IMG/VR virus record: IMGVR_UViG_3300033489_000035
Location: 1 to 34,925 of that record
Length of the DNA stretch: 34,925 nt
Origin: a virus
Lineage: Duplodnaviria > Caudoviricetes
Direction: 5' to 3' (one strand)
This document shows positions 1 through 34,925 of this stretch, one piece after another. The position numbers and the translations under genes were made by a program. Numbering within the stretch: the stretch's first letter is position 1; every line of letters starts with the position of its first letter. The notes beneath the pieces were generated by a model that had not been told where the DNA came from, did not search any database, and worked only from the letters and a program-made list of their open reading frames with translations.

Positions 1-257
1 GGATGTTCCAAGACACCGCCCCATTTTCTGACCGCGGAGATAGCGGATCGGAAACAGCCATAATCAGCTCCGAGTTCGCGCTTGTATGATGCTGACGGAC
101 CTCCCCCCCAGTACCTCCCCCCGCGCGCGCATGGAGGATGGGCAATCACGGGCCAGGGTCCAGCATAGAGACGGGCATCACGGGTTTCATCCCACGGGTC
201 GATATCGGGTAACCCGAAGTACACCCCATCCGTCTCTACAAACAAAGCCGCTATCAT
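1..257 (-). CDS. C5 DNA-cytosine methyltransferase-like protein, runs off the window edge (not in ORF track)
   Basis: ATG at 257 preceded by GAGGAG. Hand translation MIAALFVETDGVYFGLPDIDPWDETRDARLYAGPWPVIAHPPCARGGRYW...KWGGVLEHP has a PPC motif (motif IV-like) and EHP (motif VI-like). Confidence 0.65.
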   Translation of the reverse strand, partial: MIAALFVETDGVYFGLPDIDPWDETRDARLYAGPWPVIAHPPCARGGRYWGGGPSASYKRELGADYGCFRSAISAVRKWGGVLEH

Positions 258-337
258 CTCCTCATCCTTCATTCTTTCCAAGGAAATTGCCGTGCCAAGT
301 GATCAATTTTACGCCGAAATATATTTTTCTAATTTCC

Positions 338-366
338 TTGATAAACCTAACATGATGGATTATAAT
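338..366 (+). promoter_or_regulatory. sigma70-type promoter
   Basis: TTGATA (338-343), 17 nt spacer, TATAAT (361-366), followed by GGAGG RBS and ATG at 388. Confidence 0.75.
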
Positions 367-387
367 TTGGTCATGGAGGAACGAAAG

Positions 388-603
388 ATGACTGATAAGA
401 AGTTTGCGAGCCTTAAGGAACCTGCCCGCAAGGAAGCGGACAAAATTGTTCTCCTCAAGAACATTGAGGATGCGGCCAACCATTTCAAGAATATTTCCCT
501 TCACGTCGCACAAGGAATGCTCCGTCAGTGGGGCTGGTATGCCTGCATCTGGAATCACGCTGACGGTACGAAGGAAAAAGCCTTCTATGAGATTGCAGTA
601 TGA
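388..603 (+). CDS. hypothetical protein, 71 aa (MTDKKFASLK...)
   Basis: GGAGG RBS upstream of ATG 388, just downstream of a near-consensus promoter. Track ORF 292..603 is probably over-extended. Confidence 0.6.
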   Translation: MTDKKFASLKEPARKEADKIVLLKNIEDAANHFKNISLHVAQGMLRQWGWYACIWNHADGTKEKAFYEIAV

Positions 604-740
604 AGGATACACTTCGCGAACATCTTTCGAAGGCAGGAAGCGTGAAATCAGAACGTAAGGCGAAAGCATCAAGGATGAATGGGAAAAAACCACCCCGCCC
701 AGGATCTCGCCCACGTGGTAGACCGAAGAAAATAGAATAA
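600..740 (+). CDS. small basic AT-hook-like protein, 46 aa (not in ORF track)
   Basis: ATGA overlap with the previous gene. MKDTLREHLSKAGSVKSERKAKASRMNGKKPPRPGSRPRGRPKKIE ends in RGRPKK. Confidence 0.6.
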   Translation: MKDTLREHLSKAGSVKSERKAKASRMNGKKPPRPGSRPRGRPKKIE

Positions 741-761
741 GCATTTTCTTCCTTTCCCCCT

Positions 762-1205
762 TCAGCTCGCGTCCAGCTCTCTCTCAGCCTCATTCACGCG
801 CCCGTTGAAATTGCGGTTGGCATTCTTCTCAGCCTTGAGAATCGGTTCCATCTTGGCGCGCCAGGCCTCGGCGTCTCGTCGTGCCGCGGCCTCCTCCCCG
901 TAGCGCGCTTTCCATCGGGAGATCTCCTCGGCGTCCTGCTTCCTCTGGTCCGCGATTCGCCGCTTACGGAAATAAGGTATCTGGTCCAGCAGGTAGGTCG
1001 AGACTGGAATGATCAGCGATATAAGGAACGCCATGATGAACATGGAAGCGAGTACTTGGCCTGGCCTGATCTGCTTCGCGGCGTGCACGATGGAGTCGCG
1101 CACAGCCCAACGCGTCATGTCGTCGGAAAGAAAGTAGACCATGGCGCCGGCGGCGAGCAGGAATATGGCGAGAAGGATCAGCAGGAACTTGCTACGCGCT
1201 TTCAT
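762..1205 (-). CDS. membrane protein with two hydrophobic segments and a charged coiled-coil tail
   Basis: FLLILLAIFLLAAGAMVYFL and VLASMFIMAFLISLIIPV segments; ATGA overlap with the upstream gene. Confidence 0.7.
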   Translation of the reverse strand: MKARSKFLLILLAIFLLAAGAMVYFLSDDMTRWAVRDSIVHAAKQIRPGQVLASMFIMAFLISLIIPVSTYLLDQIPYFRKRRIADQRKQDAEEISRWKARYGEEAAARRDAEAWRAKMEPILKAEKNANRNFNGRVNEAERELDAS

Positions 1206-1420
1206 GATTTCATCTTTATCTTGAGACCGTTACGTGCCTTTGTCGCAGGAAGAATTATTTCTCCGAAGAAATGATTTTCCTCGCAATAGGCGTCTACGGA
1301 TCCGCCTTCAATCGCTTTCGCACGCAATCCCAGACGCACAATCTGACGATCCTCATCGCGTGTTTCTGGCGAAAATTGTATAAGAATGGAATTATCTTCT
1401 TCGCAGATAAATACTTTCAT
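1202..1420 (-). CDS. hypothetical protein, 72 aa
   Basis: GGAGG RBS; coupled to the next gene by an ATGA overlap. Confidence 0.65.
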   Translation of the reverse strand: MKVFICEEDNSILIQFSPETRDEDRQIVRLGLRAKAIEGGSVDAYCEENHFFGEIILPATKARNGLKIKMKS

Positions 1421-1436
1421 TTCAGTCCTCCTTGTT

Positions 1437-1592
1437 TTACCACCATTTCAGCAGGTCGCGCATGATCCAGATCCCGAGCGCTACGACGTCGTAGATGCCG
1501 ATCAGCGCGGTGAGAGACAGCATCGAGAAAAAGACGCGCTGGAATACGTCCATCGTCCTCCACGGCGGGATGAAATACTCTCGCTGATTCAT
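1437..1592 (-). CDS. small single-TM protein, 51 aa (not in ORF track)
   Basis: GGGAGGT RBS. MNQREYFIPPWRTMDVFQRVFFSMLSLTALIGIYDVVALGIWIMRDLLKWW fills the gap between neighbours. Confidence 0.6.
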   Translation of the reverse strand: MNQREYFIPPWRTMDVFQRVFFSMLSLTALIGIYDVVALGIWIMRDLLKWW

Positions 1593-1595
1593 GAT

Positions 1596-2000
1596 CTACC
1601 TCCCGATTCCTATCAGACATGGCTTCGCTATCATTTCTATGACACATTTTTTCGACAGTATTCCGAGATATATCCACCAGGCTTCTCCGTCGCTCCCTCC
1701 GCCTTCATTGAAAAAACGCAGAGATTCGCTATTGATATTTAGATTATGCTTGGCGTATAAGTTCCATCGAAATAATTTATTGTCATTTGGCAGTTCGACA
1801 GCCAGCCTGATTTCCGTCCGATCCCCACACACTCCGAGATTATTTGTCGCCCAGTGTTGCGCGTTGAAACGCGAATCCTGCGTTAACCATATGACAGGCT
1901 GAATGATTGGGCGCTGTGGAAAAATTATTGCACCGCGGTTCAATCCATCATGGATTATTTTTTCGCCATCGAGTTTCGTTGTGAAATGATAGAGTCTCAT
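1596..2000 (-). CDS. putative ADP-ribosyltransferase-fold protein
   Basis: N-terminal LYHFT...II.DGL, then VIWLT and a terminal WWIYLG strand, a pattern seen in small phage ART-like proteins. ATGA-coupled to polX. Confidence 0.45.
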   Translation of the reverse strand: MRLYHFTTKLDGEKIIHDGLNRGAIIFPQRPIIQPVIWLTQDSRFNAQHWATNNLGVCGDRTEIRLAVELPNDNKLFRWNLYAKHNLNINSESLRFFNEGGGSDGEAWWIYLGILSKKCVIEMIAKPCLIGIGR

Positions 2001-2563
2001 GCTCTCACCTCAGGTTCCCGATATTCCAGGCCGACGAATGAAAACACCGCGGCCTCGTTGTCCATGCGCTGCACCTCGCCTGCAGCGTTCGAATAACCCT
2101 CGCCATATGGATTCCACTTCCATCCCTTGCGCTGCGCCGCCATGCAAATCTGTTTATTTAGTTCTACGGGACCCGTACGGCATACGAGATAGTTGAACCA
2201 GTTGTCCTCTGTGGCTGCGAATAGGTCGACGGGGATCCCACTCGCGACATGCCGCATGAGCTTGTTCTTCGGACCGCACATCTCCCGGCCGAGCGCGTTC
2301 TTCCTCCGTTCGAGCATCCCGCAGGCGACCATCGACCGGATCCGTACCTCCGCGCAATTAACTTTCTCGATAGCGAAGAGGTCTTCAGGATCCGGAGCCC
2401 ACTGAACAACCGGGATGTAGAGGATCTCGATGTCCCCGACATCTGGCTTGCGCCGCCGGAGGGAGCCCGCGATCACAATGCGCCTGCAACCCGGGCGCAG
2501 CCGAAGGTAGATTTCCTTGGCTATCGTGTAGGCCTGCACATAGGGATAACGTTTCTCGCTCAT
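1997..2563 (-). CDS. polX: minimal family X DNA polymerase / nucleotidyltransferase (palm and thumb only)
   Basis: IAGSLRRRKPDVGDIEIL, GIPVDLF and RTGPVELN...AQRKGWKWNPYG match Pol beta-family motifs; 188 aa. Confidence 0.85.
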   Translation of the reverse strand: MSEKRYPYVQAYTIAKEIYLRLRPGCRRIVIAGSLRRRKPDVGDIEILYIPVVQWAPDPEDLFAIEKVNCAEVRIRSMVACGMLERRKNALGREMCGPKNKLMRHVASGIPVDLFAATEDNWFNYLVCRTGPVELNKQICMAAQRKGWKWNPYGEGYSNAAGEVQRMDNEAAVFSFVGLEYREPEVRA

Positions 2564-4110
2564 GACTTCATCTTTTTAGGGATCCTTTTCTCCGAGTTTT
2601 TCACCTTCTTCGCCGTGGCAGCCTTCGCTAACTTCGGACCCCTCTCCTTCTTGCTTGCATGCTCCGCGCGGATCCGTTTCTCGATCGCCTTGACGTCAAC
2701 CGAATACGCCTTGGCCGCTGCATTCAGATCGCTGCCATCGCTGTAGTTCGAAAATGCGGAGAAGATCATGCATTTCAGCATGGAGAGCAGGAGCTCCGGC
2801 TCATCCATATTTTTGAAAATGCGTCGGCCTGTGTTCTGGTATGCGTTCGGTGAGGGATCCTTCCAGCCCTCCATTTTCATAAGGGCTTTACGTTCACAGA
2901 ACCTGTCGAAGGCCTCGCCGGCGATCGCGCGCAGAACCTCGACTGGAATCCCCTCCGACTGCATGAGCCGTTTCCCCGCCTCCTCGGTGACGGCCTTGTA
3001 GATCTCGAGCTTGACCTCTCTCTTGATACGCTGCTCCGCTAGCTCGCGCGTGCGCTTGGCTTTCTCCGCGGGGCTTGTGGACGTTCGCGCTCCACTCCTC
3101 GTGACCAGCGTATATCCGATCTTTCCCCGATCGGGACCCGTGACGATGAGGGTTTTCTTCGCTCCGGATTCCGAGGCTTTACAGGGATCGAGGTTCCACC
3201 TCGGAATAGTACCCGGCGCAGGTCGGCTCGAATGCCCGTCATCGACGAGCACCAGGTCATCTCCCGCGAGCTGCTCACGCCTCTGAGCCAGGAAAAGGTC
3301 GAGCTTTTTGTTGAAGCACGTGGCGTCCAGGCACATATCTGACTTGCCGACATCGGCGAAAAGTGTGGGTTGATAGCCGCTACGCTTCTGGCAAGCAGTG
3401 CAGGCCCCAGCCTCCGGGAATAGCGCGGAATCATTCTTCTTGAACGCCGCACCGGAAAGACTCAAAAGAATCCGCGCTCGCGTGTACTCCTCGAGCTTGC
3501 GGATGGAGGGTAAGCCGTCCCAGCGCGAGTTCTCTTGGATCCACTTCACGATCTGCGCCTGGCCGTCTTCCGAAAGCCTGGCGATCGCCATGCCGTGCCC
3601 GGAGGTTATCGCTCCCTCTCGAAGCATTTTCTCCGCTGCGGGGATGAGGCGCCGCAGGATCATGCGCTGATGAATATACGCGACGGGCCGCCCTATCTCC
3701 GAGGCGATGCCCTCCACGTCGGTACCGCGCTCGAGTAATTGCGCGAAGGCCTCCGCCTCATCCAGGGGGTGCAGGTCCTCCCTGTGCAGGTTATCGATGA
3801 GCGCGACCTCATCGGCTTCCTCATCGTCCATTTCGCGGATCTGGCAGGGGACCGTTTTCAGTCCCGCCATTCCAGCGGCCCTACAACGACGCTCGCCGGC
3901 GACGATCTCATATGCTTTTTGGCTCTCCGGGGCGTCAGGAATCAGCCTCACGATGAGCGGCTGCAGCACGCCCTTTGCTTTGATAGAATCCGCGAGCTCT
4001 TGGAGATTCTCCTTCGGGATTCCGCCGACCTTCCGGTTGCCCTTTCGAGGCACCAGTTGATTCAGATCGATCATCGTGATCTGCTGGATTCTCTCACCTG
4101 TTTTTTCCAC
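2560..4110 (-). CDS. ParB/RepB/Spo0J-domain protein with long C-terminal extension
   Basis: LADSIKAKGVLQPLIVR, YEIVAGERRCRA, DNLHREDLHPLDEAEAF, then an HTH and a CTAC...CLDATC cluster. GTG at 4110 has an AAGGAGG RBS (track start 4134 is TTG). Confidence 0.9.
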   Translation of the reverse strand: MEKTGERIQQITMIDLNQLVPRKGNRKVGGIPKENLQELADSIKAKGVLQPLIVRLIPDAPESQKAYEIVAGERRCRAAGMAGLKTVPCQIREMDDEEADEVALIDNLHREDLHPLDEAEAFAQLLERGTDVEGIASEIGRPVAYIHQRMILRRLIPAAEKMLREGAITSGHGMAIARLSEDGQAQIVKWIQENSRWDGLPSIRKLEEYTRARILLSLSGAAFKKNDSALFPEAGACTACQKRSGYQPTLFADVGKSDMCLDATCFNKKLDLFLAQRREQLAGDDLVLVDDGHSSRPAPGTIPRWNLDPCKASESGAKKTLIVTGPDRGKIGYTLVTRSGARTSTSPAEKAKRTRELAEQRIKREVKLEIYKAVTEEAGKRLMQSEGIPVEVLRAIAGEAFDRFCERKALMKMEGWKDPSPNAYQNTGRRIFKNMDEPELLLSMLKCMIFSAFSNYSDGSDLNAAAKAYSVDVKAIEKRIRAEHASKKERGPKLAKAATAKKVKNSEKRIPKKMKS

Positions 4111-4957
4111 CTGATCCTCCTTTTCTCTCACCAAACCGGATCCGTTTGATCTTCCGCGGACCCCAATTGTCGGTCACCCTTTCGCGTGCAAACTTCAGGA
4201 CCTCCGATCGAAGGATCCTCCAGTTTCCCCAGCGCACGGCTTTGAGGAGTCCCAAGTTGATCGCCCGGTCGATTCCATGGAATACGCGGCCTTTCCTATC
4301 GACGGGCAATCCGATCAAAGATCCGGCCTCGGTCGGGCTAAGCCAGGCATCCTTCCAGGCCCTCAGAAGTTCATCAGTGGCCGCCCGGGCTTCACGCCAG
4401 AAGACGACATCGGGCTTTGCCATGTGGCGTTGTCCGTGTTTCGGGAATGTTCCGACACGTTCCGGTTTGAAGTAAATCCAATGCATCGGATCGGCAATCC
4501 AGGCGAGTGCTGCCTTCCGGTCGATCACACGGATTGCACCATGTCCGTTCTTGGCAATCATTCCCGGAAGTCGGCGAGTGATTATTTTCCCCTGGTTGGC
4601 CAACTTTGCTAGGGAATGGCTGTCGATGCAGAGACCGCACGCAAAGGCCTCGAGAGTCAACCAGTTCGAATTCCGCCGCGGTGCCGGAAAGTGCAGGTCC
4701 CGCTCCCAGCGATTATGTACTGCATCCACGGTCCTGCCCAACGCGCGGCCGATTTCCTTCATCGAGAGAATGCCCAGGTTTGCCTTGAGGTAGGCATCCT
4801 CTTCCGGAGTCCAAACAGCGCCGCGCATCACCCGCGATCTTTTCAATCCAGTAATAGGGATCCGCGTGGAATCGGCCATGACGGAGAGACAAGGCCTGGA
4901 GTTCGTTTCCGCTTCTGCCAAGCTGGCAGCGGCTTCGATAAAATCAGGTTTTTTCAT
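4094..4957 (-). CDS. multi-HTH DNA-binding protein (Myb-like HTH plus excisionase-like wHTH repeats)
   Basis: WTPEEDAYLKANL...EIGRALGRTVDAVHNR, then WLTLEAFA... and WLSPTEAG...KAVRWGNWRILRSEV. Confidence 0.65.
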   Translation of the reverse strand: MKKPDFIEAAASLAEAETNSRPCLSVMADSTRIPITGLKRSRVMRGAVWTPEEDAYLKANLGILSMKEIGRALGRTVDAVHNRWERDLHFPAPRRNSNWLTLEAFACGLCIDSHSLAKLANQGKIITRRLPGMIAKNGHGAIRVIDRKAALAWIADPMHWIYFKPERVGTFPKHGQRHMAKPDVVFWREARAATDELLRAWKDAWLSPTEAGSLIGLPVDRKGRVFHGIDRAINLGLLKAVRWGNWRILRSEVLKFARERVTDNWGPRKIKRIRFGERKGGSGGKNR

Positions 4958-5877
4958 TGCCTATCATCCAGTCGCTTCAAGAATGCCGTAAGTGGGCAGC
5001 GATCACAGACCATCTTGATGTGGCCGATCGAGCAGCCGGCGCATTCGGCATCCGCCGTGTGGACGATCAGCGACCAGACGGGATTGCCGGCGGCCTCGAG
5101 CTGGGAGATCTTCAGGTCACAGCTCCTGCAGGTGGCCGCCGTCGTGTTCTTAACCTGGCGCCAGGAGACGGATCCCTTCTTGGGTCCCCGCGTCATACTG
5201 AGATCTGTCGCCGGATTCTCCAGCTTTTCCTGTGGGGTTTTCGCCTCGAGTAGGCGCGCGCAGGCATAGATGATCGTTTTCGTATTGGTGTTCGGATTCT
5301 TCGCCAGGCGGTTGGCCAGCTTAATCCGAAGCTCCCTGTCCTGGATGGTCTGGAAAGCTGCGCATATCGGTGTTCCATGAGGTAATTTTCCGGTAGCCAT
5401 GAGTTCCTGGATCGGTTTATCGAGCTTAGAGACCTCCAGCCTCTGCCGGATCCGGAACTCGCCTATCCCCGTGCGTTTGCTGATATCTCGAACGCTCAGA
5501 CCGGAATCGATCATCCGCTGATAATGATTGGCCTCATCAACGACGTTCGGATCGCTGCGGATGAAATTCTCGATCGCCATATCGAGCAACTGCTGGGCGC
5601 GGTCCACGTCGACAGGCTCACATTTCAGCAACGGACAATTTTCCCCAAGCTGCTGCGCTCCCGCGAGGCGCTTATTCCCGGCCACCACCCACCACACACC
5701 CTTTTTGCCGGAGGGCACGATCTCGAGCGCATGAATTACACCTCCGCGCGCCTTGATCGAGGCCGCCATCTCTTCCACTTCGCTCTCGATGTATTTCGAA
5801 CGGACGTTTTCAGGATGGATTTTCAATTGATTGACACGGAGCATGAGGAGTCGAGGCTTTGTCATCGTGTCACTCAT
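4954..5877 (-). CDS. ParB N-terminal-domain protein with HTH and Cys-rich C-terminus
   Basis: LKIHPENVR, MAASIKARGG, VVAGNKRL, ENFIRSD, SVRDISKRTG; C-terminal CRSC/CAGC/CDRC. Start placed at ATG 5877 (MSDTMTK). Confidence 0.8.
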   Translation of the reverse strand: MSDTMTKPRLLMLRVNQLKIHPENVRSKYIESEVEEMAASIKARGGVIHALEIVPSGKKGVWWVVAGNKRLAGAQQLGENCPLLKCEPVDVDRAQQLLDMAIENFIRSDPNVVDEANHYQRMIDSGLSVRDISKRTGIGEFRIRQRLEVSKLDKPIQELMATGKLPHGTPICAAFQTIQDRELRIKLANRLAKNPNTNTKTIIYACARLLEAKTPQEKLENPATDLSMTRGPKKGSVSWRQVKNTTAATCRSCDLKISQLEAAGNPVWSLIVHTADAECAGCSIGHIKMVCDRCPLTAFLKRLDDRQ

Positions 5878-6085
5878 GCCGTGATGATTTCTTCTGCTGT
5901 TTTTGCAGTTTGTAGCAGTCCCCAAAATGCAGGCGCCCATCCTGGCCCACCGGAACATTCTTCCCCATCGGCGTGACTCCCCACCGGATGAGAGCTCCGC
6001 AATGCCGGCAGGGCTTCAGCTCGGCGCCTTCCGGTATTCTCCAGGACTGTTTTTCTCTCTGTGGTTTCCGCCCGAAGCTCCTCAT
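5870..6085 (-). CDS. small Zn-binding protein (CxxC...HxxxC)
   Basis: CRHCGALIRW...GKNVPV...HFGDC; AAGGAG RBS. Confidence 0.7.
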   Translation of the reverse strand: MRSFGRKPQREKQSWRIPEGAELKPCRHCGALIRWGVTPMGKNVPVGQDGRLHFGDCYKLQKQQKKSSRHE

Positions 6086-6089
6086 TCTG

Positions 6090-6224
6090 TCATCTCCTTA
6101 TTTGCATACTGATGAAATTCAGCCGTTCCGCTCGCCGGGCCCGTCTCTTCTTCGCCATGCGCTTGAACAGGATCAGCAGCGTGAGAATGAGGAAGGCTCC
6201 CGAAGCGGTCAGAAAGTAGATCAT
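6090..6224 (-). CDS. small TM protein with basic tail, 44 aa (not in ORF track)
   Basis: ATGA overlap with 6221..6475. MIYFLTASGAFLILTLLILFKRMAKKRRARRAERLNFISMQIRR. Confidence 0.5.
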   Translation of the reverse strand: MIYFLTASGAFLILTLLILFKRMAKKRRARRAERLNFISMQIRR

Positions 6225-6475
6225 CTCTCTTTCGTTTCTGCCCACTTGGTCATGTCCGGAGCCTCGGCCTTCATCTTCAGGAGTATCAGATCGATCCGCT
6301 TCGTGATCCCATTGAATACATTAAACGCATCATTCAAGCGATTCCGGGATTTCTCCTCCATGAAGAGGATCTGCTGTGAATCCTGCGAGTTCATTGCACG
6401 GACCTCTTCGAGGTGTTTTCTTGCATCATCAAGGTCCGCGAACAATTCAGATATTGTTTTTGTCTCTTCGCTCAT
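6221..6475 (-). CDS. hypothetical coiled-coil protein, 84 aa
   Basis: GGAGG RBS, ATGA overlap, helical composition. Confidence 0.65.
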   Translation of the reverse strand: MSEETKTISELFADLDDARKHLEEVRAMNSQDSQQILFMEEKSRNRLNDAFNVFNGITKRIDLILLKMKAEAPDMTKWAETKER

Positions 6476-7545
6476 ACAGGTTTTCCTCCCATCTCTTTCA
6501 ATGGTTCTCCGAATCGGTCCACCTCGACGATAGGACCGCAGATTCGGGCCGCCTTAACTTTATAAGGATATCTATCGCTATCATTCGGTGACCGTATATC
6601 CACAAGCGCAACCGGACACGCGAGGAAACGCGTGGCGTGATCGTCGAATGAAAGAGCCTGCCCTGGAGATGGGCAAAAATGCAGGCCGCCTCTGCATTCC
6701 GCTACTCCACCATCCCAATCGGGACATTCCGGGGTGGATCCCGGAGTATAGAGAAAATCATGTGCTGATTTGTAATCGTCACGAACAGCCTTGAAGAGGG
6801 TTGCCACTCCATCTTTTATGACCACGCCGTTGTATGCGCACCAATCCTCGGCGGTTTTCAATCCAGGTTGCTCAATTATGACACCACCGGTTATTGATCC
6901 GGCATGGCCGCGCATCTTATGGACGCTTGCACATTTTCCGGCGAAAATAATTGAATTCGAGTAGGCATGAATGCAAGAATTGCCTTGCGCATTCGCGCGG
7001 GCGTTCTCCCAGAGCACGGCGCGGGCGTTCTCCCAGAGCTCGGCGCGGGCGTTCTCCCGGAGCACGGCGCTGGCGTTCCCCCGGAGCTCGGCGCGGGCGT
7101 TCTCCCGGAGCACGGCGCTGGCGTTCCCCCGGAGCTCGGCGCTGGCGTTCTCCCAGAGCTCGGCGCGGGCGTTCTCCCGGAGCACGGCGCTGGCGTTCTC
7201 CCAGAGCTCGGCGCTGGCGTTCCCCCGGAGCTCGGCGCGGGCGTTCTCCCGGAGCTCGGCGCTGGCGTTCTCCCAGAGCTCGGCGCTGGCGTTCTCCCAG
7301 AGCTCGGCGCGGGCGTTCTCCCGGAGCACGGCGCGGGCGTTCTCCCGGAGCACGGCGCGGGCGTTCTCCCAGAGCTCGGCGCTGGCGTTCTCCCAGAGCT
7401 CGGCGCGGGCGTTCCCCCAGAGCACGGCGCTGGCGTTCTCCCAGACGCGCGATAAACTGACATTCCCTTTTATAATGATGATCCCCTCGAAATCATCAGG
7501 AACGCAGTCGAGTTGCGCTTGATCCAAAACTTCTAGAATCTTCAT
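6472..7545 (-). CDS. octapeptide-repeat (beta-solenoid-like) protein with conserved C-terminal domain
   Basis: 19 copies of [WR][EG]NA[RS]A[EV]L, then a non-repeat domain LFKAVRDDY...ECRGGLHFCP...KVKA of the kind often attached to such repeats in phages. Confidence 0.8.
   Translation of the reverse strand: MKILEVLDQAQLDCVPDDFEGIIIIKGNVSLSRVWENASAVLWGNARAELWENASAELWENARAVLRENARAVLRENARAELWENASAELWENASAELRENARAELRGNASAELWENASAVLRENARAELWENASAELRGNASAVLRENARAELRGNASAVLRENARAELWENARAVLWENARANAQGNSCIHAYSNSIIFAGKCASVHKMRGHAGSITGGVIIEQPGLKTAEDWCAYNGVVIKDGVATLFKAVRDDYKSAHDFLYTPGSTPECPDWDGGVAECRGGLHFCPSPGQALSFDDHATRFLACPVALVDIRSPNDSDRYPYKVKAARICGPIVEVDRFGEPLKEMGGKPV
6988..7443. repeat. 24-bp tandem repeat, 19 copies, coding
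   Basis: Plus-strand consensus GAGC[A/T]CGGCGC[G/T]GGCGTTC[T/C]CCC[A/G], read unit by unit; the last unit is degenerate. Confidence 0.95.
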
Positions 7546-7988
7546 GTGACTTCCTTCCCTTCGTGTACGATATCGCGCTGGGGTTCATGCGCCTTGATCG
7601 CTCGCTCCCCCCTCTCTCGCTCTCTGGTAGATTCGTCGAAAATTGCATCCAGCTCGGCCTTTCCCTGGCGCACTACTGGCGTTTTTATTCCCCGGGATGT
7701 CGGATCGTCATCAAGTCCGAAGCTGTTGATCGGATTGTTCGAGGTCCCCAAGCGCAGGTCCCATATCGGATCTTCCGCATCCATGTGTCTTGAGAAATCG
7801 GCGAACTGCATCTCGTCCGCGGTGAAAACGCTGTCTATGTGCGGATCGCGGGTCGGGATGTACGTCCCCGGCTGCAGCTCGGCGTGAAGAAGGGCGCAGG
7901 CAAGCCGGAAATAGATTCCTCTATCCCCTGGCTCGATATGCACCTTGTGGATTGTTTGACCCGACCTCGTAAACGATGCTATTCTCAC
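7542..7988 (-). CDS. hypothetical protein, 148 aa
   Basis: GTG start with GGAGGT RBS; ATGA overlap with the repeat gene. Confidence 0.65.
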   Translation of the reverse strand: MRIASFTRSGQTIHKVHIEPGDRGIYFRLACALLHAELQPGTYIPTRDPHIDSVFTADEMQFADFSRHMDAEDPIWDLRLGTSNNPINSFGLDDDPTSRGIKTPVVRQGKAELDAIFDESTRERERGERAIKAHEPQRDIVHEGKEVT

Positions 7989-7990
7989 GT

Positions 7991-8168
7991 GGACCTCCGT
8001 ACGTGTGAATTATGGGGTTCGGCCGCGGGGTGATTGACGTCAGATCCGCGGCCGGCCCCGGAGGTCCAAAGGATTGCCGTACCTCTTCAAGCCGGCTCGC
8101 GGCTGAAACGGCACCCCTCCGGACCCTGCTCGCTTTTAGGCGAGCGTTTTCATTTCATCCAACCTCCT
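7991..8168 (-). promoter_or_regulatory. structured leader with alternative RBS-sequestering stems
   Basis: Inverted repeats 7991-7999/8059-8067, 8058-8064/8116-8122, 8021-8028/8046-8053 and 8075-8080/8108-8113. Confidence 0.5.
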
Positions 8169-8234
8169 TTCGCCTCCCAGCTTGAAAAGGTTGCCCGGGT
8201 AGCCGCCCGGGCTCGGTGCGCTTCCTCAGCGCCT

Positions 8235-8999
8235 TTACACTTCTGCTGGTATACCTGCCCCGGCTGGCGTGTAGTCTTTGATCTTGAGTTCCACATATCT
8301 GGCCAGAAAGGCGTCCTTTGCCGTCTCCGGCCCCCAGGGGACGATTTTCTCCGGGAGCGGCTCGAGCATCGGCGCCCATCCTTCCGTGCTGCCCATGAGA
8401 TCCCGGGCTTCCGTCGCCAGGAGAGTATCATCGGCAAAGCGGACGGATTCAGGCTCCTTATGAGGGAGCTCAAACCGGGAAATCACCGCGGTCATGATCA
8501 TGTTCTCCGCCATGCGGTAGATCGAGAACTCCGGGAGATTCTTCAGGGGCCGCGGCAGATCGATGAGATAGGCTTCCGCGGCATCATGAAGCAGCGCCCA
8601 GAGCGCGTCTTCCGGCGGGACAATACGGCTCACCCGGACGCAATGCTCGGCGACAGAGTAATGTTGCTTGACGTGGCCGGCCCACCTACACTGGAGAGCC
8701 AGGGAATGAGCGATATCAATGATGTCGATCTCCTCCGGCCGGGGATCGAGCGGATAGAAGTGGACGCCGGCATGGGTCTGCAGCCAGTCCCCCCGGCGCA
8801 CGGAGGAACTGATGGATATGGGTGAAATCTTCACCTGTCCATCTGTAATTATATGGTTGATGCGTTTTTTCATAGCGAATTCCGTTGATAGGTTGTCGCC
8901 CTGCTTCCTGAGGATCACAGCCCCCAGAATGAAAAGAATCGAGCTTCCAAGGCAGATACCGCCCATGACGATTCCCGCGATCGACAGCAGTTCTTTCAT
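8235..8999 (-). CDS. HD-domain phosphohydrolase (YfbR/YfdR-like 5'-deoxynucleotidase) with hydrophobic N-terminal extension
   Basis: DIAHSLALQCRWAGH...YSVAEH...ALLHDAAEAYLIDLPRPLK...AD..LLATEARDL. Confidence 0.85.
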   Translation of the reverse strand: MKELLSIAGIVMGGICLGSSILFILGAVILRKQGDNLSTEFAMKKRINHIITDGQVKISPISISSSVRRGDWLQTHAGVHFYPLDPRPEEIDIIDIAHSLALQCRWAGHVKQHYSVAEHCVRVSRIVPPEDALWALLHDAAEAYLIDLPRPLKNLPEFSIYRMAENMIMTAVISRFELPHKEPESVRFADDTLLATEARDLMGSTEGWAPMLEPLPEKIVPWGPETAKDAFLARYVELKIKDYTPAGAGIPAEV

Positions 9000-9472
9000 G
9001 CGTCGGCCTCCGGTTCTTCGGGATTATCGGAGCTCGCCGGAGCAGTTTCGTCCTTCGGGGCGGGTTCCGGAGCCGCCGGCTGTGGAAGTGCATCCGCTTT
9101 TGCGGCCTCGATGATCATCCTGCGCTTCGCCGTGCACCGGAGCGCGACATCGAAAGCATAGTTGACCGCTCCCTGCGACTCGGGGAATACCGGCCCTTCT
9201 TCGGTGGAGCGCACGCCCTTGTCCATGATCGCCTTGAGGATCTCGATCGCGTAGGTATCAAGGATTGTGAGCCCCACGTGGATCTCGAGGCTGTGTGCCC
9301 CGGGAGGGGATCCCTTGGGCGCTGGCGATTGGAATGTCATGGGCCGCACCGGTCCCCCGGTGTATTTCTCTCTGATGATGTCCCCTGCAGGCGGCTGCGG
9401 CGCCGGCGATGTCGGAAAGTTGATTTCTTTACGGTTCATCCTTTCTGCCCTCCTCCGTGCTTCTCTTCCCAT
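8996..9472 (-). CDS. hypothetical protein, 158 aa, with Pro-rich termini
   Basis: Purine-rich RBS; ATGA overlap with the HD gene. Confidence 0.65.
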   Translation of the reverse strand: MGREARRRAERMNRKEINFPTSPAPQPPAGDIIREKYTGGPVRPMTFQSPAPKGSPPGAHSLEIHVGLTILDTYAIEILKAIMDKGVRSTEEGPVFPESQGAVNYAFDVALRCTAKRRMIIEAAKADALPQPAAPEPAPKDETAPASSDNPEEPEADA

Positions 9473-9638
9473 TTATTCGCCCTTCCTTTCCTGATTGATT
9501 GAAGACGGGGCGAGATCGCGGGGTCGATCCCGCCCCTTGAGAAATCCGATGAGAAGGAGGTTTTATGAGTGTTTGGGCGCGAAAACGTGTCGCGCCTATC
9601 TTTAAGCCCACGCCCCGCTCGGGGCTCGCAGACCATGA

Positions 9639-9995
9639 TCATGCCGCGTGCTCCTTCAGGTACTTTTTCCGATACTCGGCCACCTCCGCGTCCGACATCT
9701 GGAGCCATACGCGGACCACACTCTCGTGGTAGCAGATCGTTCCACCGACGTCCTTGGGCTCCTCCGGCGGCCAGTAGGCGGGTTTCCCGCGGATGGAGTT
9801 GTAGAAGCTCTCGAATTCCGCGAGCTCCTTCCCGCGTATCCGCTTCTCCAGCCCGCGTTTGGCGGCGCACATCTGCCGCTTCGTCCACCAGACGTGCGCC
9901 GGCCGGACGATCGCCTTGATCTCCGCGAACTCCAGGCGCATGGATTCGATGGACGTGAGCACTTCGGCTATCTCCGGGATCTCAACTTTCGCCAC
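9639..9995 (-). CDS. putative excisionase-like DNA-binding protein
   Basis: GTG with AGGAGG RBS. N-terminal coiled segment, then WWTKRQMCAAKR...VGGTICYHESVVRVWL, resembling a MerR/Xis winged helix. Confidence 0.45.
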   Translation of the reverse strand: MAKVEIPEIAEVLTSIESMRLEFAEIKAIVRPAHVWWTKRQMCAAKRGLEKRIRGKELAEFESFYNSIRGKPAYWPPEEPKDVGGTICYHESVVRVWLQMSDAEVAEYRKKYLKEHAA

Positions 9996-10049
9996 GCTAT
10001 GCGCCCTCCTCTAAAAAGCCCTTGCTACTATTCGGATTACTGAGAGGAA

Positions 10050-10256
10050 TTATTTCGCTATCAGCAGTACATCCCTCGTCGGTTTCTCGCGCATCATGCT
10101 GAAGAGTTGCAGTTTTAGTTCTGCAATCTTCACAACCGTCTGGAATGCGTTACGCTTCGCTGTCAATTCCGATGGAGCTATCCGACCCTTCTCCATTTCC
10201 TCTACGGAATCTATAAGATTCCTTGCGATGTCGTCCAAACTCTCGATTCTTTTCAC
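10050..10256 (-). CDS. small helical hypothetical protein (MKRIESLDDIARNL...)
   Basis: GTG at 10256 with AAGGAG RBS; overlaps the 3' end of the upstream low-GC gene. Confidence 0.6.
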   Translation of the reverse strand: MKRIESLDDIARNLIDSVEEMEKGRIAPSELTAKRNAFQTVVKIAELKLQLFSMMREKPTRDVLLIAK

Positions 10257-10893
10257 GGCTCTTCTCCTTGTAATTGGATATGGCCACATTGACAACGTCA
10301 ATGTTTATATATGCTTTGATTAAAGAAATGAGTTCTTTTCTATCAATATTTATATATTTGAAATGATCCGCTATTTTGCGTGAAATGGTTTTTGTTATTT
10401 TATTCTTTAGCCATTCATCTCTGAATCTTGACAGACAGTCAGAACATATTTCATCAGGTATTCCTATTCTATAATCATCATACCAGAAAAATCTTTCCCT
10501 TTCTGTTGCGTGACGATGATGACACATAGGACAAAAATAATTTTCTTTTTTATTTAAAGAGATCTCTATTTCTTCACAATGTTTGTATAAATGTAAAATA
10601 TATTCTGCCATCTCTCGAAAGCAAAATAAATATTCTTTCGAGAGATGGGTTATATTCATTATATGTCTTAATTGGTCCGGTATTTCTAGTGAATAATATT
10701 CTATTCCGTGACCATAAGGGCCATTTCCGTCTTTTATTCCTATATTTCTTGCTATTTTATCCCGACTTAAATATCTATTTTTCGTATAATATATTGCACC
10801 CCCAGTATTCCATTTAGTGGTTTTTTCACCATCTATAATTTCCTCCGGATTAAATTTTACTTTAATGTAAGATCTATCATCTATTTCAATCAT
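10150..10893 (-). CDS. AT-rich hypothetical protein with CxxC...CxxC zinc site
   Basis: CPMC and CSDC motifs; DNA is visibly much more AT-rich than the flanks. Confidence 0.7.
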   Translation of the reverse strand: MIEIDDRSYIKVKFNPEEIIDGEKTTKWNTGGAIYYTKNRYLSRDKIARNIGIKDGNGPYGHGIEYYSLEIPDQLRHIMNITHLSKEYLFCFREMAEYILHLYKHCEEIEISLNKKENYFCPMCHHRHATERERFFWYDDYRIGIPDEICSDCLSRFRDEWLKNKITKTISRKIADHFKYINIDRKELISLIKAYINIDVVNVAISNYKEKSREKNREFGRHRKESYRFRRGNGEGSDSSIGIDSEA

Positions 10894-11104
10894 CTGTTTT
10901 TCTCACCCTGAAAACCGCGAACGGTGTCCGAATCTCTCCAGCGTCGTGGAGTGTCAGGAGCGCCGTCCCTTCCTTCCAGTACCCGGCCCATTCTGTGCGC
11001 TTCAGGAATTCTGCCTGGTTGATCTCCTCCCACGGCCCGAGGCCCCGGGGTTCGACGTATGCGCGCTCGATGCGAAGTAGAGGAACGGGAGGGCATGGCG
11101 TCAT
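10886..11104 (-). CDS. hypothetical protein, 72 aa (MTPCPPVPLL...)
   Basis: GGAGGTG RBS; ATGA overlap with 11101..11295. Confidence 0.6.
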   Translation of the reverse strand: MTPCPPVPLLRIERAYVEPRGLGPWEEINQAEFLKRTEWAGYWKEGTALLTLHDAGEIRTPFAVFRVRKTDD

Positions 11105-11295
11105 GCTGCACCTCCGGAAACAGAAAGGAGAGGAAGAACGGGGCCTCCCTCTCCTTTCTCTGGACGTTTCGACGCGAAATATGCGGCCTCGATGTCGGCG
11201 ACACATTCAGGGCATAATCCGTGAGATATTGCGCCGGTGGGGCCTGGAAGATCAGTGCGCAGAATCTTCTGGCATTCGCAACAAACGGACGTCAT
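11101..11295 (-). CDS. small Cys-rich Zn-binding protein
   Basis: VCCECQK...ISHGLCPEC; ATGA-coupled on both sides. Confidence 0.7.
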   Translation of the reverse strand: MTSVCCECQKILRTDLPGPTGAISHGLCPECVADIEAAYFASKRPEKGEGGPVLPLLSVSGGAA

Positions 11296-11447
11296 GCGCT
11301 CTTCGCCTTTTCCAATCGTGTATCGACTTCTGCTTCAAGGATTGTCAAAGCTTCCGAGGTCAAAGATCGATGTTCCTTGATTGCCAGTTTTCGAAGCTTT
11401 TCCTTGAGATCGGCCGGCATCTGGATCTGCAGCAATTCAGTCTTCAT
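11292..11447 (-). CDS. Arc/Mnt-like ribbon-helix-helix regulator, 51 aa, first gene of the early operon (Cro-position)
   Basis: LLQIQMPADLKEKLRKLAIKEHRSLTSEALTILE fits the RHH pattern. ATG 11447 lies 7 nt after a -10 box. Confidence 0.8.
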   Translation of the reverse strand: MKTELLQIQMPADLKEKLRKLAIKEHRSLTSEALTILEAEVDTRLEKAKSA

Positions 11448-11454
11448 AATAAAA

Positions 11455-11483
11455 ACTTTATCACGCAAAATATGTACTGTCAA
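11455..11483 (-). promoter_or_regulatory. early promoter, probably leaderless transcript
   Basis: TTGACA (11483-11478), 17 nt, TAAAGT (11460-11455) with extended TG, then 7 nt to ATG with no SD. Confidence 0.75.
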
Positions 11484-11497
11484 TACTTTGTACATAT
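11470..11497. promoter_or_regulatory. candidate operator (inverted repeat)
   Basis: ATATGTAC-N12-GTACATAT brackets the -35 hexamer of the early promoter. Confidence 0.55.
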
Positions 11498-11548
11498 ATT
11501 TACAAAATAGCCGAGATATGTCGATGATATAAGGAATTAGGAGTTATC

Positions 11549-11770
11549 ATGCCAAGAGATGAAAACAAAAAACTTGTGCAAATACAGGTTTCTCTCGCAC
11601 TTCGGAAGAAACTCGAATCATTGGCTATAGAAGATAGGAGAAGTCTCGTCGGTGAGTGTTTATGGCTTATAGAACAGGGAATAAAAAGACGTTCGAGAAT
11701 GGAATCAATTGAGGATGTACCGCCTCCTCGTACTGGCCGCACAACCCCGCGCGCGGCGAAGCAAGCATAG
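11549..11770 (+). CDS. Arc/Mnt-like ribbon-helix-helix regulator, 73 aa (repressor position)
   Basis: LVQIQVSLALRKKLESLAIEDRRSLVGECLWLIE; AGGAG RBS; divergent from the early operon. Confidence 0.8.
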   Translation: MPRDENKKLVQIQVSLALRKKLESLAIEDRRSLVGECLWLIEQGIKRRSRMESIEDVPPPRTGRTTPRAAKQA

Positions 11771-11836
11771 GCTGTAAAATTATCCGATTCCCGGTGCCGT
11801 CTGGATGATTCTTTGCCGGTATGATACTGTCGCTAT

Positions 11837-12160
11837 ATGAAAAAGATTATTCTCATAGTTCTTCTGGTTGGAATTCTTTTCCTTGGCTGCCAGGATCCAG
11901 GGAAATACAACCCCTTCGTCGGAACGTGGATTCTGGGCGGAGGCTTCATGACTTACACTTTCGAAGCCGACATGAGTTGTTCAACGGCTGGATTCTCGGT
12001 TGCTACCGGAGGAATCTATTCCTATACTGATACTCAGCTTGACATCACATGGCCGAATGGAAACACTTTCGCGGCTCTCTATATGATTGATGGCGATAGG
12101 ATGGAACTCTCTGCGATCCCTCCGGAGCCAGCGTTCATGATGATCCTAATCAGACAGTAG
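11837..12160 (+). CDS. lipoprotein (small beta-rich, lipocalin-like), candidate lysogenic/exclusion factor
   Basis: MKKIILIVLLVGILFLG-C lipobox; NPFVGTW and GIYSYTD motifs; co-oriented with the putative repressor. Confidence 0.75.
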   Translation: MKKIILIVLLVGILFLGCQDPGKYNPFVGTWILGGGFMTYTFEADMSCSTAGFSVATGGIYSYTDTQLDITWPNGNTFAALYMIDGDRMELSAIPPEPAFMMILIRQ

Positions 12161-13258
12161 TCCTTCCACAACATCGCGTGCCGGCTCCAGTTCTTTGATC
12201 TGCTGCTCGATCGCTGGGTGATCATAGCGCTCTGACATCTCGCTCGAATGGTGCCCGGTCAGTCGATGGAGCAGCGCTTCGGGGAGCTGGCGGCGCATTG
12301 CCGTGTTGAACGTATGCCGGAAGGAATGGACGACGAGCATCCGCTCCCCGCGATCGATCCCCGCCCTCCGGAGCGCCGGCGCCAGGGAGTGCGTAACCAT
12401 GGCCGAGCTGATCGGAGCCCCCCGCCGCGGACCGGAGAAGATAAAGTCCTCCGGATCGCCCCAGACGTCTTTCTCCTGCCAGGTCCGGAACTCGACCTCG
12501 AGCCGGGGATGCATCAGGACGATCTTCGATCCGCCCTTCTTCGAGCTGATCTCCCCAATGTCCCCGCTCCAGGCCCGGGCCGCGGAATCGACGAGGATCG
12601 CATGATCATCCCAGAGGATCTTCCCCCACCGGAGCGCCCGGGCCTCCCCGGAACGGATACCCGTGGTCGCTAGGAGTAGAAAGAGGCAGGCCGTCCGCTG
12701 CCGGCCCCAGATCTGAGCCAGGTCGCCCTCGGGGAAGAGTTTCCGGAGTTCCGCGACTGAAAACACGTCCCGCGGCCGGAAGTCCTTTCCGAAGGGCTCC
12801 ACACGCTCGAGGGGGGAGCGCACCAGGGCGCCGGCGTCTACGGCGTCCCGGAGGATGATCCTGAAGGTGTAAAGGATATGGTTCCGGGTCTGGTTCGAGA
12901 GCTGAAGGCCGACGAGCCACTTCTCGATTTCTGCCTTCGTGAGCTCGGAGAGCTGCCGGGCCCCAAATTTTGGGAGGATGCGCTCCGAGAGGTGCCGGCG
13001 GCGCCCGGAGGCCGTCGCCTCCCCAAACGGCCTGCCCTTGGCATGCTGGCGGGCGATCCACGGGGATCCTGTATCGAAGAAGCCGGCGGCGAAGCGGTTC
13101 AACGTCGGATCATAACCCGTCGGCTGCTCAATCTGCCGATTTGCGTAGTCCTCCGCCTTCGCCCGCGACATCTCTCGGGTTGTATGGAACGTGGATTCCG
13201 TACGGAGCTTGTAGTACCAGAACCTGCCGCGGCGGGTCAGGAGATAGGGGCGCTTCAT
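12146..13258 (-). CDS. int: tyrosine recombinase / phage integrase
   Basis: TGIRSGEARAL (R), HSFRH (HxxR), LTGH...SERY (H, Y). Start at ATG 13258 (MKRPYLL), ATGA-coupled to the upstream ORF. Confidence 0.95.
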   Translation of the reverse strand: MKRPYLLTRRGRFWYYKLRTESTFHTTREMSRAKAEDYANRQIEQPTGYDPTLNRFAAGFFDTGSPWIARQHAKGRPFGEATASGRRRHLSERILPKFGARQLSELTKAEIEKWLVGLQLSNQTRNHILYTFRIILRDAVDAGALVRSPLERVEPFGKDFRPRDVFSVAELRKLFPEGDLAQIWGRQRTACLFLLLATTGIRSGEARALRWGKILWDDHAILVDSAARAWSGDIGEISSKKGGSKIVLMHPRLEVEFRTWQEKDVWGDPEDFIFSGPRRGAPISSAMVTHSLAPALRRAGIDRGERMLVVHSFRHTFNTAMRRQLPEALLHRLTGHHSSEMSERYDHPAIEQQIKELEPARDVVEGLLSD

Positions 13259-13443
13259 TGAAAAAGGGTATTGAATGCTTTTACAACTGGAGCAAGCGTC
13301 TTTAGAACCGAAGCAGTCCACAGTTCCGTACACTCTTCTGCAAAGAGCCTCATTTTATGAACATATAATTGGAGTTTCCTCTGCGAACGCGATTTGCGCA
13401 GTGCAATACGTTTGATTCTTAAAATTTTATTCCTTTGCGTCAT
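13255..13443 (-). CDS. small basic protein coupled to int
   Basis: GGAAGGAG RBS before ATG 13443 (MTQRNKILRIKR); stop overlaps the int start. Confidence 0.5.
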   Translation of the reverse strand: MTQRNKILRIKRIALRKSRSQRKLQLYVHKMRLFAEECTELWTASVLKTLAPVVKAFNTLFQ

Positions 13444-13476
13444 TCTGGATTCTCCTTCCTGTGAATATCTGAACAT

Positions 13477-13671
13477 TCATGCCCTGGCCTGCTGGAAAAC
13501 GCGATCGCATTTATCGCAGCGAAACCCCTCATGGAGCACGAGGCAGCCCACAATCCCATTCGGGCAAGGGATCCGCGTTTTCCGCAGAGTCCCCCCGCAT
13601 CCAGGGCAGCTCCCGGCCGCGGGGCTGGATTTCTCGATGATTTGCCGTGGTATTTCGATCAATTTCAGCAT
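13477..13671 (-). CDS. small zinc-ribbon protein
   Basis: CPGC, CPNG..GC..LH and CDKC; first ORF after a strong promoter. Confidence 0.6.
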   Translation of the reverse strand: MLKLIEIPRQIIEKSSPAAGSCPGCGGTLRKTRIPCPNGIVGCLVLHEGFRCDKCDRVFQQARA

Positions 13672-13722
13672 AAAAATGGCCTCTTTGAAAAATCATTCAC
13701 GAATCATTCACACTCGGGGTGG

Positions 13723-13751
13723 ATTATAGTGTATTTTCGGGAGTATGTAAA
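13723..13751 (-). promoter_or_regulatory. promoter for the Zn-ribbon / basic ORF / int operon
   Basis: TTTACA (13751-13746), 17 nt, TATAAT (13728-13723). Confidence 0.75.
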
Positions 13752-13793
13752 CAGGTATCTATTTACTTTCTCAATAAGGAAATGGAAGATCGA

Positions 13794-13836
13794 AGCGAGC
13801 GAGGAGAATCGAACTCCCGACTCCAGCTTGGGAAGC
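13794..13836 (-). other. att core: 3' half of tRNA-Gly(CCC), not a full tRNA
   Basis: Minus strand reads GC-TTCCCAA-GCTGG-AGTC-GGGAG-TTCGATT-CTCCT-CGCTCGC-T: anticodon loop, T arm and acceptor 3' strand. No D arm or 5' acceptor strand upstream. Confidence 0.85.
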
Positions 13837-13966
13837 CCTGGACCGGATGATACAAGCCCTATTCCCTTGTTTTATAGCGACTTTCTTCTATAGTAATCTT
13901 CTTTAGAATGATATATTTGATATAGCACATTCAGGCGGAATTGACAACAAATCATTCACATTTAAT

Positions 13967-14449
13967 TCACAGTCCCTGATCCGTAGTATTCTTCCCGAGC
14001 GGCCCCTCTCCATGCGTATGCGTCGCGATCCAGATCGCCTGTTCATATTTATAGGTTTTGAAATCATCCCAACCAGATTCAGCCACGTTGAAATATTTCC
14101 GATTATCCGCAAACACATACATATGCCATTCGAACGCCTTTGCTTCCCAGATCAAGAGAGGATCATCGCCGAATTGTGTTCGCGCGATGTATGCGAAAAG
14201 AATTGCGCGGTCTTCGCAGTCGCCTTTCATCGATCGCAGGGTCTCGTCCGGGGCCGCCCAGTATTCTGTCTTTCCATACTGATCCATATCACGCGCCGAC
14301 CGGATTGCGTTATAACAGAAATTTGCAGCATCTCCGAGAGATTCGAAGGAAGGACATTCACATGAATATTCGTTTTCCTGTTGTCCGAGATAGATCAGAT
14401 TACAGCTTGACAAAGAGATGATAAAAATTATGAATAACACATTTCTCAT
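13967..14449 (-). CDS. lipoprotein with transglutaminase-like cysteine protease (BTLCP-like) domain; moron
   Basis: MRNVLFIIFIISLSS-C lipobox; EYWAAPDETL...GDCEDRAIL...WHMY. Confidence 0.8.
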   Translation of the reverse strand: MRNVLFIIFIISLSSCNLIYLGQQENEYSCECPSFESLGDAANFCYNAIRSARDMDQYGKTEYWAAPDETLRSMKGDCEDRAILFAYIARTQFGDDPLLIWEAKAFEWHMYVFADNRKYFNVAESGWDDFKTYKYEQAIWIATHTHGEGPLGKNTTDQGL

Positions 14450-14456
14450 GCTGTAA

Positions 14457-14485
14457 AACATACCACATTTAGCGGGTTTCGACAA
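14457..14485 (-). promoter_or_regulatory. own promoter of the lipoprotein moron, probably leaderless
   Basis: TTGTCG, 17 nt, TATGTT with extended TG, then 7 nt to ATG 14449 with no SD. Confidence 0.6.
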
Positions 14486-14488
14486 TTT

Positions 14489-15094
14489 CTACCACGCGCC
14501 GAGTAGATGCCCTCCGCCGTATACCGCGCCAGCTCCCGCGAGTGTCGCGAGGATCCCGCAGGCCCATTTCAATATGCGGTTCTCGGCCTCAAGGGCCTCC
14601 GCGGTATCCTGCGCCTTCTCCAGGGCCTGGTCGTACTCCGCCTGTTTGGATTCCAAGTCCCTCCGCAGCTCGTTGACCGAACTCTTCGATTCCTTCAATT
14701 GCGCGGAGAGCGTCTTCACTTCCTGCAAGGCGTTCTCTAATGATTTCGCCGAGTCGATTGAGTGCTGCGTCGCGCTCGCGAGTAACGAGTCGTATAGTTT
14801 CTCCGCGGCTTCTAATTTCTGCGAGATAATCTCTTTCTCGTTCAAGGCCCTCGTCCAGGCTTCTTTCGAGGCCAAGAGTTCGAGCTTCACTGTCAGACAG
14901 TTGTCCCGAAATTGCTGATAGTCCCCAGATCCAATTTGTGGAGTCGGCTTTCCAGTTTGCCCGGAGCTCGGCCAGCTCTGTAGAAAGAGTGCCAGTATCA
15001 GGGCGATATTTGAGAAAATACCCGCCCACCAGCGCGAGGATGATGCCGGCGAGAAAGACGATCGGAAGGATCCACCATTTAATTTTGAGCACAC
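14489..15094 (-). CDS. spanin-position protein B: signal/TM segment, coiled coil, C-terminal TM
   Basis: IFSNIALILALFLQ, a long heptad region, and WACGILATLAGAGAVYGG. Start proposed at GTG 15094, directly after the holin stop; the track start 15163 lies inside the holin. Confidence 0.65.
   Translation of the reverse strand: MCSKLNGGSFRSSFSPASSSRWWAGIFSNIALILALFLQSWPSSGQTGKPTPQIGSGDYQQFRDNCLTVKLELLASKEAWTRALNEKEIISQKLEAAEKLYDSLLASATQHSIDSAKSLENALQEVKTLSAQLKESKSSVNELRRDLESKQAEYDQALEKAQDTAEALEAENRILKWACGILATLAGAGAVYGGGHLLGAW
14589..15092 (-). CDS. spanin-position protein A (Rz-like): N-terminal TM anchor and coiled coil, nested in another frame of protein B
   Basis: GTG 7 nt after GAGGAG; MLKIKWWILPIVFLAGIILALVGGYFL followed by a helical region; 167 codons without a stop. 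Confidence 0.6.
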   Translation of the reverse strand: MLKIKWWILPIVFLAGIILALVGGYFLKYRPDTGTLSTELAELRANWKADSTNWIWGLSAISGQLSDSEARTLGLERSLDEGLERERDYLAEIRSRGETIRLVTRERDAALNRLGEIIRERLAGSEDALRAIEGIEEFGQRAAEGLGIQTGGVRPGPGEGAGYRGGP

Positions 15095-15095
15095 T

Positions 15096-15350
15096 TCAGC
15101 TCCTCGGTATACCGGATTCAGGATCAGGCGGGGTCGAAACGACATTGAGTTTCCCCTGGTCACCGGCCACCGCTCCCGCGAGAAGGCCCGTACCGAGCCC
15201 GGCCAGTGCTCCGAACACGACGAGATCCCTTGTGACTACGAGATACACTACGGCGGTAATGATGACCGGGATCCCGAGAATGCGCTTCTCATCCAGACCC
15301 CCTCCCTGATCGAGGAACATATCCCCGAGCTTCTTGAAGAATTCTTTCAT
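15096..15350 (-). CDS. putative holin (2 TM)
   Basis: ILGIPVIITAVVYLVV and LVVFGALAGLGTGLLAGAV; GGGAG RBS; lies directly after the endolysin. Confidence 0.65.
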   Translation of the reverse strand: MKEFFKKLGDMFLDQGGGLDEKRILGIPVIITAVVYLVVTRDLVVFGALAGLGTGLLAGAVAGDQGKLNVVSTPPDPESGIPRS

Positions 15351-15361
15351 ATTTCCTCCCT

Positions 15362-15781
15362 TTACCATTTCTTCGGAATCCGCAGAGTCTCCTCTGCATC
15401 GATCCATGCCCTGATCTGAAAATGAATATGCGGCCGAGGTTTGTCTACCGGGAGTCCCGCTAAGATCCCGAGAACCTGCCCTATGACTACCTCCTGTCCC
15501 TTGGTGACTATTACTTTATCCAGGTGGGAGTACGTCGCCATAGTACTTTCATCACTATTGAGAACTTCGACCGTCATTCCCCCTGGGGGGGCAGACTGAT
15601 AGATATTCCCTATCTTCCCCGGAAAACAACACAACGCCTCATCGCCAACCTTACCGCATATATCAAGCCCAAGGTGATGCGGACGAGCGGCGCTACGGAA
15701 GGTATCCCACTGCGTAAGATTGCCATGAAGCAGTGGATAGATGAAGTCGATTCCGAGAATCCAATCTCTAAAAGGTTTCAT
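15362..15781 (-). CDS. M23 family metallopeptidase, endolysin
   Basis: HLGLD (HxxxD), YSHL and PHIHF (HxH). Confidence 0.9.
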   Translation of the reverse strand: MKPFRDWILGIDFIYPLLHGNLTQWDTFRSAARPHHLGLDICGKVGDEALCCFPGKIGNIYQSAPPGGMTVEVLNSDESTMATYSHLDKVIVTKGQEVVIGQVLGILAGLPVDKPRPHIHFQIRAWIDAEETLRIPKKW

Positions 15782-16128
15782 TTTGGCCCTAATCTTTCCA
15801 ATATCAGCGCAACGACGCTGATCAATGTCCCGACGCCCACGAAAAAGAGCATGAACTTGTCTCGATAACTCATCTTTCGACGCTCTCCATGCTCCACCGC
15901 TTCTTTCTGCTTCGCTTCAAGGTCTTCAACATACGCGCAATGCCCTTTATCATGATCGTCTCTCGTGAGAAGAACAGGCAACTTTTCAAATATTTCCTGG
16001 ACCTTTGCGGAAGTGACTTTCGACATCTCGGCTATTTCATTTACCTGTGCGCTCAAACCGTTGTGAAATGAAAACCAGAGCGCACTCAGGGTCTCACGGG
16101 TTGTTTTTGGCATTGCGGGTATTCCCAT
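15778..16128 (-). CDS. C-terminally anchored membrane protein, holin/antiholin-like
   Basis: AAGGAG RBS before ATG 16128; C-terminal FMLFFVGVGTLISVVALIL; ATGA overlap with the endolysin. Confidence 0.55.
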   Translation of the reverse strand: MGIPAMPKTTRETLSALWFSFHNGLSAQVNEIAEMSKVTSAKVQEIFEKLPVLLTRDDHDKGHCAYVEDLEAKQKEAVEHGERRKMSYRDKFMLFFVGVGTLISVVALILERLGPK

Positions 16129-16531
16129 TGCTTTGCTCCTTCTGTTCAAGTTTCCTTGCGTTGATCTCATCCACGATCTTTCGATATTCTTTATATTCAT
16201 CAGGGAGCTGCTTCCCTTCGGAAAGAGCGAGAATCGCCGAATTCATAAGCCTTAGCTCATCTTCGTGTGTGAAAAGTCGATTTATTTCTTCACGTTTCTT
16301 TTTCTTTTGTTTTGCGTCCTCTTCCTCTGCCGTGAGTGATTGTATAACCTCATAGATCCGAAGAGGATTTTCGCTATCAATTACCCAGCGAAGCTTTCCA
16401 TTCTCATCCGCTAAAGGTTCTATTGGAGGATTCGAATAAAAACCATCTTCGCTCAATTGATATCCGGAAATATATATCAGAGTATTTATTTCTACGGTCA
16501 TATAGAAATATTTTGCTTTATATTTCTTCAT
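16094..16531 (-). CDS. putative tail fibre assembly / chaperone protein
   Basis: Coupled to the tail tip gene; acidic/basic helical C-terminus (EYKEYRK); AT-rich like the adhesin C-terminus. Confidence 0.5.
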   Translation of the reverse strand: MKKYKAKYFYMTVEINTLIYISGYQLSEDGFYSNPPIEPLADENGKLRWVIDSENPLRIYEVIQSLTAEEEDAKQKKKKREEINRLFTHEDELRLMNSAILALSEGKQLPDEYKEYRKIVDEINARKLEQKEQSNGNTRNAKNNP

Positions 16532-19500
16532 GTTAATAATCCAGCGAGTTCTATATAAAGAGCACTACTCGCACTTCCAAGACTAAAATCGACCCAAATT
16601 GAAATATAAGGAACGCCAGCAACCCAAAATACTGGAACAAATATCGTACCTGATTGACAAGACCAAACAGTGCTCGAACCAAAAGATTCCGTTTGATAGA
16701 AACAGTGTTTATATCTTGCTCTTTTGGCGGATGAATCGTTATAATTTATTAGTGATTCAATTACCCAAATATTATTGGCATAATTCACATCATAAATCCA
16801 TGATTCAATATATAAAAGAGCACCTTTTATATTCTTGGCTGAACCTATCATCGAAGAAAGGCTAATGTTTTTAATTCCGGTCCCGGACGCATTTGTATAT
16901 GAACCTACTAAACCCGGATAATTCAAATCATAAACATGACCAAAATATTTCTGATTCACCATAAGAATTGAATCTTGAATATCATGAATAATTGAACCGT
17001 TCCCGTCTCTCGCGAGCATCCCATCCGAATTTGAAATATTGATTTGCCTATTGTATTTATCTGTTATTATGAGCGAAGTATTATGAAGTCGTATCCCGTC
17101 CCTATTTATTCTTACCGATCTTTCCTCATTCGCCAACTCGTTCGGATCGAACCATGGCCTATCGACTGCATAATGCCCTGTCGCAGTATCCTTCGTGTCA
17201 TAAATCAGGAGATCGGTTATATCGCCATCCCATTCGTAGGTCGCCGGGGTCGTCGCCTTTGGGATCCCTCCAATATTAAGGATTTGCGAGAAGGTTATTG
17301 TATTCAGAGCAGTGGCGCTCGTGGTATTCACATCGAAATAAGCACTTTTCAAAAGAAGCGCATAGGAATCAGTTGTTGTGTTCCAAAATACCTTGAACCA
17401 AGTCCACTGGCGCAGATTCGCGTTTTTCGCGTCATCATCGGCTCCACCGATCACCCCGGATTGCAGGGTGATTGTCGTTGCGCCGTCCGTGATAATAAAA
17501 GTGAACTTATCATCGGCCGCCTGGTAGAATAATCTGATTTTTACATTCGCGCCTGAGTGATCAGAGAAAATATATTTATCGGTCGCCACATCATAGGTGA
17601 ATCCCGGCCTGAACCATCCCTCGATTGCGCCGAGCTGTGCCCATGCATAGTAATACCAGAGAGATGATGCAAGCACGCGACCCTGCGGAGTGTATGGCGT
17701 AGTATATTTTCCTGTCTCAAATTGCGAATTAAGAACATAGCAGCTATATGCCGCGCCAGCTCCGCCGGCATCTATATCATGATTGCTCAAATAAACTGCT
17801 GCGCGGAGCGAACATATTTTTGAAAACTCTATTTGATTCAATCCGGCAACAAGAGAATGCGATTTGCATGCTCCCTCCGAATTTGAACGCATTTTTACTA
17901 GATCTATATAACAATATTCATTCAGTGCAGCTGCGGACGCGAGTTGGATGCCAAAATATATGCCCGTTGCCCCGGCCCTCAGTGCTCTAGTGACCGTGAC
18001 TTTCTGCCATGCATCATATGTATTTACTGCCGCCTGCGTCGTCGCTTGCCATGCACCTAAATAATCTTGTATTTCTATTAGAACTTCAGTACCAAGGATT
18101 CCGCTCGCCGCGGGTATATATAATTCAAATTCAAGAGTATAAGTCTGTCCATCGATCAAACCGTGCTTATCTGCGAAATTAACCGCATCGCAGAATCCAT
18201 AGTATCCCGTTGATCCCGCTGCTACTGTTTTCGTCACCAGACCAGAGTATGTATTTTCATATGCCTGCACATTACTGCGCGCATATGAAGCGTTTCCTGA
18301 ATAGTTTGCTGTTTCACCGAAGATTATGGGTGCTCCGACGCTTTCACAATCGCCACGATCAAGTAGTTCGTCATCAACTTTCGAATACAGTGTCTGTGCA
18401 CCCGCACTATAAATGAGGGCTGAGAATATGTATTGCGCTGAATTGCCTAAACCGATAGCTCTCTTTTGAACATATTCTTTGTATTTTCCAGCATCGGCCG
18501 CAAAAGTCAGTTTTGTACATTGCTTTTCGACTTCGAGCAAATATTCCAGCGCGGGATTCGTCGCCATCCGCTCGACAGCGTAATCCGTCCAGTCTTCAGG
18601 GTAAGTGAGAAGCTGAGTCGCCGCTTTCCAGAATCCCACCGTCCCTCGGCCCGTCCAGTTCAGGTTTACATTGTCCTCCTGCCCAATCTTCGCAGGCCTG
18701 AAGCATGTGAGGAATCCGGGCTCCGGCTTCCTTCCAGAATGAGATTGACAATCGGGCTGAGATAAATCGAAAAGCTCGGCAGAAGCCGGAAGCTCATCAT
18801 CGGGGCCATATACATCATTCCCCGAACGCATGTGCTCAGTACCTATGACATTCGTGTCTATGAGGAGAGGATTATCGATCGATGCCGGAGGAACTACTTC
18901 GGGAGGGACGGTCGGGGTATCATGAACAACACCGCCTGCACCCGTTGCATTATAATCCACCCGCTCGACGAGGGTGAGCCGTGTTTGGGTCTTTGTGTGA
19001 GGTCCTCGGCTCGTATGAGAATATTCTTCGATGAAACAATCGAGTTCCACATCCGCATTCGGATGAAAATGGATGACAGCCCCTGTCTGTACATGAGGTG
19101 TGAAATCAGCGAGCACCTCGAAGCGTTTTCTCGCAGCCTTGCCAAAATCCACCCAGCGGCGGACGGTCACCTTTGCTTGCGTCGATGAGGTTGCATATTT
19201 TCCGGGGAGTTCCCTTTCTACTTCCTCCCATTCGTTCACAACCGCGGCATCGACGTGCTCGACCTTGATCATCGCCTTTTCACGCACGGGAGTCCCGCGG
19301 ACCTGGAAACCGACTATGGTAATATCGGAACCGGTATTATTTCTGAGGATGATCTCGGAGCTGTCGACATTTTGCATCGTGTCGCCAGTGGATCCGTTGA
19401 AAGAAATAAGGGTGAGGAGTCCTCCGCTGCACTGGATATCAGATCCACTCCCAACGTTTCCGATAGTCGGTTCTATGATATTGATTCCGATCGGGTATTT

Positions 19501-20466
19501 TTCCTGCCCATATCCATAATTCAGCCGGCCGACGGCCAGAGAATCAGTTTCTCCAGGCCAATACTCGCCCGCGGCTACGACGATTGCGTTTTGGAGTAGC
19601 GTTTCATCCCAGTCGTCATAATTCTTATATATGATGCCCCCCGCCGGCAGAACCTGGTATTGCATGAATTCAGTTTTTGCTTTATTACAGATTACCTCTC
19701 CGCCGATTGCATTCCATTCATGGACATTCGTATGGTCGAAAGTGTACTCGGGAACGAGGGCCGCCCATTCCACCGCCGTCCAGACGATCAGCCGGAGCTT
19801 CCCGTCGTAGCGATATCCGAGATATACCCCATGCTGGATTGCCAGGTCCTGCAGCTCAGCAAACGCAGACGCTCTGCCATCAAGGCCTACATAGTCTTTT
19901 GTTTGGAGAATATCGATGAACTCAAGATCTCCGACGACGTGGCCCATCTGCGTTGCCAGGTGATGGGCGATCGAGGCCGCCGGAGTTCCGGTGTCGCAGA
20001 TTTTATAATTGAGCAGAGCCTGGTTTTTTACCTTTTTTTTGAGGCCCCGGTAGGCTGCGGGATCCTGCGCCGTGATCGTGAGCTTGTCGTGCGTCAGATT
20101 CCTTTTTTCCCGTTGACATCCCCGATCGCTGACATAGCCGGTGAAAATCTGAATATATCCGGATGCCCCGATCTTGACTGAGATTTTTATCTGGCACCGC
20201 GCAAGATCCCCCTCAGAGTGGATCTTTGGGCTGTTCTTTATCCTGAATGATGCGTTTGCCGCCTCGCAGGGCTTGAATATTGATGAGCTCGCGCCCCTTA
20301 TTTCGACCTGGTTGTTTTCCAGATATGACGTGTAATCATCGAAACCCAGCCCGTCGGGATCAATCTCAATCTTCCAGTGGATGTCCCCGGTCTCCAGTGC
20401 AGTCCGGGCGGTGAGTTCGGCAAGGAAAGCTGCGTCTATCGGGATTAGAAGGTCAGGAGCCGGCAT
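16528..20466 (-). CDS. tail tip/hub protein fused to carbohydrate-binding and LamG-like adhesin domains
   Basis: Follows the tape measure. N-terminal ~500 aa is hub-like (IFTGYV, GYRYDGKL); then CBM-like (QFETGKYTTPY) and LamG-like (GAIEGWFRP...WDGDITDLLIYD) domains. Confidence 0.8.
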   Translation of the reverse strand: MPAPDLLIPIDAAFLAELTARTALETGDIHWKIEIDPDGLGFDDYTSYLENNQVEIRGASSSIFKPCEAANASFRIKNSPKIHSEGDLARCQIKISVKIGASGYIQIFTGYVSDRGCQREKRNLTHDKLTITAQDPAAYRGLKKKVKNQALLNYKICDTGTPAASIAHHLATQMGHVVGDLEFIDILQTKDYVGLDGRASAFAELQDLAIQHGVYLGYRYDGKLRLIVWTAVEWAALVPEYTFDHTNVHEWNAIGGEVICNKAKTEFMQYQVLPAGGIIYKNYDDWDETLLQNAIVVAAGEYWPGETDSLAVGRLNYGYGQEKYPIGINIIEPTIGNVGSGSDIQCSGGLLTLISFNGSTGDTMQNVDSSEIILRNNTGSDITIVGFQVRGTPVREKAMIKVEHVDAAVVNEWEEVERELPGKYATSSTQAKVTVRRWVDFGKAARKRFEVLADFTPHVQTGAVIHFHPNADVELDCFIEEYSHTSRGPHTKTQTRLTLVERVDYNATGAGGVVHDTPTVPPEVVPPASIDNPLLIDTNVIGTEHMRSGNDVYGPDDELPASAELFDLSQPDCQSHSGRKPEPGFLTCFRPAKIGQEDNVNLNWTGRGTVGFWKAATQLLTYPEDWTDYAVERMATNPALEYLLEVEKQCTKLTFAADAGKYKEYVQKRAIGLGNSAQYIFSALIYSAGAQTLYSKVDDELLDRGDCESVGAPIIFGETANYSGNASYARSNVQAYENTYSGLVTKTVAAGSTGYYGFCDAVNFADKHGLIDGQTYTLEFELYIPAASGILGTEVLIEIQDYLGAWQATTQAAVNTYDAWQKVTVTRALRAGATGIYFGIQLASAAALNEYCYIDLVKMRSNSEGACKSHSLVAGLNQIEFSKICSLRAAVYLSNHDIDAGGAGAAYSCYVLNSQFETGKYTTPYTPQGRVLASSLWYYYAWAQLGAIEGWFRPGFTYDVATDKYIFSDHSGANVKIRLFYQAADDKFTFIITDGATTITLQSGVIGGADDDAKNANLRQWTWFKVFWNTTTDSYALLLKSAYFDVNTTSATALNTITFSQILNIGGIPKATTPATYEWDGDITDLLIYDTKDTATGHYAVDRPWFDPNELANEERSVRINRDGIRLHNTSLIITDKYNRQINISNSDGMLARDGNGSIIHDIQDSILMVNQKYFGHVYDLNYPGLVGSYTNASGTGIKNISLSSMIGSAKNIKGALLYIESWIYDVNYANNIWVIESLINYNDSSAKRARYKHCFYQTESFGSSTVWSCQSGTIFVPVFWVAGVPYISIWVDFSLGSASSALYIELAGLLT

Positions 20467-20627
20467 ATTACCCTCAGCCCCTTCCTGAATCAGGCCAAGA
20501 AGGTACCTGCGGGTACCTGTGGCGCGTCATACTCCCAAGGCCCGCTGTTCGATGCGCCAGGCACCCCGAAGGCTCATTCTTGCTCTTTCTTTCATATTGT
20601 CTATTTTGGTTGATATGCCTCATATCA
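20467..20627. ncRNA. candidate structured RNA between tape measure and tail tip genes
   Basis: Multiple stems: 20501-20507/20512-20518, 20520-20528/20551-20559, 20511-20519/20558-20566, 20496-20501/20577-20582 and 20611-20617/20621-20627. Confidence 0.35.
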
Positions 20628-22244
20628 GTTTTGTAGGAACTCCACCCGGGCACCGGTCCCCAGATAGGCTTTGATCGCGTCCACCATCTGCCGGCCTACC
20701 TCCACGGGTCCTCCGGCGCCGATGACGTTCCCCTCCACGGTGATATAAACGTAGATATCCGGCACCTGCTGGACCGTCGTCGAGGATCCATACCCCCCGC
20801 CTGCCTCCTCGCCGAGATACCCCGCCCCGGTCGTCGTCAGCCCCTCGAGGGAGATCGCCTGCAGATGATTGCTCCCCAACGGTGTTTCCGCCATGTGCCC
20901 GAGATTGACGGCTCCAAAAGTGACGAATTTGATCACGTCGGAAACCGCATTCGCGAAGGCGATGAAAATATTCCCGACGACCGTGAACATATCGATGATG
21001 AAGTTTCCAACCGGGAGGATCACGCTGTTGTAGAACCAGACGAAACTCTCCGCGAGCATCTGTACCACGGGCGCCAGGATGTTGAGCACCGGGACCAGGA
21101 GCTGCCCTATTGTCATTCCCATCGTGTAGAGGATCCCGATGAGTGGAGATAGGATCTGGTCCGCGACGGGTGCAATGATTTTGATGAATCCATCTGCAAT
21201 CACGCGGGTCCAGTTTATCAGAGCATTTATAGACCGGATCTCCGTAGCAAGCTGCGTCAGGCCCGCCAAGAGCCCGGCCTGCGGATCCTCTGCGGCAGCG
21301 CTATACTGCTGTCCGCCACCGCCTTCCGCCGGGGGTTCTGTGGTGGCGGGAGGAATGCTTTCTACTACTTCCTCGACAACCGTATTCAGATTAGCTCGCA
21401 GCAGGGCAATTCCTTGCTCCATGGCCTGCTCGCGCGTTATCATTTCATGCGCGGCCAACCATTCAAGATGTTTTTCCCAGATTTCGGCATTCTTCGCAGC
21501 CTCAACTCCTGAGCTTTTCATTTCTTCATCCTTTTTTATTGTTTGATTCAGTTTTTCGATTTCGTCATTCAGTTCCTGTATTCTTTGATTCGCTTCTTCC
21601 TGAAGTCTTTTTGTTTCATCGTATGTTTCTTGAGCCGCGGTAATACGCCGTTCTTCCCCTCCCTTCTGGAGAGTGCTGAGGATCTTGCCTTGTGGTCCGA
21701 GCAGTTGTGTATATCTGGCGAGATCAACTTTCGCGTCGTCCAGGTCTTTCTTGAGGTCCTCAATTTGTTTTTTTGCATAATCGGCAGCCGAGAGCAATAC
21801 TTTGTTACGATAATCGGCGGTGGCCGCCTGCATGCGTTTGAGTTCTTCGGCCTTCGCCTTGAATTGCGTTATCCCGTCGATCACATCGATCAGGATCGCC
21901 CGGAACGGAGATAAAACAGCACTGACAATCCCGCCAGCGGCTGCTTTTATTGAGGTCCATGCTTCGCCGAATTCTTTCGCCGAACCTCTCGCACGCTCCA
22001 TCTCCGGATTGAGCTTGATAAAAGCAGCTTCGCAATCTGCCAGGCTTTTGACGATCTCGCGCGCGCCCATGACAAGTCCGCCACCCGTGAGAAGCATTCG
22101 CGCGGTCTGGGAGAAATCATTCATCGGCTGAGTAGCCGCCTTGACTTTATTTTTCAGACCTTCAATCCCGCCAGCGGCATCCCGCGCAGCCTTGGAGACA
22201 CTTTCCGAGCCTTTTATGTGAAGGGATGTGCTAGCGCCTGCCAT
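20625..22244 (-). CDS. tape measure protein (short, 539 aa)
   Basis: Position after the tail chaperones; Ala-rich helical/coiled-coil with an amphipathic C-terminal region ending IYVYITVEGNVIG. Confidence 0.8.
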   Translation of the reverse strand: MAGASTSLHIKGSESVSKAARDAAGGIEGLKNKVKAATQPMNDFSQTARMLLTGGGLVMGAREIVKSLADCEAAFIKLNPEMERARGSAKEFGEAWTSIKAAAGGIVSAVLSPFRAILIDVIDGITQFKAKAEELKRMQAATADYRNKVLLSAADYAKKQIEDLKKDLDDAKVDLARYTQLLGPQGKILSTLQKGGEERRITAAQETYDETKRLQEEANQRIQELNDEIEKLNQTIKKDEEMKSSGVEAAKNAEIWEKHLEWLAAHEMITREQAMEQGIALLRANLNTVVEEVVESIPPATTEPPAEGGGGQQYSAAAEDPQAGLLAGLTQLATEIRSINALINWTRVIADGFIKIIAPVADQILSPLIGILYTMGMTIGQLLVPVLNILAPVVQMLAESFVWFYNSVILPVGNFIIDMFTVVGNIFIAFANAVSDVIKFVTFGAVNLGHMAETPLGSNHLQAISLEGLTTTGAGYLGEEAGGGYGSSTTVQQVPDIYVYITVEGNVIGAGGPVEVGRQMVDAIKAYLGTGARVEFLQN

Positions 22245-22533
22245 TTCTGAACCCCTCCCGGTTCTTCGCGTTCATGAGCTCCACCCAGCGCCTGCGAATA
22301 ACCCTGAGCACGCTCATATCAAAAGCCGGCTGATCGCGGAGCGCGCCCATTTCAGGGAGATGCCGGAAAGCGCCGTCCGCGTCCATCATGTCAATACACT
22401 CCGTTATCCACGGACCCCATCGCTCTATGAGTCCTGCTGGATCCCTTCCGTCGGGGAGCGGGCTTCCGGGATCGAACTGTGTTCCTTGGAAGAGCCATTC
22501 GGTGACATCGGAGATGTCGGTCCGCTCCCCTTT
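22231..22533 (-). CDS. -1 frameshift extension of the tail assembly chaperone (gpT-like; not in ORF track)
   Basis: Open -1 frame from the slippery site A AAG GGG (22533-22527) to TAG at 22231: KGERTDISDVTEWLF...LPEMGALRDQPAFDM...NGRR. Confidence 0.7.
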   Translation of the reverse strand, partial: KGERTDISDVTEWLFQGTQFDPGSPLPDGRDPAGLIERWGPWITECIDMMDADGAFRHLPEMGALRDQPAFDMSVLRVIRRRWVELMNAKNREGFRNGRR

Positions 22534-23009
22534 CGTAAACTTGCATTGAAATCCTGCACGATCAGGAATATTTCCTCGGCCAGCGGAGCGGCATCCTCGA
22601 GAATCTCCTTCACCGTCTTGGGATCGAGAAGTTTCCCATCATGGATAAGCTTTCCATTATCATCCATGAGATTGTGGCCTCCGATTCCGTGCAGCATGAC
22701 GATTTCATACATCTTCGCCCGATGCTCTTTGTCATGCTGAGGGATGATCCGCATGAGATCGAGCGGATCCATTTCCTTGATCACGTCATCGAGGTTCTTT
22801 CCCTCGGCCTCATTTTGCTTGACGAACTCGCGGAACTTTTTCGTTTTCTCGATATCTCCGGTCAGATATATCGAGCGCGAAATCTCCGCGAGCTCGTCAG
22901 CAGCCTGTACGCCCAGCTTTTTTGGGATAATCCAGAACTCCCCTCCGAGCGTCTTGAGGGGAGTCTCGGATCCGAACATCAACCGGCGGGAGACCTCCTT
23001 CCAGCCCAT
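22425..23009 (-). CDS. tail assembly chaperone (gpG-like)
   Basis: Between tail tube and tape measure; has a low-complexity tail after the slippery site. Confidence 0.75.
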   Translation of the reverse strand: MGWKEVSRRLMFGSETPLKTLGGEFWIIPKKLGVQAADELAEISRSIYLTGDIEKTKKFREFVKQNEAEGKNLDDVIKEMDPLDLMRIIPQHDKEHRAKMYEIVMLHGIGGHNLMDDNGKLIHDGKLLDPKTVKEILEDAAPLAEEIFLIVQDFNASLRKGSGPTSPMSPNGSSKEHSSIPEARSPTEGIQQDS

Positions 23010-24754
23010 TAGAAGGCCCCCGCATCATCCGTGATCAGCGTCACCCGGATCGGTTCATCCCACTGAGAGCCAGCAGGATTGAGCGCCCGGAGCGTGAACT
23101 TCGCATCGAAAGCGCCATTATTCTCCGGCGTATCATAATCGGAGATCGCCCAGAACGGAATTTCGATGAGCAGCAGCTCGGGGATCCCCGTGGCGATGTC
23201 CTTGCCCTTGAAGTAGAAAGAGATGCTGATCAGGGTGTTGTTGAAAATCTTCGCGCGGTGAGCGTACGTGTTCGCGTCCAGCCTGACCGTCATCTCTCCC
23301 GTGATCTCGAATTTTGCTTTCTGGTGGTAGATTCGGCCGGCGCTCCCCTGGCCATATCCTTCCGGATTGTGATTGTTCTTGATGTCGACAGAGATGTTTC
23401 GGATGAATGTGTACTCCGTGTCATCGATCGTAAAGCTGCCCTGCCAGAACCTGAGCGGATATGCATCCTCGAGGGTGAGCGCCGAAGCGACTTGGCCTTC
23501 GGTCTCGCTGAATCCCAGAATCTCCACGTCGGCCTCGACCATCCCCTTGAGCGCCGCGGTGAGCTTCATGGAATCGACAACACACCCGGCGAAAAGGAAA
23601 TTGTCCTGGAATCCATCCCCCTGTATCGTGTAGGTCGGACGCTCGGCATCGGTGAGATCGGCTTCATAGTATCGCATGTACGCGCCTGAGCCCGCCGAAG
23701 TGAACCAGAGATAGCCCCATTTGCTCTTGGCCTGCGTCGTCTTCGTGATATTGTCGCTCGCGGGAGTCGCCGGGGATCCAAAAAGAATGTTTGCCGCGTA
23801 GCCGGCGAACGCCTCGGCTTCCCTTTCGAGTTCTCCGATGGAATACTCGGTCAGAGCCGTGGAAGCTCCGGTCGTTGTTCCAGCCCCGGTACCTGCCGCG
23901 ATCGTTATCCCCTCAGCGACCGCGAAGAGGTCCGTGGCCCGAATAACCCAGATCCTCATATCGTTGTTGAAGGAGATGAGGATCCCGGCGTCTCCGGAGA
24001 TTGTTCCAGCAACGGCCTTGCCAACGTCGGTCGCCACGCAGTTGACGTATCCTGTGGCGGAGAATGCAAGCGAGCGGTGGCAGAGAGTTGATGCCGCCCC
24101 GTCGACGGTTCCCGCACCGGTCCCGCCGGTTATCGACAGCGCTTCGTTGATGTCATCGAAGAGATCTGTCGTTGATATGTACCACTCCCGCGTCGCATTG
24201 GCATAATCCAGGAGCACACCGGTATGACCAGAGTCTGCGCCAACGACCGGCAGCCCTATATCCCCGGGAACGCAGGCGATGTATCCGGCTGCCGCGAGAA
24301 TATGATGCCGCGTGACCGCCGTCAGATCTCGGTCTGCTCCGAAGTTCCAGGCCGCGTCATCGACTTCGGCTCCGAGAGCTCCCACCTGAGCGGAGAGCGT
24401 CATGCCCGCCGTCGAGATGAGTTTGCAGCTCGCGGATGCCCCGGTGTAGCGGATCCGGAGCGCTGAGGAGATCTGCGCCGGGACGCTCTCCGTGTGCAGG
24501 AGAGAGACCAGGAGCTTTCCGAACCCCGGACAGGCCCGCGGCGTGAGCGGGATGTTTCCCTTGACATCATAGGCCATGAGGAATTCGCCGATGTCCATGT
24601 TGTTTCCGACGATCGCCGGATCCGTCTGCTTTTCCGCCTTCTTCGTGAGGCTTGGGGTCCCGCGGATGGGGATGACATTCTCCATTGCATGAGGGGTCCC
24701 CGCGGCCGCCTCTTCTCCCCCGATCGTGAACTTGATATTTTTCGGATTCGGCAT
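23009..24754 (-). CDS. tail tube / major tail protein with large internal insertion
   Basis: Tube-like N-terminus (GGEEAAAGT, YDVKGNI) and C-terminus (PTYTIQ, FAGCVVDSMKL, ISVDIKNN, FEITGEMTV) separated by ~257 aa of inserted domains. Confidence 0.8.
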   Translation of the reverse strand: MPNPKNIKFTIGGEEAAAGTPHAMENVIPIRGTPSLTKKAEKQTDPAIVGNNMDIGEFLMAYDVKGNIPLTPRACPGFGKLLVSLLHTESVPAQISSALRIRYTGASASCKLISTAGMTLSAQVGALGAEVDDAAWNFGADRDLTAVTRHHILAAAGYIACVPGDIGLPVVGADSGHTGVLLDYANATREWYISTTDLFDDINEALSITGGTGAGTVDGAASTLCHRSLAFSATGYVNCVATDVGKAVAGTISGDAGILISFNNDMRIWVIRATDLFAVAEGITIAAGTGAGTTTGASTALTEYSIGELEREAEAFAGYAANILFGSPATPASDNITKTTQAKSKWGYLWFTSAGSGAYMRYYEADLTDAERPTYTIQGDGFQDNFLFAGCVVDSMKLTAALKGMVEADVEILGFSETEGQVASALTLEDAYPLRFWQGSFTIDDTEYTFIRNISVDIKNNHNPEGYGQGSAGRIYHQKAKFEITGEMTVRLDANTYAHRAKIFNNTLISISFYFKGKDIATGIPELLLIEIPFWAISDYDTPENNGAFDAKFTLRALNPAGSQWDEPIRVTLITDDAGAF

Positions 24755-24769
24755 ATTCCCTCCCGTGAC

Positions 24770-25243
24770 CTACGTCACAATTTCCGAGTAGATGCTGATG
24801 GTCACAATGACCACAGCTTGATTCTTTGCCTCGAGCGCGCCATGAAACAATCGGATTCCGGTGATTTCCGAATACTGGCATGTCCCGCCGAGGCTCTCAT
24901 CGTCTCCGATGAGATTGCGTATTGCATCTGCATAGAGGAGTAAATTCTCCTCGAGTTCGTCCGGTTTGCTGTTATTGATTGCCAGGAGAATGTCGATCGA
25001 CGGCTGGAGATTCTCGGCATGATTTGCCGAGGCCTCCGAGCTGACATCGGTCGCGATGAAACAGAATAGCGGGTAATGTGCCGAGGTATAGGGATCCCGA
25101 TAGCCGATCGCGTATTCGGCCGGATCGGTGAGCCGGAGGCCTCCGCCGACGTCGGTCTCGATGATCCGCAGGTGCCCCGGGAACATATTCACGAAATGAG
25201 TCTTTACCCCGAGAATCATGTCGTAAATATTCCGTTTAGACAC
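24770..25243 (-). CDS. putative tail terminator/completion protein
   Basis: GTG 25243 with AAGGAG RBS; position before the tube; DESLGGTC motif. Confidence 0.6.
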   Translation of the reverse strand: MSKRNIYDMILGVKTHFVNMFPGHLRIIETDVGGGLRLTDPAEYAIGYRDPYTSAHYPLFCFIATDVSSEASANHAENLQPSIDILLAINNSKPDELEENLLLYADAIRNLIGDDESLGGTCQYSEITGIRLFHGALEAKNQAVVIVTISIYSEIVT

Positions 25244-25733
25244 CGGAAGTCTCCTTGAAACGCCTGGCAATCGCCTTATCGATCAGCTTGTCCACATTCT
25301 TCTTGAATGAACCTTGAAAATTGAATGCGGCTGCCGCCGGCTCCATCACTCTCCGCTCAGGGAGATGGATGTAGCGGACGAAAACGTATTCCTTGAACTT
25401 CGGATTGCCTTCGACATTCGGGAATCTGAGGAACTGCCGAGTCGGCCGGATGTTAGCCCCGCCCGAATGTGAAAAGATATTCAGGACCCGCGGACTTCCG
25501 GAGACCGTGAAATCGTGAGTCGCCCGGCGATAGCGGCCATAATGGAAATCGGCCCACATCTTGCCCGTGCGTTTATAAAACACCTGGCCGCTCAGGTATT
25601 TCTTTCGAATGAAATTGCGGAATTCTCTGGCCGTCGCCCGGAGGCCTCCATCAAGGATCCCCGGGGAGAGGTCCGCAAACTCGCGGAGCCTCGTCTCGTT
25701 CTCATCCTGCACGGTGAACTGGATTTGAATCAT
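25236..25733 (-). CDS. neck/tail completion protein (HK97 gp10-like)
   Basis: Basic; KRTGKM...HSGGANIRP...HLPERRVMEPA; position in the joining module. Confidence 0.6.
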   Translation of the reverse strand: MIQIQFTVQDENETRLREFADLSPGILDGGLRATAREFRNFIRKKYLSGQVFYKRTGKMWADFHYGRYRRATHDFTVSGSPRVLNIFSHSGGANIRPTRQFLRFPNVEGNPKFKEYVFVRYIHLPERRVMEPAAAAFNFQGSFKKNVDKLIDKAIARRFKETSGV

Positions 25734-26647
25734 GCCCGATGATCCTTATAGGATTCGAAGACTCTCCGTGCCGAAAGAGGGATTTCTATTTCGAGGCTTG
25801 TATTCACTCCATCCGCGCTCTGTCCCCTCTTTCCGATGCTCAGGGAGCGCATTCTAACCAGGTTCCATTCGACAGCCTCGGCAACTGCCTGCTGTAGAAT
25901 GCTTGGAACAGTGGAGTATCCCGCATTGTATTCTATGCGGACATTTCTGATCCCCTCAGAGAATGTGTTATCCGGGTAAACGATCATCCCGTCTTCTTCG
26001 AAGAAGAGATAATCAGTAGCCGTGATCTCCGTGGTAGAACCAAAAGCCCTTTCGGAATCTATATAGAGATGGGTAACAGAATTGATTGGATATGCAGGAA
26101 GAATAATTCTGTCACGACCGTTTCCGTCAAAATCATAGGGTTTCTGCTGTCCAACACCATACGTCCGCGCCTTCAGCTTCCGCCGGCTGATAATCTCGGC
26201 CTGTTCAGTGACGGCATTGATGAGATGTTCGCAGAGAGTCTGATCATCCGTGCTTACATTGCCGGAGCCGAGCAAGGTCTGAACACGTGAGAAATTTGTC
26301 AGCGCATAGGTATCGAGAATGGAGACAATATTGAAGAGGATATATGCATAAACACCCTTTGCTTGAACCGTTGCCGCAAGGATGTTCTCTGCATCGATAT
26401 CGTCACCATAGAGAATGGAACATGAATAATTCGCGTATGCATCGATCAGAATACGGAGCTCCTCGAGAGTATCGTATGCCGCTGCCGTGAGATCCATGAC
26501 GCCGGCGACGCCGAAGGTTGCATCCGGAGCCTCGGCTCCGAGAGCCCCAATATTCGAAGTGAGTGTTTTCGCTACAGAATCGGCTACAAGCAGGCAGCTT
26601 GCCTGCGCTCCGGTGTATTGGATCTTTAGACACGCGCCTGTAGGCAT
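25730..26647 (-). CDS. head-tail connector (adaptor) with extra N-terminal domain
   Basis: C-terminal LTNFSRVQTLL...DDQTLCEHLINAVT...LPAYPINSV...NVRIEYNAGY..VPSILQQAV; the first ~105 aa are an added domain. Confidence 0.8.
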   Translation of the reverse strand: MPTGACLKIQYTGAQASCLLVADSVAKTLTSNIGALGAEAPDATFGVAGVMDLTAAAYDTLEELRILIDAYANYSCSILYGDDIDAENILAATVQAKGVYAYILFNIVSILDTYALTNFSRVQTLLGSGNVSTDDQTLCEHLINAVTEQAEIISRRKLKARTYGVGQQKPYDFDGNGRDRIILPAYPINSVTHLYIDSERAFGSTTEITATDYLFFEEDGMIVYPDNTFSEGIRNVRIEYNAGYSTVPSILQQAVAEAVEWNLVRMRSLSIGKRGQSADGVNTSLEIEIPLSARRVFESYKDHRA

Positions 26648-26650
26648 CGC

Positions 26651-26998
26651 TTATGCCCTTGCGGATTTGTAGATGACTTCCAGGCCCCAGGTTCTATTGC
26701 TCCCGTTCGCGTATTCGAATAGGAGGTGGTCCTTGACCCTCATGAAAGGCCATTGATCGGGAGCGTATCGGCTATCCGTGAGGAGTGTCATATCAGGGCT
26801 CCCGTTCAGAATGGCGCTATATTCTACGCCCTCCGCGGATTCGACCTTGATCGTATACGCGACGACCCCGACCGCCCCGCCGGCCGCACTCAGATGCAGG
26901 CGCGCTTCCGCGAACCTTATATCTCCCTGGCCATCAGCCTCCAAGTCGTCGATTCGTACCGAAACCGGTCCGTTTCCCTTAAAAAATCTATGGAGCAT
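26651..26998 (-). CDS. hypothetical beta-rich virion accessory protein
   Basis: AGGAGG RBS; lies in the head accessory block. Confidence 0.6.
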   Translation of the reverse strand: MLHRFFKGNGPVSVRIDDLEADGQGDIRFAEARLHLSAAGGAVGVVAYTIKVESAEGVEYSAILNGSPDMTLLTDSRYAPDQWPFMRVKDHLLFEYANGSNRTWGLEVIYKSARA

Positions 26999-27013
26999 GG
27001 CTCCCTCCTAAAC

Positions 27014-27039
27014 TGGCCGCCCGCTTACGAGGGCGGCCA
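27014..27039 (-). terminator. GC-rich hairpin, weak terminator or stabiliser
   Basis: TGGCCGCCC...GGGCGGCCA stem around a GTAA loop, followed by only GTTT. Confidence 0.45.
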
Positions 27040-27058
27040 TCATTCCAAAAGACTTCGT

Positions 27059-27793
27059 TCAGATGATCTGGATCGCGCGCATCCAGTAGATGCTCATCGT
27101 CTTCGCTGCGTTTTCACCAGTCCGAAGATTGATGCTCGGAGTGAGATCTTCAGTCGGTAGACTTGCTGCCGTGCTGGTCACGAGAATTCCATCCACATAG
27201 AAATTGATGGTTGTCCCATCCCAGGTGATCTCGTAGATGTGAGCCGACGTATCCATCGCTGTTGCACTGTTGGCAGTCGCCGTCTCCGCTCCAGCTACGT
27301 AGGTTTTTGCCTTGATGATCGTTCCGGCATCAGCCTTCCAGAAGAAGACACCTTCGACATCGGCCGCCGCAATTTCGTGGGCTACGGCTGTTTTCACGAG
27401 ATCCGCATGCGTATGGCAGAGACCTATGAGAAGATCGCTTTGTGTCGCATCCGAGATCGAGCACTTGATCCCGAAATAGAAGGGCTTGTCAGTGGTGAGC
27501 TTGAATGCTTCACCCTTTGCTTGGAGCTGTATCCCTTCATACTCCGCATCATCCGTCGTAAGGAGCATGGCGATCCCAGCCGTGGCCGAGTTGACGATCG
27601 TGCAGCTCCCGGCTCCAGTTTCCGTGACCACCGTCGTGAAACGTGTCGGCTTCCCGGTCGTATTATCGCTCGCCTGCCCGGGGGTGACCTCGAATTTCAT
27701 GACGTTTTGCCCGCGTGCATCGATCCACCGGGATTCATTTCCTTCCTGGTAGAATATCTGCGCTTCCCTGATCAATTTTGAGTTGACCATCAT
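27059..27793 (-). CDS. ConA/LamG-like capsid accessory protein, paralogue 2
   Basis: HIYEITWDGTTINFYVDG; collinear with 27803..28525. Confidence 0.7.
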   Translation of the reverse strand: MMVNSKLIREAQIFYQEGNESRWIDARGQNVMKFEVTPGQASDNTTGKPTRFTTVVTETGAGSCTIVNSATAGIAMLLTTDDAEYEGIQLQAKGEAFKLTTDKPFYFGIKCSISDATQSDLLIGLCHTHADLVKTAVAHEIAAADVEGVFFWKADAGTIIKAKTYVAGAETATANSATAMDTSAHIYEITWDGTTINFYVDGILVTSTAASLPTEDLTPSINLRTGENAAKTMSIYWMRAIQII

Positions 27794-27802
27794 CGGCCTC
27801 CC

Positions 27803-28525
27803 CTATGTGATCTGGATGGCGCGCATCCATGCGATGTTGGCCGTACGCACCGCGGCGCCGCCGTTGCGGAAGTGAACCACCGGGGTGAGGGCGCCAGTCG
27901 TGAGCGAGACCGCCGTAGAAGTGACCAGCGTCCCATCGTAATAGAAGTTCACGTAGGCACCGTCCCAGTAGATCTCGTAGATGTGGTAGTTTGCATCGGT
28001 TGCCGTAGCCGCGACAGCGGTTGCGCTCTGAGCGTTGTTCTCATAGGAATATGCGGCAACGGCGCCTGCTGTCAGGTGCATGAAGAACACCCCATCGACA
28101 GCCGCGGCCACAACCGTGTGTGCCGCAGCCTCGAGATATGCCGTGAGCGTCTCCATGAGCCCCACAACGAAATCACATGCGACATTCGACACCTTCATCT
28201 TGATGCCGAAGTATGCGGGTTTGCCACTGGCGAGCTCGAACGCTTCCCCGCGCAGTGTCAGACAAACACCGTCGTATTCGTTTCCGGCATTGGTGATGAG
28301 AAGTTTCTCTCCTGCCGTCTCCGAATTGGTTGTGAGCGAATCCCCTGCACCTGCCTCTACGACCGTGGTCACACACCGCGTCGGATCCCCGGTCGTATCG
28401 TCCATGGGGGTCCCCGTCTCCAGCTCGAGTTTGACGACATTCAAGCCGATAGCATCCAGCCATCGGGCTTGATTATCGCCGTCGTAGAAGATCTGCGCTT
28501 CCCGAATCCATTTGCTATTCACCAT
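27803..28525 (-). CDS. ConA/LamG-like capsid accessory protein, paralogue 1
   Basis: HIYEIYWDGAYVNFYYDG; collinear with 27059..27793. Confidence 0.7.
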   Translation of the reverse strand: MVNSKWIREAQIFYDGDNQARWLDAIGLNVVKLELETGTPMDDTTGDPTRCVTTVVEAGAGDSLTTNSETAGEKLLITNAGNEYDGVCLTLRGEAFELASGKPAYFGIKMKVSNVACDFVVGLMETLTAYLEAAAHTVVAAAVDGVFFMHLTAGAVAAYSYENNAQSATAVAATATDANYHIYEIYWDGAYVNFYYDGTLVTSTAVSLTTGALTPVVHFRNGGAAVRTANIAWMRAIQIT

Positions 28526-28544
28526 TGCATGGTCCTTTCTGATA

Positions 28545-28566
28545 GAGGGCGGGTTTCCCCGTCCTC
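28545..28566 (-). other. GAAA-tetraloop hairpin without U tract
   Basis: Minus strand GAGGACGGG-GAAA-CCCGCCCTC in the intergenic space. Confidence 0.4.
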
Positions 28567-28592
28567 ATCGGCTTCTATTCAAGAATCCAGTT

Positions 28593-29060
28593 CTAAAGCG
28601 CGGTCGGGGAGCTTTCCTCCGCGTACCGAGCCCCTGAAAGAACGGCGATCACGGCCGCGAAGAGCGAAGCGCCGGGATTCGTGAAGTAGAGATTGATCCC
28701 GTTGTATCCCTCTCCGAGCTCTGCGGCATCGACGCTGATCACGTACATGATGTCAATCGTGGCCGCAGTGGCAAATCCTGCAGCGTCTGCATCCGTCGCG
28801 CGATCAAGGACGTCTCCGTCCTGGGTGAGCTCGGCGTAATACTTGAACGGAATCGCCACCTCGGATCCAGCGGTCGTTTCCGGATCTTTCTCGACCGTAA
28901 CCGTCGCGGCCGTTCCGCCGGCCCCGGTGACGATGATGAAATCAACATGGGAGTAGTTCTTCATGTTGATGATGTCGGTTCTGTGGGCTCCACCGTTCAG
29001 CTCATGGGGTGTCACGAGGCAAACGATGTGCGCCTCTTCGGGAATATTGAATCCTTTCAT
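28593..29060 (-). CDS. putative capsid decoration/cement protein
   Basis: ATG 29060 (MKGFNIPEE) with GGAAGGA RBS directly after the MCP; beta-sandwich-like composition. Confidence 0.6.
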   Translation of the reverse strand: MKGFNIPEEAHIVCLVTPHELNGGAHRTDIINMKNYSHVDFIIVTGAGGTAATVTVEKDPETTAGSEVAIPFKYYAELTQDGDVLDRATDADAAGFATAATIDIMYVISVDAAELGEGYNGINLYFTNPGASLFAAVIAVLSGARYAEESSPTAL

Positions 29061-29088
29061 TACTCTGTCCTTCCTTCCTGCGCTACCG

Positions 29089-30429
29089 TTAGGCGCGCGC
29101 GCCGAGGGTGACGAACGGAGAAACCGTGTTCCCCGCAGTCGCCTTGTATGGGGTGAGAACGGAGGCCCATGCGGGTTGACCGTTGACACGGTAGACCCAC
29201 CGGAAGGCCATTTCGTTCGTGGTGAAGAGGACGTGCAGTGACTGCGCGGCCTGAACTCCGCCCTTGTCAATGAGCACGTACTCCCCGAGGTCGACGAGGC
29301 TGATGTCGCCGGCGTCGCCGAGAGCCGAGGCCTGTTCGATCTCCATCACCGGCCGGCCCTTCATCGTTCCGTACGGAGCTCCGGAGATTCCGCCAGGGGG
29401 CAAATAGACGGGGATTCCCCCCGTTCCCACGGGCAGGGAGAGCTGCTCGAGCTGAGGCAGACATTCCTGGTTGATAAGCCACGTCGAGCGGCCGCGGCTT
29501 CCATTCCAGAGACGTGCCCACATCTTGTTGATGTTCTGGATGACGACGGTGTCTGCGGTCTGCCCGGTTTCTTTCGTGATGGTGGTCAAGGCGGTTGCGT
29601 TGAGGAACCCAAGCCCCTGGCCGACGCCGGTCCCGCGGACGATTTCATCGTCCAACTTGAAACCGAATTCCTGCGCGAATCCCTGCTCCACGATCGCGCC
29701 GAGGGCCGTCGCATCCTGGATGAGGTCGTTCGTCGCATAGCAGAGCCCGATCATGTCCTCGAGATCGAGTTCGAATTTGCCGAACTCGGGCCTGGCGGCC
29801 GTTCCTGCAGCGGCTTCGTTCTTGCGGTAGACTCTGACTCCGCCGAGGCGGGATCCGGTCGCGCGCGAGGTCTCCTTGATGTACGGAGCGCGGAGACCAT
29901 TCTTGCCTTCCCCGATAGGGATCTTCTGGCACATATTGATCAGCTTCCCGGTTTCATGGGCCTTCTGGATGAGCTGCGTGGAGTAGTCCTTGTCAACGAC
30001 GAATCCGCCGTCTGCGGGAACCGCCTCGTTCATGCCGCTGGCTGCAGCCCGGAACTCCGCGGACATCCTGGAGAGAAGGCGGGGATCCTTCACGCCGGTC
30101 GGCTTCCCGCCGATTCTGTCGCCCACGGGCATCGCCGCGCAGGCAATCGCCTGCAGGTATTCCCCGAGGGAAGCGAAGGGTTTGTCCGCAGCATCCTGCA
30201 CAACCTCAAGCCTTTCTCCGGTCGGGACATTGGATTTCGCTGCCTCGAGCTGGGTTTCGAGGTCGATCTTCCCCTTCAGGGTATTGATCTCCTCGATGTA
30301 TCCACGGAGGAGTGTCTGCTCCTCGGCCGAGTATTCGCGATTCTCCGTCTCCGCCTTTTTCTTGATCTCGTCGATCTTGGCGTCAACGGTGCGAATCTGG
30401 GCTTGATATTCGGTTATTTTCTTTTTCAC
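29089..30429 (-). CDS. HK97-family major capsid protein with N-terminal scaffold (delta) domain
   Basis: Coiled-coil N-terminus; DGGFVV, GTGVGQGLG, GRPV, NEMAFRWVYRVNGQP and SPFVTL motifs. Confidence 0.95.
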   Translation of the reverse strand: MKKKITEYQAQIRTVDAKIDEIKKKAETENREYSAEEQTLLRGYIEEINTLKGKIDLETQLEAAKSNVPTGERLEVVQDAADKPFASLGEYLQAIACAAMPVGDRIGGKPTGVKDPRLLSRMSAEFRAAASGMNEAVPADGGFVVDKDYSTQLIQKAHETGKLINMCQKIPIGEGKNGLRAPYIKETSRATGSRLGGVRVYRKNEAAAGTAARPEFGKFELDLEDMIGLCYATNDLIQDATALGAIVEQGFAQEFGFKLDDEIVRGTGVGQGLGFLNATALTTITKETGQTADTVVIQNINKMWARLWNGSRGRSTWLINQECLPQLEQLSLPVGTGGIPVYLPPGGISGAPYGTMKGRPVMEIEQASALGDAGDISLVDLGEYVLIDKGGVQAAQSLHVLFTTNEMAFRWVYRVNGQPAWASVLTPYKATAGNTVSPFVTLGARA

Positions 30430-30432
30430 AGT

Positions 30433-31299
30433 TTACGCTCCTTTCGCGTATTCCTGAGCTTCAAAGAGTGCGCGGGAATCTGCCGCACTCCATATAGGCG
30501 CCGCCACGTTCTCGCCCTTGGGCTCATTCCCTGAACCCATTTCCTCCGAGCTTCCCGCATCGTCGGACGTGGAAAATATTTTCGCCGTGATACGTCTGGA
30601 TTCAGAATTGCTGTACCCTCCATCCCGGAGGAACTTCTCGAAATCCCGTTTCGTCATCGGCGGAGGTGCCTTTCTTTTTGCATTCTCGATCAGGGCTTTT
30701 GGTGCATGCTGGAATTTGAACTTCGACAGATCGCAGGCTAGCGCCGCTACTTCAGCCGTTTCCTCTATGCTATCAGCGAAGCCTGCCTCTCGCGCTTCTT
30801 CTGCGGTCATCCATGTCTCCTCTTCCATGAGGCTGAGGATCTCTTCGCGATCGCTGTTGCTCCTCGCCGTATAGATATCTGCCATTCCGCTCCCTATCGA
30901 ATCCAGGAGATCGGCAGTCTGCCTTATCTCCTGCGCCGTTCCCATGGTGATGGCCCAAGGATTGTGGATCATGAAATAAGCGCCTTCTCCCATGATCATC
31001 GATTTTCCTGCAAGGGCGATCACGGAAGAGATTGACGCAGCGAGCCCAAGCACTTTTACGCTGATCTTTTCCTTTTGCGGAGCGAGGATATTGTAAATTG
31101 TCATTCCCGCGAATACGTCGCCCCCGGGAGAATTGAGTAGGAGTGTTATTTCCTTTCGGTCTTTGATCGCATCGTATTCCTTCTTGAAATCCGATGCGTT
31201 CACGCCCCAAGCCCCTATCTCATCAAAAATGGAAATCTCGGCTGTCGTTTCATCGGCCTTCATGGAAAACCACCTTCGATTGATATTGACGGCCTTCAT
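30433..31299 (-). CDS. ClpP-like prohead maturation protease
   Basis: LNSPGGDVF, GLAASISS, FMIHNP, ETWMTAEEAREAGFAD. Confidence 0.95.
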   Translation of the reverse strand: MKAVNINRRWFSMKADETTAEISIFDEIGAWGVNASDFKKEYDAIKDRKEITLLLNSPGGDVFAGMTIYNILAPQKEKISVKVLGLAASISSVIALAGKSMIMGEGAYFMIHNPWAITMGTAQEIRQTADLLDSIGSGMADIYTARSNSDREEILSLMEEETWMTAEEAREAGFADSIEETAEVAALACDLSKFKFQHAPKALIENAKRKAPPPMTKRDFEKFLRDGGYSNSESRRITAKIFSTSDDAGSSEEMGSGNEPKGENVAAPIWSAADSRALFEAQEYAKGA

Positions 31300-32633
31300 T
31301 TCTCTTCTCCTTCTCCTGGATTATCTTCTTCCGGTTCTTCAGGCTTCGCAGGTTCACGCCCGGGCATAAAATCCGTATTTTGATTCGGCAGTTCGCCAAT
31401 CTTATCGGCTACGGTATAATTCGACGGAACAAGATATTTCTCTCCCTGCCCATCAGGCTGAGGATTCCTATTTTTGATCGCGCGCCATTCGTCGGCGTTT
31501 ATGATTCCCCACTGCCTCTCAATGGCGAGTGCATTATTTTGTGCAACCATGTCTCCGCGTAGAAGAGATTCGAGCAGGAATTCTGCGAATAGATCGCTCT
31601 GTTCTTCCGGTTCTATGAGCTGTAGACAGATCTCGCTTTCAATAAGCGCAGCCCACGGCTGCAGATTATCCTGGATATTCTCGATCTGTTGATGCTCAAT
31701 ATTCGAGAAGGTTGCCCGGGAAAGTTCTTTAAGCTTATGCGGGGGAAGATTGAGCCATCGCGCGATCTCCTGAATCTGGAAGGTCCTCGAAACAAGAAAC
31801 TGTGCATCATCAAGAGGGATTGTATTCTCTTTGAACTTCATCCCTTCCTCGAGCACTATGAACTTTCCCTGTTTATCAGGCCCAGAATAATTCTGAGAGA
31901 TACTTTCTTCGAGTCTCTTTTTTGTACCCGAAGTTTCAAATTTTGGAGCCTCGAGAGGACGTTCTATAAAACCCCCAGCTTGAATACCACTCCCGAAATA
32001 ATTCTGCCCATACTGCTCCATTGCAGCGGTGAGCCCGAGCGAATTGCGCGCCAGGGAGAGAACGGAAAACCCGGTCATTCCGTTGAATCCGGGACCTGGA
32101 ATATGGAATATTTCATTTCGTGTGAGAGTTAGGGGCCGCGTATTTTCCTCGAGTTTCACCTCATAATACAGATCGAGCGTTCCTTTCACCCTGAATGTTT
32201 TTACCTGAGATGGATGCAGGATCCTCAGCCCGAGCAGAATGCCGCGGTATGGATCCCGGATCTTTATCGCGAATGCATTGCCCCAGAAAACGAGATGCCC
32301 GGTGAGAGTCCTCCATCCATGATAGGCTGTCATAGTCGGTGAGAAACGATCGTGAAGAACTGAGTACAATGGATGTGTTTTAATGCGCCTCTTGCTTGTT
32401 TCGTCGATCCTCTCATAGAGTATGCATTTGCATGACGCCATCCACCCGGTGATCAGATTGACTCCACAGAAAAAAGCGGCGATCCCCATCGCCTGCGTCG
32501 GACCGATATCTACACCGGAACGAGTTTTCTGTCCTTCCGCTGCCTGGCGCATTTGCTCCGCGAACTCATCCAGGGAGATATTCGGCCATGCCGCTGCGAC
32601 GCGGAAGAGCTTCATTCGTTCCCGGAACTTCAC
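31296..32633 (-). CDS. HK97-family portal protein
   Basis: WGNAF, EIFHI, VLEEGMKF, DAQFL...QEIARWLNLPPHKL, ATFSNIEHQ. Confidence 0.95.
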   Translation of the reverse strand: MKFRERMKLFRVAAAWPNISLDEFAEQMRQAAEGQKTRSGVDIGPTQAMGIAAFFCGVNLITGWMASCKCILYERIDETSKRRIKTHPLYSVLHDRFSPTMTAYHGWRTLTGHLVFWGNAFAIKIRDPYRGILLGLRILHPSQVKTFRVKGTLDLYYEVKLEENTRPLTLTRNEIFHIPGPGFNGMTGFSVLSLARNSLGLTAAMEQYGQNYFGSGIQAGGFIERPLEAPKFETSGTKKRLEESISQNYSGPDKQGKFIVLEEGMKFKENTIPLDDAQFLVSRTFQIQEIARWLNLPPHKLKELSRATFSNIEHQQIENIQDNLQPWAALIESEICLQLIEPEEQSDLFAEFLLESLLRGDMVAQNNALAIERQWGIINADEWRAIKNRNPQPDGQGEKYLVPSNYTVADKIGELPNQNTDFMPGREPAKPEEPEEDNPGEGEEK

Positions 32634-34402
32634 GCAGAACCTCCCAGCACAATCGCGCCTCTTTCTTCATAGACGCTCTTCCCGTTTCCATGCCGCTGTG
32701 CCCGGTCCATTGCCATGATAGCGGCCACCGCTCCGTCGATGCGCTTCCCTGTTTTATTCCGTTCCGGTTTCATCGGCATGACATTCGCCTGCCGGTCACT
32801 CTTCAGCTCGAGGCAGGAGATCATCCAGTCCATGACAGGATTCCCGCCATGCGCAATCTTTCCGGAGAAAACAGCCTTGAGAAATTCATCTGTCGGCGCC
32901 GCCATTCCTGAATATCGCTGCTGAATCGGAATCATCGTGAAACCAGCATCGGTTAGATGCGTGAATATTTCGTGCGCTTTGAACGGGTCATAGCCCACCT
33001 CGGCGATCTTGTATTTCATCGCATCCTTGAGGAACTCCTGCTCGATCAGGTCATAATCGATTGTGTTCCCTGGAGTCGCGATGACGAGGCCCTGTTCAAT
33101 CCAAATATCGAATGGAACCTTGTCGCGCCGTACACGCTCGGCGATATCATCCCCGGGGATGAAGAAGCGCCAGAGCATTGGATACTTTCCTTTTTTATCC
33201 GGCTCGAAGCATAGACAATATGTGGAGATGTCGAGGATAGTCGAAAGATCAAGGCCCGCATAGCAGACTGCCCCGGCCAGAGCTTCAGCGTCGACCTTAT
33301 GATCCCCGAGATTCCAGACTTCGGGAGGGATCGCCCTGGAGACTGCATGCGTCCATACGTTGAAATTCTTGGTCAGAATGTCATTGCGCTTGCTTGGAAT
33401 CTGGAGCGCCAGGTTTACACGCTCCTCGAGATATTCCCAATTCAGTGAAACGCCAAGATTAGGGTTTGACTTGATCCAAACCTTTCGATTTGTCCAATCG
33501 TCTTTTTCATCGAGCGTATAAATGATTGCGAAGAAATTCTCCGGAGCTGGCTTAACTGTCCCCTCAAGCATCTGAACGGCGAGTGTCCGCTCCTCCTGAT
33601 AGCAGGATGAATTGATATCGAATCCCGCGGTCGTAATTATGTCGACGAGTGGCTGCTGACGCGCACCCATCCCGGATTCAATCACCTCGAGGAGTGAATG
33701 ATCCGGCCATGCATGCATTTCGTCCGCGATAGCCACATGCGGGTTGAATCCATCGCGTGTCTTTGCATCCTTTCCCCAGACCGTGCAGAGTGCCGCGGAA
33801 TCATCAGTACGTGTGATGACGTGATTCTGCTTGTATATTCTTGACCTTTTGGCAAGGATGGGATGCTTTTCAATCTGCCCGCGCATTGTTTTCCATGCGA
33901 GCATTGCCTGTTCTTTCATCGTGGCGACACAGTATATCTGTGCCCCGATCTCAAGCGGACGATCGGCAAAGAAGCAATAATTCGCATCGGCCGAGACGTC
34001 AAACGTCTTCCCGTTCTTTCGTCCTATCTCCGTATATGATTTCGTGAATCTTCGGAGCCCACCTTTTTTCTGCCAGCCGAAAAGAACCCACGTTCTGAAC
34101 TGCTGCCAGGGTTCCATGTGAAATTTCGTGTCATGGAGCCGCGGGTTTGCCCATTCGCCTTCTATGTGCCTGAGCTGCTGTTTGAAATCAATTGCGCGCT
34201 TTGCCTTCGCCTCATCGAAGTAATAAGGGAAATCAGGCTGGCCGACGCGCTTGAGATCCCGGAGATGACGCTCGACCGCGAGCTTCACGTACTTGCATGC
34301 CACCTGCCGCCCGGAGATCACGTCGTCCATGTACTGCTGTGCAGTGTAGATGTTAGTCATGAGCAGCCCGATGAAGATCGCTATCCATATCCGCCTATTC
34401 AC
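32630..34402 (-). CDS. terL: terminase large subunit
   Basis: IGRKNGKT (Walker A), IADEMH (Walker B), ITTAG, GLDLS and RIDGAVA. Confidence 0.97.
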   Translation of the reverse strand: MNRRIWIAIFIGLLMTNIYTAQQYMDDVISGRQVACKYVKLAVERHLRDLKRVGQPDFPYYFDEAKAKRAIDFKQQLRHIEGEWANPRLHDTKFHMEPWQQFRTWVLFGWQKKGGLRRFTKSYTEIGRKNGKTFDVSADANYCFFADRPLEIGAQIYCVATMKEQAMLAWKTMRGQIEKHPILAKRSRIYKQNHVITRTDDSAALCTVWGKDAKTRDGFNPHVAIADEMHAWPDHSLLEVIESGMGARQQPLVDIITTAGFDINSSCYQEERTLAVQMLEGTVKPAPENFFAIIYTLDEKDDWTNRKVWIKSNPNLGVSLNWEYLEERVNLALQIPSKRNDILTKNFNVWTHAVSRAIPPEVWNLGDHKVDAEALAGAVCYAGLDLSTILDISTYCLCFEPDKKGKYPMLWRFFIPGDDIAERVRRDKVPFDIWIEQGLVIATPGNTIDYDLIEQEFLKDAMKYKIAEVGYDPFKAHEIFTHLTDAGFTMIPIQQRYSGMAAPTDEFLKAVFSGKIAHGGNPVMDWMISCLELKSDRQANVMPMKPERNKTGKRIDGAVAAIMAMDRAQRHGNGKSVYEERGAIVLGGSA

Positions 34403-34889
34403 CTAGAAGCCCCTCCATCGGATCCTCGTCCGGTTTCTTTAGGGGCTCCAGCTCTATGCGATTTCGTGATGCCGGCGTCAGACCGAATTCTACGGCGAGC
34501 GCCTTGTAGGTTGCGTATGAGGATTTCAGCGCGTTGTATTCTGGCATGGTTTGGGAATTGCGCCCTGCGAGATACTGCCCGAGTCCCTTCATGCACTTTC
34601 CTCTTCCATGAATCGCTGAATATGCTTCCCGAAAATCCTGATATGCGGAGCAGAGGAGCTCGAGAGACGCAATATCGATAATGGACAGCATCCCACAGCG
34701 CACAGTCTCCTCAGCGAGTCGCTTCCAGAGTTCTCTTCCATACTTCCCGAGATATTTCGGAGCTGTGGGGGCTATCTGTATTTTCTCAGGCTCGGGCTCA
34801 CGCTGCGGATTGCGATCTTTTCGGAATGTCCCGCGGATGATCTTCGCCTGACGCGGTGTTCGACGACCACCGCCCTTATTTCCGATCAT
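34395..34889 (-). CDS. terS: terminase small subunit, P27 family
   Basis: IIRGTFRKDR, APKYLGKYGRELW and EFGLTPASR; immediately upstream of terL. Confidence 0.92.
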   Translation of the reverse strand: MIGNKGGGRRTPRQAKIIRGTFRKDRNPQREPEPEKIQIAPTAPKYLGKYGRELWKRLAEETVRCGMLSIIDIASLELLCSAYQDFREAYSAIHGRGKCMKGLGQYLAGRNSQTMPEYNALKSSYATYKALAVEFGLTPASRNRIELEPLKKPDEDPMEGLLGE

Positions 34890-34925
34890 CCCTTTTCTCC
34901 AGTCCTGACAATGCGCGAAGAAATA

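Follow-up and report, generated by a model that had tools for sequence, protein, structure and literature searches.

The closest described systems are the spanins. According to the available text of Kongari et al. 2018 (PMC6139136), the embedded spanins Rz/Rz1 of phage lambda come last in the lysis cassette, one gene lies inside the other, and the partner of the i-spanin is a short, proline-rich outer-membrane lipoprotein (the o-spanin) with an internal start. A periplasmic Cys is present in about 96% of the two-component spanins covered there (PMC6139136). The same text describes the unimolecular spanin gp11 of phage T1, with an N-terminal export signal and a C-terminal hydrophobic segment, and its section 15 foresees spanins with other anchors, giving no example. 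In the accessible part of a Leptospira prophage study, lipobox-bearing spanins only were sought (PMC8705779), and the Campylobacter spanins in the accessible part of another report are conventional (PMC7692668). Our literature search, carried out largely without subscription journals, found no description of the gene layout presented here, nor of the second frame of TP0222 of Treponema pallidum. Spanin searches begin from the lipoprotein and such a layout is invisible to them; moreover, gene callers drop one of the two frames.

Two overlapping genes in the lysis cassette of a putative spirochaete phage

The stretch of DNA analysed (the window) is an entire virus record of 34,925 bases, carrying terminase, portal, protease, major capsid, tail and integrase genes. 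The named relatives of its integrase are from Spirochaetia, and 13 of the 14 genomes with a relative of this integrase belong to Spirochaetota (the remaining one is a Bacteroidales assembly). The host is therefore likely to be a spirochaete, as had been proposed. The features of the lysis region are as follows.

15778..16131, minus strand: small ORF preceding the endolysin, hydrophobic near its C-terminus; may be a lysis accessory
15362..15781, minus strand: M23 peptidase, putative endolysin, 139 aa (Pfam PF01551, E 3.5e-10, passing the cut-off)
15096..15350, minus strand: holin-like small membrane protein, 84 aa, recognized from the sequence
15100..15105, minus strand: Shine-Dalgarno-like GAGGAG; spacing of 5 nt to start B and of 7 nt to start A
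14489..15094, minus strand: gene B, 201 aa; predicted cleavable signal (residues ~1-45), coiled coil, Gly/Ala-rich hydrophobic C-tail
14589..15092, minus strand: gene A, 167 aa, wholly inside B; hydrophobic N-terminal segment at residues 8-26, then a long helix and a conserved helix at the distal end; lacks Cys
14652..14717, minus strand: best-kept part of A (residues 126-147), a predicted separate helix
14492..14572, minus strand: C-tail of B (residues ~175-201), in frame B only; mean hydropathy 1.48, ending in Trp
13967-14449, minus strand: lipoprotein-like ORF directly after B, with a lipobox-like Cys and a weak transglutaminase-like match

On the minus strand, GAGGAG (15105-15100) is followed by CTGAA and GTGTG. 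GTG 15094 opens frame B, which ends at 14489, and GTG 15092 opens frame A, which ends at 14589; A lies entirely within B, and B is the +1 frame relative to A. The two fully overlapping frames and their spacings were thus confirmed as originally predicted. The duplex energy of GAGGAG with a generic anti-Shine-Dalgarno sequence is -8.1 kcal/mol. The stop codon of the holin-like gene (TGA, 15098-15096) sits 1-3 nt ahead of both starts, and GTG 15092 is the sole ATG/GTG/TTG start that retains the hydrophobic segment of A. Four other sites in the window also have two starts at most 7 nt apart that open frames of at least 120 aa. Since start adjacency alone is common in the window, the case for the pair rests on conservation.

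The start of B relative to that of A is offset by -2 nt in the window, -5 in loci L002 and L004, +4 in L005 and L022, +7 in L021, and +19 in L105 and L106. The 17 treponemal loci have offsets of -2 (nine loci), +4 (five), +7 (two) and +13 (L055), and six further loci of +4 (five) and +7 (one). The starts are therefore at most 7 nt apart in 28 of 31 loci, with B always in the +1 frame, although the candidate starts lying closest together around the hydrophobic segment were chosen, which biases toward small offsets. A single Shine-Dalgarno sequence could serve both starts in the window, which agrees with the idea of one ribosome-binding site feeding two genes. Across the loci such sharing is common, but it is not obligatory, because in L105 and L106 a separate purine-rich stretch precedes the start of B (in L055, too, the two starts are more widely spaced). 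That competing starts set the stoichiometry of the two proteins is plausible, but both starts abut the upstream stop codon, and translational coupling explains them equally well.

Both reading frames are maintained

At E 0.001, frame B matched 29 cluster representatives. Both frames are open in all six sequence relatives with DNA (L002, L003 (partial), L004, L005, L105 and L106), in 17 of 17 short-frame matches to TP0222 and in six of six additional short-frame matches; none of these keeps only one frame open, which would have spoken against the original prediction. At the 17 treponemal places, the third frame contains 9-21 stops. When window B was recoded synonymously, not one of 2000 trials kept A free of stops (9.2 on average), and recoding of A left B open in 3 of 2000. 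These counts were low at 23 of 23 loci, the worst being 42/2000 for A and 135/2000 for B.

Substitutions in the overlap are spread flatly over B codon positions 1, 2 and 3 (214/251/299; nine close pairs), whereas those in the neighbouring endolysins are third-position-rich (150/121/422; eight pairs). The contrast has a p value of 7e-17, computed on pairs that share ancestry and are not independent. Four-fold sites were changed at 75/353 positions in the overlap against 171/546 in the endolysins (p 0.001), while the difference from the short single-frame tail of B (16/55) was not significant (p 0.22). Indels of 7 and 14 residues fall in both rods at once, and the starts are kept across many unrelated sequence contexts. 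Taken at the level of sequence comparison, the data indicate that both frames are real and that their dual coding is under selection. Near-total dual coding that begins at twin starts, as at this locus, is rare.

That one frame is the gene and the other its shadow is barely credible. Such a view can draw on the gene callers, which keep a single frame, on the absence of T. pallidum frame A from a collection of 15 billion proteins, and on the fact that no A peptide has been seen so far; the open-frame counts, the recoding tests, the substitution pattern and the retention of the starts are all contrary to it. In addition, the signal of window B overlies the polar stretch of A and is therefore no by-product of the helix of A.

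Distribution of the gene pair among spirochaete phages

The B profile, run over 401 Spirochaetota genomes, gave 10 weak matches; nine were generic coiled coils in long frames (at least 450 aa) and were dropped, and the short frame (L025) is identical to T. pallidum TP_0222, a hypothetical protein (UniProt Y222_TREPA). Among the 301 genomes of its family, TP0222 had matches in 25, at 26 places in all, nine of which were dropped as generic coiled coils (frames of at least 450 aa; one more was dropped from the treponemal B profile search). All 17 remaining short-frame places keep an A frame with an N-terminal hydrophobic segment.

At the 16 treponemal loci outside T. pallidum, a holin-like ORF stands directly upstream in 15, and a putative cysteine peptidase is found upstream in 15 (Pfam C39-like at nine, weak DUF261 at two, visible likeness at four). 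Terminase follows the pair in 13 of the 15 treponemal loci extended. Elsewhere the pair is preceded by M23 (window, L002, L004 and L114), Amidase_2 (L022), CHAP (L111) or a weak C39-like domain (L021). The same layout is found behind four putative endolysin classes in spirochaete phages, and these endolysin and holin-like neighbours support the lysis-cassette position that had been claimed for the window. No identified endolysin adjoins the pair in L005, L105, L106, L112 or T. pallidum. In L005 (5-1555), the pair stands behind DUF4406, DUF6378 and a phosphoesterase-like gene instead of holin and endolysin. L112 (G375:C98:227019-230273) has a short pair, with an A of 91 aa and a B of 117 aa; within its 3.2 kb no neighbour could be recognised as a lysis or phage gene, and this is perhaps another orphan copy. 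DUF261-like proteins replace the C39-like peptidase at L069:5198-5668, L075:6901-7377 and L078:5199-5669; their place in the cassette suggests that DUF261 is an endolysin.

Neither window B nor P0007 matched viral contigs in single-protein scans; P0030 likewise had no match in genome contigs, and tblastn gave none for window B and a treponemal B in 50,697 phage records or for a DUF261-like protein in plasmids. The alignment A3 profile had no match in five genomes and five virus records that had been selected through their integrases; scanning for the layout did, however, reveal the pair in two of these five virus records. The window and Treponema B profiles aligned with a score of 80.4, compared to 33-36 for reversed profiles, and 8 of 40 heptad shuffles with the ends kept reached the same score; the A profiles aligned over 8 columns only. 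The two families thus appear to be linked by likeness of build.

The holin-like ORF directly upstream in 15 of the 16 treponemal prophage loci would also suit an inner-membrane lysis accessory, such as a holin helper, a timing regulator or an endolysin tether. Both chains are readable as inner-membrane proteins, and single-helix lysis regulators reportedly exist (PMC13056207); single-helix holin partners of actinophages offer a comparison. We regard such a role as rather unlikely: the periplasmic rods are long and spanin-sized, the pair occupies the last place in the cassette, the cassettes keep no alternative spanin candidate, and A has lipoprotein variants (described below). A spanin-type role, by any topology, is the reading that we consider fairly likely.

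Predicted structure of the A and B proteins

The structure predicted for A (pLDDT 63.5, from five sequences) consists of helices at residues 8-29, 33-122 (the rod) and 126-145, which together with hydropathy gives the N-anchored helical rod that had been expected. Residues 126-147 hold 10 of the 26 invariant columns of alignment A9 and are a candidate partner- or membrane-binding tip. Protein B is predicted to be all-helical (residues 20-40, 56-108 and 114-197; pLDDT 79). Its supposed order of signal-like segment, coiled coil and C-terminal membrane segment was recovered in the predictions, with a tail that is only weakly hydrophobic in the window. A small-x-small-Gln site resembling that of signal peptidase I is present in 15 of 24 rows of alignment A3, two of them spurious (truncated rows).

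A hydrophobic C-tail was found in 40 of 40 B chains scored. Most of these tails end in K or R, while that of the window has no basic residue after the hydrophobic stretch. A basic residue in this position typically indicates a stop-transfer anchor of the inner membrane (the positive-inside rule), and the basic-ended tails of most B chains therefore count against an outer-membrane location of the tail.

Window A contains no Cys. The scan of window B detected no lipobox-like Cys, in agreement with the original prediction. A lipobox-like pattern occurs in one of 40 B chains, which is not that of the window, and Cys66 and Cys179 of B are not kept in distant relatives. Neither protein of the window matched any spanin family in PHROG or Pfam, a fold search gave no match at E 0.001, and the Atlas matches were unnamed clusters. 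Two of 17 treponemal A chains weakly match the Rz-like spanin family phrog_214 (E 3e-4).

A lineage with a lipoprotein-like A protein

Three of 31 A chains, L111 (1497-1965), L113 and L114, all found with the treponemal B profile, begin with a clean lipobox followed by polar residues; the window family has none. The three form one close lineage. The A chain of L113 scored 26.3 bits against the treponemal A profile, compared to 15.4 for the best reversed A decoy. Their B tails are strongly hydrophobic (2.5-2.7) with a basic end, whereas the other 40 B tails average 1.99 (window 1.48), with 3 of them at 2.5 or above. A multi-helix holin-like ORF follows the pair at these three loci. They are candidates for an inverted ordinary spanin, consisting of a lipoprotein and a type I inner-membrane rod, and would fit the type I plus lipoprotein form among the hypothetical spanins with other anchors in the available text of PMC6139136. 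The lipoprotein-like A chains link the layout to spanins. The original description of the system as lipoprotein-free consequently applies to the window family and not to the layout as a whole.

These loci also bear on a spanin-type arrangement in which both chains sit in the inner membrane (A as type II, B as type I) and form one rod, with the distal helix of A or a lipid engaging the outer membrane. The lipobox on A in 3 of 31 loci, the basic residues after most B tails and the distal helix as the best-kept part of A all point that way, and type I i-spanins are foreseen in the available text of PMC6139136. This topology is nevertheless unlikely in our view, as a rod pre-zipped in one membrane would have no obvious wall-gated step, and the tail of window B is weak and lacks a basic end.

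Comparison with the two spanin classes

As in lambda Rz/Rz1, the pair of the window is last in the lysis cassette, with one gene inside the other, and A has the predicted N-terminal helix and helical periplasmic rod of an i-spanin. The differences are that B is exported, exceeds an o-spanin in length and forms a coiled coil anchored at its C-terminus, that the N-anchored gene is the embedded one, that the starts nearly coincide, and that A carries no periplasmic Cys, which may count against the spanin reading. The o-spanin lipobox Cys and a spanin family match for A or B of the window were not found. B resembles T1 gp11 in its N-terminal export signal and C-terminal hydrophobic segment; in contrast, it has no N-terminal lipoylation signal, is predicted to be helical instead of beta-rich, and always occurs with a second frame. 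The pair is thus spanin-like by position and build, and is not classed as a member of either spanin class, since it fails the lipoprotein test of both. Judged from these features, A/B is a probable new spanin variant.

The lipoprotein-like ORF directly after B (ATG 14449), with its lipobox-like Cys, raises the question of whether A is an ordinary i-spanin with this ORF as its o-spanin, and B something else. This ORF weakly matches transglutaminase-like enzymes and is absent behind the pair in L004, L005, L105 and L106, so that the proposal is largely refuted and very improbable. The ORF is likely an accessory gene.

The TP0222 locus of Treponema pallidum

The pair of T. pallidum is chromosomal, between D,D-carboxypeptidase and aminotransferase genes, and no phage gene was found among the flanking genes scanned.

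L025:1351-1797 (G112:C1:228122-228565): TP0222 pair with twin starts and an intact 123-aa frame A (L025:1353-1724) that has an N-terminal hydrophobic segment

It shares with the window the signal, coiled coil and C-tail of B, the hidden A frame and the start geometry (GAGGAG, 5 nt, ATGTG); apart from its chromosomal location, it differs in that B is 53 aa shorter. Frame A contains a GIDP motif common to three prophage A chains, and the pair is therefore likely to be a kept prophage relic. The D,D-carboxypeptidase TP0221 was considered as the endolysin of a captured cassette and rejected: it is present in 38 of 41 related genomes, and at 19 further loci of this gene, scanned for up to 1.5 kb behind it (less for several), the pair was absent throughout.

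In the available portions of published proteomic studies, TP0222 appears in all three in vitro samples of PMC11077495 and in 4 of the 12 in vivo samples of PMC10600179; PMC11668736 gives five peptides for strain SS14 and lists one other in vitro study in which the protein was missed. The printed coverage of 80.4% is identical with 4 and 7 peptides and was left unused. Motifs of frame A were not found in the accessible proteomics supplements that hold the search databases, so the frame could not have been detected in those studies. One study also searched an ORFfinder set, and the (small) supplements examined contained no match to frame A (PMC12687308). The E46D polymorphism known in TP0222, as given in the accessible text of PMC10013896 and PMC4593590, changes Ile to Leu in frame A. 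Sequencing-run contigs over this stretch, which cannot show expression, contained no variant. The dual-coding claim is testable on existing public mass spectra (for example PXD065022, named in PMC12687308) searched with frame A, from which trypsin would release seven peptides of 7-30 aa; any such peptide found would extend a proteome that is small and under intense study by one membrane protein.

Growing T. pallidum produces TP0222 from a locus free of adjoining phage genes, and L005 and L112 lack lysis neighbours. Both facts would suit an envelope role outside lysis (membrane tether, superinfection exclusion or virion component) as the reason why T. pallidum retained the pair. Spanins are harmless so long as the wall is intact, and steady expression is thus compatible with a lysis role; together with the linkage of the pair to four unrelated classes of wall-cutting enzymes, this makes a non-lysis role improbable.

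A possible mechanism of outer membrane disruption

From what is observed, namely the open frames, their conservation, the place in the cassette and the missing lipobox, we infer a spanin-like pair with A in the inner membrane and B reaching the outer one, zippering without a lipid anchor. Taken as a whole, this mechanism has somewhat less than an even chance of being correct.

Ribosomes leaving the upstream gene, or loading at one Shine-Dalgarno sequence, would start at either codon, so that A and B are made together. The N-terminal helix of A, left uncleaved, would hold the protein in the inner membrane, from which an 18-nm helical rod like that of an i-spanin would extend into the periplasm. 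B would be exported and its signal cut; its tail, Gly/Ala-rich and weakly hydrophobic, would then avoid retention in the inner membrane and insert into the outer one. This is the weakest step, and we know of no route by which such a tail reaches the outer membrane. The distal tips of A and B would then pair, the wall blocking zippering until the endolysin removes it. Antiparallel zippering, for which SNAREs offer a comparison, would bring the N-terminal anchor of A to the C-terminal anchor of B, and the membranes would merge. One DNA stretch for both frames would keep the two rods equal in length. The layout offers a possible answer to how the outer membrane is crossed by spirochaete phages and perhaps also by other phages counted as "spanin-less".

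A more far-reaching reading is a third spanin class used by spirochaete phages, with rods of equal length in two frames, opposite membranes and swappable anchors, and with T. pallidum making both chains. We consider it doubtful. If true, T. pallidum has kept a prophage copy in which the two chains form a standing link between the membranes, there is an unannotated 123-aa protein inside TP0222, and anchors (helix or lipid) swap between lineages.

Neighbouring genes of the window

The position and hydrophobic segments of the 84-aa ORF upstream of the pair suggest a holin; it had no PHROG match, and Pfam gave one unrelated weak match. The M23 gene is also kept upstream of A/B in L002 and L004, where a different 124-aa membrane ORF takes the holin place (L002:2371-2745 and L004:1163-1537). 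In these two loci the holin-like gene is swapped, the endolysin and A/B genes are nearly identical, and the double start is rebuilt. ORFs of similar build to that at 15778..16131, which had no PHROG match and no clear Pfam match, occupy the same place there. One further small gene of the window faces the integrase.

11837-12160, plus strand: small lipoprotein-like ORF, weakly matching DUF5640; may serve exclusion or be an accessory gene

Finally, two ParB-like genes (2560-4134 and 4954-5958, minus strand) lie in one early region of this phage, which also has an integrase.
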